This document shows positions 1-64,000 of a stretch of DNA of 64,000 nt, piece after piece. The stretch is taken from sequence record NC_047880.1; one strand, 5' to 3'. Both the position numbers and the translations under genes were made by a program. Positions within the stretch are counted from its first letter, which is position 1. Every line of letters starts with the position of its first letter. A model generated the notes under the pieces. That model was given only the letters and a program-made list of their open reading frames with translations. It had not been told where the DNA came from and made no database searches.

Positions 1-1497
1 ATGGAAATGTTTTCGCTTGGCCTTGAAATCAGGGCCATCCGAACTATCACCAACTCTGATATAAAGTCTGCATACAGAACGGTCATGATGGGCCGTCTGT
101 CTGTTGCTCATTTCAGTAGTGAGGTCACTCGTAAGTCTTTCCGCCGTCTGTCTAAGATGGTAGAAGTACGAAACGAAATACTTGATTGGGAAGATTTGCT
201 GGAAGACCCGAACTTGGACGAAGAGTTCAGGGATAGTCTGCGTGAAGCAGATGAAGTACCAGCGAAAGGCATGAAAGGATTCGACAAGATATTCGACGCG
301 CTTGAGAAATACAGGCAGCGCCGTGATATCATGAACATCGGCAAGAAGATTGCAAAAGACTTTGAAGAAGCTGATACAGAAGACTTCGACGAACAGCTTT
401 ACATGCAGACGCTTGGCGATAAACTCAATCAAGCCCAGAAGGGCACACGCTCCACAGAAAAGGTTTGGACGTTTGGTGGCAAGAAGTCTAATGCTATGAA
501 ACTCGCCAAGCAAGTAATCAACAACCCGAAAGAAGTGATGTACAAGACTGGCTTTAAATCGTATGACGACAAGAACGGCGGTTGGCCTACTACTGGTGTC
601 GTACTGTTAGCTGGTTCTACTTCTGGCGGTAAGTCTGTGTTGTCTATGAACGTTGCAGACAACATGGCGAACATCAACGGTATTCACTGTTTGAAAGTGA
701 CACTTGAGATGACAGCCGAACAGGAAATGAAACGTATGCTCTCGATGATGAGTGGCATACCGTTCTGGAAGATCAAGCAGGGTAAACTGAGCGGTCGTGA
801 GAAGAAAGAACTTCTCAAAGCGATGGCGAAGTATGACAAAACAATCCGCAAGAACAAGGGACGTAACTCGTTTACCAGCCCAGAGCGCGGCATGTCGATT
901 GATGATGTGTTGTATATGTCTATCCCGTATGGCGTTCACGTAACCTTCATCGACTACGTTGGTCTGTTAGAAGGTATTGACAACGATAACCAGTGGCGCG
1001 AACTCTCGACAGTTGTTCGTAAAGCGAAAGTACATGCGAATGCGACAGGTCAGCTTGTTGTTATTCTGTGTCAGCTTGATGACCAGTCTGGTCGTATTCG
1101 TTACTCTGGCGGTATGCGTGAGCACGCCGACGTTGTGTGGGCTTGGAACTATTCAGACCCAGAAGTACGTGAAGGTAAGATCATTCCTGTTCAGGTAATG
1201 AAAGCGCGTGACGGCGAGCTGTTTGAAATGGCTCTGCAAGATGCGTTTGAAGTCATGCAAGTTAAAGACACGGCAGAAGGAACTGTGGTTCCTCAGAAAT
1301 CTTCTGCTATCGCTTCTGATGACGTCCCTTCTGGTAAAAAGAAATTCGGAAAAGGTAATTTCAAGAAAGATAAGATTGAGATTAAGAAGTCTCGTCGTGG
1401 TGCTGCTGCATTCCTTAGCACAGGTAATGAGCCTGATGACGAAGACGACGACCTTCCGAAGAAGAAGAAAAAGCGTAAGTCCTACGCTGTTTCATAA
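1..1497 (+). CDS. dnaB: DnaB-like replicative DNA helicase (5' end may extend beyond window)
   Basis: Walker A GSTSGGKS, SLEM-like TLEMT, Walker B FIDYVGLL, ILCQL and KARDG arginine-finger motifs; Lys-rich C-terminal tail. Confidence 0.85.
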   Translation: MEMFSLGLEIRAIRTITNSDIKSAYRTVMMGRLSVAHFSSEVTRKSFRRLSKMVEVRNEILDWEDLLEDPNLDEEFRDSLREADEVPAKGMKGFDKIFDALEKYRQRRDIMNIGKKIAKDFEEADTEDFDEQLYMQTLGDKLNQAQKGTRSTEKVWTFGGKKSNAMKLAKQVINNPKEVMYKTGFKSYDDKNGGWPTTGVVLLAGSTSGGKSVLSMNVADNMANINGIHCLKVTLEMTAEQEMKRMLSMMSGIPFWKIKQGKLSGREKKELLKAMAKYDKTIRKNKGRNSFTSPERGMSIDDVLYMSIPYGVHVTFIDYVGLLEGIDNDNQWRELSTVVRKAKVHANATGQLVVILCQLDDQSGRIRYSGGMREHADVVWAWNYSDPEVREGKIIPVQVMKARDGELFEMALQDAFEVMQVKDTAEGTVVPQKSSAIASDDVPSGKKKFGKGNFKKDKIEIKKSRRGAAAFLSTGNEPDDEDDDLPKKKKKRKSYAVS

Positions 1498-1506
1498 GGA
1501 GTCCGT

Positions 1507-1767
1507 ATGGACGTCGATTCAATCGAGTGGCTTCCGTTTGATAAAGCTGCTCAGGAAAACATAGACAAAGATTTCGTCTATTACATACGCACCAGGGACG
1601 GTGCAGTATATTCTGGCATGTATCCCAATTACATTGGCTTCCACTGTCAGAACCCTGGAGAGGGTCGTCGCGTAGCAATGTCTGACGTTACAGACTATTC
1701 GCAACAAATGTCGTTCGACGATCACGCAGACGAGTTTGTATTCGGTCATGACAACAAAAAAGTTTGA
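1507..1767 (+). CDS. hypothetical protein
   Basis: AAGGAG RBS, tightly packed ORF. Confidence 0.6.
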   Translation: MDVDSIEWLPFDKAAQENIDKDFVYYIRTRDGAVYSGMYPNYIGFHCQNPGEGRRVAMSDVTDYSQQMSFDDHADEFVFGHDNKKV

Positions 1768-2551
1768 AGGACCGTACGGCCTCGTTGAGACTGCCCAACT
1801 AATTCCCCGCTGGACTTACCCGATCAAGCACGGTCAGGTGAAGAGTGTTGATGCGTGGGAATTAAATACGTTAGAAAACATTGTAACGCCTGTTCGCATG
1901 ATCAACGATATTCATGTGATGCACAACAGAGAGTATGAGGACAATGAAGATGCAATCGACCTCGACGAAGACGCAGAAGCGCTGTCAAAGACTGAATCAA
2001 GACTTCTTATCAAGCCTCGACTCAATCAAATCCGAGCGCGTGGCAAGCAAGATCACATTAGTCCTGAAAACGTCTTCGACGTTGACTCGGAAGTAATCGA
2101 TCAAACGATAGACACAATCAACGATCAGGCTGCGAAGTTCCGCAAGCACTTCTTAGATTCAGTGTTTAGTCCAATACTTGGTTACGACATTGCTGCGGGT
2201 GAAGCCGAAGCGATTGCGCGTGACTGTCTTAAAACCGACTTAGAGATCGACAGCGAACTCGTTCCGTATATCGAACGTATCGGACTTGCCAACATCATCG
2301 GCAGTATGATGGAAGAAAGCAAGTCAGTGCCCGAAGCTGTTCGTGCTGACGTACTCAAAGACTGGCTTATCAAGTCGTTCGATGATATTCGTGCAGACCT
2401 CAAAGGCGATAAAACTTTCCACAAGATGAAAGCGCAGATGCGCAGACTGATGCACGGCAATGATGAACTCGTTGCTAAAGGTACAGGCATCGGTACAACT
2501 CGTGGTATGTCAGAAGTGAGAAACAGACAAAAAGAAAATGGCCAAGCCTAA
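1748..2551 (+). CDS. hypothetical protein directly upstream of terminase (small-terminase candidate by position only)
   Basis: ORF 1736-2551, likely ATG at 1748; overlaps terL start. Confidence 0.55.
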   Translation: MTTKKFEGPYGLVETAQLIPRWTYPIKHGQVKSVDAWELNTLENIVTPVRMINDIHVMHNREYEDNEDAIDLDEDAEALSKTESRLLIKPRLNQIRARGKQDHISPENVFDVDSEVIDQTIDTINDQAAKFRKHFLDSVFSPILGYDIAAGEAEAIARDCLKTDLEIDSELVPYIERIGLANIIGSMMEESKSVPEAVRADVLKDWLIKSFDDIRADLKGDKTFHKMKAQMRRLMHGNDELVAKGTGIGTTRGMSEVRNRQKENGQA

Positions 2552-5369
2552 GAAGGGCCCCGCCTTCACACTACGTCCTAAACGAATAGCTGCATTCGAT
2601 GCGCTGCTTGGTGACGACGTTGGTGTGGAGGAATCCTCAGACTTAGACTTCCTGTCTGATAATAATTCAAGCGGTATTAACTTCCTTGAGAAGGGCGAGA
2701 CAAACATTGTTGACTTGGTTGAGAGTGCTCTTGAACAGCGCACACTCGTACCACGCGACTTGAAGTTCGATGATAGCTCAATGCCTCGCGCAAAGAACTT
2801 CCTCGAATGGTGTACTAGCCCTGACTTCTTGAAAGCTGAACCGTATCTTGAGCAGGCCATGATCGGCCTTCGTTTGTTCGGAGAGATCTGTGTACGATGT
2901 TCCCCGAACTTGCAATGGCAACATACAGAAAACCACGAGCCGCAGGAAGGCGTCGCTGCTATTGAGAGGAATCTTCATCTTCTCCATAACGGTGTCTGCC
3001 CTCACTGCGGCGCTCGGCGTTCTGACATGATAAAAAAGGGAGAGATGAACTTCTACAACGAGCTGGCCGTGAATGCCGGACAACGTTGTGTTAGTGCTGC
3101 AACTCCTGTAACAACGCATAACGGTATCATGCCTATCGGTCATATGATGATTGGCCATGACAGCCCAGGCTTCCACAAGCCGCGTAACAAGTATCGTGCT
3201 CACAACGGACGTGAGATAAAGAAAGTCAGTCAAGTCTACGTGTCTACTGAAAGCCCGACACGTATCATTACGCTGTCTAATGGTATGCACTTAGAAGCAA
3301 CACACGAACATCCTCTGCGTACTGAAACAGGCTTTAAGAAAGCGCTTGTGATCACAGAAGGTGAACGTGTAGAAGTTGCTCTCGGTATAAACTCATGGGG
3401 CAAGATCATAACGCCTGTATCTATCTATGATGCTGGCCAGTCTACCCGTGAAGATGCCTTGCGTTATCTGACTGACAGATCGCTTCCGTTTAACAGCGGT
3501 TATATGTACGTCACTGACGACGAGAACGTTGCTCAGATGGCGTGGTCGATTCTGATTAACGCAGGCTACCTGCCGCAGATTAATCGTGACGACACGAAGA
3601 ACGAGTACAGCATTCTGTTTGATCTCAATGCAGAGTGTTTGAGACGTTCTGTGCATCTGCCTGTGATATCGAATGCAGAAGGTGAAACGAAAGTAACGTA
3701 TGACTTGCAGATGGAGGGCATGCCGCAGTTCGTGGCATCAGGTCTTATTCATCATAACAGCGGTAAGTCCGTTGTTGTTGCAATGATCTCAACGTATCTA
3801 ACGCATCGCCTGCTTATGTCGCAATCACCGACAGGCATCTTGGGTATCAGTAGCACAACTGTTCTTCACGGAACGTTCGTTGCTCTTACTCAGAAGCAAG
3901 CGTCTGATACACTGTGGACTCCGTACTTCAACTACGTGATGGGTAGTCCGTGGTTCCAAGCATATCATGATCTGATTCGCAGACACGAACGCAAGTTCGG
4001 TATTGAAGTGATGAAGGTTCGTGATACGTTCATTCTTTATGGTCATCGTAGTTTCGTTATTTATCCAGCAGGACCTGATGGTCGTATTCTTCGTGGTCGT
4101 ACACGTATACTCAGCGTAATCGACGAAGTGGCGTATTTCGACAACGACGCCCAATCCAAGAAAATCAAAGTCAGTGCCAACGCTGTATACGGAGCACTCG
4201 ACCGCTCACTCGCTACTGTTCGATCAGCAGAGAAGCGGCAAGTCGAGGCCGGATATGACGAAGCCTTCACGGGTTACTTCTGCAACATCAGTAGCCCGGT
4301 ACACGCTCGTGACAAAATCAACGAGCTGTTGCGTATGGCTTTAGGTAGTAAGACTCTGTTAGGCATTCATGCACCGACGTGGAAGATGAACCCAACCATG
4401 CCGCGTGATAGTGAGTTCCTGATAGAAGCATTCCGTCGTGACCCTGTAGGTGCAGCGCGTGACTATGGTGCAGAAGCTCCGTTGTCTGCAAGTCCATTCA
4501 TCACTCAGCCTACATTCATCTCAGATGCAATACGTGAGAAGGGTCGTAACCTGTGTCAGTACACGCATCATATCATTCGTCACAAAGACGGTGAGAGACA
4601 GCGTTACGGTAGTCTCGTTAAAGCTGCTTCGACAACTCGCGCTTCTATTCTCGCAATCGACGCAGGTTATTCGAATAACAGTTTTGCTTTGGTGACAGGC
4701 TCACGCGGTGATGATGGTATTATCAGCGTAGACTGTCTGGTTGAGATTGTGCCTAAGCCAGGTATACCTCTCAACTACACAATGATATTTGACGAACTGC
4801 TTATTCCTCTTTGTAAGTTGCGTAACGTGCGCGTGATGCTTGCCGACCAATGGCAGTCACTCAAGTTGCTACAGGATGCTAAACTCAAAGTTGAATCCAT
4901 CGAAGAATCTGATCAATACAGCCTGAAATATCAGGACATGTGGACAGTGAAGACGATGTTCGAATCGCAGCCGTCTCGCATTAGTTTGCCGCGCATGGTG
5001 AATACTAAGAATATCAATGAGACGTTGCAGTATGATGGTGATGAATATCCTCAGTGCTTTGAGAACAAGCCTACTGAACACTTGATCATGCAGTTGCAGA
5101 CAGTGCAAGATACTGGACGCAGCGTTATCAAGAACACAGGTGCAACAGATGACTTGTGGCGTGCAATGGCTCTCATGGTATACGGGTTCGAATGCGGTGA
5201 GTACGAAGACTACCTGATTAAAGCAGCGGAGACTTCTATCAACCGTGACCCGAATCGTCTTGGTCGTGTAGCGCACAGACTCAACTCAGGCACAGCAAGC
5301 ACAACACGCTCTGCTCTTCCTGGTCGAGTGCTAGGTTCAGCCGCTACTCGTATGCTTGGACGTAAGTAG
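2538..5369 (+). CDS. terL: terminase large subunit containing an intein
   Basis: After splicing Walker A reads NAGQR|SGKS; Walker B VIDEVAYF; coupling motif ISSP; RNase-H-like nuclease LAIDAG and terminal DDLWRA; followed by portal. Confidence 0.85.
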   Translation: MAKPKKGPAFTLRPKRIAAFDALLGDDVGVEESSDLDFLSDNNSSGINFLEKGETNIVDLVESALEQRTLVPRDLKFDDSSMPRAKNFLEWCTSPDFLKAEPYLEQAMIGLRLFGEICVRCSPNLQWQHTENHEPQEGVAAIERNLHLLHNGVCPHCGARRSDMIKKGEMNFYNELAVNAGQRCVSAATPVTTHNGIMPIGHMMIGHDSPGFHKPRNKYRAHNGREIKKVSQVYVSTESPTRIITLSNGMHLEATHEHPLRTETGFKKALVITEGERVEVALGINSWGKIITPVSIYDAGQSTREDALRYLTDRSLPFNSGYMYVTDDENVAQMAWSILINAGYLPQINRDDTKNEYSILFDLNAECLRRSVHLPVISNAEGETKVTYDLQMEGMPQFVASGLIHHNSGKSVVVAMISTYLTHRLLMSQSPTGILGISSTTVLHGTFVALTQKQASDTLWTPYFNYVMGSPWFQAYHDLIRRHERKFGIEVMKVRDTFILYGHRSFVIYPAGPDGRILRGRTRILSVIDEVAYFDNDAQSKKIKVSANAVYGALDRSLATVRSAEKRQVEAGYDEAFTGYFCNISSPVHARDKINELLRMALGSKTLLGIHAPTWKMNPTMPRDSEFLIEAFRRDPVGAARDYGAEAPLSASPFITQPTFISDAIREKGRNLCQYTHHIIRHKDGERQRYGSLVKAASTTRASILAIDAGYSNNSFALVTGSRGDDGIISVDCLVEIVPKPGIPLNYTMIFDELLIPLCKLRNVRVMLADQWQSLKLLQDAKLKVESIEESDQYSLKYQDMWTVKTMFESQPSRISLPRMVNTKNINETLQYDGDEYPQCFENKPTEHLIMQLQTVQDTGRSVIKNTGATDDLWRAMALMVYGFECGEYEDYLIKAAETSINRDPNRLGRVAHRLNSGTASTTRSALPGRVLGSAATRMLGRK
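3087..3758 (+). mobile_element. 224-aa intein in terminase Walker A, endonuclease degenerate
   Basis: Begins CVSAATPV (block A), has ATHEHPL (block B), ends GLIHHN followed by Ser +1; no intact LAGLIDADG pair. Confidence 0.9.
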
Positions 5370-5377
5370 GTTAGCTT

Positions 5378-5385
5378 AGTAATTT
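5378..5385 (+). promoter_or_regulatory. AGTAATTT motif upstream of Zn-ribbon/portal genes
   Basis: Intergenic; the motif recurs before several operons. Confidence 0.45.
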
Positions 5386-5415
5386 GAATGAGTTAACCTC
5401 AAGAGGATTTAAATC

Positions 5416-5628
5416 ATGACCAGATTCTACAACCCATTGCTTGAAACAACTGTAAAGTCACAGTCTAGCGCAGACAAGGTTAAGAGTGAGAGTTCAGCAT
5501 TCAATGTTGATAACCCGAACTTCTGTCCTAAGTGCGCTTCTGCAACTGTACCGACCAAGTTACTTGACGGCGAAGATGTTATGTATTGCACATCATGCCG
5601 CGTGAGTCTTGCTATTCCTTTGAAGTGA
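5416..5628 (+). CDS. small zinc-ribbon protein
   Basis: CPKC...CTSC pairs; GAGGA RBS. Confidence 0.7.
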   Translation: MTRFYNPLLETTVKSQSSADKVKSESSAFNVDNPNFCPKCASATVPTKLLDGEDVMYCTSCRVSLAIPLK

Positions 5629-5635
5629 GGTCAAA

Positions 5636-7576
5636 ATGGGCATTCGAGTAGGACGCCAACAAAACGGCGAATCACAAGAATCAAACAAGAAGAAAGAACG
5701 GTCAGCGACTGGTTCTGCTTCACTACCTCGCGCAGTCGGAGAAGCTATACGAAGCCAAAGCTCGAAGTCTCAGATGCGTTTTGTGTCAGAGTCTTCGGGC
5801 GCGGGTGCTTCTGCTGGTAACATGCAAGTAGGTACTGTCCCTCTTGATATCGACTTAGAGCCGATGATGGAAGGGATGGACTACGAGGCTGATGACCGAC
5901 AGCTTTTCAACGTCTATCGAGATATTTACCACTTCGACCCGATCTGCGGATCGTATGTCGATTTGTTCTCAACGCTTCCGTTCTCTGACGTTAGTTTCAG
6001 TGGTGCGAAAGACAGCGTACTCGAACCGTATTACGAAGTGAACGAACGTCTGTCACTGACAACCAGTATGCCTAACATCACAACTGATATTCAGGTTACT
6101 GGTGCGTTCTGTGGTTCGATGCTGTACAACAAAGATCGTAAGAAGTTCATCGATCTAATGACGCACCGCTACGATAACATTGACGTTACTCCAATCCCGT
6201 TCTTGTCGCAGGACCCGATGTTCGAACTGCGCATTCCACAGTACGTTAAGCAAGCCTTCGCAAAAGACGGCAAGCGCATTGACGCACTAAAGAAAGAACT
6301 CGGTCAGTCATTCGTTGATAAACTTGTTAACGATGTGACGATGGAGCTTGACCCGATTGGTACTATCTACATCCCGCGTAAAACATTCAGCTTCGGCGAA
6401 GGTATCTCTGTCTTCCGTCGCGTTCTGCCTATCTGGCTGATCGAAAAGAACCTGTATCGCGGTACGTTGATTGAATCCGGTCGTCGTCAACGTGGTATTC
6501 TTCACGCTCAGTTAGGTGATGGTGATCAGTGGGAACCTTCTCAAGAAGAGATGGACTTCATGACAGACCTGTTGCTGTCTGCTGATAGTGACCCAATCGG
6601 CTCGATCATCACAACACGTCTCGGCGTGAACATTAGTGAGTTCCGTCAGGGTGGGGACTTCTGGAAGATTACTGATATCTGGGACCAGACTGCTACATTC
6701 AAGATGCGAGCAATGGGTATCAGTGAAGCATTCCTTAGTGGTGAAGCGAACTATGATTCCGGTGCTGCTGGCCTGACGATTTTCGTTGAAGCTATGCGAG
6801 CGTTCCGTGATCATCTGACGCGCAAGATCTACTACGAGAAAGTATTCCCTGTTATCAGCCTGATGAATGGCCTTGCTGTTCAGCGTAACGGTAAGATCAT
6901 CAAGAAGAACGGTATGATGGACGGCGGTCTAACTGAAATCATGTACAGACTGAATGACGGCAGCAAGCTGTTTATTCCGAACGTACACTGGTCTAAGCAA
7001 CTGCGTCCTGACGTTGATCAGGCGATGATGGAAAACCTTCGTGCTATGACTGAGCTGGGTGTTCCTGTTCCGCTTCGTGCTATCGCTGCTGCTGGTGGTT
7101 ATAACTTTGATCAGATTCTCATGGATCAAGATGAAGACCTCGCAATGCGCCGTAAGATTATGGCGTATAAGAAACGCATGGCAGAAATCGACAAAGAGTT
7201 TGCTCTGCCTGAAGGTGGCGCAGAAGGTGCTGATAGTTTCAGTTCTGTTAGCTCTCTGTCTAAAGATGCGAAGCGCGATCTCAAACGCCGTCAGCAACAC
7301 ATCGCTGGTGTGGGTCTGTCAAGTGCTGTACTTGGCGGTGAACGTCGTAAAGGCTTGAAGCGCGACTACGGTGAGCACTCTGAAATCTTCGAAGTCGGTA
7401 AGACAGGTAAGAAGAAACACGTCTTCCGCCAGAACGTTGCTAACTCCAAAGCTAACGATGCAATCTGGAAAGCTGCGAAGAACTACGAAGCCAACAAAAC
7501 AATGCCGCTGGATAATGGTAAGGTATCATTCGAACCAACTCAGCAAGAAATTAGGGCAATGTCGAGGGTCCGTTAA
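5636..7576 (+). CDS. portal protein (T4 gp20-like)
   Basis: 646 aa, follows terL; GRRQRGILHAQLGD resembles the gp20 RAPERRIFYIDVGN segment. Confidence 0.65.
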   Translation: MGIRVGRQQNGESQESNKKKERSATGSASLPRAVGEAIRSQSSKSQMRFVSESSGAGASAGNMQVGTVPLDIDLEPMMEGMDYEADDRQLFNVYRDIYHFDPICGSYVDLFSTLPFSDVSFSGAKDSVLEPYYEVNERLSLTTSMPNITTDIQVTGAFCGSMLYNKDRKKFIDLMTHRYDNIDVTPIPFLSQDPMFELRIPQYVKQAFAKDGKRIDALKKELGQSFVDKLVNDVTMELDPIGTIYIPRKTFSFGEGISVFRRVLPIWLIEKNLYRGTLIESGRRQRGILHAQLGDGDQWEPSQEEMDFMTDLLLSADSDPIGSIITTRLGVNISEFRQGGDFWKITDIWDQTATFKMRAMGISEAFLSGEANYDSGAAGLTIFVEAMRAFRDHLTRKIYYEKVFPVISLMNGLAVQRNGKIIKKNGMMDGGLTEIMYRLNDGSKLFIPNVHWSKQLRPDVDQAMMENLRAMTELGVPVPLRAIAAAGGYNFDQILMDQDEDLAMRRKIMAYKKRMAEIDKEFALPEGGAEGADSFSSVSSLSKDAKRDLKRRQQHIAGVGLSSAVLGGERRKGLKRDYGEHSEIFEVGKTGKKKHVFRQNVANSKANDAIWKAAKNYEANKTMPLDNGKVSFEPTQQEIRAMSRVR

Positions 7577-7914
7577 TGTATCGCTTTCAAACATGTCCTG
7601 TTGAAGGTGAAGCGACGAGGGTGGTGTATCGCCACCCTAACTTCTCCGATTATGGTCTTGCGTTAAACGTTGATCGTGATGGTGAGCAGGATTCCATTAC
7701 GTGTAACATCGTTACTGGTGTAATTGATGGTCAGTCAAAGCTTGAAATACTGACGGATCACTCAGTTCCGCTTGATGTGCAAATCTGGGCTTTTGCAGCC
7801 ATGAACCGCATACGCAATTCTGTAAATACAGATAGCAGTCTCAATCTTGATGCGCTATTCCCAAACAATGGCGGCATCTTATATTATACCGTAAATCAGG
7901 AGAGTACATCGTGA
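7576..7914 (+). CDS. hypothetical protein
   Basis: TAATG coupling to portal stop. Confidence 0.6.
   Translation: MYRFQTCPVEGEATRVVYRHPNFSDYGLALNVDRDGEQDSITCNIVTGVIDGQSKLEILTDHSVPLDVQIWAFAAMNRIRNSVNTDSSLNLDALFPNNGGILYYTVNQESTS
7819..7828 (+). promoter_or_regulatory. CTGTAAATA motif
   Basis: Recurrent motif; here intragenic, about 85 nt upstream of the next start. Confidence 0.3.
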
Positions 7915-8294
7915 GTGGATTATTCCCGCACAACGTTGTTGAACAGAAAGAAGGTTTCGTTTTCATCGTTGCGCCTGCTGACGAAGACGACGAAAATGCA
8001 GTAGAGCTTGCCTCACAGGCTCAGTCAATCCTCGAAGATAGCTGGCAGCAAGCGCCTTCGAATTTGACAGCGGAAGAAGTGCGCGATCCTGAAGAAGCAG
8101 AACTGATCTACGCAGACGCGGTTCAGTTGCTGGAAGAAGCAGACTTCGAAGAGTGTGCTCAGTTCTTAATCACAGGCGTCATCGTCATCGGCAAGCTGGT
8201 AATCGTTAACGCGATCATGGCCGGCGAAGATATCGAAGACGAAGAGGGTGATGAAGATGATTCCCTTGAGGCCGACGAAGACGACTTCGCCTAA
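7911..8294 (+). CDS. highly acidic hypothetical protein
   Basis: GTG start with AGGAG RBS; D/E-rich. Confidence 0.65.
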   Translation: MSGLFPHNVVEQKEGFVFIVAPADEDDENAVELASQAQSILEDSWQQAPSNLTAEEVRDPEEAELIYADAVQLLEEADFEECAQFLITGVIVIGKLVIVNAIMAGEDIEDEEGDEDDSLEADEDDFA

Positions 8295-8300
8295 TGTTTG

Positions 8301-8326
8301 TAGAGAGGATCTTCGGGTCCTCTCTA
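8301..8326 (+). terminator. strong hairpin with C(UUCG)G loop
   Basis: TAGAGAGGATC-TTCG-GGTCCTCTCTA; lacks a long U tract. Confidence 0.55.
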
Positions 8327-8337
8327 ATCTTACAGAC

Positions 8338-8460
8338 ATGAACGTTGTGTTAGCAGTGAAGTATCTTGCGAACATGCCTCACGACAAAGCGAAAGCATTG
8401 CTTGCATCACTGCGTAATGAGGAAGTAACTCAACTCTACAACTTCTCGGTACCACAATGA
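8338..8460 (+). CDS. small hypothetical protein (40 aa)
   Basis: Likely start ATG 8338; ATGA overlap with next gene. Confidence 0.4.
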   Translation: MNVVLAVKYLANMPHDKAKALLASLRNEEVTQLYNFSVPQ

Positions 8461-8945
8461 CTACACTCAATGAGGAGCAATCCTCAGATAGCGCAAGGCA
8501 TCGCATCTTTTTCCGGCAGCCGAAACGAGTACCCTCCTTCGATACAGCTTTCATAAATGCTTCTCACAAAGAAGGTATGAAGCTGCTTCTCTCGGCTGCT
8601 CCTGAACATTGTCAGATCATTGTGTTCACGAACGGCATCGGTGCTGCTTACGCCATGAAACGCCTCTTTAAGCGAAACTTCCATCTGAATTCTTTTGCTC
8701 TGCAATACGATCTGCGCACTCTAACGTTCACAGGTCAGGTCGCATATCAGTTCGTATGCGGTGGCTCTGTGCGTGACCCGTTATCTCGTTACTTCTGTGC
8801 TGGTGATTCTTACTTGCATGAGATGGGTCAAAGTACACCCGGTTCCGAAGACGTGATTGATATGTTCTGCCTCGGTCAGAAGTTTCATGATGCGTTAGTT
8901 AAAAGAGGACGTGGGCGCTCTCTCGTATTTGCGGAGGAACAATGA
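8457..8945 (+). CDS. hypothetical protein
   Basis: Coupled ORF. Confidence 0.6.
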   Translation: MTTLNEEQSSDSARHRIFFRQPKRVPSFDTAFINASHKEGMKLLLSAAPEHCQIIVFTNGIGAAYAMKRLFKRNFHLNSFALQYDLRTLTFTGQVAYQFVCGGSVRDPLSRYFCAGDSYLHEMGQSTPGSEDVIDMFCLGQKFHDALVKRGRGRSLVFAEEQ

Positions 8946-9973
8946 GTAGATCATTTGACTCGATAGGCAAGACGCCTACACCAGGGTCAGGTATCCCACC
9001 AATGAAGATTAAGTACGGTAAGAAGCCTATGCTTCACATCGTTGATGCTTCGAACTGGATGTGTCGTGCGTACTTCGCTACACAGAAATATCCAACGTAT
9101 GCAAAAGACGGTACGCCTACTTACGGCCTGCGCCAGTTTTTGTTCATGGCTCAGACGTTAATCGACATTGCAAACAAAGACCCGAACGGTCCATACTTAG
9201 CTTTCTGCTTCGACCCAGGTTCTAACGAAACGTGGCGTTACCGTGCTATTCAGCAATGGGCAGAAGATAAGAAAAAGAAATACATTCGTCAGGTGTTTCC
9301 CAAGAGCAGCGACTATAAGGGCAATCGTGATCGCTCTAAAACGCAAGAGCTTGGGATTCAGATGACGATGGCTCGGGACATTCTATCACACGCTGGTTAT
9401 TACGTTGGACTTAAACGTCCTTACGAGTGTGATGATATTGTCGGTACGTTGAGCGACCGCTTCAAGCTTGATTACTTGATCAAGCTGTATTCGCGTGATA
9501 AAGACTACGTGCAACTTGTAGACGACAAGAACGTTGAGCTTATCATGCAAGCACAGTCGAATGCAGAAGAACGTCGGTTCACACTCAAAACATCGAGAGA
9601 CTTCTTCGGCGTGCCTGCTAACCGTGTCATTGATATGCTTGCTCTGTGTGGTGATGGTGTGGATAACGTGCCAGGACTTCCTGGTATGGGTGAGAAGACT
9701 GCGACTGCACTTATTCATAAGTACGGAAGTGCTCTCGAAATCCGTGACGCATTGCTCAGTGGTAAACTCAAATCCAACGCATCTTGGGCGAAAGCACTTA
9801 CGCTCAAACAACCTGCGATGGACATAGAACTGATGCTAGAGCTGGTGACGATTGATCGTAACGTCCCGACTCTGCCTCAATCAATCGAAGCGTTCAGCCC
9901 TAAAGCTGCAAACAACATTGTCCTCAAACAATTGAAGAAACAGCTTGGTCTGAAAAAACTACTACACGTCTAG
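8942..9973 (+). CDS. 5'-3' exonuclease / flap endonuclease (Pol I N-terminal domain, RNase H-like)
   Basis: IVDASN, ECDDIVGTL, SRDKDYVQL, GDGVDNVPGLPGMGEKTA (H3TH) motifs. Confidence 0.9.
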   Translation: MSRSFDSIGKTPTPGSGIPPMKIKYGKKPMLHIVDASNWMCRAYFATQKYPTYAKDGTPTYGLRQFLFMAQTLIDIANKDPNGPYLAFCFDPGSNETWRYRAIQQWAEDKKKKYIRQVFPKSSDYKGNRDRSKTQELGIQMTMARDILSHAGYYVGLKRPYECDDIVGTLSDRFKLDYLIKLYSRDKDYVQLVDDKNVELIMQAQSNAEERRFTLKTSRDFFGVPANRVIDMLALCGDGVDNVPGLPGMGEKTATALIHKYGSALEIRDALLSGKLKSNASWAKALTLKQPAMDIELMLELVTIDRNVPTLPQSIEAFSPKAANNIVLKQLKKQLGLKKLLHV

Positions 9974-9982
9974 AGGTTCACT

Positions 9983-10498
9983 ATGACGGTTAACGATAAA
10001 CAACTACAGGAATGGTTGAGTGCGGCGCAAGTCGCATTCACTATGGGAAGTCGTCACACAGATAAAGGTCTTGCGCTTATCCTTGCTATCCACAAGGACG
10101 TGTCAACCAATAAGCCAGATCAGGTTGCTGATTTCCTTGATGACCTTGCTTCTGAAATGCGTATGTACGATTTGATTCGTCGTCGCTTCAAACCAGAGCT
10201 GTACACTGACTTTGCTGTCGGTGTTGATGTTCAGATCTATATTGCATACATGGCTCACTCGCCCGGCGAAGCTGTTATGGCTATGACGTATCTGCACCTG
10301 AATAAGTGCAAGAACATTAAAGACATGGTCAAACGTCTGCTGCCGAACGGCTACCCCGCTAATGACGCGATGGGCCTGTTGTGGAATCTCCAGAAAATTC
10401 AGAAAGAGCGCGGCTCACTCGACCCTGACAATATGGTAGACTACCCTAATACTGTAAATAGTCTGTACAACAGCATTCACAATTCGGGAGCGAAGTAA
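9983..10498 (+). CDS. hypothetical protein
   Basis: GAGG RBS, packed ORF. Confidence 0.6.
   Translation: MTVNDKQLQEWLSAAQVAFTMGSRHTDKGLALILAIHKDVSTNKPDQVADFLDDLASEMRMYDLIRRRFKPELYTDFAVGVDVQIYIAYMAHSPGEAVMAMTYLHLNKCKNIKDMVKRLLPNGYPANDAMGLLWNLQKIQKERGSLDPDNMVDYPNTVNSLYNSIHNSGAK
10451..10460 (+). promoter_or_regulatory. CTGTAAATA motif upstream of macro-domain gene
   Basis: ACTGTAAATA about 40 nt before ATG 10498. Confidence 0.4.
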
Positions 10499-11082
10499 TG
10501 GACTTATCTGCGATTGGTTTCGCATCGAAGCAGTTCCGAGTTATTCCTGTGGAGAAGGGTAACTTAGTGACTGACTTCATTCAAGGCAAGTTTCAAGTCA
10601 TTGGTGTTGAGTGTAATACTCGTGGTGCATACGGCTCTCCAATTCAACAGAGCTTATCGCGCCGTTTCCCTGAGATGGCTAAGAAGATCGCAGACATTGA
10701 TTATAACCAAGTTATGATCGGTAAGACAGTGATGCTTCCAGTTCAGACCCAGCATCGCCGTCGTTTGTTCGTAGCGAACATGTTTATTGCACGGGGATTT
10801 GGGTTAGGTCAGAACGATGATGTTAAGACAGGTCCTGTCAATCGTTTCTCCGAACGCCATTTGATTCAAGCGCTTGAAAACTTACTGGAACAATGCGAGA
10901 AGATGAACATCGCACCAGACAAGCAGATTGCGGTTCAGCGTGTGTATGGCGGATTAGGCGGGGTTCCTTGGTCAGAAGTGTGTCCAGTGTTGGATAGTGT
11001 TTGTGAAAAGCACAAGTTCAATCTTCTCGCATACTTGCCGAAGAACTATGATACTAACTTTGTGCGGGGTTCTGCGCGATAA
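10498..11082 (+). CDS. macro domain protein (Poa1p/TARG1/DarG-like)
   Basis: ECNTRGAYGSPIQQSLSRRFPE resembles N-x-x-G-x-x-G-x-GI...RFPE; VANMF; YGGLGGVPWSEV resembles GCGLGGLxW. Confidence 0.65.
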   Translation: MDLSAIGFASKQFRVIPVEKGNLVTDFIQGKFQVIGVECNTRGAYGSPIQQSLSRRFPEMAKKIADIDYNQVMIGKTVMLPVQTQHRRRLFVANMFIARGFGLGQNDDVKTGPVNRFSERHLIQALENLLEQCEKMNIAPDKQIAVQRVYGGLGGVPWSEVCPVLDSVCEKHKFNLLAYLPKNYDTNFVRGSAR

Positions 11083-11097
11083 CTTTGGGGTGTATTG

Positions 11098-11430
11098 ATG
11101 AACACAATACGCGGATTCGATTGGTTGTTCTACGGAGACGGTACCGATAGCGGCCAAAATTCAATAACGAGTGTCGTGTGTGAACCACATGCGAAATCAA
11201 TGCAGATCGAGATCGTGCGTGGTTGCGCTCGACCTGTAATTCAAGCGATACAAGAAAACGATATCTTGTATGTTCAGATCCCAGAGGGTCTTTATCGACT
11301 GCGTTACGCCTGCTCTTTCCGCAAGCTTGATTCAGCAGTTTTCCCACAAGAGTTAACGTCAATCAAGTTGAAGCTGGTTGAACTAGATTTCTTAGCGGGC
11401 GTCACAACTCACGATAAGACTCTGGGGTAA
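11098..11430 (+). CDS. hypothetical protein
   Basis: Packed ORF. Confidence 0.55.
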   Translation: MNTIRGFDWLFYGDGTDSGQNSITSVVCEPHAKSMQIEIVRGCARPVIQAIQENDILYVQIPEGLYRLRYACSFRKLDSAVFPQELTSIKLKLVELDFLAGVTTHDKTLG

Positions 11431-11436
11431 CTCAAA

Positions 11437-12189
11437 ATGATTACAGTAAAGAACATTGAGCGCCGTTTAAAAACTATAGATTATACCAAGCCGAACCCTC
11501 CACAGGAACTGCTTGAGTCCCTTGTAAAAGATGGTCGTTCCCGAATCTTGAAGTCAGCACAAGAAGATTGCCTGTGCAGTCTTTCTAATCGCTACTTTGA
11601 GTTCTGTCTTTCGCAAGTCGGTTCGTTCTGTACTGCACCTTATAATGCAGTTGAGATAGCGTTGCGCATTGGTGTGCAGCCTATCTATGTAGCCGCTGCG
11701 ATTTATATTTATGGCTTGGACTGGCAGCAAAAGTTCTTGGGCCTTAAACGATTCGACCGCCTTGACCGTGGTGAATACACAGTGTGGAAATCTTCTGATG
11801 CTTGGTTTAACCTTGCTGAATGCAAACACCGTGTAGAATCCGTTACTAATGCGCTGTCTGGTCCGCAGTTTGTCTTGCGTCAAGCTGTGCGTCGCGGTGA
11901 TATGATTGCTATCTTGAAGATCGCTGAAACGAATCCGCATCGCATGATGTCCATTCTGCCTCAGCGTCGTGGTCTGCTGTACGATGACCCTCGCATGTCT
12001 CTTGCTAAAAAGAAACGTGAGCAAGAAGCCGCAGCGTCAATTGCAAAAGGCATCTCTACGAATAAGCCTGTCGGTCGTAGTGAGTACGGTGATATCGACT
12101 ATCAGTTTAATGGCGCGTTGCATAAAGCTGAAATGGGTCGCACAAGCGTTAGCGGTATTGAGTGGTCTGAAAAGAAACCTTTATTCTAA
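11437..12189 (+). CDS. hypothetical protein
   Basis: 250-aa packed ORF. Confidence 0.6.
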   Translation: MITVKNIERRLKTIDYTKPNPPQELLESLVKDGRSRILKSAQEDCLCSLSNRYFEFCLSQVGSFCTAPYNAVEIALRIGVQPIYVAAAIYIYGLDWQQKFLGLKRFDRLDRGEYTVWKSSDAWFNLAECKHRVESVTNALSGPQFVLRQAVRRGDMIAILKIAETNPHRMMSILPQRRGLLYDDPRMSLAKKKREQEAAASIAKGISTNKPVGRSEYGDIDYQFNGALHKAEMGRTSVSGIEWSEKKPLF

Positions 12190-12200
12190 CGGAGCAGTAA

Positions 12201-12590
12201 ATGGATCGTAATAAATTGAAGTTGTTGATGGACAGTCTCAACGGTAACTTCTCCGATATTGATGCAGACCTGATGGACACAACTGTAGGCAATCTCACTC
12301 GTTCTGAAAAGAACATTGTGTTCCTCGTTAGCGCAGAGTACATCACTCAGCATATGATGAATCTCGGTCGTGCTGTCGAGAAGGCTAACGCTTCTTGGTT
12401 CGAGCCTATCGAAAAACTCGAAACGCTGAAAGAAGGTTTGTTCGGTTACGTTAACGGTGTTCCTGTGTATAGCAACTGGATGCACATTACGCCAGACGAA
12501 TCTGTTAATCATAAGCGACCACTGCTTGGCGTTTACTTCACAGACAAGAACATGATCAAAAGACTTCCCTTAGAAGCTTTTTGTGATTAA
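12201..12590 (+). CDS. hypothetical protein
   Basis: GGAG RBS. Confidence 0.6.
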   Translation: MDRNKLKLLMDSLNGNFSDIDADLMDTTVGNLTRSEKNIVFLVSAEYITQHMMNLGRAVEKANASWFEPIEKLETLKEGLFGYVNGVPVYSNWMHITPDESVNHKRPLLGVYFTDKNMIKRLPLEAFCD

Positions 12591-12610
12591 AATCTGCGAA
12601 CGGTAATTTT
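12591..12610 (+). promoter_or_regulatory. composite AATCTG...GGTAATTT element upstream of cmoA-like gene
   Basis: AATCTGCGAACGGTAATTTT resembles AATCTGTAAATAGTAATTTG at 14297. Confidence 0.4.
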
Positions 12611-12640
12611 GTTCAGTCAAAACAAATAACGGAACATCAC

Positions 12641-13411
12641 ATGAGCAATGTAGATAAAACAATGCCTCAAGGTAAGTGGGAATTCAACGAGCCTGTTGCT
12701 GCTGTGTTTGATAACATGCTGGCCAACTCTATTCCTTCTTATGACCGTATGCGTGACCTGACGTTTCGTCTGGGTAAACGTTTCGTAACACCAGGCTCAG
12801 CTATTGTTGATCTCGGTGCATCACTCGGTCGTGCTATCGAACCATTCTGTGAACACTTCGGTCCGTACATGTATCATCATGCAGCAGACCGTCCTGAACC
12901 TGATTCTGAAACAGGCAATCTCTATTCGCTGTATGAGACTGCTCCTGCAATGCGTGAGCGTCTCGCACAGAACGCAGTGTTGAACGCAGCCGAAGCGAAA
13001 CTCGAATCAGAATCGCTTGTGGACGTTGATACGTTCCGTTTCAGTGAGCAAGTCGAATGCTCTTTGATTCTCAGCGTGTTAACTTTGCAGTTCACTCCGA
13101 TTGAACACCGTCAGCACATTCTGGAAAAGGTCTATGACTCTTTGCAGTCTGGTGGTGCATTCATTCTCGTTGAGAAAGTTCTCGGGGATGATAATTATCT
13201 GGACAAGCTGCTGGTAGATACCTACTACAGCATGAAAGGTGATAACGGTTATTCACAAGAAAGCATTGCGACTAAGCGCAAGTCACTCGAAGGTGTTCTC
13301 GTTCCAGTGAAAGCCGCGTGGAATGAAGAACTGCTCCGTAAAGCGGGCTTCAATCGCGTCGAATGTTTCTATCGCGATCTCAACTTTGCAGGTTGGATTG
13401 CTGTTAAATAA
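12641..13411 (+). CDS. cmoA: CmoA-like carboxy-S-adenosylmethionine synthase
   Basis: WEFNEPVAAVFDNMLANSIPSY matches CmoA N-terminus [42 protein letters not shown] with Arg213 (codon 13277) aligning to E. coli catalytic R199. Confidence 0.85.
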   Translation: MSNVDKTMPQGKWEFNEPVAAVFDNMLANSIPSYDRMRDLTFRLGKRFVTPGSAIVDLGASLGRAIEPFCEHFGPYMYHHAADRPEPDSETGNLYSLYETAPAMRERLAQNAVLNAAEAKLESESLVDVDTFRFSEQVECSLILSVLTLQFTPIEHRQHILEKVYDSLQSGGAFILVEKVLGDDNYLDKLLVDTYYSMKGDNGYSQESIATKRKSLEGVLVPVKAAWNEELLRKAGFNRVECFYRDLNFAGWIAVK

Positions 13412-13412
13412 A

Positions 13413-13422
13413 TCTGTAAACA
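13413..13422 (+). promoter_or_regulatory. CTGTAAA(C)A motif
   Basis: Intergenic, before the RBS of 13437. Confidence 0.45.
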
Positions 13423-13436
13423 GTAGAGGTTAGAGC

Positions 13437-14309
13437 ATGAGTTCTACAGCGGCCATACGCGAGAAAGTTCGCTCGGCATTATTTGCGAGTCATAACAAGC
13501 CTGTCGATATGCGACAAGCGTTGATGGACACTTTGAGTTGGATTCCGAAAGAAGACCAAGTTACTGTGTTCATGTCGGGTGGCATTGATAGTCATGCTTG
13601 CTTGTTTGCTTGCATCGACCTAGGCCTCAAAGTTAACGTGCTGTCGTTCACACTCGACTCACACGAAAGCTCTGACTTCAAGGCAGCGAGACACGCAGCC
13701 GAAGTTTTCGACCTTGACTTCACGCCGATTGTTCTTCCAACGAACGAAGCCCATCTGAAAAGCTGGGTACGTTTCGCAGTACACAAGCTCGGGCTCACGA
13801 ACAAAAGTGAGATCGAATGTTCTTGGCCGCTGTACACCGCAATCCGTCATCTTGAAGGAAAGACCAAACATATCGTACTCGGTCTTGGCGGCGACTCGTA
13901 CTTCTTAATGGCAAAGAGCGCTTCGATGCACTGCAAAGACTTAGTGTTAGAGCAACGTCGAAAAGCTACGCGCCGTGTGCTGTCTCAGAACGTTCTCGTT
14001 AAGCGTGAAGCTTTTGCTCGTGGTATCTACGCGCATCTTCCGTACTTCGAGTTCGGTCGCACTTACGCAGAGCTGCAAATGGAAACCGACTTTAAAAAGA
14101 TCAACAGTCCGCAGAAGTCGTTTTACAATCAGGCATTCCCTGAGTATCGCAAGCGCTGTAAAGTACGCGGCCACCAAAACTTCCAGCTGGGTGACACTAA
14201 CATTAGCGGCATCTTTAGCGACGTGTTGTTGAAGTCCGACTGGAACACAAGAAACTTGAAAGCAATCGTTGGCGTATACAATGACGTTGCATCAGGAATC
14301 TGTAAATAG
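13437..14309 (+). CDS. PP-loop ATP pyrophosphatase, asparagine-synthetase C-terminal-like; probable amide ligase (CmoY-like)
   Basis: FMSGGIDS PP-loop; LGLGGDSYF resembles GEGADELF; no glutaminase domain; adjacent to cmoA. Confidence 0.75.
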   Translation: MSSTAAIREKVRSALFASHNKPVDMRQALMDTLSWIPKEDQVTVFMSGGIDSHACLFACIDLGLKVNVLSFTLDSHESSDFKAARHAAEVFDLDFTPIVLPTNEAHLKSWVRFAVHKLGLTNKSEIECSWPLYTAIRHLEGKTKHIVLGLGGDSYFLMAKSASMHCKDLVLEQRRKATRRVLSQNVLVKREAFARGIYAHLPYFEFGRTYAELQMETDFKKINSPQKSFYNQAFPEYRKRCKVRGHQNFQLGDTNISGIFSDVLLKSDWNTRNLKAIVGVYNDVASGICK

Positions 14310-14316
14310 TAATTTG
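14297..14316 (+). promoter_or_regulatory. overlapping CTGTAAATA and AGTAATTT motifs upstream of the DPA peptide
   Basis: AATCTGTAAATAGTAATTTG, 60 nt before ATG 14376. Confidence 0.55.
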
Positions 14317-14375
14317 AGTAAGCACTGATAATCAGTCTGCTCTTAACATAAACCCAAATCCTTAAGGAGCGCATC

Positions 14376-14525
14376 ATGCGTCATATCGACCCAGCAGTAC
14401 GTTTTAACGATCCAGCCATCACTGACCCAGCAGCCCGTTTCGATCCGGCCGACCCTGCTGATCCAGCAATCGGTTTTGATCCGGCTGACCCAGCAGATCC
14501 TGCTGACCCGGCTGCTCGCTTCTAA
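14376..14525 (+). CDS. 49-aa Asp-Pro-Ala repeat peptide (below ORF-track cutoff)
   Basis: MRHIDPAVRFNDPAITDPAARFDPADPADPAIGFDPADPADPADPAARF; AAGGAG RBS 14364-14369; synonymous codon variation across repeats; terminator downstream. Confidence 0.85.
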   Translation: MRHIDPAVRFNDPAITDPAARFDPADPADPAIGFDPADPADPADPAARF

Positions 14526-14541
14526 TAGCGAAACTTAATAC

Positions 14542-14570
14542 AAGGGGGCTGCTCATTGCAGTCCCTTTTT
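14542..14570 (+). terminator. Rho-independent terminator
   Basis: AAGGGGGCTGC-TCATT-GCAGTCCCTTTTT. Confidence 0.8.
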
Positions 14571-14593
14571 ACTTTCCTGTTGAGGAACGTGCT

Positions 14594-15232
14594 ATGTCTT
14601 TTGAGCTTGTAAACATTCTGCCGATACTGTCGCAATCAACTACAGTTCATCGTGCAGCCGACGGCACTGATGTTCACATCGTCCGAAACTTCTTCACACA
14701 TACGGAATGCGAAGCACTAATCGCTGAGGGCATTCAGTATCTCGAACCGAGCCGTGTTGGTGGACCGAACGATACAACTAAGATCGATAAAACAGTTCGC
14801 TCGTCCTCTACTGCGATGTTAAGCGAAGTATCTCAACACCCTGCTGTACTCGAAGCTATTCGTCGCATTGATGACGCATACGGTTACCCACATCTGTTCA
14901 GCAACCCGCTGCAACTCAATCGCTATCAAGTCGGTGAAGAGTTCGTAGCGCATCACGACTGGCATGACCCTGTTCGCCAGCATGATCGTATTCAACGTGA
15001 AGGCCAACGCACTTGGACCTTCTTGATGTACCTCAACGATGACTTCGAAGGCGGTCAGACTGAATTCCCGTTGATGGATCTCACAGTAACTCCTGAGCGC
15101 GGTATGCTTGTTCTGTGGAACAACTTGCTTGTTGACGGTTCAGTCAATGAGACAACGCTACACGCATCGAAGCCTGTAACGTCAGGTACGAAGTTCATGA
15201 TGACCAAATGGTTTAAGAACAAAGTGCTGTGA
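14594..15232 (+). CDS. 2OG-Fe(II) oxygenase, prolyl-4-hydroxylase-like
   Basis: LQLNRY-x-x-G-x-x-F-x-x-HHD (HxD), TFLMYLND-x-x-EGGQTEFP, LHASKPVTSGTKF; Lys as the 2OG ligand, as in P4Hs. Confidence 0.9.
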   Translation: MSFELVNILPILSQSTTVHRAADGTDVHIVRNFFTHTECEALIAEGIQYLEPSRVGGPNDTTKIDKTVRSSSTAMLSEVSQHPAVLEAIRRIDDAYGYPHLFSNPLQLNRYQVGEEFVAHHDWHDPVRQHDRIQREGQRTWTFLMYLNDDFEGGQTEFPLMDLTVTPERGMLVLWNNLLVDGSVNETTLHASKPVTSGTKFMMTKWFKNKVL

Positions 15233-15239
15233 TAATCTT

Positions 15240-15257
15240 GGGTAGCTAAGGCTGCCC
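15240..15257 (+). terminator. GGGTAGC-loop-GCTGCCC hairpin
   Basis: Member of recurrent hairpin family; weak U tract. Confidence 0.5.
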
Positions 15258-15283
15258 ATTGTCGTATCTAAGGTTCAGGAAAG

Positions 15284-15293
15284 TCTGTAAATA
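15284..15293 (+). promoter_or_regulatory. TCTGTAAATA motif
   Basis: Intergenic, 30 nt before ATG 15324. Confidence 0.55.
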
Positions 15294-15323
15294 CAGAATA
15301 AGATTCCTCTGAGGATAACTCAA

Positions 15324-15932
15324 ATGATAGTTCGTATTATTGACGGAGATATTGGTGCGACGTATGTTGCCGAGCAACTGCAAGCTGCTGGCATTGAATG
15401 TACAGTGCATTCACCAAACAATCCCCGTGCTCGTGCGCGTTATGCGCCTTATCCTTCTATGTCTATTAGTCTTGACCAGCTTCTTATCGAGCGTCACATC
15501 GGTGATGTACTCGGTACGTATCGCGGTATCTTCCTGATTAGTAGCTATGCAGGTTCTTTGATTGCAAACAGCATGATTGATCTTTGTGGTCAGTCCAACA
15601 ATATCATTACGTGTGATAAACTCGACTGCGGTAATGTTCCTGTTGCAGCCACCAAGCTTTCTGTAAATATCTATCAGAAGCAGCGCAAGCTGGCTCGCAT
15701 CGCTCGTCGTGTTCCGCACTATGAGTCCGACCATGAGTTTATCATTGCGGATAATACGGTTCAGGCTCTCTCGTATCCAGAGCTAGTACAGAAAGAAGAT
15801 ATCGAACTTAACAACAAGCCGAAGTTTCTTTCTAGTCCTTCGCTGATCGTTGCTGCAAAGCGTCTGGGTATTAAAAGCAACACGTACCATAACTATGCCG
15901 GCCTTGTGAAAGAGTTTCTCGCCGCGCGGTAA
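15324..15932 (+). CDS. hypothetical protein with degenerate Rossmann-like N-terminus
   Basis: VRIIDGDIGATYVAEQLQAAGIECTVH resembles a beta-alpha-beta dinucleotide fold; GAGGA RBS. Confidence 0.6.
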   Translation: MIVRIIDGDIGATYVAEQLQAAGIECTVHSPNNPRARARYAPYPSMSISLDQLLIERHIGDVLGTYRGIFLISSYAGSLIANSMIDLCGQSNNIITCDKLDCGNVPVAATKLSVNIYQKQRKLARIARRVPHYESDHEFIIADNTVQALSYPELVQKEDIELNNKPKFLSSPSLIVAAKRLGIKSNTYHNYAGLVKEFLAAR

Positions 15933-15942
15933 TGAGGATAAG

Positions 15943-16206
15943 ATGATTAATCGCTTCCAAATGAAAAAGACTCCGACACTTGATGCTTGTCAGTGGAACG
16001 GAGAGAACGTTGAAGAGATGGACAAATTTCTCAACGGTAACGGCTACGTTGTTGGTCGTTATGTGCAACTCGGTGTTCTTGATGATCACGGAGTACCGAC
16101 TATCGCTAACGTGTCTGTGGGTAACTATGCAGTGCGTCACGAAGACGGTACGGTTGAAGCAATGACAGCGACCGAACTGTTTGACAAATATGTATTGGCT
16201 GACTGA
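15943..16206 (+). CDS. conserved phage hypothetical protein
   Basis: K-x-P-x-L-DACQWNG-x-N...GNYAVR...F-x-x-Y pattern common in phages. Confidence 0.65.
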   Translation: MINRFQMKKTPTLDACQWNGENVEEMDKFLNGNGYVVGRYVQLGVLDDHGVPTIANVSVGNYAVRHEDGTVEAMTATELFDKYVLAD

Positions 16207-16211
16207 GGTAC

Positions 16212-16670
16212 ATGATGAACCTGTTTTCTATTCTGAAACAGCAAGTGAAGAAATCGCTGACGACAGAAGCAGCGCTCGAACCAGAAGTACGCGCACTGTT
16301 TGACTGGCGTTACTCTGTAGACGTCAAAGGTCAGATGTACATCATCGGTAAGACTGGCGCGAACACCTGCTTCTATATCGAACCGGGGACAGTTGAGCCT
16401 ACCGCATGTTATCCTGATGCGTTGCTGGCAAAAATTGACGAGTGGGGAACAGCGAAATATGTTTCCTACTCCGTGTTCTTCAAGCACTTCGATAGTCCTG
16501 TTGCAGAGAATATCAAGACGCTTGAGAAAGCACAGACGGGTAAGCCGAAGAAGTTTAAGAAGGGTTACTTCATCTGTGGTCTGACGCCGAAAGGCAAACG
16601 TGTGAAGTTGTTCAGACTGCAACAGGGTCTGAGCGGTATGCAATGGGTTGCAGTGGAGCCTAAGAAATAA
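16212..16670 (+). CDS. hypothetical protein
   Basis: GAGG RBS; basic C-terminus. Confidence 0.6.
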   Translation: MMNLFSILKQQVKKSLTTEAALEPEVRALFDWRYSVDVKGQMYIIGKTGANTCFYIEPGTVEPTACYPDALLAKIDEWGTAKYVSYSVFFKHFDSPVAENIKTLEKAQTGKPKKFKKGYFICGLTPKGKRVKLFRLQQGLSGMQWVAVEPKK

Positions 16671-16684
16671 TGTAGGAGAGTACG

Positions 16685-17183
16685 ATGAAACAACAACTGC
16701 TTGATCGTGGCTTCGACCACGAACGATATCATTGCTGGTTAAGTGAGACACAGATGACTGTGCCTCTATTCGGATTTGATCGTCAACTTCATGGCGTTCA
16801 AGTCTACACACCAGACGCACCGAAACAAACGTCGAATCCGAAAGATGCTCGTTACTTCACGCGCACGTTCGGTGGCAAGCAGTTGGTGTGGGGAACAGAA
16901 ATTGAACCTATACGGGTCGACCGTATTCTTAACTGAGTCCGTGTTCAAGGCATGTGCTGTTCATCGTCTTGGACTCAACGCTTGGTCTGTATTAGGTTCT
17001 AATGTCAACGATGCTCTGTACCTTCAACTGCGTCTGCTTGGCCTGAGATTTGTCTGTCTCGGTGATGCGGATAAAGCTGGTGAAGAGTTCAGTCAAACGT
17101 TTGGTCTTGGTGCAGTATCAAAAGACCTTGACGAAATGACTGACGCAGAGCTACTGGATTTAACTCGTCCTTTCTTGAGGTAA
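16685..17183 (+). pseudogene. Toprim-domain primase-like gene split by a frameshift near 16890-16901
   Basis: Frame A gives VPLFG...RYFT...LVWGTE; the +1 frame continues LNLYGSTVFLTESVFKA...GDADKAG...KDLDEM. Confidence 0.7.
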
Positions 17184-17185
17184 CT

Positions 17186-17608
17186 ATGGAACATAAAGTA
17201 AGAATCCGTATCATCGGACCTGTCGGTTGCGGCAAGTCAGAGGTGTACGTGCAATTGGTGAAAGCTCTCGCTATGACCAACGCGCGTGTTGTGCATCAAG
17301 ACCCTAAAGCTTGGGACCTGATTGCGCAGACTACAGGCAAAGATGCCTTCCAAGAGTTTCAATTCAATCCAGAAGTAACGATTGAAGAAGTCTGCATTCG
17401 CACCGACCCGAAAGCGTCACAGAATCCGATCATGCAGTTCTTTGCGTATGCGCATCTGCCTCCACATCTGCAAGGCGTTAGCCGTGAGATTGCGCTTCTC
17501 GCTCAGGAAATGGATCAGCGTCTGCCACAAGGACCTGAGAAATCTGCCGGTCTGCGTAAGTTGCTCGAAGCGAAAGACTGCTTAGTACGGTCGCTTGTAC
17601 GCGAATGA
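17186..17608 (+). CDS. two-part protein: N-terminal GxxGxGKS segment plus C-terminal helical hairpin resembling Acb2/Tad1-hairpin-type proteins
   Basis: GPVGCGKS; FFAYAHLPPHLQ...LPQGPEKSAGLRKLLEAKDCLVRS. Confidence 0.55.
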   Translation: MEHKVRIRIIGPVGCGKSEVYVQLVKALAMTNARVVHQDPKAWDLIAQTTGKDAFQEFQFNPEVTIEEVCIRTDPKASQNPIMQFFAYAHLPPHLQGVSREIALLAQEMDQRLPQGPEKSAGLRKLLEAKDCLVRSLVRE

Positions 17609-17997
17609 TCGTATCCGCAGACAACTGCCCTCCACTTAACGGCGCAGCGTATTGGGAACGCAGTCAAGATCCGTATCATGTTGATGCGTTCCCAAACGAA
17701 GAAGCTATCACAGGTCCTGGCATCGCAACAGGCATTCGTGCGTCTGGCTGGATGGCTATCGGCTGGCATGAAGACTGTCTCGCTTTTGTTGCGGACGGTT
17801 CTGAGTATGAAGATGATGGTATCGACTACATCCACTTCATAAGTTTTAATGGACATGAAGTGCGTATCCCTCGTGATGCACCATATCTGTCTGAACTTAT
17901 TCAGCGCCATATCAGCTACATCGAGGCTAAAGCTAAAGCCAAACCTCGTAGCGTTCTGTGTCTGCTGCGCTCAATCTTTTATCCTGTTCGAAACTAA
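17605..17997 (+). CDS. hypothetical protein
   Basis: ATGA overlap. Confidence 0.6.
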   Translation: MIVSADNCPPLNGAAYWERSQDPYHVDAFPNEEAITGPGIATGIRASGWMAIGWHEDCLAFVADGSEYEDDGIDYIHFISFNGHEVRIPRDAPYLSELIQRHISYIEAKAKAKPRSVLCLLRSIFYPVRN

Positions 17998-18006
17998 GGA
18001 ACTCCA

Positions 18007-18426
18007 ATGCGTCACACGCTTACGTGCAGTAAAGAAGGTGAAACAGAATATCGTATCACATCAGGTGCGGATTTCAGTTCACGCTATTCAAGCCCAGAAC
18101 TCTTGTTTGAAACTGCGCGTGAGCTTGGCATCGGTCTGACTGATCAAGAACAGAAATGGTTCCGTGAACTGTCTGATCGTTGCCTCGGTGATCTCTCTAT
18201 GGAGATTCAGAAGTTTGACACTGAGGAAGAGGTTGCAGATGAACTCAAAAACTTGACGCACAATCAAGGCTTTGAAATCTCTGAGGACGTGTACGATGAT
18301 TGCATTGCAGTAAAGTCTATCATCCACGTATTCGCTTTCACTGAAACGCAGAACGGCTTCTACGACTTCATTGCATCGACAACAACCGACGCCTTAGAAG
18401 CAGCGCATGGCTTCATCTTCGAGTAA
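18007..18426 (+). CDS. hypothetical protein
   Basis: AAGGA RBS. Confidence 0.6.
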   Translation: MRHTLTCSKEGETEYRITSGADFSSRYSSPELLFETARELGIGLTDQEQKWFRELSDRCLGDLSMEIQKFDTEEEVADELKNLTHNQGFEISEDVYDDCIAVKSIIHVFAFTETQNGFYDFIASTTTDALEAAHGFIFE

Positions 18427-18432
18427 CAATAC

Positions 18433-18455
18433 AGGGTGCCTTAGGGTGCCCTTTT
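18433..18455 (+). terminator. Rho-independent terminator
   Basis: AGGGTGCC-TTAG-GGTGCCCT-TTT with two G-U pairs. Confidence 0.65.
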
Positions 18456-18579
18456 CTGATCGTATACAACCAAAATAAGCCTAAAAGGACCGAGTAGAAT
18501 CATGCGTAAGGCGTATAAAACGATGCGTAGGCAGCGTAGAAACACCACCTTTTTCTTGAGCAGTGCATTGCGCTTGAAA

Positions 18580-18589
18580 TCTGTAAATA
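18580..18589 (+). promoter_or_regulatory. TCTGTAAATA motif upstream of dam
   Basis: Intergenic, immediately before AAGGAG RBS. Confidence 0.55.
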
Positions 18590-18607
18590 CTGATAAAGGA
18601 GAGATAA

Positions 18608-19450
18608 ATGACAGCAATAAGCCCAATCCGATATCAAGGAAATAAGCGCAGCCTAATACCCTTGATTTTAGAGAACGCTCCTTCTGTTAAGGACTGTTCT
18701 CGTTTCATTGATGCGTTCGGCGGTAGTGGTACTGTCTGCTTGAATATGCCTCAACCGTTTCGCGTGTACAACGAACTCAGTCCTCAGGTGTTTGAGATCG
18801 TCAAGATGCTGTCAGAGCAAGACCCGAAGAAAACTCTGTCACAGATTAAGCGTGTTGTGAAACACTGGGCGCTGACGAACAGTAGTGAGACGAGTTACGA
18901 CGACTTCCGTGTTCACGTCCAGAAGAAGCGTACCCCGTTACTGCATTATGTTGCGCACAGACACTCACACTCCAACATGCTACGCTTCAATCAGCAAGGC
19001 ATATACAATGTGCCGTTCGGTGCTCGTGGTCTGATTGGAAAGTTCGATGAACTTGAGCATGAGCTTGTGCAATTCCATGAGCGTATGCAGGGTGTGCATC
19101 TGACTAACCTGCGCTACAATGACTTGCTCGGTCGAGTGAATCACCAGCTTAACAGCAACACGTTCTGTTACTTCGACCCACCGTATCTGGCAAGTGGTGC
19201 AATGCAGTACGGAAAGTGGACTGAACGCAATGAGCGTAACCTGCTTTCGATGCTGGAACATCTAACTCGCCTTGGTGTTCCGTGGATGTTGAGCAACGTT
19301 GTCGAGCACAGACACTTCAAGAACGATTTGTTGAAACGTTGGTTGAAACGTTGTGCAACGACCGTACTCTATCCGAATAAAACATACGCACTGGCAAATG
19401 GTCAAGGCGGTTCACACGGTACTGTTGAAATTTTAGCAATGAACTACTAA
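18608..19450 (+). CDS. dam: DNA adenine N6-methyltransferase (Dam/D12 class)
   Basis: SPIRYQGNK, FIDAFGGSG (motif I), YNVPFG, YFDPPY (motif IV), MLSN. Confidence 0.9.
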   Translation: MTAISPIRYQGNKRSLIPLILENAPSVKDCSRFIDAFGGSGTVCLNMPQPFRVYNELSPQVFEIVKMLSEQDPKKTLSQIKRVVKHWALTNSSETSYDDFRVHVQKKRTPLLHYVAHRHSHSNMLRFNQQGIYNVPFGARGLIGKFDELEHELVQFHERMQGVHLTNLRYNDLLGRVNHQLNSNTFCYFDPPYLASGAMQYGKWTERNERNLLSMLEHLTRLGVPWMLSNVVEHRHFKNDLLKRWLKRCATTVLYPNKTYALANGQGGSHGTVEILAMNY

Positions 19451-19459
19451 GAGGTTGCT

Positions 19460-20170
19460 ATGGAAGATATTCAAAAGCAGATTGAAGTGTTGAAGACAAT
19501 CCGCATTGATGATATTGGTGCATTCAAAAGCATTATGGATTATATCCATGCAGCACCAGCAGATCAGAAGCCTACAGAAGAGATGCAGAATCAGATCTGC
19601 GCTAGCCTCAAACTCAACTACGACCACTGGCGCTATTATAACGAACTGGTGTTGGTACTGTCGTACGGTGTGCCGTCTGCGCTGACTGCAATAAATATTG
19701 CATGTTCGATGTTCAACGGGCCTGACATCCGTGAGATTCTTGAGCGCTTTCAGCACGTCGAGAAAGAGCTTATCATCACTGCCGCTGAAATCGGTTTCGA
19801 ATGGTTTCAAGATAACAACAGGCTGATAACTGCGCGTAAAGCGATTGACAACTTGGTGTCGTTGTACGTTCTGGATAACCTCGGCGAAGACGAACATACA
19901 CGCTGCATTGCTTTCCCATCTATGCCTGAGATGCACCCGTATCTTGTGCAGGTGTTTGAACTCGCAGACAAGTACGGTCTGAATAGTCCTGGTTTTTGGC
20001 GCACTGCGTACAGGACGATTGGTCAAACTGATCGCAACTTCATGCTGGATTATCCGACTGACCTGTCTGAAAAACAGAACCCTGTTATCAAGACAGATAT
20101 CGGTACAATCTATTTGCTTGCTGCACCTAAACGCGGTGACACTAACAGCAATCATCTTCGCTCTATCTGA
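19460..20170 (+). CDS. hypothetical protein
   Basis: GAGG RBS. Confidence 0.6.
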   Translation: MEDIQKQIEVLKTIRIDDIGAFKSIMDYIHAAPADQKPTEEMQNQICASLKLNYDHWRYYNELVLVLSYGVPSALTAINIACSMFNGPDIREILERFQHVEKELIITAAEIGFEWFQDNNRLITARKAIDNLVSLYVLDNLGEDEHTRCIAFPSMPEMHPYLVQVFELADKYGLNSPGFWRTAYRTIGQTDRNFMLDYPTDLSEKQNPVIKTDIGTIYLLAAPKRGDTNSNHLRSI

Positions 20171-20177
20171 GGCGCTC

Positions 20178-20549
20178 ATGGCCAGAATTTATATCTCTGA
20201 TAAATACGAGGGTGACTTAGCGAATCACCCTGCTGTGTTGTTGCTGTCACTCAAGATAGGTGGTGCTACTGCCCAAAGTATTTCTGGCCGTGATCTGTAT
20301 CGCTATCTTGGTCTTAGTAAATGCTACACCGCTTGGATTAAAGATGGAGTTGAGGACTGTGGTCTTATCGAGAACGAGGACTATGTAGTCGAGTGGTTCA
20401 AGTCTGATGCAAATGGTCACTCCATAGAACACAAGTTCACTCAGCTTGCTGCTGTCGAGATCGCTATGCGCAGCCGCAGTCCTTTAGCTAAACGTATTCG
20501 CCGTTCTGTTTGCAGACGTGACGGCTTCATTAAATTTGCAGGAGAGTAA
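20178..20549 (+). CDS. AntA/AntB-family antirepressor-like protein
   Basis: ISGRDLYRYLG...WIK...GLIENEDY...AVEIAM...AKRIRR; likely ATG 20178. Confidence 0.7.
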   Translation: MARIYISDKYEGDLANHPAVLLLSLKIGGATAQSISGRDLYRYLGLSKCYTAWIKDGVEDCGLIENEDYVVEWFKSDANGHSIEHKFTQLAAVEIAMRSRSPLAKRIRRSVCRRDGFIKFAGE

Positions 20550-20550
20550 A

Positions 20551-21201
20551 GTGGAAAACGAAAACGAAATGCGCTTTGAACCTAAACATGTTGTTAATGG
20601 TTTTCAGCTTAATGCAGGTAACGTCCGACTGATGGCGTATGCTCTGGACTTAACTCGTCTTGGTGCAAAGCTTGGCCCTGACTTCTGGGAGAAACATATT
20701 ATCTCTGATCAGGAAGAGCAGGACATTATGATGAAACTCAAGGTCAAAGGTCCTGTAATTCATTCGCGTAACTTTGACATTTTCGAATCACTCGAACGCT
20801 GCCGCTTGAATGCTGCAATCGTTCTCGATGCCTTGTACTCAGGGTTCAATCAGTACGCTGATGCACTGCACCGTGTGATCTCAAACAATGAAATGCCTGT
20901 AGCCAGTTTGAAAACAGTTGGTGCTGAATATTTCACACGCACTATCAGCACATCGGATTTCGAACTGTGTACGCGCAGTCAGGCTGCAATGCTCGTAGAC
21001 TACGAACCGATTGTGATTGAAGTTGATCGTGATAACTTCGTACTGTCTGGCAACTGGCACGCCATCTCTTTTGCTGATGCTGAGTCGCGTCTGCAACTGT
21101 ATCACAAGTGGTTGTTCAATCATACACTGACCACTTTCCGCATGAAGCAGATTCTTAATCTTCATCTGCGCACCGCATACCCTGAGTCTTTCGGAGGCTG
21201 A
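20551..21201 (+). CDS. hypothetical protein
   Basis: GTG start after GGAG (ORF track start 20518). Confidence 0.55.
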   Translation: MENENEMRFEPKHVVNGFQLNAGNVRLMAYALDLTRLGAKLGPDFWEKHIISDQEEQDIMMKLKVKGPVIHSRNFDIFESLERCRLNAAIVLDALYSGFNQYADALHRVISNNEMPVASLKTVGAEYFTRTISTSDFELCTRSQAAMLVDYEPIVIEVDRDNFVLSGNWHAISFADAESRLQLYHKWLFNHTLTTFRMKQILNLHLRTAYPESFGG

Positions 21202-21202
21202 T

Positions 21203-21718
21203 ATGAACGAAGAACATATTGAAGCACTGCGTGAACGTCTGGCTAAAGCTTTGGGTTATGTACTCAAATGCGGTGACAAGACAACTCCAAGCTTTACGAG
21301 TGTCGGTCTAGGCTTCTATGTCGATGCAGAAGGTAAAGATGTGTGTTGGGTTTCTGACTGGTTGCCTGACTCGCCTGATAAGATTTTGCAAGTGATTGAG
21401 CGATATGGCTTGTCTGTCGAACGTGTTGCAAGCCCTAACCAGCGACCTCAATGCGCAAGCGAAGTCAAATGGGAATATCATGTCTGGTCACGCATGGTAA
21501 TGTATCGTAATCTCTCAAGCGATGCGCACAGATACCATCGAGTTAAAGGCGCTCGCGTGACTGCGAAAGACCTGACGACTGCTGTTCTGACTTGGGCTGT
21601 TCTCCGTGCTGAACATGTGCTTGCCTTGAAGCAAGATGCACTAGCCTCAGATCAATACAACTTCGACCGTTTAAAGGAAAAAGTTTATGTATCAGAAGCT
21701 GGACACGAAGAAGCCTGA
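21203..21718 (+). CDS. hypothetical protein
   Basis: GGAGG RBS. Confidence 0.6.
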   Translation: MNEEHIEALRERLAKALGYVLKCGDKTTPSFTSVGLGFYVDAEGKDVCWVSDWLPDSPDKILQVIERYGLSVERVASPNQRPQCASEVKWEYHVWSRMVMYRNLSSDAHRYHRVKGARVTAKDLTTAVLTWAVLRAEHVLALKQDALASDQYNFDRLKEKVYVSEAGHEEA

Positions 21719-22103
21719 CGACGATGCAGTCCGCAAAATGTATCAAGCCCGCAACCAACTCGTTGAACAGAAGATGCGAGAAATCTGGGCTATGCGTGGT
21801 TGGACTATTGATTGGGACTGGCATTGTGGATTTTGTGACGATGCCGAGTTCTTGTTTGATACTGAGGGCAAGCGTCTATATCCCATAGAAAACGGTATTC
21901 CTCATGAGACGTCAATCGCTACGTTGCTGGACAAGCATAAGCTGAATGTCACGTACATGAAGAAAACTGTAAAGATCATAAACAAGCAAGCTGATAACCC
22001 TGTTACGGGGTCTGGTGATTGCATTTATATGGCATACATCAATTGGCTACTAGCTTTCGAAAAGCAGAAATTTGAGGAGAAGAATAAGTGCGCTGCGAAT
22101 TAA
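21687..22103 (+). CDS. hypothetical protein
   Basis: AAGGA RBS. Confidence 0.55.
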   Translation: MYQKLDTKKPDDDAVRKMYQARNQLVEQKMREIWAMRGWTIDWDWHCGFCDDAEFLFDTEGKRLYPIENGIPHETSIATLLDKHKLNVTYMKKTVKIINKQADNPVTGSGDCIYMAYINWLLAFEKQKFEEKNKCAAN

Positions 22104-22606
22104 CCGAACTGCCTATCGCTGTCGATCAAGCAGAAGCAATCATGGCCAGCGTGTTTGCTTTGGCGGTTGCTTCTAAATCAAAACGGCGTGCTACTGCTGC
22201 AATGATGATTCAATTCATTGACGGCTTTCCGATGATCAAAAGCAGCGGCGTTAACGGTACTGTGCCGGGTTCGTCAAACGTTTGTGAAACACCAGACCTG
22301 CTGACAACGCTGCCTCATGTTATTCATGCGGAAGCGAACTGCCTCGACCGTCTGAATGACTACAACTCTCTGGTGACTGACCAAGACATTCTGTTTTGTA
22401 CAGACAGTCCGTGTCCAGATTGTTTGCGTCAACTGACAGACGAAGGCGTTAAGACCGTTGTGTATGCGCGTGAGTATCGCCTGACTGATCATCTCGACGC
22501 TTCTGATATTCGCATGTTCTGCCTCGATCTGAAAGCTGTTGAACAGCGCATGATTCGCAGCATCGAACGTATGTCGGAAGTTATCTCTGCAACACCGAGT
22601 GTCTAA
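22088..22606 (+). CDS. dCMP deaminase-like (cytidine deaminase fold)
   Basis: SSGVNGT, HAEANCL, SPCPDC zinc motifs. Confidence 0.85.
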   Translation: MRCELTELPIAVDQAEAIMASVFALAVASKSKRRATAAMMIQFIDGFPMIKSSGVNGTVPGSSNVCETPDLLTTLPHVIHAEANCLDRLNDYNSLVTDQDILFCTDSPCPDCLRQLTDEGVKTVVYAREYRLTDHLDASDIRMFCLDLKAVEQRMIRSIERMSEVISATPSV

Positions 22607-22634
22607 CAGACCAATAACGTAAGGGTAAAACCAA

Positions 22635-23390
22635 ATGAATTTTTCTCCGTGGAATGTGAATCGTGATGGGCATCTCCTATCTGATGAAGATATCAAACGC
22701 ATAAGAACGTTTATGGACGAACAGCGTGGACGTATTATGCGCGAGTTTATGGACGTAGCCAACATGCCGCCTGATATGCCGCAAGATATCTTTCGTAAAG
22801 GCAATAAGAGTGGCTTCTCTGCAACTGGTCGTGTTGTAGCGCACGGTACAGGTCGTTACTCGCGTTCACCTGATAACATTCCACGCGACGGCATTCTCAA
22901 GATGCGTAACATGGTCAAGGTCGATTTAGATGATGTGATGCTACAACATCATTCAGATGACTTGTTTAGCACGATTGTCAAAAAGTACGCGGACGATTCG
23001 CTTGCTCAGACGATAGCAGAAATTCACGGTGCAGAAAGTCATTCTGGTCCTAAAGGTCCTGATGGTGCTTCTCGTGCGTTCAGACTCGGACAAGCTCCCG
23101 AACGTCGTCGTATTAATCATGACGGTACTATCGACGTTTCAGATATTCCTCCAGGTACTTCTGTGGATATCGAATATCATTCTTACCAGTTAGATGCGCA
23201 GCGTAGTTCTGTGTTGTCTACTGTTAATGCACAAGCTATGGCTCGAATGATGGAACGAAGGGCTAGTGGTAAAACTGCCGTGTGGTCTGCTGATCGTCGT
23301 GACCGTGCTGCAACACCAAAAACGAAACGAGCTGCTCTGCGTAAGAAGTCTGCCGCACAGAAGAAAGCCCGTAAGCAACAACGTTCATAA
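22635..23390 (+). CDS. hypothetical protein, basic C-terminus
   Basis: 251-aa ORF. Confidence 0.6.
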   Translation: MNFSPWNVNRDGHLLSDEDIKRIRTFMDEQRGRIMREFMDVANMPPDMPQDIFRKGNKSGFSATGRVVAHGTGRYSRSPDNIPRDGILKMRNMVKVDLDDVMLQHHSDDLFSTIVKKYADDSLAQTIAEIHGAESHSGPKGPDGASRAFRLGQAPERRRINHDGTIDVSDIPPGTSVDIEYHSYQLDAQRSSVLSTVNAQAMARMMERRASGKTAVWSADRRDRAATPKTKRAALRKKSAAQKKARKQQRS

Positions 23391-23398
23391 GGAACAAC

Positions 23399-23878
23399 AT
23401 GGACACGTCATTTGATAAATCAATTGCAGACGCACTGGCCAAAGCACTCGGTGTTCCTGCTCATATGTTAGATGCGACTGCTGACCAAGATGCTATCGCT
23501 CACTATCAAGCGCAAGACAAGCATACGAAACGCAAAGTCGTGTGTGGGCTGGCTTTGCTTCAACTTCAAATTCCTGATGATATGCGCTTCGACTTGTTGA
23601 ACAATCATCTCGAAGAAACCGAACAGCTTATCAAAAGTTCGTTCGAGGAACTCACAGCAAGTCTGGTCAATGTACTGGCTCAAGACCAAGACTCTGCTAA
23701 ATCATCGCAACTCAATGGTGTTCGTCTCGCTATGCTGATGAATATCCTTGGGTTCGATAACGATACCCTTAAGGGTGTGCTACTCAGTCCGATGGCAACT
23801 CAAGCTGCTGCGATTGCTTCAACGGGCTTGAACGATATTGGACTGAAAATCCAACAACTGTACGACGAGAAAAAGTAA
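23399..23878 (+). CDS. hypothetical protein
   Basis: AAGGA RBS. Confidence 0.6.
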   Translation: MDTSFDKSIADALAKALGVPAHMLDATADQDAIAHYQAQDKHTKRKVVCGLALLQLQIPDDMRFDLLNNHLEETEQLIKSSFEELTASLVNVLAQDQDSAKSSQLNGVRLAMLMNILGFDNDTLKGVLLSPMATQAAAIASTGLNDIGLKIQQLYDEKK

Positions 23879-24033
23879 TGAGCCAACCAGACAATCCACT
23901 TGCGAAGTTCTTTGATGAAGAAGCATCTTTCCCTGGCCTAGATGAAGCACAAGATCGCGTAGATGCAATGCGTGACGGTGGCGGCGAAGCACTGGAAGAT
24001 GGCGAAGCTGATTGTGACGGCTGCAAGATCTAA
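23878..24033 (+). CDS. 51-aa acidic peptide ending EADCDGCKI (resembles ribonucleotide reductase alpha C-terminal tail)
   Basis: TAATG coupling to upstream stop; terminator immediately downstream; missing from ORF track. Confidence 0.75.
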   Translation: MSQPDNPLAKFFDEEASFPGLDEAQDRVDAMRDGGGEALEDGEADCDGCKI

Positions 24034-24039
24034 AACCAT

Positions 24040-24067
24040 TGGGGTGGCTGTGTGCTGCCCCATTTTT
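24040..24067 (+). terminator. Rho-independent terminator
   Basis: TGGGGTGGC-TGTGT-GCTGCCCCA-TTTTT. Confidence 0.75.
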
Positions 24068-24081
24068 GTTTGGAGAACGAA

Positions 24082-24543
24082 ATGGAATCTGAAATTCTAA
24101 CTAAGGCAGAGCGAGATCATTACCTAGCCGAGATCACTCGCTATCTACATCCCTCTCTTCAACGTGAAGCTTTACTCAAACTTACTGCTGCTCTCGATGC
24201 GATTATCGGTGATTCTTGCTTTGCGTTTGTGGACGAACCGACACGTATCTTGATAGACGGTCGTGCTCAAGAGGCTTTTCAGCAATGGGCTTCTGAGTAC
24301 CCTGACTGTCCTGCGCTCGCGGATAAGTCTCGTTTCTGGGTAAAAGTGGAGTTACGCAAAACCTTAGCTCGGTCTTCTTTCCACATGGGGCTTTCTACTG
24401 AACTCTGTTCGCTTTATGCAGGCAACTGTTCTGTAGATTTGACAGCACATATACGCAAGTGGCCTGATCATAAAATTCGAGCGGTATATCATCAGGCTAT
24501 TTCAAAAGAGGACAACTCAGGTGCAAACAGCATTCCGTTGTAA
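24082..24543 (+). CDS. hypothetical protein
   Basis: GGAG RBS before ATG 24082. Confidence 0.55.
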   Translation: MESEILTKAERDHYLAEITRYLHPSLQREALLKLTAALDAIIGDSCFAFVDEPTRILIDGRAQEAFQQWASEYPDCPALADKSRFWVKVELRKTLARSSFHMGLSTELCSLYAGNCSVDLTAHIRKWPDHKIRAVYHQAISKEDNSGANSIPL

Positions 24544-25051
24544 ATCTTGCAAGTACGTTCACATCGGTCGAGTCAGTAGCTGTGACTGTGACAACAAACC
24601 CTTTGCGTATACGTTGGTGCATATCATCGACGTACCGGAAAACGAAGACGAAGTGCCTGAATTCAAAAGCTTGATGCACTCACGCGAGCCTCGTTTCGTT
24701 AACTATGAGCACGGTAATTTGCTCAACGGAATCTATGCGCATGTAGGCAAACGCGAATCAGGCCGAGCCGATGTTCAAGTCATTGGCAACATGGGCAGCA
24801 CGTTCGAGAAGCGTGACGTCGGACCTAAGCTTACCGACCTGAACATGAAAGCAAACTGTGTGCTCGCAACAGCAGGTCCTGACTTGCTTGAAGTTGCGTA
24901 CATGGCTTATCAGTATTTCCACACTAAGCGTCTGGTGCAAGGTTCAAGCCCGCGCGTAGATAATCAAATCAAGTTGCTCGCTGAGGCAATCAAGAAAGCA
25001 ACTGACCTTTCACCTTTCAGGACTAAACAAAATGTTAGAGATGACGATTGA
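24521..25051 (+). CDS. hypothetical protein with N-terminal Cys cluster
   Basis: CKSC...CDC; GTG start. Confidence 0.55.
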   Translation: MQTAFRCKSCKYVHIGRVSSCDCDNKPFAYTLVHIIDVPENEDEVPEFKSLMHSREPRFVNYEHGNLLNGIYAHVGKRESGRADVQVIGNMGSTFEKRDVGPKLTDLNMKANCVLATAGPDLLEVAYMAYQYFHTKRLVQGSSPRVDNQIKLLAEAIKKATDLSPFRTKQNVRDDD

Positions 25052-25706
25052 GTTGGTAAATGCGTGGGCACCTCTGATCTTCTTTGCTGTCGGTGTCATT
25101 GGCACTCTCTGGTACTGTGGTCGTACAGACCTACTCAAACTGCGTCGTTCTCAGAAAGAACAGGCTCGTCATGATGCAGCACGTCAGTTCATGGAACAAG
25201 GTAAGATCAAAGGTGCGCAAGTCTGGATTCATCGTAAGACAGGCAATGCGTATAACATCCTGTTCCTGACAAACATGTACACCGATAAGCCCTCGTTTAT
25301 TGTGAATGTTGTCTATTCGAAACACTGGGCGTATCTGTACTCACGTCCTCTCGCAGACTTCCTCGATAAGTTCTACCACGACCCATCAGTTGACAACACA
25401 CCCGCCACAGGATTTGACGACCTGATGGCTTTGACGCATGATGCTTTAGGTCGTGTTGTTATCGACAAGCCGGAACCTGATTCTATCTGGGTGCGCGTCG
25501 ATCATCTGCCTGATGGGTTCAAAGAACTTGATGGTGAAATGACTGCCAGCTACAAAGCCAGGTCTGTCGAAGTCACCGTTCAGGAAATCGTCAATCAATC
25601 GCCGTCTCAACCATTCGTTTTATATTCTGTAAATGGAGAGCGTGAGCTGTTAAACCTCGATCGTTTCCTCAGAACTTATAAACGTAAGGAACTTGAAAAT
25701 GTATGA
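25032..25706 (+). CDS. membrane-anchored protein with DUF1653-like segment
   Basis: N-terminal TM; WIHRKTGNAY...VVY...YSRPLADFLDKF. Confidence 0.55.
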   Translation: MLEMTIELVNAWAPLIFFAVGVIGTLWYCGRTDLLKLRRSQKEQARHDAARQFMEQGKIKGAQVWIHRKTGNAYNILFLTNMYTDKPSFIVNVVYSKHWAYLYSRPLADFLDKFYHDPSVDNTPATGFDDLMALTHDALGRVVIDKPEPDSIWVRVDHLPDGFKELDGEMTASYKARSVEVTVQEIVNQSPSQPFVLYSVNGERELLNLDRFLRTYKRKELENV

Positions 25707-26013
25707 TGCCTTTAAGTACATCATGTGTGTATTGAAGGGAAGTAACCGTGAGAACGTAGATGTGTATCTGCCTATCATCTTCCCTCAGCATATCATGCAC
25801 AGTGATATGAAGGACTGCATGAAGCAATACTCCATGAGTAGTGGCTATCGTGATAACAAATACGATCAGCATATCGAATTCGTATCTGCGGGTTTCATTT
25901 CAATGGACATGCAGACGTGCTTCGGCGAATCTGAATCAATGAGCTTGAAGTCTCGACCAGAAGACGCAGAGATCATTCGAACATGGAATCAAAATCATGG
26001 AAAAGTTTCTTGA
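25693..26013 (+). CDS. hypothetical protein
   Basis: Packed ORF. Confidence 0.55.
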   Translation: MKMYDAFKYIMCVLKGSNRENVDVYLPIIFPQHIMHSDMKDCMKQYSMSSGYRDNKYDQHIEFVSAGFISMDMQTCFGESESMSLKSRPEDAEIIRTWNQNHGKVS

Positions 26014-26332
26014 GCTACTGAGCACTTTCTTTGACTCTCCAGCCAGTGCATTCGTCGTGCCTTTCGTTGTGATCAGCTATTTCATCATTGAGCACAAATA
26101 CGAGAAGCGGACGTTACGTCAGTCCCGCGCTGTGTTTGCTAACGGCTGGGATCCTGCGAAAGGTACAGAGTATAAACACAAGTGGTGGCCGGGTAGACGT
26201 TGCAGCATGTGCTACACGTCGAACAGCCCGAACGATAAGTTTGTGCCGAGTGTAGTGATCAACATCGCTGGCGTCGGTGTGCGTGAGATGAATGCTAACA
26301 AATTCCGTTCACGCTATAAGGAGATCGTATGA
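25997..26332 (+). CDS. hypothetical membrane-anchored protein
   Basis: Hydrophobic AFVVPFVVISYFII. Confidence 0.55.
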   Translation: MEKFLELLSTFFDSPASAFVVPFVVISYFIIEHKYEKRTLRQSRAVFANGWDPAKGTEYKHKWWPGRRCSMCYTSNSPNDKFVPSVVINIAGVGVREMNANKFRSRYKEIV

Positions 26333-26634
26333 TTCCTTATGTGTATCTCGAACAGTCAACAATCGAAACAATGAAGTCTGTATTCGGTTGTGACAAACCT
26401 TTCGTCGTTGCCAGCACGATGAACATTGCTGGGCATAAAGGTGATCGTGTTTACTTCTCTAACGGAGCTAACACTGTCATCGTTCCTCGTCTGCAAGGCT
26501 TCTCTATTGGTCAGGTCTACTATATCGCACTCGATAACAATGTGTACGAGTGGAAAGCAGGCACTGAATACGATCAACCTCAAGTAACAGATAATGCCGT
26601 AGTACAGGCTTATCGCATCACACCTATTCGTTAA
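26329..26634 (+). CDS. hypothetical protein
   Basis: ATGA overlap, AAGGAG RBS. Confidence 0.6.
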   Translation: MIPYVYLEQSTIETMKSVFGCDKPFVVASTMNIAGHKGDRVYFSNGANTVIVPRLQGFSIGQVYYIALDNNVYEWKAGTEYDQPQVTDNAVVQAYRITPIR

Positions 26635-26645
26635 CAGGACTAACA

Positions 26646-27746
26646 ATGTCAAAACAAATGCTTGACCTCCGCAACCCTCAGGACTTTGCTTTCTTTAACA
26701 TGCACAGTGCTGATGGCCAGTACATCTCTGTGTGTGACACTATCCTGCGTGAAGGTACGCTTGAGTGGGATGCAGCACGTACAGACGATCAGTGGCAGAC
26801 AATCATCGGTGTGGGTATGCAGTTGGTCAACACGCTGATCGCTTTCCCTGCGTTGCTGTCTGCGCGTAAGAACTGGGTAGCAGCCGTTGATGAAATGTGC
26901 TGGATGGCTCGCGGCGAAACGAATATCAAAACCCTGGGCTCTAAAATCTGGGACGAGTGGGCTGACGAAAACGGCGAGTGTGGTCCAATCTACGGTGAAA
27001 TGTGGCGACGTTGGCCTGATGTGAAAGCGTTTTTCGATGCAGCTGGTGCTTTACCTGCATTGTGGTCTCCTGATCATATTCGCAATCAAGCGGAAATCTC
27101 GCGTATGCGTGAAGACGGATATCTCGAAACTCCTATGTCCGACGGTCGCATTCTGTTTGAAGGTCAGATTGACCAGTTCGCTAACGCACTCGAATACATC
27201 ATGGCGCGCTCTCGCTCTCGTCGTATTCGCGTTCAGGGATTCAACCCGTCTTATGTGAACATGCAGGGTCTGCCTCCGTGTCACACAGAGTTTGAATTCA
27301 ACGTTACTCAGGCGACTGATTACGAAACCGCACAAATGAACTGGCGTGGGTTCGCACCTCAGAAAGACAGTCTGCATATCACTGTGCAATTACGTTCTAA
27401 CGACTGCCTACTCGGGCGCCCCTTCAACATCATGGGCTACAGCGCCATGCACCAGTTGATTGCTAAGTGGGCTGGTCTGAACGTCGGTAGCTTCACGTTG
27501 AACTCGACGAACACTCACATCTATACTCACCACGTTGAAGCGTATAAAAAGCAGCGTGAGCAATACGTCGAACTCGAAACGCAGATGAAAGAGACAGGCA
27601 ATCCGATTCAATATCCGTTGCTGGAAATCTCTGATGAAGTGCTTGGTCTGACTGCAAAAGAACTTCTCGATAACGTGAACATCGACTGGTTCCAGCTTCT
27701 CGACTATTCCCCTAAACCTGCTGTTCGTGGACGGGTGACTAAATGA
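26646..27746 (+). CDS. thyA: thymidylate synthase
   Basis: IWDEWA, GPIYGEMWR, SRRI, GLPPCH, RSNDCLLGRPFN, HIYTHH. Confidence 0.92.
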   Translation: MSKQMLDLRNPQDFAFFNMHSADGQYISVCDTILREGTLEWDAARTDDQWQTIIGVGMQLVNTLIAFPALLSARKNWVAAVDEMCWMARGETNIKTLGSKIWDEWADENGECGPIYGEMWRRWPDVKAFFDAAGALPALWSPDHIRNQAEISRMREDGYLETPMSDGRILFEGQIDQFANALEYIMARSRSRRIRVQGFNPSYVNMQGLPPCHTEFEFNVTQATDYETAQMNWRGFAPQKDSLHITVQLRSNDCLLGRPFNIMGYSAMHQLIAKWAGLNVGSFTLNSTNTHIYTHHVEAYKKQREQYVELETQMKETGNPIQYPLLEISDEVLGLTAKELLDNVNIDWFQLLDYSPKPAVRGRVTK

Positions 27747-28390
27747 AAAACTTCATGCTGATCAAACGTATCAGCTCTTACCTGTATCTGGGCTTTGCAG
27801 AAAACATCCCTGACATACCTCGTCGCGGTGTTGAGAAGTTCGAAGTGCTAATTCCTGACGGCCGCGAGGGTGAGAACGAACCTATCCTCCAAATGACCGC
27901 GCGTTGTATCTATCATCTGCCGCATAACTGCTTCCTGATCAGCATTGCAGAAGGTACCGAAGGACACGAGCACCCTCCGATGATGAAGTCTCACTGCAAG
28001 TACAACATGGAACTGTTCCTGCGTTCTGACCATGGGCGTGAGATGATCGCAGTTAAGCAGATTCTGGATGAATTGCATGATGCAGAAGTGCAGCATCCTC
28101 AATGGCCAGAAGAGGCGATTCATGCTGCGTCAATCGTCACGGAAGAGGCTGGTGAGCTGCTGCGTGACTGTGCTACCTTCGAAGAAAACGGCGACCAGCG
28201 TCTGATTGTCAACATGCTCGGTGAAGCCACGCAGGTAGGCGCAATGGCAGTTCGCTTTATGAAGAACTTGCCTACTTCCCAACGTCGTACTATCCCTAAC
28301 AATGCGCTACGCTCAATCCTGGACTCTGACATGACTCCAGAGCAACAACTGATTGAAGTACGTCGCCTGATGAATGACGGAGTTCAGTAA
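27743..28390 (+). CDS. protein with C-terminal MazG-like (all-alpha NTP pyrophosphohydrolase) domain
   Basis: IVTEEAGELLRD...EATQVGAMAVRF. Confidence 0.55.
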   Translation: MKNFMLIKRISSYLYLGFAENIPDIPRRGVEKFEVLIPDGREGENEPILQMTARCIYHLPHNCFLISIAEGTEGHEHPPMMKSHCKYNMELFLRSDHGREMIAVKQILDELHDAEVQHPQWPEEAIHAASIVTEEAGELLRDCATFEENGDQRLIVNMLGEATQVGAMAVRFMKNLPTSQRRTIPNNALRSILDSDMTPEQQLIEVRRLMNDGVQ

Positions 28391-29271
28391 TGCGTTTACT
28401 CTCATACATCCCAGCTGCAACGACTGGCGTATTCCGTACGTTGCGTGTTCTCGACCTCGGACTTGAACCGAGTAGCGTTGAAGAACTGAAATTGTTCAAC
28501 TGCGTCTTTAATAATGTTGAAATCGTTAGCACCGAAGTGCCAGGCGTCTCCGACATTCTTATCCGTGATGCGTATAGCTGGCGTGTCGACCCTCACTTCA
28601 TTCGTCTCGATGCTGAGTACAGTTACTGGTGTGGTAAGCATACGCCTTCCATTGAGCAGATGCTTGATGCGCATATCATGAAAGGTCATGTGCCGGATTT
28701 GATCGCGGACTTCGACCAATTCATTGCGTGGCTCAAAGCAGAACTGGCGAAGCTGCCTCGTGTTGCTACAGACGACCTAAAGTTCGCAGGCTCTGAGATG
28801 AAGCACGGCAATAACCGTTACGACTTGTGGTTGTTGTTCAAACACTATCTGATGCTTGACGGTCAGATGACTCTCACGCACAGTCCTGAAAACGATATCG
28901 GCGTTAGTGACCTGTTCATCTCTGATAAGGGTGTGCGCTGGTGGTTGGTTGAGCACAACAAAACGCTGATGGGCATTGCACATTCATCTAACATGCTGGC
29001 TGCGTATATCACGTTTGATACTCGTCGCGGTGCACACTATTCGTTTGTGTATGATGATGGCCAGACAGTTGTACGCCACGTCGATGAATCAGAATTCATG
29101 CACATGGCCGTTCACGGACAATTCCCGAAAGTATCTATCACTGAGTCGGACACTGTGTACGATCTCAACTTTGACTTCGCCGAGTTCTTCACTGAGAAGT
29201 ATCACAAGTACAACAACCACGTATTCATTGGCGGTCACAGTGAAGCTCGCGACCTTGTGCGCTTCATCTGA
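28390..29271 (+). CDS. hypothetical protein
   Basis: TAATG coupling. Confidence 0.6.
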   Translation: MRLLSYIPAATTGVFRTLRVLDLGLEPSSVEELKLFNCVFNNVEIVSTEVPGVSDILIRDAYSWRVDPHFIRLDAEYSYWCGKHTPSIEQMLDAHIMKGHVPDLIADFDQFIAWLKAELAKLPRVATDDLKFAGSEMKHGNNRYDLWLLFKHYLMLDGQMTLTHSPENDIGVSDLFISDKGVRWWLVEHNKTLMGIAHSSNMLAAYITFDTRRGAHYSFVYDDGQTVVRHVDESEFMHMAVHGQFPKVSITESDTVYDLNFDFAEFFTEKYHKYNNHVFIGGHSEARDLVRFI

Positions 29272-29289
29272 CGGCTAGGCCTCTTGTAC

Positions 29290-29297
29290 AGTAATTT
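29290..29297 (+). promoter_or_regulatory. AGTAATTT motif
   Basis: Intergenic, before AGGAGG RBS. Confidence 0.5.
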
Positions 29298-29320
29298 AAT
29301 CTAACCAAACAGGAGGCCGT

Positions 29321-29656
29321 ATGAATTACGACAAAGCAAAAGATTTTAAACCGTTCAAGTATCTCTCACCTCCTTCTGAGGCACCAGTGCGAGGCTTCTA
29401 TGGTACTGTCACTCGTTTGCGCACACTGGACGTTAACATAAACGAAGATACAGCCGAGTTCGTCTTTACTAGGGAAGAGTTAGACTCAATGGATCGAGGA
29501 ACACTGACGTTTCGCGCTAAGGACAGCGGAAGCTCTATCGCAATCAAGAAATGCTCTGTGTCTGGTTTGAAAATGGTAATTACGCTTGAACGAAGAGTGT
29601 TGAACTTCGGTAAAGTCCAAGTCGAGTGGAAGAACGTCGTCCACTATGAATGGTAA
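29321..29656 (+). CDS. hypothetical protein
   Basis: AGGAGG RBS. Confidence 0.65.
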   Translation: MNYDKAKDFKPFKYLSPPSEAPVRGFYGTVTRLRTLDVNINEDTAEFVFTREELDSMDRGTLTFRAKDSGSSIAIKKCSVSGLKMVITLERRVLNFGKVQVEWKNVVHYEW

Positions 29657-29658
29657 TA

Positions 29659-29668
29659 ACTGTAAATA
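29659..29668 (+). promoter_or_regulatory. CTGTAAATA motif upstream of ParB-like and C5-MTase genes
   Basis: Intergenic. Confidence 0.55.
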
Positions 29669-29702
29669 CAGAGCATTCAGTAACTCATAAAGAGAATGTA
29701 CA

Positions 29703-30407
29703 ATGGCAAAAATTGCTAAAGCAAAAGCAAAGGACGGGAAAAAGAAAGGCGCTATGGCTATTGATTTGAAATCTTTCAAGTCGGCTAAACAGCTTAAAGG
29801 CGCTAAGTACAATCCACGTTTCATTACAGACAGTCGCTTGAGCGCACTCGAAAGTTCGTTGGGTAGCTTCGGTGACTTGTCTGGCATCGTGTTTAACAAC
29901 AGCGTCAGTTCAGGCGTTCTTATCTCCGGTCACCAGCGTCTCAAGTCCATCAACGATTGGGAAACGCGCATCGAACTCCAGCCTACTTCTGACAAGTACG
30001 GTACAGTCGCTTTGGGTTACGTTCATGCAACGCATCCGAAGTCGAGCAAGACGATTAGCATTCCTCTGCGTATCGTAAACTGGAACGATAAGAAAGCCGA
30101 GTACGCTGCGAACATTGCTGCGAATGCGCACGGCGGTGAGTTCGATAACAAGAAGCTTGCGAATCTGGTTGAGAAACTTGACCTGACTTCAATCAAGCCT
30201 CAACTGCTCGGACTCGACCCGCTGGAAATCCGTGGTCTGCAACAGAAGCTGAAATCACAAGCACTTGTTGAAGGCGAGAAACGCGCAGGCAAAACTACTG
30301 GTCAGATGAACGGTAGTACGGGCGCATTCAAAGAATACACACCAGATGAAGTCGGCGATAAGCTGTCATGCACCTGCCCACGCTGTGGATTTAAGTTCGA
30401 GGGATAA
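29703..30407 (+). CDS. ParB/sulfiredoxin-like N-terminal domain protein with C-terminal Zn ribbon
   Basis: KYNPR...SFG...IVFN...LISGHQRL; ends CTCPRCGFKF. Confidence 0.8.
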   Translation: MAKIAKAKAKDGKKKGAMAIDLKSFKSAKQLKGAKYNPRFITDSRLSALESSLGSFGDLSGIVFNNSVSSGVLISGHQRLKSINDWETRIELQPTSDKYGTVALGYVHATHPKSSKTISIPLRIVNWNDKKAEYAANIAANAHGGEFDNKKLANLVEKLDLTSIKPQLLGLDPLEIRGLQQKLKSQALVEGEKRAGKTTGQMNGSTGAFKEYTPDEVGDKLSCTCPRCGFKFEG

Positions 30408-30408
30408 T

Positions 30409-32538
30409 ATGATCATCAAGCCGCCTACAATGAAAGAGATCAACGCGCAAGACAACAAGTGGCGTGGCATGAGCTTCTTCGCAGGCTGTGGTGGTTCTTC
30501 TACCGGTCTCAAATGGGCCGGTATTAACATCATCTTGAGTAATGAGTTCGTAGACGTGGCGCGTGAGTCTTATCAAGCGAACCACCCATCTACGTTAGTT
30601 CTCCCTCACGATATCCGTCGTCTCGACCCGAAGAAGATTATGCAGCACTTCGGGATGGGTAAGGGTGAACTTGATTTCCTCGATGGTAGCCCACCATGCT
30701 TCACTGAGAACACTCTGATTCACACTGCTGAGGGGATGAAGTTCATCTCTGATGTTAATGTCGGCGACATGGCAATGACTTCTGTTGGTCGTTATCATGA
30801 AGTGTACGATACTATGGTGCGTCCTTATGTTGGTACGATGCACAAGATCGAAACACTGCTCGGCTCGAACAACGCAACGCCTGAGCATCCGTTCTTCATT
30901 CGCCGCGTTCAACCTACTGGCTTGTGGTCTGAACCGTTCTGGTGTGATGCGAAAGATGTACAAGAAGGTGATTTACTCTCAACACCTCGAACAACTCCAG
31001 ACATGGGCGCTGACGCTTATCATGGTCAAATGTCATTGCTGACGCCTGTCATTCAGAGCTGGGTAACTTACCCTGAGTTCTGGTGGGCTATCGGTCATTG
31101 GTGTGCGCACGGTACACTTGAAGTTGTGCAGGGTGTCGATGTTGTTAGCTTCGAATCACACACAGCTCAGGAAAACGATCTGATTGAGCAGGTGTTTGAT
31201 GTTCTGAAAATCAGTAGCATCAACAGCGTAGACACAACCGTTGATCAGCGCAAGACCTATCGCGTTGTCATGGATTCAGAACTGTTCGCGTTCCTGAGCA
31301 AGTTCGTGGCACAGGGTAAGAACAACCTGTCTCGTCGTCTGCCGTCGATGATCTTCCACTTAGCTACTGAACTGAAACAGCAATTTATTCTCGGCTATCT
31401 CGGTCGTGACTACGTTAGTGCAATGGGCATGAGCCAGTTAATCAGCACAGACAACCGTCGCTTCCTCGCTGAGATGAATTACCTGACGTGCTCTGCATTC
31501 AACAGACCTCTGTTCGATGGTATGTTGTTCTCTGATGTGAACTACGGTTCAGCGCTTACGCCTCGTGATCGTAATCAGAAGAAAGAACATGTTGGTTATC
31601 TGCTGCTGCAAGATGAAAACAATTTCTTCTACGAGTTTAACGATAACGATCCACATCTGTGGGTTCAAGTGATCGAGAACCTCGCGTATCAGACAACCTG
31701 TGACGTGTACAACTTCTCAGTCAGTGAAGACGAGACGTATGTGGCGAACAGCATTGTCGTGCATAACTGCAAAGGCTTCTCGACGGCTGGCGTGAAAGAA
31801 GAAGGTTGGGGTAAAGAAGTCAAGTACAGCGAGAACAAGAAACAGCAGGTTGATGACCTGTTCGATCAGTATTGCCGTATGATCAGTGGCTTCCAGCCTA
31901 AAGTGTTCACAGCGGAAAACGTCAGTGGTCTTGTGAAGGGATCTTCTAAAGGTTACTTCCTTGAGATCATGAAAACGTTTGACGAGCTGGGCTACTATGT
32001 CAAAGCACCGTTGATTAACAGTGCATGGCTTGGTGTTCCACAGTCGCGTGAACGTATCATCTTCATGGGTGTGCGCAAAGACGTTGCACATGCGTTGGGT
32101 TATCGCTCAATCGGTACTGCTGTGCCTGCTGTCGTGCCTGCTTCTAGCATGGCTGTGCTTGCTGATGCTCTGCCTAACATTCTGCGATACAAATCGGCTG
32201 AGAAAGATATCATTAAGTATAAGCCCGCGATGAACGGACCTATGCCTACGATAACTGCTGCTGATGCGATTGCGTATGAGACGGCACGATTCTCTTCTGC
32301 TGGGTTTATCGAAGACAACAAGGGCATTCGTCGTAAGCTTACGATTGATGAACTGAAAGTTGTTTCCGGTCTACCTGCTGATTACAAGCTGGTCGGTAAG
32401 TTCGAACAACAGTGGGAACGTCTCGGTCGTATCTGCGTACCTCACATGACTCATGCTGCTGCGACTGCGTTGATCAATCATATTCTTGTGCCTTACGCCA
32501 AGAAGAAGAAACAGAAACCGGGCGCTCTCTTCCGTTAG
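30409..32538 (+). CDS. C5-cytosine DNA methyltransferase homologue with intein; probable carboxymethyltransferase (CmoX-like)
   Basis: FFAGCGG (I), GSPP|C (IV), AENVSG (VI), QSRERIIF (VIII), motif X reads LGRICVP in place of GN(A/S)VP. Confidence 0.85.
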   Translation: MIIKPPTMKEINAQDNKWRGMSFFAGCGGSSTGLKWAGINIILSNEFVDVARESYQANHPSTLVLPHDIRRLDPKKIMQHFGMGKGELDFLDGSPPCFTENTLIHTAEGMKFISDVNVGDMAMTSVGRYHEVYDTMVRPYVGTMHKIETLLGSNNATPEHPFFIRRVQPTGLWSEPFWCDAKDVQEGDLLSTPRTTPDMGADAYHGQMSLLTPVIQSWVTYPEFWWAIGHWCAHGTLEVVQGVDVVSFESHTAQENDLIEQVFDVLKISSINSVDTTVDQRKTYRVVMDSELFAFLSKFVAQGKNNLSRRLPSMIFHLATELKQQFILGYLGRDYVSAMGMSQLISTDNRRFLAEMNYLTCSAFNRPLFDGMLFSDVNYGSALTPRDRNQKKEHVGYLLLQDENNFFYEFNDNDPHLWVQVIENLAYQTTCDVYNFSVSEDETYVANSIVVHNCKGFSTAGVKEEGWGKEVKYSENKKQQVDDLFDQYCRMISGFQPKVFTAENVSGLVKGSSKGYFLEIMKTFDELGYYVKAPLINSAWLGVPQSRERIIFMGVRKDVAHALGYRSIGTAVPAVVPASSMAVLADALPNILRYKSAEKDIIKYKPAMNGPMPTITAADAIAYETARFSSAGFIEDNKGIRRKLTIDELKVVSGLPADYKLVGKFEQQWERLGRICVPHMTHAAATALINHILVPYAKKKKQKPGALFR
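30697..31767 (+). mobile_element. 357-aa intein inserted at the catalytic Pro-Cys; degenerate LAGLIDADG blocks
   Basis: Starts CFTENTLI; ATPEHPF block B; ends VYNFSV...IVVHN then Cys +1; WAIGHWCAHG and FILGYLGRD are decayed endonuclease motifs. Confidence 0.9.
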
Positions 32539-32549
32539 TGAGGTAGATT

Positions 32550-32648
32550 ATGTTTTGGACTGGACTAGCTGTAGGCATCGTCATCGGAATCGTGGTGACA
32601 CTCGGTGCTCTCGCGTATCTGTTCAGAGACTTCCGCGTGTTTCGTTAA
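32550..32648 (+). CDS. 32-aa single-pass membrane peptide
   Basis: MFWTGLAVGIVIGIVVTLGALAYLFRDFRVFR; GAGG RBS. Confidence 0.6.
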   Translation: MFWTGLAVGIVIGIVVTLGALAYLFRDFRVFR

Positions 32649-32683
32649 CGCACATGGACAAGGAAGTCCATTGAGGATTCACA

Positions 32684-33256
32684 ATGAGCTATTTGATTAA
32701 GAAAGATTTCGTTATCGCGTTTGTCCACGACAAGCGTATGCAAAGTGCTAAAGTCCGACTGAAACTGTCAGGGCTTGATTCAACGTTGCTGTTCAACCAA
32801 CTCGCAGCGTTTGATCGTATGACTGCCTATCAACTCGTATGTACTCAAGCCGAGAGCATTGATAGCAGTATCGTACTGCCGCAGTATCAGCAACATTTAT
32901 CTCTGGTCGAAGGTTCAGACCATGTGTTTAAACGCATCGAACAACTCCTTGCAGTTGATGGCGTTAAGTGTCGTGTGGTTCATCTCATTGATCGTGCGTC
33001 GAATACAGCAAGCGTGTTCTGGACCAACCATTCAGGTCATGTATCTGTGAGTGTGCTCGACACAGATAAAGAAAGCCTGAACAAACAAACAATTTTTGTG
33101 CGTGACAAACGCTTGGTAGAGAACCTCAATTACGGTACTCACATCCTCGTGTCTGAAAACACGTATGAAGTGGACGACGGCTTGCTGTGCAATAACATGT
33201 ACACGCTGCATAGCCGTGACGCAGAAATCCTCGTTATGAGAGAAAAGCAAAAATGA
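32684..33256 (+). CDS. hypothetical protein
   Basis: GAGGA RBS. Confidence 0.6.
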   Translation: MSYLIKKDFVIAFVHDKRMQSAKVRLKLSGLDSTLLFNQLAAFDRMTAYQLVCTQAESIDSSIVLPQYQQHLSLVEGSDHVFKRIEQLLAVDGVKCRVVHLIDRASNTASVFWTNHSGHVSVSVLDTDKESLNKQTIFVRDKRLVENLNYGTHILVSENTYEVDDGLLCNNMYTLHSRDAEILVMREKQK

Positions 33257-33453
33257 TGACGTTGTGCCTTGTAATCCTGTTCCTCGCATTCATCTCCGCA
33301 ATTTTAACGTCTGATACTTGGCGCGACGTTATGTACGCTACGCCAATGTTTTTCTTCGCTATCGCTGGCATCATTATCGTTGCACTGTTCTACGTGATTA
33401 AATATCTGGTTAGTACCGTGTGCGATAAAGCTGCTCCTTATTTCAGGACCTAA
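33253..33453 (+). CDS. small two-TM membrane protein
   Basis: Two hydrophobic stretches; ATGA overlap. Confidence 0.65.
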   Translation: MMTLCLVILFLAFISAILTSDTWRDVMYATPMFFFAIAGIIIVALFYVIKYLVSTVCDKAAPYFRT

Positions 33454-33455
33454 TC

Positions 33456-33593
33456 ATGACTGAAACACACATGCTGTATATTGGTCTTGCCCTACTCCTC
33501 GTGATACTTGGAGTTGTCGGCACTGTGCTGTACTGCGTGTTACGCGCTGTTAATTCGGTAGGTAAAGCAATTATTAAAGGCTACGTCCGCTAA
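33456..33593 (+). CDS. 45-aa membrane peptide
   Basis: MTETHMLYIGLALLLVILGVVGTVLYCVLRAVNSVGKAIIKGYVR; AGGA RBS. Confidence 0.6.
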   Translation: MTETHMLYIGLALLLVILGVVGTVLYCVLRAVNSVGKAIIKGYVR

Positions 33594-33769
33594 TGAGATA
33601 TGTCATAATCTTTGCGCTAACGTGGCTTCTCGCTTCATACTCACTATCAACTCTGGACGTCAGTGTTGAGAACTCCAACTCACTCGGTATCATCATCGCG
33701 GCACTAGTTGTCATAGGTGAGTGGCATTGGCTGAAAGCTATTAGGAAAAGTAATGAGCAAAAACACTGA
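33593..33769 (+). CDS. 58-aa two-TM membrane peptide
   Basis: TAATG coupling; MRYVIIFALTWLLASY...GIIIAALVVIG. Confidence 0.55.
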   Translation: MRYVIIFALTWLLASYSLSTLDVSVENSNSLGIIIAALVVIGEWHWLKAIRKSNEQKH

Positions 33770-34154
33770 TATTCTGGACGAGTACGGTTTTGACTACCAA
33801 AGTGGTTACGTTCGTTTTCGTCGTGCTGAGATGTTGTCTGCGTTTCAGTTCCATGTTCGTGAAATTCGTGAAGTCCAGATACATAGCGGCTTGGCTACAC
33901 GTATCAGTGACAACGAACAAATTCCTGTCATCCGTGTTCATATTGATCTGATCGGCGGTGGCACCTGTAACTCTGGTCCTATGCACCCTGAACTTGATGC
34001 AGAAGAAGCTGGTCAGTTGGCCTATGCGTTCTTACGTCTGCGTGACGGTGCGTGTGGCCTTGACGAAGTTTCGTATGAAATCAAATCAGTGAAGACTGAG
34101 TTCTACCCTAAAGTATACGTCAACTGGGATCTTCCAGTGACACCCGCTGAGTAA
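33753..34154 (+). CDS. hypothetical protein
   Basis: AGGA RBS. Confidence 0.6.
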   Translation: MSKNTDILDEYGFDYQSGYVRFRRAEMLSAFQFHVREIREVQIHSGLATRISDNEQIPVIRVHIDLIGGGTCNSGPMHPELDAEEAGQLAYAFLRLRDGACGLDEVSYEIKSVKTEFYPKVYVNWDLPVTPAE

Positions 34155-34169
34155 TCAGCAACCCATAGT

Positions 34170-34952
34170 GTGAGGCACAGACGTGACTTCACCTATTTGC
34201 AGAAGGTATGTACCATGACTAAGCAACAGAACTATAGCTCCGCATTCTCTTTGTTCGACCACGCTGAACTGCGTATCGACAACTTCGGACAACCTATGCC
34301 TGTAGGTGTCATCGAAGGTATTATGTTTTATGGCGATCAGATTCGCTATCGTGTTGCGCTGTTTGTGAATGACGCACCAGCGCACAAACTACCCCTTCCT
34401 TTCTTGCACGAAGGTCGTCCTGTAGATGGATTCGTTGAACGCGATTTAGTACGCTACGGTTACGATAACTTTGCGTCTGTGAAAGAGTCCGAGCGTAGAC
34501 CTCAACACAACTTGAACCTTGCTCGCGCTAAGTTTCAGATTGGGGATTTAGTGTCGATTCGTATTCAGATCAGCGATCAAGAACAACAGGACTACCACAA
34601 CATTCCTGTGCTGTTGACCTCTGTGCGTTACGAAGAGGGTAAGGTGTTGTACGATGTGAGCATTGACCGTGCAGCATACATCGGTACAGACGCAGAGCAC
34701 ACGAACATCGGTCGTCTGGTTATTGATGAACTGACAAGCATTGATAGTATATTCATCGAGCCTGTCGGCGGTTGGCACAAATGCTTAGGCGTGCCTGAAA
34801 CTTCTTCTATTGAAGTGAATGGTACAGACGTTAAAGTCCTGCATAAGCCTGAGCCTAGTGCAGTCAATATATCTGTGCAGGTTGAAGGCACTGCTACAGG
34901 TAGATCTTCTGGTACTGAGCCTAATGAGAGTGCTAAACCACGCTCTGAATAA
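34170..34952 (+). CDS. hypothetical protein with two SH3/KOW-like beta repeats
   Basis: GVIEGIMF...RYRV and FQIGDLV...VRYEEGKVLYDV; true start may be ATG 34216. Confidence 0.5.
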   Translation: MRHRRDFTYLQKVCTMTKQQNYSSAFSLFDHAELRIDNFGQPMPVGVIEGIMFYGDQIRYRVALFVNDAPAHKLPLPFLHEGRPVDGFVERDLVRYGYDNFASVKESERRPQHNLNLARAKFQIGDLVSIRIQISDQEQQDYHNIPVLLTSVRYEEGKVLYDVSIDRAAYIGTDAEHTNIGRLVIDELTSIDSIFIEPVGGWHKCLGVPETSSIEVNGTDVKVLHKPEPSAVNISVQVEGTATGRSSGTEPNESAKPRSE

Positions 34953-34962
34953 TCTGTAAATA
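34953..34962 (+). promoter_or_regulatory. TCTGTAAATA motif
   Basis: Intergenic. Confidence 0.5.
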
Positions 34963-34972
34963 TAGAGTAAGC

Positions 34973-35000
34973 AATGGGTGGCCTTGTGCTGCCCATTTTT
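34973..35000 (+). terminator. Rho-independent terminator-like hairpin
   Basis: AATGGGTGGC-CTTGT-GCTGCCCATT-TTT. Confidence 0.7.
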
Positions 35001-35020
35001 GTTTCTAAGGAGATAGTGAC

Positions 35021-35359
35021 ATGCTCAAGTATGACGCTTTGGTTAAACATATGCAGGAGTCTCTGCAAGAATCCGTGTCCGACAAACTGTTCGACCATTC
35101 TAAAACTGCGCAACAGATACGGGACTCGCTTGCTGAACAGTTAGATGGTTCTGAGTTTCAGTTTCGTATCAATGATAAGCCTGCTGCATTCCGCAAAGTC
35201 ATTTGTGATAGTTCGAACAATACAGACGAAATGGTCGCAGCAGGCCTTATGATGTGTACGGTTGTTTTCGAATGTCCTGTATTAATTCAACGCATTAAGG
35301 AGTCCGATAATGTTCAGCAAACTATTGGCTATGTTCCGCCGCAAGAAGAAACCAAGTGA
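35021..35359 (+). CDS. hypothetical protein
   Basis: AAGGAG RBS. Confidence 0.6.
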   Translation: MLKYDALVKHMQESLQESVSDKLFDHSKTAQQIRDSLAEQLDGSEFQFRINDKPAAFRKVICDSSNNTDEMVAAGLMMCTVVFECPVLIQRIKESDNVQQTIGYVPPQEETK

Positions 35360-35759
35360 AGAGAAGTTGGAGCACTGGAGTGGACCGCCATTAGGCACTA
35401 CGCCGCGTAAGGACCACAAAGTGGTAACGATTGGTAATCGTCGGACGTACCATGCACCACCGACGCCTGTACCTCCAATCAACCATATACGTCCGACGCC
35501 TGCACCCGCTGCCTCTGCACCTGTAAGCAACGATGCGCTGCTTGTCGCGTTGATCATGCAGGACTCTATTGCGCAGGAGCAATCACGGTCACATCACGCA
35601 GATAGTGTAGACTCAACACGGATAAATAGCTGTGTGCAAGAGCATACACCGACGTATCATTCACCTGCATACAACACGCCAAGTCATACGCCGTCTGGTA
35701 GTGACTCGTATGATAGCAGTAGCAGTTCAGACGGTGGCGGTGGCGGTTCTTGCGATTAA
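35310..35759 (+). CDS. low-complexity Pro/Ser/Gly-rich protein
   Basis: Ends SYDSSSSSDGGGGGSCD, a common phage pattern. Confidence 0.55.
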   Translation: MFSKLLAMFRRKKKPSEEKLEHWSGPPLGTTPRKDHKVVTIGNRRTYHAPPTPVPPINHIRPTPAPAASAPVSNDALLVALIMQDSIAQEQSRSHHADSVDSTRINSCVQEHTPTYHSPAYNTPSHTPSGSDSYDSSSSSDGGGGGSCD

Positions 35760-35779
35760 TCTTTTGATAAGAGGCACGT

Positions 35780-36064
35780 ATGTTTAAACGATTCTTAAAC
35801 TGGATTGGCTTGATGCTGATCTCGAAAAGCAATAAGCGCAAGCTCTACCAACACGAAGTGATGATGCGTACCTGCACTGATGTATACGACTGGTGTGGTG
35901 CAGACTTCCCCCAAGCGGCCGAAGCTGTTGAGTATGTGCGTACACGCGCTCTTGGTTACGAAGGTCGCTTGAACTACAACAACAATATCATGAGTCCTTA
36001 CGACTGTCATGTAGGCATTAGTGATTGGCGTGAAGCGATGCGTCGTAAGTATCTAAGGAAATAA
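35780..36064 (+). CDS. hypothetical protein
   Basis: GAGG RBS. Confidence 0.6.
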   Translation: MFKRFLNWIGLMLISKSNKRKLYQHEVMMRTCTDVYDWCGADFPQAAEAVEYVRTRALGYEGRLNYNNNIMSPYDCHVGISDWREAMRRKYLRK

Positions 36065-36065
36065 A

Positions 36066-36176
36066 ATGCGCGAGCTTGACCGCGAGAAGTTGCGTGAGTT
36101 CCGTGAAGAACTCGATCAAGACTGCGACGATACAGAAGAAGAGGACTTCGACTTCACTGACTACGGCGCAGAGTAA
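36066..36176 (+). CDS. 36-aa acidic peptide
   Basis: MRELDREKLREFREELDQDCDDTEEEDFDFTDYGAE; AAGGA upstream; fills gap between genes. Confidence 0.5.
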   Translation: MRELDREKLREFREELDQDCDDTEEEDFDFTDYGAE

Positions 36177-36200
36177 GTACCAACCTATACCGAGAATAAT

Positions 36201-36725
36201 ATGGAAAAGAATACTGATAGAAAAGTTGTTGTGCTTGATGCGTGTCAGTTTCAGCGTCTGATGCGTCTTGCACAGATCGGTTCGAGTGAGTGTGGTGAAC
36301 TGGATGCAGCCTCTGATATCATGCGCCATGCAATTAAGTTCAATCCTGAGCTTGCGCGTGACCGTAAACAAGAACTCCGTGAACGTGCTGAGGACTTAGC
36401 GTGGGATAAGCGCCAGCTAAGACGTTTGCGTCGTATGATGACTAACAAAACAGTTATGTCTTATACTAACGTTAACGGTGCGACCGCAGTCAGTAAGAAG
36501 CCTCGTACTTACTATCATCTTGATCATCCGAGCAACACAGCGGTTCCTGTGTATCTTACAGGCGTGTTTGATATCAAGCGGCTTCAAGTTAAGTTCGACT
36601 TCGCTGAACCTGATACTGATGCGCGTGACCTCGATTACCGTCGTGTCTCTCATATCAAGAACATCATGGAGACTCGTGAAGAGGTTCCGGCTACGTTCGA
36701 GATCATCGAGGGCAAGACAGAATGA
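36201..36725 (+). CDS. hypothetical protein
   Basis: Packed ORF. Confidence 0.6.
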   Translation: MEKNTDRKVVVLDACQFQRLMRLAQIGSSECGELDAASDIMRHAIKFNPELARDRKQELRERAEDLAWDKRQLRRLRRMMTNKTVMSYTNVNGATAVSKKPRTYYHLDHPSNTAVPVYLTGVFDIKRLQVKFDFAEPDTDARDLDYRRVSHIKNIMETREEVPATFEIIEGKTE

Positions 36726-37123
36726 AAGCACTGTCAATACGCCAGCCATGGGCTTGGTTGATCACACACGGTCATAAGAAGATTGAGAACCGTACGTGGG
36801 ATACTAAGAAGCGTGGACGGTTCTTGATTCATGCAAGCAGCAAGCGACCATCAGCCGACGATATGCGTGTTGCCAAAGAGATCTGCGATAAGCTCAACGT
36901 CTGCCTGCCTCAAGCGATGGACTTCTCACTCGGTTGCATCGTAGGTTACGCAACTCTTACAGGCACAGTGACTGAATCGTCAGACCCATTCTTCTTCGGT
37001 CCTGTTGGTCATACTCTGCAAGACTGCAACATAGTCGAGCCTGTTCGTTTCAAAGGTGCATTGAGTTTCTTCTCAACACCATTCACTATTCATAAAGGCG
37101 AGTTAGTTAAGGAAATCAAATGA
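36722..37123 (+). CDS. ASCH domain protein
   Basis: MKALSIRQPWAWLI..G.KKIENR.W...RG..LIHAS signature. Confidence 0.9.
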   Translation: MKALSIRQPWAWLITHGHKKIENRTWDTKKRGRFLIHASSKRPSADDMRVAKEICDKLNVCLPQAMDFSLGCIVGYATLTGTVTESSDPFFFGPVGHTLQDCNIVEPVRFKGALSFFSTPFTIHKGELVKEIK

Positions 37124-37755
37124 TCACAGAACATGAGCAACACGCAGCGCAGCAGGTATTGAATGTCCTCGAAACAATGCGCACTATGTCGAAAGAGCGT
37201 GGCTTTGAAGTGAGTGAAGACCAGAAGAGTATTATGCGTATTCAGTACAGCGGCTTCACAGGCCGTCAGGACTATGAGCACTACGCACTTGCTAAGATGG
37301 GTCTTATTTCCGCTGTAACAGGCACACCCATGTCAGTTGATTTTGACAAGCGTCACGGTGTCTTGCAGCCCAAGGTAGATGTTGATAACTTGGAGACTAT
37401 CGCCAACATCTTCCGCAAACTGAATAAAGGTCTGAGCGCGTTTGTATCTGAACAAGATCTTCTGGGGCCGTCTCACGTTGTATGGCATATGCCTCCTACT
37501 CCTGGTATTAACTCCACTGAATCAGAGCGTAGCGCTCATGCTGTTCTTGAGAACATCTACGAGTCAGGTGCTTTCCGTAATCGTACCTTTAACAGAGATG
37601 CCTTCATCTACCTGTATCTAACTGATCGCTTTACTTACGTTGTAAACACAGATGCAGACGGTTCACATGAACGCCATGTCGATGTGCCTGAAGAACTTCT
37701 TCCACAGTTCAGTCAAAGTGTTTTGCGTATCGTAGAGCTTGTAGCTGCCGGATAA
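37120..37755 (+). CDS. hypothetical protein
   Basis: ATGA overlap. Confidence 0.6.
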   Translation: MITEHEQHAAQQVLNVLETMRTMSKERGFEVSEDQKSIMRIQYSGFTGRQDYEHYALAKMGLISAVTGTPMSVDFDKRHGVLQPKVDVDNLETIANIFRKLNKGLSAFVSEQDLLGPSHVVWHMPPTPGINSTESERSAHAVLENIYESGAFRNRTFNRDAFIYLYLTDRFTYVVNTDADGSHERHVDVPEELLPQFSQSVLRIVELVAAG

Positions 37756-37761
37756 AAATAG

Positions 37762-37785
37762 TGGGTGGCTTCGGCTGCCCATTTT
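37762..37785 (+). terminator. Rho-independent terminator
   Basis: TGGGTGGC-TTCG-GCTGCCCA-TTTT. Confidence 0.75.
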
Positions 37786-37800
37786 GCATTTGGAGGACGT

Positions 37801-38211
37801 ATGTTACCTTTTGGGCCTAGAACGACTGTCGTCAACATGAGGAACGGCAACAAGAATTTTGATGTGCGGATTGACAGGCAAAGCGAATGGGGTAACAAAT
37901 ATCACATGCGTCGAGACACACTTGAAGAACGCAACCGAGTGTGTGACGAACATGCAACAAGTCTTTGGCTCAAGATTTATAGCGGAGATATAACCCTCAG
38001 CCAACTTGATGCACTATACGGTAAACGTCTAGGCTGTTGGTGTTTCCCTAAACGTTGTCACGGTAACGACATTGTAGAGGCTGTCGAGTGGGCACACGCA
38101 ACACTCTGTAAATGGGAACGTATAAAGCGTACATACAGGAAGAGACGAAATGCAGCAGCAAAAGCTAAAAGCAAAAACTCTAATCACAAGAAGAAAGTTT
38201 CTCGGAAGTAG
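37801..38211 (+). CDS. DUF4326 family protein
   Basis: DVRIDRQSEWGNKY...LYGKRLGCWCFPKRCHG; GGAGG RBS before 37801. Confidence 0.8.
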   Translation: MLPFGPRTTVVNMRNGNKNFDVRIDRQSEWGNKYHMRRDTLEERNRVCDEHATSLWLKIYSGDITLSQLDALYGKRLGCWCFPKRCHGNDIVEAVEWAHATLCKWERIKRTYRKRRNAAAKAKSKNSNHKKKVSRK

Positions 38212-38716
38212 TCCTTCAATGAAGGCTATTAGCTGGGAAGTATTTCTCAGCAATTTTAGTGGCAGTGCGTATGGACAGTTTCGCCTAGCGTGGGGAGCCT
38301 CTTGTGTGACGATTCACACGCTTGACCAAAGCTCTCGCGCTAAGTCAGACACAGAGTACCTTGAGAAGCTCGACAAAGTTGTTGATGCACTCAAGAAGTT
38401 CTCTGATATACTTGGCAAGAAGGGCGTACAGGCTGCGTATCGTGATTGGCTTAATCCGCTAGACACCTCTGCAACTGGCAGCATTGCATATCATTACGAT
38501 GTGGACAGTGCAGAAACAATGGTGTATTTCGAACTGGCCTCGTGTGACGATAAGATACGAATCTATCCACACCACTTCCCTCGACCTCAATTAAAGAACA
38601 TGCAAAAGTGTATGGATAGCATAAGGGTCGAAATAGCCAATCACAGGCTCACTTTCACTCGTTTGATGCAGCAGATAGAATCTGTAAATATAGAGCAAGA
38701 GAAAGCTTGTTCTTAA
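38150..38716 (+). CDS. hypothetical protein
   Basis: Packed ORF. Confidence 0.55.
   Translation: MQQQKLKAKTLITRRKFLGSSPSMKAISWEVFLSNFSGSAYGQFRLAWGASCVTIHTLDQSSRAKSDTEYLEKLDKVVDALKKFSDILGKKGVQAAYRDWLNPLDTSATGSIAYHYDVDSAETMVYFELASCDDKIRIYPHHFPRPQLKNMQKCMDSIRVEIANHRLTFTRLMQQIESVNIEQEKACS
38681..38690 (+). promoter_or_regulatory. TCTGTAAATA motif
   Basis: About 40 nt before ATG 38732. Confidence 0.45.
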
Positions 38717-38731
38717 ATTGAGGTATATTCT

Positions 38732-38962
38732 ATGGACCACAAAGATTTCGTAATTGCGGTATTTGTGTGTTGTGGACTGATTGCAGCAGTAACAGTTAAT
38801 GTGTTTGCAGTTCGGTCTGAGCGCAAAGCAAGAGCGAGTTATTGGGCTACGCCTACAATCGCTGTTGTGCAACGTCGCTACCGCATTGCCCGTCGAGTCT
38901 CACTCGCAACAATCGTGCTGGCTATTGTGATTATGGCTTTCGCATTCGGAGCACACGCATGA
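38732..38962 (+). CDS. small two-TM membrane protein
   Basis: Two hydrophobic segments; GAGG RBS. Confidence 0.65.
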   Translation: MDHKDFVIAVFVCCGLIAAVTVNVFAVRSERKARASYWATPTIAVVQRRYRIARRVSLATIVLAIVIMAFAFGAHA

Positions 38963-39078
38963 ACAGCAATGAGGAATCGCCGTGGTCTGCATTTGTCATG
39001 GGTCTTTTACTCGGACTGTTCTTAGGTCTGTCTGTTGCAGCGTTCGCAGTTAAATATGGAGTGTTCATAAAACTATGA
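38959..39078 (+). CDS. 39-aa membrane peptide
   Basis: AFVMGLLLGLFLGLSVAAFAV; ATGA overlaps at both ends. Confidence 0.6.
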   Translation: MNSNEESPWSAFVMGLLLGLFLGLSVAAFAVKYGVFIKL

Positions 39079-39587
39079 GCTACACAATGATTGTTCAGCA
39101 CAATATAAAGCTGAAAGCAGACACGCCTAAGATCGTGTTGCAGCGTCTGCGTGAGTGGCACAACTGCCCATGGGCGCATGATCAGCTTGAGCGAGCCTAC
39201 AGCATTGATGTGTATCGTGCTCTTGGTGCAGGCTGTGGCGGTCAGTACGGTAACTTGAAAGCTGAAAGCGTATTCAACACAGGCAGCGGTGTTGTGTCTC
39301 ACGTCCGCACTACTGCGTTGTTCAGCCGAGGTCGAAAGGGTGCTGACGCCCTGCTTCCGTTCTTCGAATGTCTTGCCGAATATGTACAAAACACGGATGA
39401 AGTGATTGCTGTCATTCGAGGCGAAGACATGCTGTACGATCAGAACGAAGGCGTGACCAACATGTTCGAAGAAGTACCGAAGCGTTACGGCTACTATGAA
39501 GTGCGTATCGTTTATGGCCATGCTAAGATCGAATACGTGGTCAACGACATTTATGAAGTCCTACCGTGGGTGACTTATGCTTATTAA
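39075..39587 (+). CDS. hypothetical protein
   Basis: Coupled ORF. Confidence 0.6.
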   Translation: MSYTMIVQHNIKLKADTPKIVLQRLREWHNCPWAHDQLERAYSIDVYRALGAGCGGQYGNLKAESVFNTGSGVVSHVRTTALFSRGRKGADALLPFFECLAEYVQNTDEVIAVIRGEDMLYDQNEGVTNMFEEVPKRYGYYEVRIVYGHAKIEYVVNDIYEVLPWVTYAY

Positions 39588-40257
39588 CGTTGCTAAATTT
39601 GTGGCGACCACTGCACACGCCGGTCAGACACGCAAGTTCTCTGGTCTGCCGTACATCACTCACCCAGCAGGTGTTGTTGCTTTCCTCGAAAAGTTTAATG
39701 TAGGTGAAAACATTCTGGCTGCTGCTTGGTGCCACGATGTGATTGAAGATACGTCGATCACCTACGAATCACTTGAGCTTGTTATCGGCACTCAAGTGAC
39801 AGATATCGTTCAGGAACTCACGAACTACAAATTCCCTGAAGGTACGTCGCGTGTTACTGAATACTGGGCAAACGTGATGCGCCTTGTACAGTCCAGTCAC
39901 CAAGCACAGACAGGTAAGTGTGGGGATGTGTACGATAACTGCAAAGACGTGTACGCGCAAGACCCTGTGTACGGTGCACGTTTTATCGCAGAGAAATTCT
40001 TCCTCGTGCGTTTGCTTTATCTCGCTCAAGGTGATGTTCGCCAAGCGGTACTCGATCTTCTTGCTGATGTTTATCGCTCAATGACGGCTGAACACCGTCA
40101 GTTCTGTCTGGCTTATATCGGATATCTCAACGAAGACGTACCTGCCAGCTATCTCGATTTATATCGTGCTGCTAAAATCGCTGCGGGTTCAGGTACATCA
40201 CGGTTCGTTGGTGCAGAGGATTTCTTCCATGGAACTACCGCAATTCAAAACTCGTGA
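39577..40257 (+). CDS. HD-domain hydrolase, SpoT/Mesh1-like
   Basis: AHAGQTRK..G.PYITHP..V, AAWCHDVIEDT, KCGD..DN. Confidence 0.85.
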   Translation: MLINVAKFVATTAHAGQTRKFSGLPYITHPAGVVAFLEKFNVGENILAAAWCHDVIEDTSITYESLELVIGTQVTDIVQELTNYKFPEGTSRVTEYWANVMRLVQSSHQAQTGKCGDVYDNCKDVYAQDPVYGARFIAEKFFLVRLLYLAQGDVRQAVLDLLADVYRSMTAEHRQFCLAYIGYLNEDVPASYLDLYRAAKIAAGSGTSRFVGAEDFFHGTTAIQNS

Positions 40258-40579
40258 TGTGCGTGTGTCCGATATCACAATCGTAAGTGATACAGCAAAG
40301 GCTTCTGTCATAGTGACTGAGACGCGCTACTGGGGATTGTCCACTAAGCGTCTTGTTGTTGCTTGCTCTTGCGCTAACATCAAACGCAAGAAGGTCTGCT
40401 GGCTGTCTGAGCACAATATCTTCATTGACGAAGAGTCCGATGTTCATCAGGCTCTCACCAACACGTTAAAGGATATGCGTCGTATGTCCTTTGTTGTCTT
40501 CAACCAACTGCTTGCATATCGTTTGCAGATTCATATTAGGAAACATCATGGCCGCAATACAACTCCTGTTCTATCCTGA
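40229..40579 (+). CDS. hypothetical protein
   Basis: GAGGA before ATG 40229. Confidence 0.5.
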   Translation: MELPQFKTRDVRVSDITIVSDTAKASVIVTETRYWGLSTKRLVVACSCANIKRKKVCWLSEHNIFIDEESDVHQALTNTLKDMRRMSFVVFNQLLAYRLQIHIRKHHGRNTTPVLS

Positions 40580-40934
40580 TGTGAAGGATGAAAAGCTGTT
40601 TGTTGAACAACGTTTCGGCAGAAGCATTTTGTTCATGCACGGTATCAGTCCAATGTCTGTGTATCGCGCTGACTCACGCCCTCTCGAATTTCGTCTGTAT
40701 CAGGTCAATGGTAGCAAGACCTATACGATGGATAAGGGACCTCGCAATAAAGATATTGAACAGTTGCTTAATCTCAAACTCGTTAAGCAATGGACGTTAG
40801 TCCGTCGTAACAACCGTATCTTTTATGTCGGCGAATGCTCGGAAGCAATCATCGCTGATACAATTCCATTAGGCACACAAGTAGAAGGTGAAGAAGATGC
40901 TCGGAGATGTTTTAAGTCAACCAATCCCCTTTGA
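40548..40934 (+). CDS. hypothetical protein
   Basis: AGGA before ATG 40548. Confidence 0.55.
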   Translation: MAAIQLLFYPDVKDEKLFVEQRFGRSILFMHGISPMSVYRADSRPLEFRLYQVNGSKTYTMDKGPRNKDIEQLLNLKLVKQWTLVRRNNRIFYVGECSEAIIADTIPLGTQVEGEEDARRCFKSTNPL

Positions 40935-41514
40935 GCCGCAGGATATCGAGTTGTACTGGAAAGGTCGTACATACATCGAAGCTGCTCACATGGCGCACTT
41001 AGCTGACGAAGACCCGTTTAAGAATACCATCTCTTATGAGTATCTTGCACCGTTCCTCGAAGAGGCTGCTGTTAAGATCCAACTCGAACGTTCGACTGTA
41101 GACGGTTCATCAACACTTCCTGCTGCAAAGTTTGATGACGATAACGAACTTGAACCTCGTTACGTTGTTATGCTGGCGTTGTTGATCGACTCTGAAAAGC
41201 CTGTCGAAGGTAAAGCAGTCAAAGCGTTAGCTCGCCTGTCGAAAGCTGAGAAAGATAAGAAGATCATTATCGTTCTTGGTGGTGTTAAAACACAACTCGG
41301 TCGTGCGTTGCTCGAAGAGATGCAGCAAGATCGTTTAATGGTATCTGATACGCATCTGTTCTCGGAGTTCGAAAACGTTCCGCGTGGTGTTAGACAGAAG
41401 CCCGAGTATAACCTGTCCGTGCGCGATCAACATCAAGCGCGAGCGAAAGCAAACAGGAACCAAATGCAGAAGGCTCGTATGCCGCGCACTAACTTCAAAG
41501 GCAGAGGCCGATGA
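40888..41514 (+). CDS. hypothetical protein, basic C-terminus
   Basis: Packed ORF. Confidence 0.55.
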   Translation: MKKMLGDVLSQPIPFEPQDIELYWKGRTYIEAAHMAHLADEDPFKNTISYEYLAPFLEEAAVKIQLERSTVDGSSTLPAAKFDDDNELEPRYVVMLALLIDSEKPVEGKAVKALARLSKAEKDKKIIIVLGGVKTQLGRALLEEMQQDRLMVSDTHLFSEFENVPRGVRQKPEYNLSVRDQHQARAKANRNQMQKARMPRTNFKGRGR

Positions 41515-41849
41515 TAAGCTACTTCGCTGTAGAGTATCTGAATAATGTTCCTCAGCGTGTGTATTTGTTTCCACCAGAAGCTGACCCTACTGCAAGTAGT
41601 TATCGCGCGGTGATATCTGCTGGTGCTTTTGATACAGCTATGTGTTCAGGCTGTTTGAAAGATCCAAATCAAAGACGCTTCTGGCTGATGCGCCCTCAAG
41701 AATGGGCAATTCAGTTAAAAGTTGATGAACGTTGGCGTCCACGTGGTATCCCTCCTCTTGTTGCTGATCTAGAACAGATCAAACAAGACGACTTGTGGAC
41801 TTTCTATCGCACTATCGGATATGATTATAAAAAGAAGAAATTCATTTGA
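41511..41849 (+). CDS. hypothetical protein
   Basis: ATGA overlap. Confidence 0.6.
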   Translation: MISYFAVEYLNNVPQRVYLFPPEADPTASSYRAVISAGAFDTAMCSGCLKDPNQRRFWLMRPQEWAIQLKVDERWRPRGIPPLVADLEQIKQDDLWTFYRTIGYDYKKKKFI

Positions 41850-41999
41850 CACGCAACCCACCATCTCTGCCTCTTTCCGCTATCTGTCTGCAAGAGGTAT
41901 CAGAGCGTAGCCGCGTATATCTGGAGACGCTGAATAGCAATAATCTTGAAGGGCAGTGTATCAGTCACGTTGTCGATGCAGCCCTCGTACGAGGTCATT

Positions 42000-42338
42000 A
42001 TGCAGCACAACCTGTTGCTTCCGCAGTGGAAGACAGAAGTCTTGTCGCTGATAGTTGAAGAAGGCAGAGCGGTCGGTGTAGTGCGTTCTTCGCTTGTCCG
42101 TAAGTCTAAGACTATTATGACTTGGACTAAATCGTATCTGTGCATGGATATAACTCGTCGTGAGTTCTTCTGGTCTGACGTTACGAACCTGAAAGACTTG
42201 CGTCAATCAAACAACGCAGCCAAAGCATTAAGTAAAAGACTGCGTACCGAATTAGCCTCTTTAATTGCAGAAGGTAAACTTGATGGTTCAGTCATTAGAT
42301 CACTTGAGCATCGGAAGCCCGTTACCGAACAGCTCTGA
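42000..42338 (+). CDS. hypothetical protein
   Basis: GAGG before ATG 42000; may be part of a longer frameshifted gene. Confidence 0.45.
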   Translation: MQHNLLLPQWKTEVLSLIVEEGRAVGVVRSSLVRKSKTIMTWTKSYLCMDITRREFFWSDVTNLKDLRQSNNAAKALSKRLRTELASLIAEGKLDGSVIRSLEHRKPVTEQL

Positions 42339-43011
42339 CTTAATCGCACAGCAGATGATTAACGGTCAGATTGAAGTAATGAACAACCTGTGGTCGCTGC
42401 ACAACTACAGTTCAGTAGTATTGCGTAGCACACCTGAGTTGGGTAAAGAGCTGCTTAATGGTAGCTGGACGTTTACGCCACCTTACGTTGAAAAGCAGAA
42501 GCATCCTCTGTCTTACGTGCTTGGCCATATGCAAAGTATTCCGGGTCGTGGCTATAACGATCTGATGATCGACCTGTGCACTAAGGCAGAGCAAGAGTTT
42601 TATTACGGACCTCTTCGTGCGCTTCGTCGATTCATTCTCAATGAAAACAAACCCAATGATCGTGAGCAATTAAAGTTGCCTGATTTCTGGTACGTTAATC
42701 TGGATAAGACGGATGCTCGCAACGTTATCGGTGTTGTTAATCAGTATTGCACAGGTATGCCTTGTATCGCAAAAGACTGCTCAAGTGCATTGTATCTGTA
42801 TCTCGCTGATTGCGCAGACACCAGTCTGGACGTAGTTGAAGAATCTCATATCTTAGTGTCCTCGAAAGGCAGCACGAAAGTCCTGTACGGACATGCTCCA
42901 GATGTGGGTTACGTTGATATGACCTCAATCTTCAACTTCCTGTGTTCGCCGTTTGAGCACGGTCTGAAACAAGACATTTTGCAGCAATATCGTAAAGCAG
43001 TAAATCTGTAA
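42265..43011 (+). CDS. hypothetical protein (start uncertain)
   Basis: Long ORF lacking a clear RBS. Confidence 0.5.
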   Translation: MQKVNLMVQSLDHLSIGSPLPNSSDLIAQQMINGQIEVMNNLWSLHNYSSVVLRSTPELGKELLNGSWTFTPPYVEKQKHPLSYVLGHMQSIPGRGYNDLMIDLCTKAEQEFYYGPLRALRRFILNENKPNDREQLKLPDFWYVNLDKTDARNVIGVVNQYCTGMPCIAKDCSSALYLYLADCADTSLDVVEESHILVSSKGSTKVLYGHAPDVGYVDMTSIFNFLCSPFEHGLKQDILQQYRKAVNL

Positions 43012-43014
43012 ATA
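43005..43014 (+). promoter_or_regulatory. TCTGTAAATA motif
   Basis: Overlaps stop codon, precedes the 43072 gene pair. Confidence 0.5.
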
Positions 43015-43071
43015 CTAGTTGCTGATTTGAAATATACACATAACTTTTAACTGAATGGAAAGGTATTATCT

Positions 43072-43767
43072 ATGTCAAAGAAATTGGTAAGTGGTTCTGA
43101 TGCGAAAGTGACTCGCGGCGGTGCTTCTGCTCCACGCACTTTGTCCTCTGTTGCGCAAGACCCTGTTGCAGGCAAAGCGTTGCAGGCGAGCGCTGTTATC
43201 GGTTCTCAAACCCTGGCCGGACGTCTGACTGAACGTGTTTACGATCTGACTAATTCCACGTCTCGTCTGGAAAGCGTGTTGATGACACTGGGCGTTCTCG
43301 AATCTGTTCCTACCGCAGGCACAGACGATAAAGCAGTACACCCACACAATAACGTGCTGGCGATTCTGAACGAAAACCTGGGCGATTCGCTGCGTTATCT
43401 TGATCGCGTAACCTTCAAAGCTGTCTATGGTAATGCTGATGCCATGGACGATGAAGTAGATGAAGACGGCGACACCAAGAAAGTTGCGCAGGAAGAGCCT
43501 GTGATTGCGTCCACAGCTTTCGGCCGTGAAGTGCATCGCAGCGCCCGCACAAATCTGGGCTACCTTGAAATTTACGTTGAACGTGTGTACCGCGTACGTT
43601 CATCTCTGTTGGGTGATTCATCAGGCTCACTCGCCAACGATCGTGTGGAAGATAGCGGCGTTGCGCAGTGTATTGAATCTGTGCTCACTCGTCTGTCAAA
43701 CGCACAGAGTGTTATCGAAACTCTGATCGATGAACTGAACTACAACCTGCTGGGTGGTGTGCAATAA
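43072..43767 (+). CDS. hypothetical helical protein
   Basis: AAGG RBS; heptad-like segments. Confidence 0.65.
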   Translation: MSKKLVSGSDAKVTRGGASAPRTLSSVAQDPVAGKALQASAVIGSQTLAGRLTERVYDLTNSTSRLESVLMTLGVLESVPTAGTDDKAVHPHNNVLAILNENLGDSLRYLDRVTFKAVYGNADAMDDEVDEDGDTKKVAQEEPVIASTAFGREVHRSARTNLGYLEIYVERVYRVRSSLLGDSSGSLANDRVEDSGVAQCIESVLTRLSNAQSVIETLIDELNYNLLGGVQ

Positions 43768-44588
43768 TGTCTGACGCAATCAAACAAGATGACAAAGGTC
43801 ATTACCGCATAGTGCGTGGTGCTGGTGGTCGCTTCGAACGTCAGTATCTTCCACAGTCTGAAATCGGTCCGACTGGTCCTGTTGGCGGCATCGGCGATGT
43901 TGGTGCTGGTAACGAAAGCCAGATCCACGATCATCAGTTCATCATCCCTGCGATTCAGGAAGATGAAATTCGTTTCAACTTGCCTGCCGGTAAGCGTCTG
44001 GTCGAAGAGAACGTCCGCCTGATCAATGAGATTCAGCGTCTGTCTAACAACCTATACACCTTCGGCCAGATCAACGAAAACAATTTTGCCGAACTGCGCG
44101 ACAGCATCGAAACCGCATACACAGGTGACGATGAAGATATCGACGAAGTTGTTGATACTGCATCCTACATTAGCGTGTTGTCTTTACGTCTCTCCCGCGC
44201 ATATCGTACAGCACGTTCGGACAGTCCGCGTTATGTAATGGCGACGCATTCCTCGCACACGTTCTACGCTCTGCAATATCTGCTCGGTATGGTTTATCCT
44301 GAATCTGCGGGTGTTGAACGTTCTTCTGGTGCTGTTGGCCGCATCAACGTATCTCCTGAGCCTCGTGAAGTGTTGTCTGATCTTATCTACACGTACAACA
44401 TCATTCAGGAAACGCTGGGTAGCCTGGGCATGGACTTAGTCGGCGTAGTGCCTGAAGAAGTTGGTGCTAACATGACTATTCCTGATCAGTTCTCACTGAT
44501 TGAAATGGTTAACGGTGCAATTGACCTGACCAACTATCTGGTTGAACGACTGGATAGCGTGAACAATCTGCTCGAACAGCACATCTAA
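43767..44588 (+). CDS. hypothetical helical protein
   Basis: TAATG coupling. Confidence 0.65.
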   Translation: MSDAIKQDDKGHYRIVRGAGGRFERQYLPQSEIGPTGPVGGIGDVGAGNESQIHDHQFIIPAIQEDEIRFNLPAGKRLVEENVRLINEIQRLSNNLYTFGQINENNFAELRDSIETAYTGDDEDIDEVVDTASYISVLSLRLSRAYRTARSDSPRYVMATHSSHTFYALQYLLGMVYPESAGVERSSGAVGRINVSPEPREVLSDLIYTYNIIQETLGSLGMDLVGVVPEEVGANMTIPDQFSLIEMVNGAIDLTNYLVERLDSVNNLLEQHI

Positions 44589-44605
44589 AAATCTGTACAA
44601 GATCG

Positions 44606-44643
44606 AAAAAGGGCGGCCCTCAATCAAGAGAGTCGCCCTTTTT
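44606..44643. terminator. bidirectional terminator at strand switch
   Basis: AAAAAGGGCG...CGCCCTTTTT between convergent blocks. Confidence 0.85.
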
Positions 44644-44648
44644 ATTTG

Positions 44649-45113
44649 CTACAACGCTAATCCTATCCCAATCGCAGCCGCAATGCGAGTCAACCACAAT
44701 TGGAAATCAGCAGACTTCTGATCTTCAATACGTGCCTTACGCTCTGCAACTAGATCTTCTGATAGACCGTTCGCTCTCACCTCTTCGGCTTGAGCAAGAC
44801 GCAGCAACTTATTGCGTTCGTCTACGGTAAGGTTCAGTACATCGAGTAACTTGTTTCGCTCTTCGGTACGGTCTTTAGCAGACTGATAGAGCGTTATTAA
44901 ATCAACCATTCCCTTTTTATCGAGAACTGCAACCTTCTGCTTGTCTATCTCTTTGACAGTAACAGTCGGCTTAGCAGGAACAGGCTCTTTGTCCCATTCT
45001 ACTTTGTTGATTTGTTGAACATCCTGCATAGTCGTTTTCTTCTGGGCATCAATATTGCTTAGACCAGAACATCCAACGAGGAACAGTGACAGTACGAGCA
45101 CGATTATTTTCAT
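44649..45113 (-). CDS. spanin-like lipoprotein with C-terminal hydrophobic segment
   Basis: Lipobox LVGC followed by Ser; coiled coil; ends LWLTRIAAAIGIGLAL. Confidence 0.7.
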   Translation of the reverse strand: MKIIVLVLSLFLVGCSGLSNIDAQKKTTMQDVQQINKVEWDKEPVPAKPTVTVKEIDKQKVAVLDKKGMVDLITLYQSAKDRTEERNKLLDVLNLTVDERNKLLRLAQAEEVRANGLSEDLVAERKARIEDQKSADFQLWLTRIAAAIGIGLAL

Positions 45114-45403
45114 AGCTTATTGTACTTATTGACCAGCTCATCCATACTGTCGTCTTCGCTTGGTGGTTTGCTTGTCGTCTCAGGCTTCCGCTCGTTCAGT
45201 TCTTTCACCGCCTCGTTAACAGTCTTGCTATCATCGACTTGGTTCTTGATTGCTGCTTCGCGCGTATTGTCTGCGGCTTTCTGCTCACCTGCTGTAGTAG
45301 ACTCTGCTTTCGGACGACGGAATAACAACGCAGTCACGATCAACACAGCTACAGATGCGAAAACCTTCCAGTATTTCTGAATCACTTCAAGGGCCTTTGA
45401 CAT
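45110..45403 (-). CDS. i-spanin-like type II membrane protein
   Basis: N-terminal TM VFASVAVLIVTALLF, helical periplasmic part; overlaps lipoprotein start. Confidence 0.6.
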   Translation of the reverse strand: MSKALEVIQKYWKVFASVAVLIVTALLFRRPKAESTTAGEQKAADNTREAAIKNQVDDSKTVNEAVKELNERKPETTSKPPSEDDSMDELVNKYNKL

Positions 45404-45415
45404 TGTACTACCTCG

Positions 45416-45721
45416 CTATTCTTTACCCGGCTCCTGCTTCTCTGCTTTAGTCGTCTGCAAGTTGACAAGATTCTCAACGGTAAACGCTAACGAGAAATAG
45501 GTCAAATGATCTGTCTGGCCATTCATCAGAAGACCGATGAACATACCGGTAGACACGAAGATTGCCGCGATGGAGGAGATAGGATTCAACGTCCAATACT
45601 CTTTCCAGTTTAAGCCTTCGCGCTTAGTCTTAACAACATAGTTCATCAAGACACCGCCAACGTATGACAGAAAGAAAGCTACAATCTGAATAGTCGGCAT
45701 TTGGGATAAAGCATCACCCAT
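45416..45721 (-). CDS. holin-like membrane protein
   Basis: 2-3 TM segments, charged C-terminus, upstream of spanins; GGAG RBS before ATG 45721. Confidence 0.55.
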   Translation of the reverse strand: MGDALSQMPTIQIVAFFLSYVGGVLMNYVVKTKREGLNWKEYWTLNPISSIAAIFVSTGMFIGLLMNGQTDHLTYFSLAFTVENLVNLQTTKAEKQEPGKE

Positions 45722-45777
45722 GTTCAAAACTCCATATTGGACAAAAAGAAAGGGCAGCCGAAGCCACCCTCTATTCA

Positions 45778-46017
45778 TCAGAGTTGACCAGATTCTATCT
45801 GACCATCCTGATACAGTTCGCGTTTGCGTTCTTTCCAAGTGGAAGACACATCGTTGAAGAACTCGCGCAATTTATCATCGTCAAGTTCGAACGGTTGTGC
45901 TACTTCGTACTTATCGCAAAGGCTTTTAAACGTTTTCGCATACTCCGTTTGCAGCAGTGATTGTGCAGCGCTCACGCTAATAAACGGCTTAGCAGATAGA
46001 ACAATGTTCAGTTGCAT
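45778..46017 (-). CDS. hypothetical protein
   Basis: GAGGA RBS. Confidence 0.6.
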   Translation of the reverse strand: MQLNIVLSAKPFISVSAAQSLLQTEYAKTFKSLCDKYEVAQPFELDDDKLREFFNDVSSTWKERKRELYQDGQIESGQL

Positions 46018-46047
46018 TATGTTATCCTCTCTTGTTATGTACGCTTT

Positions 46048-46055
46048 AAATTACT
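46048..46055 (-). promoter_or_regulatory. AGTAATTT motif upstream of lysis genes
   Basis: AAATTACT on + strand. Confidence 0.45.
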
Positions 46056-46650
46056 GTGCGTACTTCAAAACAAGATCATTGAGAAGAATAGCTTTTGACT
46101 GATCGAGCGTTGCGGAACTGTTAGCGAATACTTGCCCGCCAACGATTTTAAGATCAGCAGTAGAGTTTTCATCACCAACAGAACCCACAAACAGTTCGAC
46201 AGTACGACCAAGGTTGTTACCAACAAGACCTGTTGACAAGTCAAGTTCGTTAACGCCCAGCATCAGATAGCAGAACCATGTAGGAGTACCATCAGCTTTG
46301 ATGTAACAACTACGGGTATCGCTCGCACCTGCAAGAATGTTGTTTGCAGCGGCAGCAGATAAGGCGGCAACGTATTTCGTATCAGCCTGAACAGACACAG
46401 GGCGGATAGTTGCAACACCACCAAGATAGTCTGTGTTACGTGCATCAAGCAACGGCTTAGGATAGATGAAGTACGAATTACCTGTAATGCTTGTCTTGAG
46501 GTAGTCCGTCAATTCTGCTTTCGTTGGCATGACACCTTTGAATAACAGAACAGCAGAACCGACGCCTGTTACTGTAGTGGGCTTTGTAGAGATAGCGCTG
46601 TTGACAGCCATTCGATGCAGAGCCGCAGCAGTGTTAGGAAGTAAGCGCAT
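46051..46650 (-). CDS. virion/fibre-like paralog, short class
   Basis: LLFKGVMPT...PTWF...GSVGDENSTADLKIVGG. Confidence 0.65.
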   Translation of the reverse strand: MRLLPNTAAALHRMAVNSAISTKPTTVTGVGSAVLLFKGVMPTKAELTDYLKTSITGNSYFIYPKPLLDARNTDYLGGVATIRPVSVQADTKYVAALSAAAANNILAGASDTRSCYIKADGTPTWFCYLMLGVNELDLSTGLVGNNLGRTVELFVGSVGDENSTADLKIVGGQVFANSSATLDQSKAILLNDLVLKYAQ

Positions 46651-47624
46651 TAGAGTGTCTCCCCTACTGAGGCAATGAAAGGGATTGTGATATCACTGAT
46701 ATTCGGATGTCCGTACTTACCTGTCTGTGCGATATCGAGTACAAAGTCTGTATTGATATCAAGGACCATACCTAGATACTCGTCATCAACAGCAGACAAC
46801 ACGGTGATATAGGATGACGTAGCGATTGTACTCGGCACCAACACGGCATGAGTGATAGGCGTCTGAGCAAATGCTGTACCCTGCTCCGCATAGAACTGGA
46901 ATACATTATTCTGTCCTGCTGCTTTACACACAAGTCTGATCTTACGTGCAGAGAAGTCCAGACCTTCTGTCATACCAGTAGTCAGAACGATAGGCATCCA
47001 CACACCAGTAGCAGTGTCTTGATAGAGTGCATCAAAGCCACTAACAGCAAGAGCATAGATACTACGGAATTTCAAAGTACGACCGAAGTCATACTCAACC
47101 ATTTCGCCTACAGCCCACGCAGTTGTCAGAGCTTGCAACTCAATACCGAGAGCGCCTTGTGCTACGATCAAGTTTGCCGCTTTAGAAGAACCCACTAAGT
47201 TCGTGATGCGTGTGTATTCAGGATAGACAGCATAGATCTTAGTGGGGACGCCCGCAACGCTAACAGTACGGGGTGCACCATAACCCCCAAACGGAAGCAT
47301 ACCACGAGCGCGTGAGAAGCGGCGCTGGAAGTTGTTGTCTGAGTCTGAGGTCTGCACCATATACTTCATATCAACAACAGCGCGTGAACTAGCAATCAAG
47401 TCGGCGAGTGTCTTAGGCACGTTGTTCGAACTACCAGAACGAAGGAACGCAAGCATTCCAGTACCTGCGTAGTTGTTGAGTAACGTGTAAAGAGCAAATT
47501 TTTCTGTACCAAACATACATGCTCCTTAATACTTGAGACGCAAGTCCATCGGACGGATTGGAGCAAGCGTGTTCATTGTGACAGCACCGCCTACGATCTT
47601 GAGATCAGCAGCAGAGTTTTCATC
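46151..47624. repeat. 23-nt near-identical repeat pair (46151-46173 and 47602-47624)
   Basis: AGATCAGCAG(T/C)AGAGTTTTCATC, one mismatch; encodes DENSxADL. Confidence 0.8.
46650..47516 (-). CDS. virion/fibre-like paralog, long class
   Basis: EYDFG insert domain shared with neighbours. Confidence 0.6.
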   Translation of the reverse strand: MFGTEKFALYTLLNNYAGTGMLAFLRSGSSNNVPKTLADLIASSRAVVDMKYMVQTSDSDNNFQRRFSRARGMLPFGGYGAPRTVSVAGVPTKIYAVYPEYTRITNLVGSSKAANLIVAQGALGIELQALTTAWAVGEMVEYDFGRTLKFRSIYALAVSGFDALYQDTATGVWMPIVLTTGMTEGLDFSARKIRLVCKAAGQNNVFQFYAEQGTAFAQTPITHAVLVPSTIATSSYITVLSAVDDEYLGMVLDINTDFVLDIAQTGKYGHPNISDITIPFIASVGETL

Positions 47625-48062
47625 TCCGACAGTACCTACGATAATTGTGTAGGCGTTAGTACCAGAAGAAAATCCTGCCCAAGCATCTGAGGTTTGCGCA
47701 GCAGACGAGATGCGAAGCAAGAACCACGTAGGCGTACCAGCTTGTGCAGCAGTGAACGTTGCAGTCTGAGCACTAAGCGGGAATGACACCTGCATATTCT
47801 CAATGTCTGTTACAGGCAGAAACGATTGTGGGAAAACAACGTCTGCAAGGAAATTGCCTGTAGTGGCGAATGCAGCAATTGTACCAGCAGACCACAGAAC
47901 AGACTGAGAAGCTGTTCCAAGTAGAGCTGTAAGCTGATCGTCAGTAGGCATCGTACCAGAGAACAGTGCTAAATGCAGTGCGTTCGCAGAGACGGTACCG
48001 AAAAGACGCTGTGCCTGATTGATAAGACCCGCGTTGCGGTTATAAGCTTGAGCCGTGCGCAT
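47526..48062 (-). CDS. virion/fibre-like paralog, short class
   Basis: LALFSGTMPT...PTWF...GTVGDENSAADLKIVGG. Confidence 0.65.
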   Translation of the reverse strand: MRTAQAYNRNAGLINQAQRLFGTVSANALHLALFSGTMPTDDQLTALLGTASQSVLWSAGTIAAFATTGNFLADVVFPQSFLPVTDIENMQVSFPLSAQTATFTAAQAGTPTWFLLRISSAAQTSDAWAGFSSGTNAYTIIVGTVGDENSAADLKIVGGAVTMNTLAPIRPMDLRLKY

Positions 48063-49135
48063 TAGTATGCCTCCAGGACAATAGGTTTGTATGCGTAGGA
48101 AATAAGACCTACAGTCTGTTCAGTACCTGGGTATACAGTAGCATCAGTGAGGAATAAATCATTCACAGAAGCCTGCTTCAAGTCATCAGTCACAGTGAAT
48201 CCAATGTGCGGGAACAAGCGACCTAATGCCCAGCCAACCGCGTACGGGTTTGTTGAGATAACGCCTGAATACACGTTGGCGGGAGCAGCAGTCATTAGCA
48301 CAGCATGTTGAATCTTACCCAACACACGCGGGCTTGAGCCTGAAACATAATCGCCGTAGAAGTGCAGACTGAACAGACCAATACCGAGCGTGAATGGCCA
48401 CCCAGCCGCTTTCGATACAAGACGGAACTTACGGCCAGTCACAGTTGCAGGAAGTGTGAAGAACTTCTCGCTGTTAGTAGCAGCAACTGTCAGGTTAGTT
48501 GTAACGTTCGTAACATCAGTCCACGTGCTGCCTACTAATACTTGCAGGAAGACCATGTACACGCCAGATGCTAAGAACGGATGAGAACCACTAGACCCTT
48601 GATTCAGAGAAGTCAGACTGTTGATAGTCACGTCTGCACCGAAGTCATACTCTGCGATAGGCCAAGTACCGTCAGCGTTCTGCTTCGGAATAGGCAGAGT
48701 ACCGGCTGCTGCCTGAGTAGCGTACATGATAGCAGAAGTTGCTGAGGCACAACGGTGATTCAAGATCGTACCGAGGGCAATGTCCAACTGATACTGAGCA
48801 TTCGCTTGTGGTACAATGTCAGCGTAAGCAGATGCGTAAGGCAGAGTCAATTTAGGTAGAACGCGCTTGCCACGGAAGCCTGCAACTGTAGTCCATGCAG
48901 GCGCTGGAGATATCTGATATGCAGGATACGTCAGTGGTGTAAGTGTCTGCAACCCGTTAGCACTAGCAGCCTGAACAAACATACGGCCAGACACCATGTT
49001 GTTGGCAAGAGTCTGCGCATCATAGTTCAGCGGATTCGGAAGCGTGTTCTCCATAAAAGCACAAAACTGTACTTGTGGAGTCGTCTGTGCAATTGGTAAC
49101 ATTTTCATATTTACATGCCCTAGTTTTAAAGACAA
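48062..49135 (-). CDS. virion/fibre-like paralog, long class
   Basis: AEYDFGADVTI, KFRLVSK; discoidin/jelly-roll-like insert. Confidence 0.6.
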   Translation of the reverse strand: MSLKLGHVNMKMLPIAQTTPQVQFCAFMENTLPNPLNYDAQTLANNMVSGRMFVQAASANGLQTLTPLTYPAYQISPAPAWTTVAGFRGKRVLPKLTLPYASAYADIVPQANAQYQLDIALGTILNHRCASATSAIMYATQAAAGTLPIPKQNADGTWPIAEYDFGADVTINSLTSLNQGSSGSHPFLASGVYMVFLQVLVGSTWTDVTNVTTNLTVAATNSEKFFTLPATVTGRKFRLVSKAAGWPFTLGIGLFSLHFYGDYVSGSSPRVLGKIQHAVLMTAAPANVYSGVISTNPYAVGWALGRLFPHIGFTVTDDLKQASVNDLFLTDATVYPGTEQTVGLISYAYKPIVLEAY

Positions 49136-49179
49136 TTTAAATTAAAGACAGTGGCCTGAATGAGCACCACTGTTTAGCA

Positions 49180-49701
49180 TTACAGTTGGAAGTTCAGATC
49201 AAGCAGACGATACGTTTGACCCGCAACAATATTGCCACCAATGAAGCGGAGTTCTGCATCTGAGCTATCCGTACCAACAGTACCGATAATCAGATTATTG
49301 ATGTATCCTGTTGAGTTGAACCCTGCCCATGACTGAGAGGCCGCTGCAACACTGCATTGACGTAACACGAAATACGTAGGCGTACCCCCAGCAAGACCTA
49401 ACACAGATTGAGATAAAGCGCTCAATGGTAGTGTGACTGTTCGAGCATCTACGTTAATCACAGGTGTCATGGCCGGGCACACAATAGAACCAAGGTAGTT
49501 CGCTTGTACGATACCCATGTTCGTGAACGCAGTGGCGAGCGAGATCAAAGTTGAGTTCGGTGTGCCCGGAGTTACCGTCAGAGCATCTTCCAGTCTAGGC
49601 ACAGAGCCTTTGAACAGACCGATGTGCATCGTGTTCAGAGGAATAGCAGAAGCGAACAGACCGTTAATCTCAACAAGAGATGTACCTTTATTGCTAATCA
49701 T
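49180..49701 (-). CDS. virion/fibre-like paralog, short class
   Basis: IGLFKGSVP...PTYF...GTVGTDSSDAELRFIGG. Confidence 0.65.
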   Translation of the reverse strand: MISNKGTSLVEINGLFASAIPLNTMHIGLFKGSVPRLEDALTVTPGTPNSTLISLATAFTNMGIVQANYLGSIVCPAMTPVINVDARTVTLPLSALSQSVLGLAGGTPTYFVLRQCSVAAASQSWAGFNSTGYINNLIIGTVGTDSSDAELRFIGGNIVAGQTYRLLDLNFQL

Positions 49702-50792
49702 ACACCTCTCCCCTTCATTGGGTTTGCACGAAGACGAAACGCAGGGATAGGGAATTCACCGAGATTGCGTGAATAGTTTGCATCGCCTACCAGCAGATCG
49801 TTTGCGCCCTGCAATTTGATATCATCAGTGATACGCAATCCGATTTGAGTCCAATAGCGTCCGCTCGCAGCGTTTGCTACAGCAGGAGCGGTAAAGGACC
49901 AGACAGATGACGCAATCTGCGTGTTCGCTGTGATAGTCGTCATGACCATACTTTTAATCTTCCCGATAACGCGAGGCGCTTGACCTACATAGTTACCGAA
50001 GAACATTAAGCCAAACGGATAGAAGCCGCTCGTAGTAGGCACGGCTTCTTGCTTACTCACGATACGGAACTTCGTTGCAGTTACAGGCTGGTCGAGCGTA
50101 GTGCCTACAGGTGTATAGTTTGTGATCGTCCGCAGTCGAGCGAATGCGTCTACAACATCTACCCACACGTTATTCACAAGAGCCTGTACAAACTGTTGCT
50201 GGTTGTTGAAGAATACCATCTGAGTCTGCGACGTTGAACCCGTAGAGACTACAACAAGGTCTGAGATCGTTACGTCAGCACCGAAGTCATACTCGGCAAA
50301 CAAGTACCAGCCTTCATCTGTCTTTGAGTAGTTCGGGCAGAACAAGTTACCCGAAGTTATCAAGTATTGAGGATTCGTGATACTCAAGCGGTGTGACAGG
50401 ATTGTCTGAGCCACAGTTTCATTGTACGCTGTTACGTTAAGCGCATTAAGTGCTCGGGTTCGCTGGTCGAGAGCAGGTAGTCGCACTTTAGGCACGATAC
50501 GATTCAGTGTATCATAGCGTGTACCTAAACCACTACCCTGCTTGAATGGAACCCATGCAGGATAGAAGTTATTCATAGGCATGTGCGCAAGAAGTTGCGG
50601 CTCATACTTTTGTTGAATAGGTGATGCAGGCACAGTTGTGTTGATTGTACGAGTCAGTGAACGGAACGTTACTGCATCATTGAACGCACCGTGTACGCTT
50701 CTGTCTAACGGGTTGGGCAAGTCTGTATCGAACAGCAGACCTAGCAGCGTAGTCACGGGCTGGTTAAGACTCGTCATCGGTAAAATTTGCAT
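49698..50792 (-). CDS. virion/fibre-like paralog, long class
   Basis: AEYDFGADVTI, KFRIVSK; close to the 48062 product. Confidence 0.6.
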   Translation of the reverse strand: MQILPMTSLNQPVTTLLGLLFDTDLPNPLDRSVHGAFNDAVTFRSLTRTINTTVPASPIQQKYEPQLLAHMPMNNFYPAWVPFKQGSGLGTRYDTLNRIVPKVRLPALDQRTRALNALNVTAYNETVAQTILSHRLSITNPQYLITSGNLFCPNYSKTDEGWYLFAEYDFGADVTISDLVVVSTGSTSQTQMVFFNNQQQFVQALVNNVWVDVVDAFARLRTITNYTPVGTTLDQPVTATKFRIVSKQEAVPTTSGFYPFGLMFFGNYVGQAPRVIGKIKSMVMTTITANTQIASSVWSFTAPAVANAASGRYWTQIGLRITDDIKLQGANDLLVGDANYSRNLGEFPIPAFRLRANPMKGRGV

Positions 50793-50801
50793 AACGATTC
50801 C

Positions 50802-51383
50802 TTATGAGTACACGATGTTGTTGAGAACGGTAAGGCTCGTCAGAGTTGCTGAACCGTCGCCTGCAATAACAATTGGAGCACCCATCTTTTGAAGGTCTTC
50901 GATGGTCAACTCGATGCAACTACAGATACGCGCAGCACTCACAGTCGGTGCAATTGTTGAGTTGTGCATCATGATATACATGCGATTGAAAGGCACCAAG
51001 TTCACAGGCAGAGAGCCTAGTGAGTTGTCGATGAATTCAAACACACGCTCACCACCACCTCTGTTTGTTTGACGCAGCAGACCAGTAGAGAACTGAGTAG
51101 GCGTCATCACACACGTAGGGAAGTTTGCTGCGAGGAAAGCGCGTAACGTGTCAATACTGAATGGTGCACCGACCACAGTATTCCACACAGAATCAGGTAT
51201 AGCATCCCCGTTAGAGAATACGATAGCAGCCTGATATTCAGTTGAGTACGGTACGCCGAACCCTGTGTCAGTTGCGTCAGTATAAGCAGACACATAACGA
51301 GGCATAAAGACGCCTTCTGTCGTATTAACAGCAGAGCCGAGTGGGTCTCCGCGCATGTTCTGCAAAGCTTTTGAGATAAACAT
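50802..51383 (-). CDS. putative virion protein in paralog array
   Basis: IVFSNGDAIP resembles the shared N-terminal motif. Confidence 0.5.
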   Translation of the reverse strand: MFISKALQNMRGDPLGSAVNTTEGVFMPRYVSAYTDATDTGFGVPYSTEYQAAIVFSNGDAIPDSVWNTVVGAPFSIDTLRAFLAANFPTCVMTPTQFSTGLLRQTNRGGGERVFEFIDNSLGSLPVNLVPFNRMYIMMHNSTIAPTVSAARICSCIELTIEDLQKMGAPIVIAGDGSATLTSLTVLNNIVYS

Positions 51384-52294
51384 TATGAGCCACTCCTTTG
51401 CGTGAAGCGAAGCTTAGGACAGTACACGCGAGTCAGTTTGTTCGGCACGATGTTGCCTACAATTTTAAACGGACCTGCAACACCACACGCATCAGCAGCA
51501 AACATGATTTCATCAGAGTAATCAATATCACCGTGAGTACGTGTATTCGTGTGTGCAAGTGCGGCCCAAGTAGGTTGAGTCTGGGGCGTGGACGGAGCTT
51601 GGTCCACAGACGAAAGCAGAACGAAAGCAGCATCAACAGAATTAGCGCCACCGACGGACTTGAGACGATATTTCTTCGAAGCAACAGGTGAAGTTATAGG
51701 ATAACAGTTTGCTTCTCCTGCTAAAACAGTACCTAAAGTAGTAGCTGTCTCTGTGTTATCTTCCGCAATACGCACAAGCTGATACGAGCCACCACTGACA
51801 GTACCCATGTACTTAATGTGAGTGATAGTAACCGCAGCATCAAACTCAATCACGTAGTCGCCATAGCCAGTACGAGCGTGAGTAAGGTTGACAGTGCCGC
51901 TAGAAGTAAGAAACGAGATGTTACGATCAGACTGTGCGTTACTCTGAATAGTACGAGGCATAAGCTGTGTGACAGGCAAGAGCGCCGTACCAATAGTCCC
52001 GTAGTACGATACACCCTTTGGAATGTATTGAGACTGGAGCTGCAACGCAATAACGTTACCGTTCTCAATACCTGTTACCGGGCTGCGGACAAGTCCGAGA
52101 CTTTTGTTGTACAAGTCTGCGAGAGAACGTGAGTTGAAGACCTCTGCGAAGCCTTCTTTTGAAGTAGGCATACGGCCATCAAACATGAACAACGACCAGC
52201 CTGCTCCGACATGTGGACTATACAAGGCGACCGCTAGATTGACGTTACTGCCAATCATGCTCTGTGCCATAATTCTGTTATTGATGATTTTCAT
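51383..52294 (-). CDS. virion/fibre-like paralog, long class
   Basis: LFMFDGRMP, IEFDAAVTI, PTWAAL; likely ATG 52294. Confidence 0.6.
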   Translation of the reverse strand: MKIINNRIMAQSMIGSNVNLAVALYSPHVGAGWSLFMFDGRMPTSKEGFAEVFNSRSLADLYNKSLGLVRSPVTGIENGNVIALQLQSQYIPKGVSYYGTIGTALLPVTQLMPRTIQSNAQSDRNISFLTSSGTVNLTHARTGYGDYVIEFDAAVTITHIKYMGTVSGGSYQLVRIAEDNTETATTLGTVLAGEANCYPITSPVASKKYRLKSVGGANSVDAAFVLLSSVDQAPSTPQTQPTWAALAHTNTRTHGDIDYSDEIMFAADACGVAGPFKIVGNIVPNKLTRVYCPKLRFTQRSGS

Positions 52295-52295
52295 A

Positions 52296-52754
52296 TTACC
52301 CCACCAGCGGCGCAACAGGCTTGTTAGCAAACTTGGTGTCTGTCAGGTCGAGAGCACCAACAGTCACTTCCATTACGATGTTGTCGTACAGGGGTTCAAG
52401 CTGTACATCAGTGACGAAAGAACCAGAAGCTTCAACAGCACTAATAGTAGGTGCTGCGAGTGAGCCACGCATCGTCGAGTTCTTAAACGTTGACTGAATC
52501 TGTGTCACTACTTTTGGTGCAGGCACAGAGGTATTTGTGGTTGCTGAAACAACTGAGCGCTGAGGCAATGCAATCGGAGTGAATGCAAGAGCAGCGGCAG
52601 GTGCTGAATCAACTTTTACCTGTTGGCGAGTCAAATACACTGACTTGTCCGCGGACGAAACGAACGGTTGGCTGTTGTCCGTTTCAATCTGTGAGAAGAT
52701 CAGCGTGAAGTCTACGAACAGGTCTGGGTCATATGCTACGACTTGAACAAACAT
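52296..52754 (-). CDS. putative virion protein
   Basis: MEVTVGALDLTD resembles the shared C-terminal motif. Confidence 0.5.
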   Translation of the reverse strand: MFVQVVAYDPDLFVDFTLIFSQIETDNSQPFVSSADKSVYLTRQQVKVDSAPAAALAFTPIALPQRSVVSATTNTSVPAPKVVTQIQSTFKNSTMRGSLAAPTISAVEASGSFVTDVQLEPLYDNIVMEVTVGALDLTDTKFANKPVAPLVG

Positions 52755-53839
52755 TAGTAAGCTCCTTGACGTACACCGTACTGATCGATGATAGGAGTGT
52801 AAGTAGCATTAGCACCTGCACCGTAGCCACCAGTAACCATGTGACCAGAAGCAACGGGCTGAAGGTTAGCGAAAGCAAACGAATCCATCAGCACACCATT
52901 AGCATAGAACGAGTGCATGTTGGTGGTCGCATCATACACGTACTTGATCTTAATCGGCGTTGTAGACTTCATCGCTGCATAGTTATCAATCGGCCGCTGG
53001 ACACGAGGAGTAATTACGCCGCCACCAACGTTGTTCCAGACAAGCAGACCGCCTTCATTCGAGAAGTCTAATGCTACTGTGAAGCGGTTAGTCAGCGTCG
53101 TGCCAATCTTAATGATGTTAAACTCGGCTAGACGTGTAGCATCTTGCTGGTGGTACATGAAATCAATCGTGTAAGACTGAGAAGGATTCAGGAAAGTACC
53201 GGTCACGCTCAACACGCCCGTAGTGCCTAAATCAATACCGAGTCCATCAGCAGCAAGAACAGCATTGCCTGTAACAGCAAAGTTGTTGTTCATGTAATCA
53301 AGGAACGAAGGAGTTGAGAACTTGAGTTTATCCAGTGCGATAATCTCATTACCTTGAATCCATGAGTTAAGATCAGAGAACGTCTTAGACAGGCTGATAC
53401 CGAATGCGAGAATGGTGACAGTAGTCTTATACCCGTTCGGGTCGAACTTGATGTTCAGATCAGGATAAAGCAGTGTCACATCAGGGCCGACTTGCAGACA
53501 GATAGGCAAGACACCACCTAAAATCAGATGTGTCGGTACACCTTCCGCTGTAGCAGTCAACGTGCAATCCGAGATTGCTAACGTTGCAGCAGAAATAGTG
53601 CGGACGCAGTTAGTGCCTTTAGCAAGGACTTTGCAGATGCCAGTAGAAGCAGCAAGCGCAGCATCAAACATATAGCCAGCACCTGTTGCAGTTTGATAGT
53701 TCAGGCACTTGTTCAGGTCATTCTCCGTGAAGCCACTATTGAGTGACACGAGATAGCATGACTTGTCATCAATGTTGGCGTTGGCGAATAAACGAGAAAG
53801 CTGGCCTACAGTAGAACCAGAAAACAGTTTCAATTTCAT
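52754..53839 (-). CDS. putative fibre protein with C-terminal LamG/concanavalin-like domain
   Basis: SYTIDFMY...HSFYANGVL...MVTGG beta-sandwich pattern. Confidence 0.55.
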   Translation of the reverse strand: MKLKLFSGSTVGQLSRLFANANIDDKSCYLVSLNSGFTENDLNKCLNYQTATGAGYMFDAALAASTGICKVLAKGTNCVRTISAATLAISDCTLTATAEGVPTHLILGGVLPICLQVGPDVTLLYPDLNIKFDPNGYKTTVTILAFGISLSKTFSDLNSWIQGNEIIALDKLKFSTPSFLDYMNNNFAVTGNAVLAADGLGIDLGTTGVLSVTGTFLNPSQSYTIDFMYHQQDATRLAEFNIIKIGTTLTNRFTVALDFSNEGGLLVWNNVGGGVITPRVQRPIDNYAAMKSTTPIKIKYVYDATTNMHSFYANGVLMDSFAFANLQPVASGHMVTGGYGAGANATYTPIIDQYGVRQGAY

Positions 53840-53840
53840 G

Positions 53841-54785
53841 TTATACCTCGGTCGATGTTCTGATCTGAGCTACGGTAGCAAACTCACCTGGGCCTAATGA
53901 AGGCGCAAGCAGTTCGACCATGTTACCGCTATTGATTCCACCGACAGATACAGCGAAGTAGGTAGGCTCGTAGTTGCCTGTAGCAAGAGCACCGTAGTTT
54001 GTGTCGTGAATAACAACCATCGCCCACTTCAATGTCTTGTACGCAGCAATGGCAGATACATCAGACGCAGTTGCAGGAACAGCGAGACGTTGAGCAGTCA
54101 CGGCCTGAGTGATACGGAAGCGTTTCGAAGAAGGAGTAGGCGTAGCCATCACGTTACCTTCTTGGTTTGCTGCAATAGACCACGCGAGTGCAGCACCAAC
54201 AACACCAGTATCAGACACAGGAGCAATCGTACCGCTACATGCAGTCAAGCTTGTTGAGCGACCAACGAATGCGTTGATGACTACAGCTTGATCGAACTCA
54301 ACCTCTGTAACAAGCCCACGAATGAACGGAGCTAGTTCATCAGTAGGAACACCTGCATAACGATGAACAGGGTAAAGCGCTGTGCCGAACAGCTTACGAT
54401 TGCCTGTAAGAGCAGACGTTGTGTACGCTGTCGTAATGTCCGTGCCAGCAAGCTGACTGATAGGCTGAACGATCTTCGGATAGTGAATCGTTGCACCAGA
54501 CTTGTCTTCGTACACGCTGCCTGAACGTGCTTTGAATCCAACTTGCTGGTCCATCATATTCAGCAGACCTTCTTGCGTTGGCCGAAGATATACAGCAGTC
54601 GCTGCTACTGATTGTTTCAGTAGTTCACGCAAGTCCATCGTGTAGTTGGTGAACATGCCTGCTTCTGGCATATCGCTGTCGAAGAAAAACATCTGAGCGA
54701 GAATGCCTTGGTTAGCCACAGCAGCCCAACCCGACGTTAGTTGCGCTACAGAGAAAGGCAACAAGTTGTGTCCTAAAATGCGCAT
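53841..54785 (-). CDS. virion/fibre-like paralog, long class
   Basis: MFFFDSDMP, VEFDQAVVI, LKWAMV, VSVGGINSG. Confidence 0.6.
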   Translation of the reverse strand: MRILGHNLLPFSVAQLTSGWAAVANQGILAQMFFFDSDMPEAGMFTNYTMDLRELLKQSVAATAVYLRPTQEGLLNMMDQQVGFKARSGSVYEDKSGATIHYPKIVQPISQLAGTDITTAYTTSALTGNRKLFGTALYPVHRYAGVPTDELAPFIRGLVTEVEFDQAVVINAFVGRSTSLTACSGTIAPVSDTGVVGAALAWSIAANQEGNVMATPTPSSKRFRITQAVTAQRLAVPATASDVSAIAAYKTLKWAMVVIHDTNYGALATGNYEPTYFAVSVGGINSGNMVELLAPSLGPGEFATVAQIRTSTEV

Positions 54786-55282
54786 TAGAACTCCTTAGAA
54801 TCACGGCATACGGTTGCAAGAAACTTACCGTTACGGAAGTTCGCAGCAGTCAGAATCAAGTCAGCACCAGAACCAGCAGCACCGATTGTCAGAATCAGGA
54901 AGCCGCCGTACGGTGTACTTGAGATATCTTTGTTGAAGACTAACACGTTATACGCTGCAAGGAAGTCGCTCACTGTTCCTGCGAACGTTCCGTTTACTGT
55001 TGCAGTAAGACGGAATTTGTACTTGTTCGTAGAGCCGTGAATCCAACGTACAGGGTTGACATTGAGTGTTGTCATGTCAAGCACTGCGGTTGCACCGATT
55101 GCAGTCTGGATAGTCGTGCCGTCAGCAACAACGATGTTTGCTGGGTCAGGAACTTTTGCAAAACACACAGTCTTCTGCATGTTCGACAGACCGTACTTCA
55201 ATGGCGGGTCAGTTGCAGGACGAGCACCAGAAGAAGGAATGGTGATTCCGTTGGCAACTAGAGGGAAGGAAATTATTTCCAT
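54785..55282 (-). CDS. virion/fibre-like paralog, short class
   Basis: LTIGAAGSGADLIL. Confidence 0.55.
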   Translation of the reverse strand: MEIISFPLVANGITIPSSGARPATDPPLKYGLSNMQKTVCFAKVPDPANIVVADGTTIQTAIGATAVLDMTTLNVNPVRWIHGSTNKYKFRLTATVNGTFAGTVSDFLAAYNVLVFNKDISSTPYGGFLILTIGAAGSGADLILTAANFRNGKFLATVCRDSKEF

Positions 55283-55309
55283 TGGGGTTTCTCCTGTTGA
55301 TTCAAACTT

Positions 55310-55317
55310 AAATTACT
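55310..55317 (-). promoter_or_regulatory. AGTAATTT motif upstream of paralog array
   Basis: Intergenic AAATTACT on + strand, before AGGAG RBS. Confidence 0.5.
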
Positions 55318-55359
55318 GTGTGACGAAGTTCGTCTCAATAATAGGTCTGTGTTCTTGTC

Positions 55360-56343
55360 TTAAACTTGAAAGATACTCGTATACTCAGGGTATAAGAAAG
55401 ATGATGTGGACAACGTGTATGATTGTCCAGCAGTCCATGCAACTGATTGCACTATGTCACCGTCCTGATGAATATCAAATGACTCACACACAAATTTCTC
55501 AGCAGTCCACACAGGACACAGTGCTTTGGTTAGCAGATAGTCTTCTGTGTTTGATGCCGGCGTTACTCCGTGTAGCAAGCGACTGGTTTTTATCTGGGTG
55601 TACGTTGTATTGTACCAAGTATAGAAACCTACACCACTTCCGTTGTTTTGGTACAAATAGTATCTCCATACAGGCAGAGTACACACAACGCCATTTAGTG
55701 CTGGTATAACTGGTATTGCTATCTCTTGTCCTGCAACTACGTTGCCTGCCATCGACTGGCCGCCTGGTTTGGCCATAGCGCTCTGAGGTGAGGCGTAAGA
55801 GAAAGAGCTTTTATATGTGTCGTAGTAGTATAGATTTGTGCCAGAATTGGTAAATGCTGTTTGAGTTGAGGCCTCCGCAGCAGTAATACGCCATGCAGTT
55901 ACTGACGCAGCAAGGGTAGGGTCCATGTAATGGTATCGGAAATCGTACACGTTATTGTTGGTCGTTTTCGATGCACGAATTGCACTTCCTGTTGCTGTGC
56001 TGTACACTCCTGTGTCATTACCTCTATGCACGGAATACTCTTTGATTGCACGGTAGTCAGAGCCTAAACTGTCAGGCGCAACTACTTGATCCCCAGACGA
56101 AGTGTTGAAATACTCATTAGCGAAAGATGCAAGTGCACCAGTCATTACAGGATAGTATCGACCATCTTTGATACCAGAAGCAGGCGTGCAGGATATAGTT
56201 TGTCCATCATTGTTATATGCACAGCCTTTAGCTTTTGATACTGCCTGCATCCAATCTATACCAGCCTTAATCGTATTTGTATCAAGTCCATTGAATAGAA
56301 AAAGCGACTTGCGAGCAATAGCCAAGTCTGCTTTAACACGCAT
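55360..56343 (-). CDS. virion/fibre-like paralog (second subfamily)
   Basis: SLFLFNG, related to the 56379 and 57413 products; likely ATG 56343. Confidence 0.55.
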   Translation of the reverse strand: MRVKADLAIARKSLFLFNGLDTNTIKAGIDWMQAVSKAKGCAYNNDGQTISCTPASGIKDGRYYPVMTGALASFANEYFNTSSGDQVVAPDSLGSDYRAIKEYSVHRGNDTGVYSTATGSAIRASKTTNNNVYDFRYHYMDPTLAASVTAWRITAAEASTQTAFTNSGTNLYYYDTYKSSFSYASPQSAMAKPGGQSMAGNVVAGQEIAIPVIPALNGVVCTLPVWRYYLYQNNGSGVGFYTWYNTTYTQIKTSRLLHGVTPASNTEDYLLTKALCPVWTAEKFVCESFDIHQDGDIVQSVAWTAGQSYTLSTSSFLYPEYTSIFQV

Positions 56344-56378
56344 ACTACCTACAGATGCAAACTGCATACACACCTCGA

Positions 56379-57401
56379 TTAAATCAAGAATGACTTAGGA
56401 ATAACAATATCCGTAATCGCCGAGACTGTTATGTCAGGCTTGGTCGCAACAACGGTCTGTCCGTTCTGCACAAAGTCAGTTGATGCTCTGGCTATCTGAA
56501 CAATAGCTCGGCCTTCTTCCGTAGCAACAGGCATCATACCCCAAGTGATTGCGTAGTTTGGTGTATCAGCTTTTGTCAGCTTGCCATACATACGGTTAAC
56601 ATCGGACTGAACTATAGACGTCATAGGACCTGCGAAGTACGTTGTCTGGTAAAACCAACCACCACCTGTGAAGTTGTTCTGGCCGTACACAGACGTTCTG
56701 TACGAGGACAGAATTCTAGGTCCGTATAAACTTGCTAAGTTCAGAGACAACTCCGCACCAGCACTACCATTTCCTACACCAGTGTTCGAGCCTGTTAATA
56801 CCGAAGTACCGTTAAGGTCTTTCGACGTCAAAGCCAGAGTGTTCATCTGAGATGTAATGGAAGAAGTCCAGCTATATGTCGAAGTAGAACCGGACTGCGA
56901 GGAAGAGGGTGAGTAGCCAGAGTCCAACGTATTATACAGCGCAAGTCCCACATCTGTACCATCAAACGCAGGCATTAACATCACAGCAGTTGGTGCGAAG
57001 CCGTTATCGTCACTTGTATTTACATCTAAGTGCGAGCCTGCTTCTGCAATACCTGAGCCTGTAGACAGAGCACCGATAGAATAGAATCTGCGGAATACTT
57101 CACTGCCTGTGATAGACACGTTACCCCCAGGAATATTTGGAGGTGCGCCTGCATAGTTCGTTGTAGCAATTGCGAAGTACAGCTTATTCGTTTTCCAGCC
57201 CGCAGCACGACTGGTCAACATCTTGTTCGATGCGTTAACGTTGCCACTAAACGAACGAGCTTTGTTCATTGTATCTATTGCTGAGATGAGGGTGCTTTCG
57301 GAAGTCGGCGGAGTAGCATCATCTGTGAACAGAAACATTCTGCGTCGGGCCTGATTCAATTTCTGTTCAAGCAGGAAAGAGCCTTTCGCTGCATACATCA
57401 T
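56379..57401 (-). CDS. virion/fibre-like paralog (second subfamily)
   Basis: RRMFLFTDD, AGWKTNKLYF, MPAFDGT, ITWGMMP. Confidence 0.6.
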   Translation of the reverse strand: MMYAAKGSFLLEQKLNQARRRMFLFTDDATPPTSESTLISAIDTMNKARSFSGNVNASNKMLTSRAAGWKTNKLYFAIATTNYAGAPPNIPGGNVSITGSEVFRRFYSIGALSTGSGIAEAGSHLDVNTSDDNGFAPTAVMLMPAFDGTDVGLALYNTLDSGYSPSSSQSGSTSTYSWTSSITSQMNTLALTSKDLNGTSVLTGSNTGVGNGSAGAELSLNLASLYGPRILSSYRTSVYGQNNFTGGGWFYQTTYFAGPMTSIVQSDVNRMYGKLTKADTPNYAITWGMMPVATEEGRAIVQIARASTDFVQNGQTVVATKPDITVSAITDIVIPKSFLI

Positions 57402-57412
57402 AGGTTATTTCC

Positions 57413-58471
57413 TCATACAATATATTTCTTATCCATACTCAATGCTGTGACTTCTCTCATTTGCATAACAGGCTTCACTCCTGGTGTAGTTAAACCTATC
57501 TGGTCGAAGTCAGTTCCTGCACGAAGTACGATTGCGTACAGAGGTACATCAGGCTTATCACCTGAGATAGGCATCATACCCCATGTGAGTGAGTAATCAG
57601 CAGTATCTGGTTTCGATGAAGCGATACCAAACAAATAGTTCTCGTCTTTTACTGCGGTTGTTGAATTCAAAGGTCCATAGGAATAGTTAGACGTAGTGCC
57701 TGTGACTGTCTCACTGTAAGGGCTCTTAGATACTGTGTACACCCAGGTGCTGGGCGCAAACAATCTAGGACCAAGTGAACCTGCCGAAGTTGTATAGACA
57801 CCACCATTAGATATATCACTCCCTGTTTTGAATATATACGCAGTATCAGCCGTGAAATTTAACTGAGTAATCTCCGTATAGTTCAACATAGTAGTCGTGG
57901 TCGTGGTCCAACGAGAAGTCACGATACCCAAGCTTGTCTGACTAGAGCCAGACGAAGATGTAGAAAGAGTAGGCAACGAGTCAGGTAACGAGCGCAGAGG
58001 CGTAGACAATTGACTGACCTGGGTACCATCGAATGCAGGCATTGACATTACGTGATCAAGTGGTGCTCTTGGTACTGCATGATCAAGTGTCTCAAGTACA
58101 GAACCTGTTCCATCATAGTATGTACCTGGATTCGATCTACCCATGCTATAGTATCTGGAGAACATATCAAAAACAGTTACAGTTTTCGATGCCTGCGCTC
58201 TCGATATAGAGGTGTCAGTAGGCAATACAGATGGTACAAAATTGTAATACAGACGATTGTTTTTCCAACCTGCTGATCGCACACATGACATTGAAAGGTC
58301 TGCATTCAGTTTAGCGCAGAAACCTCTTGCTGCATTTATCTTCCCAACAACCGTCTGCACTGAATCGTATCTGTCAGGCACAACAACGTCATCAGAGAAA
58401 AGGAACATGCGTTGAGCCGCTAGCTTGGCTTTCTTCTCCAGAACCCATGCTGCGTTTGATACGAATAGCAT
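57413..58471 (-). CDS. virion/fibre-like paralog (second subfamily)
   Basis: QRMFLFSDD, AGWKNNRLYY, MPAFDGT, LTWGMMP. Confidence 0.6.
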   Translation of the reverse strand: MLFVSNAAWVLEKKAKLAAQRMFLFSDDVVVPDRYDSVQTVVGKINAARGFCAKLNADLSMSCVRSAGWKNNRLYYNFVPSVLPTDTSISRAQASKTVTVFDMFSRYYSMGRSNPGTYYDGTGSVLETLDHAVPRAPLDHVMSMPAFDGTQVSQLSTPLRSLPDSLPTLSTSSSGSSQTSLGIVTSRWTTTTTTMLNYTEITQLNFTADTAYIFKTGSDISNGGVYTTSAGSLGPRLFAPSTWVYTVSKSPYSETVTGTTSNYSYGPLNSTTAVKDENYLFGIASSKPDTADYSLTWGMMPISGDKPDVPLYAIVLRAGTDFDQIGLTTPGVKPVMQMREVTALSMDKKYIV

Positions 58472-58513
58472 ATACTCTCCTCAGTATAACCTAATGCTTC
58501 TATTGGAAATGCG

Positions 58514-58550
58514 AAAGGGGCAGTACCTCAGAAGATACATGCCCCTTTTT
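58514..58550. terminator. hairpin terminator
   Basis: AAAGGGGCA...TGCCCCTTTTT. Confidence 0.55.
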
Positions 58551-58551
58551 G

Positions 58552-59133
58552 TTATACCAGCAAGCGGCCGGCTATTGTGACTGCTACACCGTTAAGAGTA
58601 GTATCAACTGTTTCTGGTGCAGTAACACGGAGCTGATCGCCAGAGACTAAGATAATCTCTTGACCGATGTAAGCACCAACAGCAGCAAATACACCTGTCT
58701 TAGATGCAGCCGCGAAAGTGATAGTACCAATCTGAATGACAGATGCAGTGAGTGAATCGTATACGTTCACTTTGAACACGCTACTTGCGGTCGCTGCGGT
58801 ATCAGCTTGAGCCATACTGCCTGCAAAGTTAGTGGTGATTGCAGTCGTGCGCACAGATAAATAACGCGCGATCTCCTGAGCACCAGCATAACGTTTAAGC
58901 ATAGACAGTCCGACGTCATATGGATTGACAGACTGGAGTTGAGAAACCCACTTAGCACGTACAGTCGAGTAGACATATATGCCAGGTTGGTTCTGGCCAA
59001 CAACAGCAGTCAAGTACCAGACACGTCCGTTCGTCGGGCTTGATGGAAAAGCAGGACCTGATGAATTGGGGTCACCTGGTACTCGTGTGATCTGGGATTG
59101 CTGTCCAGCGAGTTGAATACCAAAAGAGTACAT
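58552..59133 (-). CDS. putative virion protein
   Basis: FPSSPTNGRVWY N-terminal motif typical of phage structural proteins. Confidence 0.55.
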   Translation of the reverse strand: MYSFGIQLAGQQSQITRVPGDPNSSGPAFPSSPTNGRVWYLTAVVGQNQPGIYVYSTVRAKWVSQLQSVNPYDVGLSMLKRYAGAQEIARYLSVRTTAITTNFAGSMAQADTAATASSVFKVNVYDSLTASVIQIGTITFAAASKTGVFAAVGAYIGQEIILVSGDQLRVTAPETVDTTLNGVAVTIAGRLLV

Positions 59134-59143
59134 AATGTTTCTC

Positions 59144-59365
59144 CTACGCTACGCGCACTTCACCGCTAACGGCATACGGGAACGTAACTTTGACTGTGTT
59201 GTTATCGACGATCACCACATCAAGCGGAAGCACCTGATGTAACAAACCGTCCGGCATGTTCACGCACGTAGTTACAACTACTGGTCTGCCGAAGTTATGA
59301 ACAATTGTCCATTCGGTGGCAGGCTCCTGTTGAACGTGCGACTTACCCATCGAATAATTGAGCAT
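59144..59365 (-). CDS. small virion protein, one W-x-I-x-HN-x-G module
   Basis: WTIVHNFGRPVVV...NTVKVTF...SGEV. Confidence 0.65.
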   Translation of the reverse strand: MLNYSMGKSHVQQEPATEWTIVHNFGRPVVVTTCVNMPDGLLHQVLPLDVVIVDNNTVKVTFPYAVSGEVRVA

Positions 59366-59377
59366 AAGTCCTCGTTG

Positions 59378-60307
59378 TTAAAGATTGTAGATCGCTGCTG
59401 GTATGCGGACTAGCGGCAGGCTGTCTGAGAAACTTCCTTGATACACATCACCGGGAATCATTGATTCAGGCACTGTGAATTCGCTCTCGTCTAGCAAGTA
59501 CATCAGAAAATCATTAGCACCCGTGTACACAACGATAGCAGCCCACGAGATGTTTACTGATTCATCCGTAGAGGCAACTACAGGCAGACGGGCAGTGCGC
59601 TTAGACGTCGTACCGTTCGAAAACGCAGGGAAGCTTGTACTGCGATTCACTCCACAAAACGAAATACCTTTCAATGTGGAAATGTTTACGCTTATACCCG
59701 CGTCCATTGTGAAGTTTATCGTGCTTGTGGAGTTACCGTAGTTATAACCGTACGCAGTGTTCTGACCGTTCGTTGTATCAGTATGCGCGTTGGCTAACAT
59801 ACTGATCGACGTGGTGGACGGATATGGGTTCGTGTTAGCTCTAGACGACATACCCACAGGAGGAATAGAGATTCGAGCACTTCCACCTATAGCTCTGACT
59901 GCTTGAGGGACTAGGTACACAGCAGTAACATCCGTTGTATTGAACGTTACACCATAACCACCAGCCCATGACGGACCCACATCTTGCAGCGTCGGACCAC
60001 TACCTCTTCGATTGTTTTCCTGCACACCACTTTCCATGGGAATAGCAGAGAGTGAGAAAGTATCATCAGAAGTAAAGTCCAAGTCAATACGCATATAAGA
60101 CATTTTGGTCAGATAGTACGTGCTGCCTAGTCGGCCTCTAACTGGGTTCAGATTGAAGTTTCTGCCCAGCATAGAGTATACGGTAGTACGAGCTTCTCCC
60201 TGCGTTGCCTTCCAATCTGCAAGAGACTTGACGTCCTTTGAGGTTGTTTCATCGAAGAACGATGCGTACCGCAGAACACTATCTGTAGAGAGAAGTGCCA
60301 TCTGCAT
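59378..60307 (-). CDS. virion/fibre-like paralog
   Basis: ISWAAIVV C-terminal motif shared with the array. Confidence 0.5.
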   Translation of the reverse strand: MQMALLSTDSVLRYASFFDETTSKDVKSLADWKATQGEARTTVYSMLGRNFNLNPVRGRLGSTYYLTKMSYMRIDLDFTSDDTFSLSAIPMESGVQENNRRGSGPTLQDVGPSWAGGYGVTFNTTDVTAVYLVPQAVRAIGGSARISIPPVGMSSRANTNPYPSTTSISMLANAHTDTTNGQNTAYGYNYGNSTSTINFTMDAGISVNISTLKGISFCGVNRSTSFPAFSNGTTSKRTARLPVVASTDESVNISWAAIVVYTGANDFLMYLLDESEFTVPESMIPGDVYQGSFSDSLPLVRIPAAIYNL

Positions 60308-60320
60308 ACTAACCTCCAGA

Positions 60321-60917
60321 TTAATACAGGACTACGGTACCAGACTGAGCAGAATCGAATGTAATGGTCAACTGGCTTGTACTGTTATGCACAATAGACT
60401 GCGGCTGAACTTCTTTGCTGCCCTGATATACACGCACAGCAGGATTGTAGCCGAGGTTATGAGTCACGACCCATACAGCTTCATCAGTGTATGACGCAGT
60501 GAATGCAACAGTAGGCGCAGGCAGACCAGACTCAATACCAGACAGCAGGACAGCAGTACCTGCCACAGGCTCTGGGAAGAGTACAACGATGTTGTTTGCG
60601 TCGGTTGCGTGAATCGAGGAGGGCATGACCACATCACCGTTTTCATCGTAACACTGTACGATAGGTGTTGCAGAGTTCATGTTGTGCGCGATTTCCCAGC
60701 GTGAGCTGGCGGCGGGTTGCTTGTAACGGTACATCGTCATTTGCTGAGTAAGCGGAACCCACACAGGGAGTTCTGCGATCTCAACACACAGCATCAAACG
60801 CTTGTCCATGAAGATTGCCATGCCCGGCTTAGGGTTAGATGGCCAGTCAGTCGCAATGTCGAAAGCGAATTGACTAAGGGAACCAAACGTAAGATCGAGT
60901 GTTCCGTAGAGTTTCAT
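60321..60917 (-). CDS. virion protein with two W-x-I-x-HN modules
   Basis: WEIAHNM and WVVTHNLG; AGGAG RBS before ATG 60917. Confidence 0.65.
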   Translation of the reverse strand: MKLYGTLDLTFGSLSQFAFDIATDWPSNPKPGMAIFMDKRLMLCVEIAELPVWVPLTQQMTMYRYKQPAASSRWEIAHNMNSATPIVQCYDENGDVVMPSSIHATDANNIVVLFPEPVAGTAVLLSGIESGLPAPTVAFTASYTDEAVWVVTHNLGYNPAVRVYQGSKEVQPQSIVHNSTSQLTITFDSAQSGTVVLY

Positions 60918-60935
60918 AAATCTCTCCTGAATAGT

Positions 60936-60965
60936 AAAAAGGGTGAGCACAGGCCCACCCCTTTT
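60936..60965 (-). terminator. Rho-independent terminator downstream of the 537-aa gene
   Basis: Imperfect GGGTG/CACCC stem followed by T run on - strand. Confidence 0.6.
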
Positions 60966-60996
60966 GGATGCTTCTATTAACTTACTTGCTTAACGC

Positions 60997-62610
60997 TTAG
61001 ACTTCAACGTAAGCATTGACACCGGTTACGAATGCGATTGCAACTTTCTTCGCAGTAGACAGTTCTACGCGCAGGCTGTTAGCATCAACAAACACAACTT
61101 CATCAGGGATGATCTGATAGCCAGTGTCATCAACAACGGTAACGGTACCGTACTTCACACCAGCGTTATGCGTGAAGGTGTGAGCAGTTGCAGCAGCATC
61201 GCCACCAGCAGTTTTGTCGTACTGATACAGTTTAGCAGCACCAGAAGCGGAGCCAGCAGCAACTGCGTCATCGACATATTTCTTGGAGACAACAGACGCA
61301 TCAACCAGTGGGTCTTCGCCAGTCAGAGTCAGGGCACCAACTTCACCGCCTTCTGCATCAATGAAGCCAGCAGTTTTCAGAGCAGCGGTATCAACGATGA
61401 TTTTGCTTGTACCAGCGTCTTTAGTCAGACCAGCACCCAGAGCAGCAGCAGCGATCTTCGCATAAGTAACGCCGTCGTCAGCGATACCGATACCATCAAC
61501 AGTACGAGACAGTGAAGAACCGTTCAGTTTAACACGGGCTTTGTTGGCGTTGAACTCCAGGCCGCTGTTAGTGTCGAGGCCGAGGGTCACAGCGTTGTCA
61601 GTGATAACAATACCGTCGCCAGTCTTAACGTTAACAACGTTCGCTACTTTCTCCAAACCGTTACCCGGGTTGAAGTCAGAAGCACCGCCGAAGCTGCCCC
61701 ATGCAGTACCATCGAAGCGACGGTAGTCAGTGTCTGCTTTAGACCAAGTAACAGCACCACCAGCTTCTGGGCTAGTAGGGTCGAACTTGATAACGAACGC
61801 AGAACCAACGTACTGAACGATCATGTTGTCGGTCAGGCCAGTGATAGTGCCGAAGTTCGGGTTGATGGTTTCAGCATCCAGAATCAGGTAACGCTTGCCA
61901 GCAACCAGCTCCGGGTCAAGAGTACCGTCAGTCTGAATCGCGTCGATATCAGCTAACCAGTCGATACCAGCGATTGCGTTGTCGATATCGATCTTACGAG
62001 CGGCATCGTTCGGGCTTGAAGGTGCGGCCAGATTGGTAACAGTGTTACCGTCTGCATTCAGGTCACCAGTCAGTGTACCGTTAGCAGCATCCAGTTTACC
62101 AGCTACATCAGTCGTCAGGTCAGACACATCACCACTGATAGTGGTCAGCTGGGTCTGGATGCCAGAAGTAACACCAGACAGATAGCCGAGTTCAGCAGCA
62201 GTGACCGTTGAAGTTTGCAGGGCATTATCAGCACCAGCAATAACAACGCCGTTCTGAGTCAGACCAGTGATTTTGTCTTGCTTGGTACCGACAACGGTTT
62301 CTACGTGTTTCTTAGAAACAGCAGCGTTATCAGCAGAAGCAGACTGGTCATCACCAGACAGTTCGAGGTCAGCAGTCATTGCCACGGTACCGTCAGCCAG
62401 AATAACTCCGTCTAACGATGCTCCGCCTTCGCCCAGTGCCTTGATTACAGTGCCATCGAAGTATTTGTATTTACCTTCGGTGGTGTTGAACCACAGGCGG
62501 CCAGTTTGTGCTGCAACCAAATCACCTACGACCGGATCTGTATCAAGATTTTCCGGACGGAAGTTCTTAATTGCTGCACCTAACATTAAATCAAGATTAC
62601 CAGTACGCAT
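60997..62610 (-). CDS. probable abundant fibre/whisker structural protein
   Basis: 537 aa, Gly/Ala/Thr/Asp-rich; LAAPSSPNDAA, GNGLEK...TGDGI shaft-like repeats; C-terminal HN module; visibly strong codon bias. Confidence 0.65.
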   Translation of the reverse strand: MRTGNLDLMLGAAIKNFRPENLDTDPVVGDLVAAQTGRLWFNTTEGKYKYFDGTVIKALGEGGASLDGVILADGTVAMTADLELSGDDQSASADNAAVSKKHVETVVGTKQDKITGLTQNGVVIAGADNALQTSTVTAAELGYLSGVTSGIQTQLTTISGDVSDLTTDVAGKLDAANGTLTGDLNADGNTVTNLAAPSSPNDAARKIDIDNAIAGIDWLADIDAIQTDGTLDPELVAGKRYLILDAETINPNFGTITGLTDNMIVQYVGSAFVIKFDPTSPEAGGAVTWSKADTDYRRFDGTAWGSFGGASDFNPGNGLEKVANVVNVKTGDGIVITDNAVTLGLDTNSGLEFNANKARVKLNGSSLSRTVDGIGIADDGVTYAKIAAAALGAGLTKDAGTSKIIVDTAALKTAGFIDAEGGEVGALTLTGEDPLVDASVVSKKYVDDAVAAGSASGAAKLYQYDKTAGGDAAATAHTFTHNAGVKYGTVTVVDDTGYQIIPDEVVFVDANSLRVELSTAKKVAIAFVTGVNAYVEV

Positions 62611-62633
62611 TGTATTCTCCTAGTGCGCGGGAT

Positions 62634-63377
62634 TTAGAAAAACTGACTGTCACATTCACCTAAACTACAACGTAGTCTTTGGTATGCAGCAACACGTTCT
62701 TCAATGAGATTAATATACTTGTCGTCGATACTGAACTTCGCTCGTAACGGCGCTTCATAGTCATCGAGTAAGTGATGCCTCTTGTACACGTCGGCACGAA
62801 GAAGCGGTGTGCTAACCCCAGTACATTCCATAATACTAAGATCAATTTTGTCGGCATAAATGAAAGGCCGCTCCCGTTTACACAGGATATAATCTATCTC
62901 ATGTAAATTAAAGAGTGTGAAATTCATATAGCCAATAATGAACTCTGCGATAAGCCTGAACGATTCAGACATATCTTGCCTGAGCTGTTGTGTGAGTATC
63001 TGACCAATCAGCGGAGTTATTTCTTGTCGCAGATCGGTCCAAGTCTCATACAGCGGCACGGGAAAATCTTCAGGATGTGCTTCCATAATAGCAAGCACAT
63101 TACGCTCCATATCAGCGAACGATGTTAGAACGTCAGCAGCGTCAACTTCCGTGACGACACCACTGCCTGTTAGAATGAATCTGCATTCAACGTCTCTTAA
63201 CCACGATTCAGATGCGGATAAGTATTGGAGTAAAATTTCTCTGGCTCCAGCAGTGAAATCATGCCGTTCGGAGTCAAGAACCTCACTGAGCATGAAAGCC
63301 TTTGCCTTGTAGAAATCAATATAACGTTCGGCAGTAAATCGTCGAAACGCTATGTTATTTCTCAAGTAGCCTGTCAT
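62634..63377 (-). CDS. hypothetical protein
   Basis: 247-aa ORF coupled to upstream gene. Confidence 0.6.
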   Translation of the reverse strand: MTGYLRNNIAFRRFTAERYIDFYKAKAFMLSEVLDSERHDFTAGAREILLQYLSASESWLRDVECRFILTGSGVVTEVDAADVLTSFADMERNVLAIMEAHPEDFPVPLYETWTDLRQEITPLIGQILTQQLRQDMSESFRLIAEFIIGYMNFTLFNLHEIDYILCKRERPFIYADKIDLSIMECTGVSTPLLRADVYKRHHLLDDYEAPLRAKFSIDDKYINLIEERVAAYQRLRCSLGECDSQFF

Positions 63378-63889
63378 CGCAACGCCCTCAGATCATTTAC
63401 GCCCGAACCACCAGGTGCATTCGGGGACGTATACAAGGAACTCGACAAGCTGTGCAGTCTGAGACTGAGCGAGCCAAGTTCTTGTCGCAGATCGCTTATA
63501 CCATCGAGCACTTCACGCATTAAGTCGGAAGAGGATTGATGATCACGCGATTGTTGGGAGATGATTCGCTCGAAGCGTTGAATAGCTCTGAGCACTGAAT
63601 TCAAACCCTCTTTCATATCTAAATTATCGACTGGTGCAGACTCGGAAAATGCCTGAACAGCTTTCTTAATCTCTTCCAGTTCAGCAGACACAGTAACTGA
63701 ATCGTACTGGCCTGTTGGGTCTTCGTCTATTTCTGCTAACCTTGCTTTCGCTTGCTCCAGCTCTTCCATCATGGGAATGACTTTCAACCAATAAAAGCCT
63801 CCCCCTAGAATGAGCGCAATAACTGAAAGAGCAGTTGCATACTCGGACGCAAGCAGTTGCCCTAAGATATCCGTCCACATTCTATTCAA
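63374..63889 (-). CDS. membrane-anchored coiled-coil protein
   Basis: TM ALSVIALILGGGFYWL then heptads. Confidence 0.65.
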   Translation of the reverse strand: MNRMWTDILGQLLASEYATALSVIALILGGGFYWLKVIPMMEELEQAKARLAEIDEDPTGQYDSVTVSAELEEIKKAVQAFSESAPVDNLDMKEGLNSVLRAIQRFERIISQQSRDHQSSSDLMREVLDGISDLRQELGSLSLRLHSLSSSLYTSPNAPGGSGVNDLRALR

Positions 63890-64000
63890 CCCTTACAGGT
63901 GTTCTCATTAAGTTCGATGATAACCCTCTGAGCACCTGGTTCGTTTACGTCAGTGGTTTTATACGTGTGCGCCATCCGAGGCTTGAACTCTAAGCAGCTT

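Follow-up and report, generated by a model that had tools for sequence, protein, structure and literature searches.

A prolyl 4-hydroxylase-clade enzyme of Erwinia jumbo phage vB_EamM_Y3 and a co-inherited proline-rich repeat peptide, its inferred substrate, within a DNA-modification gene cluster

Prolyl 4-hydroxylases (P4Hs) of the Fe(II)/2-oxoglutarate (2OG) oxygenase superfamily have been characterized in several cellular and viral systems. The Bacillus anthracis enzyme (BaP4H; PDB 3itq, 5hv0 and 5v7y) is reported to act on collagen-like peptides and on EF-Tu, whereas Chlamydomonas reinhardtii P4H-1, solved with a (Ser-Pro)5 peptide (PDB 3gze), is a secretory-pathway enzyme that acts on short Pro-rich repeats in polyproline-II conformation and whose substrates are cell-wall glycoproteins. 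A viral member of this clade, vCPH of the chlorovirus PBCV-1 (PDB 5c5t), appears to hydroxylate short Pro-rich repeats such as (Pro-Ala-Pro-Lys)n. A separate line of work described a DNA hypermodification pathway in Synechococcus phage S-B43 (Yang et al. 2025, PMC12783734), in which CmoA makes Cx-SAM, CmoX (a C5 methylase homologue) makes 5-carboxymethylcytosine (5cxmC) in DNA, and CmoY (an AsnB-like ligase) amidates it with glycine, while the amine substrates of other CmoY clusters are unknown. Here, we report a phage locus in which a P4H-clade enzyme and a small Pro-repeat peptide are found together with genes of the latter pathway. None of the papers we searched describes such a module.

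The analyzed window is the first 64 kb (64,000 nucleotides) of the genome of Erwinia jumbo phage vB_EamM_Y3 (hereafter Y3; NC_047880). The features relevant to this study are as follows.
12641-13411 (+): gp017, CmoA-like carboxy-SAM synthase (phrog_4752, E 4e-82; PMC12783734).
13437-14309 (+): gp018, glutaminase-less asparagine-synthetase-like PP-loop amide ligase (SGGIDS), a divergent CmoY homologue (27% identity, E 4e-14 to the S-B43 CmoY gene; PMC12783734), here called CmoY*.
14298-14308 (+): promoter-like phage motif ATCTGTAAATA, about 68 nt upstream of the peptide ATG.
14376-14525 (+): gp019, 49-aa acidic repeat peptide with 10 Asp-Pro-Ala (DPA) units and net charge -6, the proposed P4H substrate.
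14542-14568 (+): terminator-like GC hairpin plus T run between the peptide gene and the P4H gene.
14594-15232 (+): gp020, P4H-clade Fe(II)/2OG oxygenase of 212 aa, with catalytic residues H120, D122, H190 and K200.
15324-15932 (+): gp021, 202-aa protein of unknown function.
30409-32538 (+): gp050, C5 DNA-cytosine methyltransferase homologue next to a ParB-like gene, the presumed source of 5cxmC.

The gp020 ORF starts with ATG, has a GAGGAA sequence 7 nt upstream and is annotated only as '2OG-Fe(II) oxygenase'. It lies 68 nt after the peptide ORF, which has AAGGAG 7 nt before its own ATG. The hairpin in the spacer consists of 11 pairs followed by the T run (folding z-score -4.5). The motifs H120-H-D122, H190 (TLHAS), K200 (GTK) and EGGQTEFP (residues 152-159) were read directly from the translation, and all four catalytic residues are invariant in 19 relatives. 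Pfam gave only PF13640 (E 1.6e-15). A single-sequence phmmer search against PDB found BaP4H (E 1.4e-23), followed by human C-P4H alpha-2, Chlamydomonas P4H-1 and PBCV-1 vCPH, and a profile of 19 relatives gave E-values of 4e-49 for BaP4H, 9e-42 for Chlamydomonas P4H, 1e-40 for human C-P4H alpha-2 and 1.5e-31 for vCPH. The only other matches were P4H-TM and, at E 3e-4, prolyl 3-hydroxylase 1. The AF2 model is confident (pLDDT 93.4, pTM 0.91), and its best Foldseek match is 3gze_A, the algal P4H closed over the (Ser-Pro)5 peptide (TM 0.80, rmsd 2.6 A); the 39 best hits are all prolyl hydroxylases. Moreover, the residues that position the peptide in the algal enzyme, Arg161, Trp243, Tyr140 and Glu127 (PMC5684110), correspond in the profile alignment to R139, W206, F117 and N104 (Asp in several relatives), of which the first three are invariant in the phage family. 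No AlkB, TET or JBP match appeared in Pfam, in the PDB sequence searches or among the 50 best fold matches listed, and the PHROG names 'DNA endonuclease' are weaker hits to oxygenase families. Thus, the assignment of this protein to the P4H clade rather than to AlkB or TET/JBP, made in the preliminary description from sequence motifs, is confirmed by sequence, profile and predicted fold.

The preliminary description also proposed the adjacent DPA-repeat peptide as the substrate, which we examined by comparative genomics. P4H homologues (35-72% identity) and ligase homologues (55-91% identity) were located in public assemblies, in which individual loci are designated by L numbers. In all 12 natural lineages whose DNA was read (Y3, Yoloswag, L016, L018, L020, L023, L024, L144, L145, L146, L158 and L228; P4H 35-100% identical), the gene order is CmoY-like amide ligase, repeat peptide of 22-54 aa, terminator-like hairpin and P4H. 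The same order was found in L019, L021, L156 and L157, read with these lineages. The genomic contexts differ: the trio follows CmoA in Y3, Yoloswag, L016 and L021, follows a RecA-like gene in L018, L023 and L024, or lies inside operons with a CmoX-like gene, and CmoA in some, in L144-146, L156-158 and L228. CmoX-like genes abut CmoY* in L144, L145, L156 and L157 and share its operon in L146, L158 and L228; the L146 operon also has a chorismate mutase (3718-4161; prephenate supply for CmoA). The RecA-like gene of the Sen-NF-type lineage (L003, Salmonella phage Sen-NF, 1656-4124; L018 1339-3822) encodes 820-827 aa, far longer than RecA, and may hold an intein.

The small ORFs all have a Shine-Dalgarno sequence, and a strong hairpin of different sequence follows the small ORF in all 10 other lineages folded and is visible in L158. 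Interestingly, the repeat unit changes between lineages, with DPA and hydrophobic spacers in the Y3-like group and DPE, EPE, NPEI, APEI and NPE/NPER elsewhere, but every unit keeps one Pro flanked by Asp or Glu. Pro and acidic residues are exactly 1:1 in 10 of 12 peptides. The ten DPA units of Y3 use 8 different codon triplets, which argues that the amino-acid sequence, not a DNA repeat, is maintained. A partial scan of IMG/VR for a (DPA)3 DNA pattern was not a useful census: apart from two family members (L085 and L132), the matches were chance repeats, other frames or larger proteins.

In a maximum-likelihood tree of the ligases, the CmoY* clade is separated by a long branch from the CmoY of other 'hairy' jumbo phages (pEa_SNUABM_35, pEa_SNUABM_5, fHe-Yen9-02 and PaBG). 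Those phages have neither a P4H nor a peptide, and there CmoY is followed directly by a homologue of gp021 (58% identity between gp021 and pEa_SNUABM_35 gp018). This family of roughly 200-aa proteins without a Pfam match (L005 3792-4415; L006 3795-4445; L008 3825-4397 and 4413-5048), whose start overlaps the CmoY stop in P4H-less relatives, is a likely further component of the cytosine-hypermodification locus. Within the CmoY* clade, L147 (sister to L146, support 100/99) and the basal L229 lack both the P4H and the peptide, and no lineage has one without the other. P4H and peptide have therefore been gained or lost together at least twice, and the tightest link in the module is between these two genes. 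L147 (3977-4990) and Dickeya phage AD1 (gene 017; PMC6143709) have a DUF1611 protein in place of the P4H and peptide, and L229 has a 244-aa unknown protein after the ligase. No CmoY*-clade ligase was present in the prokaryote genome collection.

The one apparent exception was Salmonella phage Sen-NF (PV359490.1), in which the ligase abuts the P4H with no peptide, CmoA or CmoX, and an IS605-type transposase lies right after the P4H. However, this 108-kb 'complete genome' record looks like a concatenation of CDSs. All CDS features in the stretch read abut exactly, and blastn against the natural near-relative L024 showed that only CDS blocks are kept and that the 279-bp intergenic piece with the peptide ORF is missing. 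The record also lacks homologues of the first 54 kb of Y3 (terminase, portal). We regard it as a record artefact rather than a counter-example, and absences in this record should not be trusted.

More distant P4H relatives were also analyzed. About 65 viral and metagenomic loci at 28-40% identity have no ligase, CmoA, CmoX or repeat peptide nearby. In the one locus read from this sister clade (33-40% identical), L161, the P4H sits next to a 959-aa repetitive tail-fibre gene that begins with a short collagen-like GPQGPPGTPG stretch (3267-4070 and 4440-7319), which may hint at the ancestral substrate. The peptide-linked enzymes are thus a specialised offshoot. Arg54 and Arg132 are conserved in 14 of the 15 module P4Hs, whereas in the sister clade Arg54 is nearly absent and Arg132 absent, so they are candidate partners for the acidic residue of the substrate.

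With regard to expression, the motif A(A/T)CTGTAAAYA occurs 10 times in the window against 2.5 expected, 9 of them on the gene strand (positions 10450, 13412, 14298, 18579, 21965, 29658, 34952, 38680 and 43004), and lies just upstream of gene starts where positions were compared with gene coordinates. It is probably a phage promoter element. The same motif lies upstream of the peptide gene in Yoloswag, L018 and L158, and in Y3 no copy lies between the terminator and the P4H, which would be expressed by read-through. In one wastewater metatranscriptome, the only contigs on 12600-15300 are 14236-14386 and 14482-14632, the two flanks of the peptide gene. This fits a separately and strongly expressed peptide, but the evidence is weak, since it rests on two 151-nt contigs that could be DNA carry-over.

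Taken together, we consider it more likely than not that gp020 is a peptidyl-prolyl 4-hydroxylase whose dedicated substrate is gp019, although no biochemical evidence exists and hydroxylation of the peptide is inferred. Using Fe(II), 2-oxoglutarate and O2, it would convert up to ten prolines of the (Asp-Pro-Ala)n peptide to 4-hydroxyproline (Hyp), and the promoter-like motif and leaky terminator suggest that the peptide would be made in excess over the enzyme. Prediction of the gp020-gp019 complex gave no verdict (score 0.02, partner pLDDT 33) and is not evidence either way, and co-occurrence cannot by itself separate action of the P4H on the peptide from action of both on a third partner. Nevertheless, relatives keeping the enzyme without a Pro-rich partner were not found among the 12 lineages inspected, at 35% identity or more; P4Hs at 40% identity or less do lack a partner, but they also lack the ligase context. 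The peptide and P4H seem to form an accessory pair that rides with CmoY* in the CmoA/CmoX pathway. The most likely purpose, inferred more weakly and only tentatively, is to supply a Hyp-containing amine donor (the N-terminus of the peptide, free Hyp, or an X-Hyp fragment released by peptidases) that CmoY* ligates onto 5cxmC, resulting in a lineage-specific DNA hypermodification. If so, this would be the first peptide- or hydroxyproline-bearing DNA base, and the variable repeat unit would diversify the adduct in an arms race with host defences, a possibility that remains doubtful at present. The only amine of the peptide is its N-terminus and no dedicated protease is seen, so the route from peptide to DNA adduct is speculative; the ligase also does not strictly need the pair, as shown by L147 and L229.

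Several other explanations were considered, all of which appear unlikely. Oxidation of the modified base, the alternative raised in the preliminary description, would mean that the P4H hydroxylates a moiety already placed on DNA by CmoY*, such as a prolyl amide on 5cxmC, which resembles an N-acyl-proline, with another role for the peptide. The constant adjacency of P4H and CmoY* in or next to CmoX/CmoA operons and the unknown amine substrate of this CmoY cluster are compatible with this view, and it is not excluded. However, it leaves the strict P4H-peptide co-occurrence and the invariant Pro of every repeat unit unexplained, the enzyme is acidic (19 K+R against 27 D+E, net charge -8) and keeps the peptide-positioning residues, and all its structural and sequence neighbours act on peptides or proteins, not nucleic acids. 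Somewhat less improbable, and still open, is a self-contained RiPP-like unit, in which the P4H hydroxylates Pro and the ligase adenylates the Asp/Glu side chains, amidating or cross-linking them to give a rigid acidic polyproline-II rod, for example a DNA mimic or anti-defence factor, that is not attached to DNA. Each repeat unit has one Pro and one carboxylate, a leaky terminator after the precursor gene is typical of RiPP operons, and asparagine synthetase probably adenylates an Asp side chain itself, while lasso-peptide cyclases seem to be AsnB homologues. On the other hand, CmoY* overlaps or abuts CmoX-like genes, its characterized homologue acts on DNA 5cxmC, ligases of this clade persist without the peptide, and both Asp and Glu would have to be accepted.

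The enzyme might instead hydroxylate the collagen-like (G-X-Y) fibre proteins of the phage, as proposed for chlorovirus and Bacillus P4Hs, its position next to the peptide being incidental. Y3 encodes three proteins with 24-34 G-X-Y triplets outside the window (66420-67238, 72922-73554 and 73555-74991, - strand), and the L161 P4H lies beside a collagen-like stretch. However, the P4H-less relatives pEa_SNUABM_35, pEa_SNUABM_5, fHe-Yen9-02 and PaBG keep homologues of these proteins (56-76% identity in three of them and weaker matches, E 1e-26, in PaBG), and therefore P4H presence tracks the peptide and CmoY*, not collagen genes. Pro in these repeats is also mostly at the X position, with only 2-3 per protein at the canonical Y position. 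Modification of a host protein such as EF-Tu or a ribosomal protein, as a host-takeover function, is the least likely possibility. Although BaP4H, which modifies EF-Tu (PDB 5v7y), and Pseudomonas PPHD bound to EF-Tu (PDB 4iw3) are among the fold neighbours, this does not explain the conserved gene order with the peptide or their joint loss, and the PPHD and PHD enzymes are more distant than the collagen/algal-type P4Hs.

Phage P4H-like genes are usually annotated as generic oxygenases with no known substrate, whereas here the genome itself points to a dedicated, co-inherited candidate, in a ligase clade whose amine substrate is unknown. Even if the product is not on DNA, a phage-encoded poly(Asp-Hyp-Ala) peptide would be a new kind of phage product. 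Compared with known systems, gp020 shares with BaP4H the single-domain architecture of about 210 aa, the HxD...H...K residues and the EGGxTxFP motif, but is only 25-29% identical to it in structural alignments, and BaP4H is a cellular enzyme without a co-encoded repeat peptide or ligase. Relative to the eukaryotic Chlamydomonas enzyme, Arg161 and Trp243 are conserved, while Tyr140 becomes Phe and Glu127 becomes Asn or Asp, both conservative changes. vCPH belongs to a giant virus of algae, has no known dedicated precursor-peptide gene next to it and has no link to DNA modification. Y3 has CmoA, a C5-methylase homologue and a CmoY homologue, but S-B43 CmoY uses free glycine and has no P4H or peptide partner, and the paper describing it mentions no oxygenase or peptide (PMC12783734). 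As in RiPP biosynthetic clusters, a small ribosomal peptide is encoded next to candidate tailoring enzymes, with a hairpin after the precursor gene, and the peptide-carboxymethyl-cytidine antibiotic of Bacillus amyloliquefaciens (cited in PMC12783734, ref. 24) is a precedent for a ribosomal peptide and carboxy-SAM chemistry in one pathway. In contrast to these, no leader peptide or recognition element is visible in the peptides, whose N-termini vary (MRH, MRN, MNK, MFK and MFN) and which consist entirely of repeats, there is no MccB-type enzyme, and the context is a lytic jumbo phage.

Follow-up and report, generated by a model that had tools for sequence, protein, structure and literature searches.

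Does a phage cytosine C5-methyltransferase whose motif X carries a basic residue in place of the canonical Asn use carboxy-SAM (Cx-SAM) as its cofactor? The question is raised by gp050 of the jumbo phage Erwinia phage vB_EamM_Y3 (Y3), bases 1-64000 of which (NC_047880.1) form the 64,000-nt window analyzed here; all features described below lie on its + strand. The gene (30409-32538) is annotated as encoding a precursor of 709 aa. A preliminary description of this locus had noted that WERLGRICVP replaces the canonical motif X, with the Arg codon at 32428, and had predicted the use of Cx-SAM from this Arg together with a CmoA encoded in the same genome. The motif is indeed found at this place: the codons at 32413-32442 (tgg gaa cgt ctc ggt cgt atc tgc gta cct) read W E R L G R I C V P, the next codon (32443-32445) being one for His; motif X (WERLGRICVPH) occupies 32413-32445, with the Arg codon CGT at 32428-32430 where Asn is canonical. 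This Arg is numbered 695 in the mechanical ORF, 674 in annotated gp050 and 317 in the spliced protein. That it stands at the position of the motif X Asn was confirmed by HMMER, in which gp050 'lgRicvph' aligns with M.HhaI 'fgNSVVIN' (ending at chain residue 309), placing the Arg on Asn304; in the same search the Arg falls on Arg350 of 8YF3 ('vgRmvppl'), and MAFFT likewise equates it with SpCmoX Arg350. The residue is invariant in an alignment of 40 relatives, which were picked from Arg-type loci.

An Arg as determinant of Cx-SAM use is no longer new, a case of this kind having been published in 2025 for the CmoX family. SpCmoX, the DNA C5-carboxymethyltransferase of Synechococcus phage S-B43 (PDB 8YF3), was reported in Nat Commun in December 2025 (PMC12783734). 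According to that study, Arg350 of SpCmoX replaces HhaI Asn304 and touches the carboxylate of Cx-SAM in the crystal structure, the wild-type enzyme takes Cx-SAM only, the R350N variant accepts neither SAM nor Cx-SAM, and the cofactor can be supplied by either the phage or the host CmoA; a search for the SPPC motif plus Arg at the Arg350/Asn304 position yielded 5,615 CmoX candidates (PMC12783734). The published determinant being the same, the predicted use of Cx-SAM by gp050 gains support. The more general statement of the preliminary description, that a basic residue at this Asn converts a C5-methyltransferase into a carboxymethyltransferase, holds in part. In the engineered enzymes M.MpeI N374K and M.MedI N377K, in which the motif X Asn has given way to a basic residue as it has in gp050, this residue does pair with the cofactor carboxylate; however, M.MedI-N377K still methylates fully with SAM and M.MpeI-N374K also retains SAM methylation, so that exclusive use of Cx-SAM is not readable from the Arg alone. 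Both differ from gp050 in carrying Lys instead of Arg and in having been engineered from CpG methyltransferases, and M.MpeI (4DKJ) is distant from it both in sequence (E 1.3e-4) and in fold (TM 0.43). An Arg-to-Asn mutant of gp050, which had been expected to switch the product to 5mC, is by analogy unlikely to do so, given the inactivity of SpCmoX R350N with SAM and Cx-SAM alike.

The remainder of the protein also resembles SpCmoX. Its CmoX homology is divided between an N-extein of 96 aa (30409-30696), with motif I FxGxGG, cofactor-binding residues and the motif IV 'SPP', and a C-extein of 256 aa plus stop (31768-32538), which starts with the catalytic Cys and continues with motifs VI (ENV) and VIII (QSRER), the target-recognition region and motif X. 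Both exteins have 8YF3 as their top PDB match, the N-extein over residues 17-97 (E 2.6e-18, the alignment stopping exactly at Pro97) and the C-extein with E 3.6e-33, whereas HaeIII and HhaI match at E 1e-9 or worse in the PDB sequence search. The C-extein also matches TIGR00675 dcm (E 2.9e-24). Canonical bacterial C5-methyltransferases such as M.HhaI have the catalytic mechanism and motifs I, IV, VI, VIII and X in common with gp050, although their likeness to the C-extein falls largely within motifs IV-VIII and M.HhaI has Asn304 where Y3 has Arg. Spliced gp050 aligns with SpCmoX at E 2.5e-66 and 35-41% identity; the SpCmoX adenine/ribose contacts Phe25, Glu47, Phe48 and Asp69 are, like Arg350, all identical, and the spliced product reads GSPPCKGFS, in which SPPC is kept. 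In an AlphaFold model of the whole precursor, intein included, the exteins reach a pLDDT of ~85-95 and the intein part is of low confidence. The best PDB fold match of this model is again 8YF3 (E 1.6e-16, target-normalised TM 0.74), compared with TM 0.52 for HhaI and 0.41-0.43 for MpeI. Carboxymethyltransferase activity of gp050 is a prediction from sequence, identity to the characterised enzyme being only 35-41%, and GC specificity is not to be assumed for it because its target-recognition region differs from that of SpCmoX.

A departure from SpCmoX is an intein of 357 aa (30697-31767), placed directly before the catalytic Cys, which interrupts the CmoX catalytic domain by splitting SPP (Pro96) from the Cys of the SPPC motif. 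Its boundaries, set by alignment with intein-free homologues, run from Cys1 (CFTENT...) to a terminal ...VVHN, and the catalytic Cys codon (31768-31770) encodes the intein +1 residue. The preliminary description did not mention the intein, with which motif X comes to lie on the C-extein. The features of a class 1 intein are present, namely Cys1, a block B TPEH (TxxH), the terminal HN and the +1 Cys (VVHN/C), and all four are intact in every intein member compared; TIGR01443, the intein C-terminal region, is matched with 23.7 bits, above its cutoff of 15.6. Searched by sequence against the PDB, the intein gave only marginal matches (E > 0.1), and its type was recovered by fold search alone, with matches that include the TliVMA intein 7QSU and PI-SceI 1VDE. 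The middle domain looks like a degenerate LAGLIDADG-type endonuclease-like domain. An active endonuclease of this type has two motifs, each with a catalytic acidic residue; of these two positions, the first appears to be taken by His, Arg or Asn and the second by Asp or Cys, as judged from an alignment in a region where the model is of low confidence. An intein at this site is conserved across 55 phage records, and among the 80 nearest IMG/VR relatives just six have it. Exteins and intein both evolve under purifying selection, with dN/dS ~0.10 between AD1 and pEa_SNUABM_1 and ~0.09-0.15 for the intein; only closer pairs such as this one are usable, as dS is saturated (>1) in most pairs and comparisons with Y3 are unreliable. 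What is new at this locus is the 357-aa intein between SPP and the catalytic Cys, conserved in ~50 Erwinia/Dickeya jumbo phages. Erwinia and inteins are both unmentioned in the supplements of the CmoX paper (PMC12783734), and no publication on inteins in phage cytosine methyltransferases was found among the titles and abstracts listed by a literature search. As far as the sequence indicates, the intein has inserted into a gene that belongs to the CmoX family and gives no ground for excluding gp050 from it, provided that the intein splices.

The in-genome CmoA on which the prediction of Cx-SAM use also drew is present as gp017 (12641-13411), a homologue of Cx-SAM synthase (TIGR00740, 4GEK) already labeled as such in GenBank KY984068.1 and the predicted supplier of the cofactor. 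It matches TIGR00740 with E 2.4e-41 and 142 bits, which is under the curated equivalog cutoff of 193.3 (NCBIfam), and E. coli CmoA 4GEK with E 5.7e-29; its identity to SpCmoA, which is validated and equally divergent, amounts to 28% (E 4e-25). Arg199, which in CmoA salt-bridges the carboxylate (PMC3663124), is kept in gp017, as are Glu164, Tyr39, Asp62, Gly64, Ser66 and Phe137. Directly after cmoA, as in S-B43, lies the gene for gp018 (13437-14309; 290 aa), a CmoY-like ATP-dependent amide ligase with an Asn-synthetase-type PP-loop domain (SGGIDS at residue 47) and no glutaminase domain, 27% identical to SpCmoY (E 1.6e-21) and weakly matching TIGR01536, QueC and LarE. Residue numbers for the glycine pocket of the ligase are absent from the text and supplements of the CmoX paper (PMC12783734). 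Unlike SpCmoY, the Y3 ligase is paired with a prolyl-4-hydroxylase (P4H)-like 2OG-Fe(II) oxygenase, gp020 (14594-15232; PDB 3ITQ and 5HV0, E 1e-23), which carries an HHD motif; in Y3, Yoloswag and Salmonella phage Sen-NF, the Y3-type ligase has such an oxygenase as its neighbour, and from this association gp020 could possibly provide an extra tailoring step.

Immediately upstream of gp050 is gp049 (29703-30407), a ParB-like (ParBc) protein matching phrog_620 with E 1.6e-32. As the gp050 start codon begins 1 nt past the gp049 stop, the two are probably translationally coupled; scans for promoters and terminators around the pair gave results at or below shuffle expectation. The ParB-like/CmoX pair recurs in AD1, Yoloswag, pEa_SNUABM_1, pEa_SNUABM_5, fHe-Yen9-02 and PaBG, and ParBc proteins have been associated with CmoX (PMC12783734). 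Like S-B43, Y3 has CmoA and an Asn-synthetase-like ligase and lacks CmoB; unlike in the three-gene cluster of S-B43, its cmoA and ligase genes are 17 kb from cmoX, which cmoA adjoins in S-B43 and PaBG. The hosts differ too, that of Y3 being an enterobacterial plant pathogen and that of S-B43 a cyanobacterium. CmoB, the tRNA U34 carboxymethyltransferase, resembles CmoX in using CmoA-made Cx-SAM and in having an Arg proposed to recognise the carboxylate, but it is an unrelated acceptor enzyme with tRNA as substrate. A phage CmoA-CmoB tRNA pathway was considered and rejected, as no CmoB homologue was found in any genuine phage record searched, Y3 included.

The association of the motif X Arg with cmoA extends beyond Y3. 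Among the 80 nearest gp050 relatives in IMG/VR, 76 carry the Arg, and a CmoA is encoded nearby at 68 of 70 intein-free Arg loci as against none of the four non-Arg loci. The Arg tracks a neighbouring cmoA with Fisher p = 3e-4 over all loci and 1e-5 when six Erwinia-like loci are left out. The homologue in FpV9 has Met at the Arg position, and a search for CmoA in Flavobacterium phages gave no match. CmoA, the ligase, the ParB-like protein and CmoX are all present in Y3 and AD1 and all missing in the related JA11 (PMC6143709, Table 5), and the intein-bearing arrangement is kept together with CmoA and a ligase in ~50 genomes.

Homology, conserved residues, gene context and co-occurrence are thus the basis on which we consider it very probable that gp050, translated as an intein-bearing precursor of 709 aa, acts as a CmoX-type DNA cytosine C5-carboxymethyltransferase. 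From these data we infer the following course of events, in which intein splicing, the cofactor used by gp050, the target sequence, the final adduct and the biological role are all predicted. The 357-aa intein would have to splice out before the enzyme works, using as its +1 nucleophile the methyltransferase's own catalytic cysteine. In the spliced enzyme of ~352 aa, this Cys would attack cytosine C6 and the carboxymethyl group of Cx-SAM would be transferred to C5, with the motif X Arg (674) forming a salt bridge to the cofactor carboxylate where ordinary C5-methyltransferases have Asn. The phage CmoA (gp017) would make Cx-SAM from SAM and prephenate, possibly together with the host CmoA. The resulting 5-carboxymethylcytosine (5cxmC) would probably be converted to an amide by gp018, perhaps followed by the action of gp020, and the likely purpose of the pathway would be to shield phage DNA from host restriction.

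Three other explanations of the locus deserve consideration. Because every general C5-methyltransferase motif is present in gp050 and cmoA lies 17 kb away, the protein might be an ordinary SAM-dependent producer of 5mC with a neutral or DNA-contacting Arg, CmoA serving tRNA modification or the depletion of SAM, a role that the CmoX paper poses as a question for study (PMC12783734). We regard this as very improbable, given that the closest characterised homologue uses Cx-SAM only, that the Arg co-varies with the presence of cmoA, and that CmoA, ligase, ParB-like protein and CmoX are present or absent as one set; a use of Cx-SAM in tRNA modification is further opposed by the lack of a phage CmoB and of any tRNA gene within the 64,000-nt window. 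Somewhat less remote, though still unlikely, is that gp050 takes both cofactors and leaves 5mC side by side with 5cxmC in the DNA, as the SAM methylation kept by M.MedI-N377K and M.MpeI-N374K might suggest for a basic residue at this position. Against this stand the strict preference of wild-type SpCmoX for Cx-SAM and the conservation in gp050 of all Cx-SAM-contacting residues named in the CmoX paper.

Least credible of all is that the intein-interrupted gene is a relic whose precursor does not splice and gives no active enzyme. The apparent loss of canonical LAGLIDADG acidic residues from the endonuclease-like domain and the poor modelling of the intein could be read in this way, but a degenerate endonuclease affects homing and not splicing, the splicing residues from Cys1 to the +1 Cys are intact throughout, dN/dS stays at ~0.1 in exteins and intein alike, and the arrangement persists in ~50 genomes that also have CmoA and a ligase.

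If gp050 is a CmoX, the 5-carboxymethylcytosine pathway, described in a cyanophage, would also belong to an entire clade of ~260-kb jumbo phages. Their hosts are Erwinia amylovora and Dickeya solani, and they are candidate agents for the biocontrol of fire blight and soft rot. The DNA of this Erwinia/Dickeya clade is likely hypermodified, with consequences for the evasion of restriction, for host range, and for sequencing and cloning. The ligases of sister phages are just 20-35% identical, and therefore the amine may differ; the variable ligase cassette, which comes with a prolyl-hydroxylase-like oxygenase, hints that the final adduct may be a different one, and its rapid divergence offers a handle for finding new amide adducts. 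A more specific proposal, which we advance tentatively and hold to be rather doubtful as a whole, is that Y3 and its nearest kin, pEp_SNUABM_52 and Yoloswag, make an undescribed cytosine hypermodification by way of 5cxmC, the Y3-type ligase and the 2OG oxygenase, the intein gate and the adducts of sister phages being part of the same proposal. The ligase may link 5cxmC to a non-glycine amine or to glycine, the adduct then being oxidised by the co-inherited P4H-like oxygenase, and sister phages (AD1, with DUF1611 and another ligase; pEa_SNUABM_35, with a third ligase) would form other adducts on the same CmoA/CmoX chassis.

With the catalytic Cys as its +1 nucleophile, the intein could act as a post-translational gate on the start of carboxymethylation, and it provides a handle on the intein-dependent maturation of a DNA-modifying enzyme. 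The same Pro/Cys site in motif IV is occupied by an intein with a homing-endonuclease-type domain in a C5-methyltransferase of Escherichia phage UE-S1 (Asteriusvirus). The UE-S1 intein is ~22% identical to that of Y3, and its host enzyme, unlike gp050, is presumably an ordinary methylase because its motif X is the canonical GN.

Megablast of bases 29000-34000 of the window returned 100% identity at the same coordinates in Erwinia phage vB_EamM_Y3 (Y3; KY984068.1/NC_047880.1, 261,365 bp, genus Sasquatchvirus). The window thus corresponds to bases 1-64000 of this genome, in which gp050 (30409-32538, + strand) bears the RefSeq annotation 'DNA-cytosine methyltransferase'. The PHROGs entry for the whole, intein-containing protein is phrog_36001, of 'unknown function', and public annotation of the gene does not yet reflect the paper describing the CmoX family (PMC12783734). 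Translation of 32413-32442 agrees with the preliminary description, yielding WERLGRICVP with the Arg codon (CGT) at 32428. The proposed placement of this Arg at the motif X Asn of C5-methyltransferases was borne out when the C-terminal portion of gp050 was run against the PDB with phmmer, which put it on Asn304 in the GNSV motif of M.HhaI and, in the best match, 8YF3, on Arg350.

The 8YF3 structure is that of SpCmoX, an enzyme of Synechococcus phage S-B43 that carboxymethylates DNA cytosine at C5 (Nat Commun, December 2025; PMC12783734). In that phage, CmoA produces carboxy-SAM (Cx-SAM), SpCmoX transfers the carboxymethyl group to cytosine C5 in GC motifs, and CmoY, a neighbouring Asn-synthetase-like ligase, adds glycine (PMC12783734). 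Arg350 of SpCmoX replaces HhaI Asn304 and touches the carboxymethyl group in the crystal; 5,615 database proteins combine SPPC with this Arg, frequently in the company of CmoA, ligases and ParBc proteins (PMC12783734). The same paper expressly ties the engineered M.MpeI N374K to the SpCmoX Arg, so the determinant put forward for gp050 has already been published, for a family that is known.

For direct comparison with the fetched S-B43 locus, gp050 was spliced in silico. The spliced protein matched SpCmoX with an E value of 2.5e-66 (35% identity by BLAST, 41% in a global alignment), and SPPC, Phe25, Glu47, Phe48, Asp69 and Arg350 of SpCmoX were all identical. The top PDB match of the N-terminal piece was also 8YF3 (E 2.6e-18), in an alignment ending exactly at Pro97, one residue ahead of the catalytic Cys98. 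When the whole precursor was modelled with AlphaFold2 from a 40-sequence alignment, pLDDT values in the exteins were mostly between 85 and 95; the model's top PDB fold match was again 8YF3 (E 1.6e-16, target-normalised TM 0.74), spanning across the intein, followed at lower scores by M.HhaI (about 0.52), HaeIII and M.MpeI (0.41-0.43). Homology to SpCmoX, the conserved residues, this fold match and the Arg-cmoA association described below support the earlier claim of a carboxy-SAM-using enzyme rather than an ordinary methylase; that reading of gp050 is probably right, yet the family was already described in late 2025. Judged by its sequence, gp050 is a new CmoX member, set apart by an intein at the catalytic cysteine, by pathway genes lying in separate places and by a tailoring cassette of unusual make-up.

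The Arg indicates that gp050 can use Cx-SAM, not that it does so exclusively, because engineered Asn-to-Lys enzymes retain SAM activity. Use of Cx-SAM as sole cofactor is predicted by homology with SpCmoX, the wild type of which accepts only Cx-SAM (PMC12783734). The Arg-to-Asn mutant suggested in the preliminary description would probably not make 5mC instead, since SpCmoX R350N accepts neither cofactor (PMC12783734).

The in-genome CmoA invoked earlier is represented by a homologue, gp017 (12641-13411), which matches phrog_4752, E. coli CmoA 4GEK (E 5.7e-29) and, with a score short of the curated cutoff, TIGR00740 (E 2.4e-41), and is already named carboxy-SAM synthase in GenBank. It retains Glu164, five further contacts and Arg199, the residue that in E. 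coli CmoA salt-bridges the cofactor carboxylate (PMC3663124). In a MAFFT alignment the Arg199 column holds Arg in the Y3, AD1 and PaBG CmoAs, and Glu flanked by Lys in SpCmoA (L003:7294-7989) and S-CRM01 CmoA (L010:2015-2710). Because SpCmoA is experimentally active, either the alignment is out of register by one or two residues or the cyanophage enzymes bind the carboxylate differently.

Among 80 IMG/VR loci retrieved with a C-extein profile, the motif X position was occupied by Arg in 76, Asn in three and Leu in one. A CmoA homologue lay within the fetched flank of 68 of the 70 intein-free Arg loci versus none of the four non-Arg loci (Fisher p = 3e-4 for all loci, 1e-5 without six Erwinia-like loci whose cmoA falls outside the fetched flank). 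The homologue of Flavobacterium phage FpV9 (32% identical) carries Met at the Arg position, and a search for CmoA in Flavobacterium phages gave no match. Genes annotated as methyltransferase (CmoA), Asn synthase, 'transcriptional repressor' (ParB-like) and DNA-cytosine methyltransferase are common to Y3 and AD1, and the related Dickeya phage JA11 lacks all four (Day et al., PMC6143709 Table 5); the radical SAM protein Y3_272, encoded outside the window, follows the same pattern, being present in Y3 and AD1 and not in JA11 (Day et al., PMC6143709).

The ParB-like gene gp049 (29703-30407) ends 1 nt ahead of gp050, and the ParB-like/CmoX pair recurs in every inspected relative having a ParB-like gene. 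Among them is Pseudomonas phage PaBG, where an intein-free cluster within the region 122002-132700 comprises, in this order, genes for a ParB-like protein, a 335-aa CmoX with the Arg, CmoA, a hypothetical protein and the ligase. Some 3 kb upstream of it is a group of tRNA genes, tRNA-Ala(UGC) among them. The Y3 window contains no tRNA genes. Phage records yielded no homologue of the E. coli tRNA carboxymethyltransferase CmoB except on one 3.4-kb fragment, which, at 93.5% identity to E. coli CmoB, was taken as host DNA.

Alignment with the intein-free PaBG, Mcat8, S-CRM01 and S-B43 proteins delimited in gp050 a 357-aa insertion at 30697-31767 (...GSPP/CKGFS...). Its first residue is Cys, its last residues are VVHN, it has TPEH as block B, and it scores above the cutoff of the NCBIfam intein C-terminal model; the Cys that follows VVHN is the catalytic nucleophile of the methyltransferase. 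The middle part of the intein resembles, in the AlphaFold2 model, the endonuclease-bearing inteins TliVMA (7QSU) and PI-SceI (1VDE). By our reading of the alignment its LAGLIDADG-like motifs are without the usual acidic residues, a loss suggesting that the intein is probably fixed rather than mobile. Invariant junctions in the alignment, together with low dN/dS in the least saturated pair, AD1 and pEa_SNUABM_1 (0.10 for the exteins, 0.09 for the intein), argue for a spliced and functional gp050 product.

The intein was found at the identical site in 48 Erwinia and two Dickeya phage records and one Yersinia phage. Of the 80 nearest IMG/VR relatives, only six carried it, all in genomes of about 260 kb resembling the Erwinia phages. 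A distant relative (22% identity) occurs in E. coli Asteriusvirus records. One of these records is that of Escherichia phage UE-S1, whose C5-methyltransferase (L097:2770-4650; GGFP/C...VVHN/CQAWS) keeps the canonical GN in motif X and has its intein at the same motif IV Pro/Cys site; the insertion site is therefore not CmoX-specific, and inteins seem to have targeted it repeatedly in the cytosine methyltransferases of jumbo phages. Within the window, residues 184-262 of the unusually long terminase large subunit gp004 (2538-5369, +; 943 aa) match the model for intein N-terminal splicing regions, TIGR01445, above its cutoff, so that Y3 has at least two inteins there; the PaBG paper mentions terminase inteins in this phage group.

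The variable cassette after cmoA may be new. Directly downstream of cmoA in Y3 lies gp018 (13437-14309), a 290-aa Asn-synthetase-type ligase that shares 27% identity with SpCmoY, has a PP-loop SGGIDS and lacks a glutaminase domain. Across the Erwinia/Dickeya clade CmoA and CmoX are 80-88% identical, and what varies is the gene or genes right behind cmoA. Y3 (13437-15232, ligase to oxygenase), pEp_SNUABM_52 and Yoloswag share a Y3-type ligase, followed by a small ORF and by a 2OG-Fe(II) oxygenase of prolyl-4-hydroxylase-like type (gp020 in Y3; E 1e-23 to PDB 3ITQ and 5HV0). AD1 has instead a DUF1611 protein and a ligase just 21% identical to that of Y3, and pEa_SNUABM_35 a third ligase (32%); the sister-phage ligases are mutually only 20-35% identical. 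In Salmonella phage Sen-NF the Y3-type ligase again adjoins the oxygenase, and the two stand side by side every time, in three independent genomic contexts. The variable ligases and this adjacency suggest that sister phages put different amides on 5-carboxymethylcytosine, with a further oxidation in Y3, which we offer as a lead and not a result.

Elsewhere in the window, the Dam-family N6-adenine methyltransferase gp029 (18608-19450, +; TIGR00571, E 2.6e-32) suggests that Y3 DNA probably also carries 6mA. A dCMP-deaminase-like gene lies at 22088-22606. ThyA models match the thymidylate synthase gp045 (26646-27746, +; 366 aa) in two stretches, approximately residues 25-126 and 173-364, a pattern that points to some 45 inserted residues and to a protein longer than the usual 264 aa.
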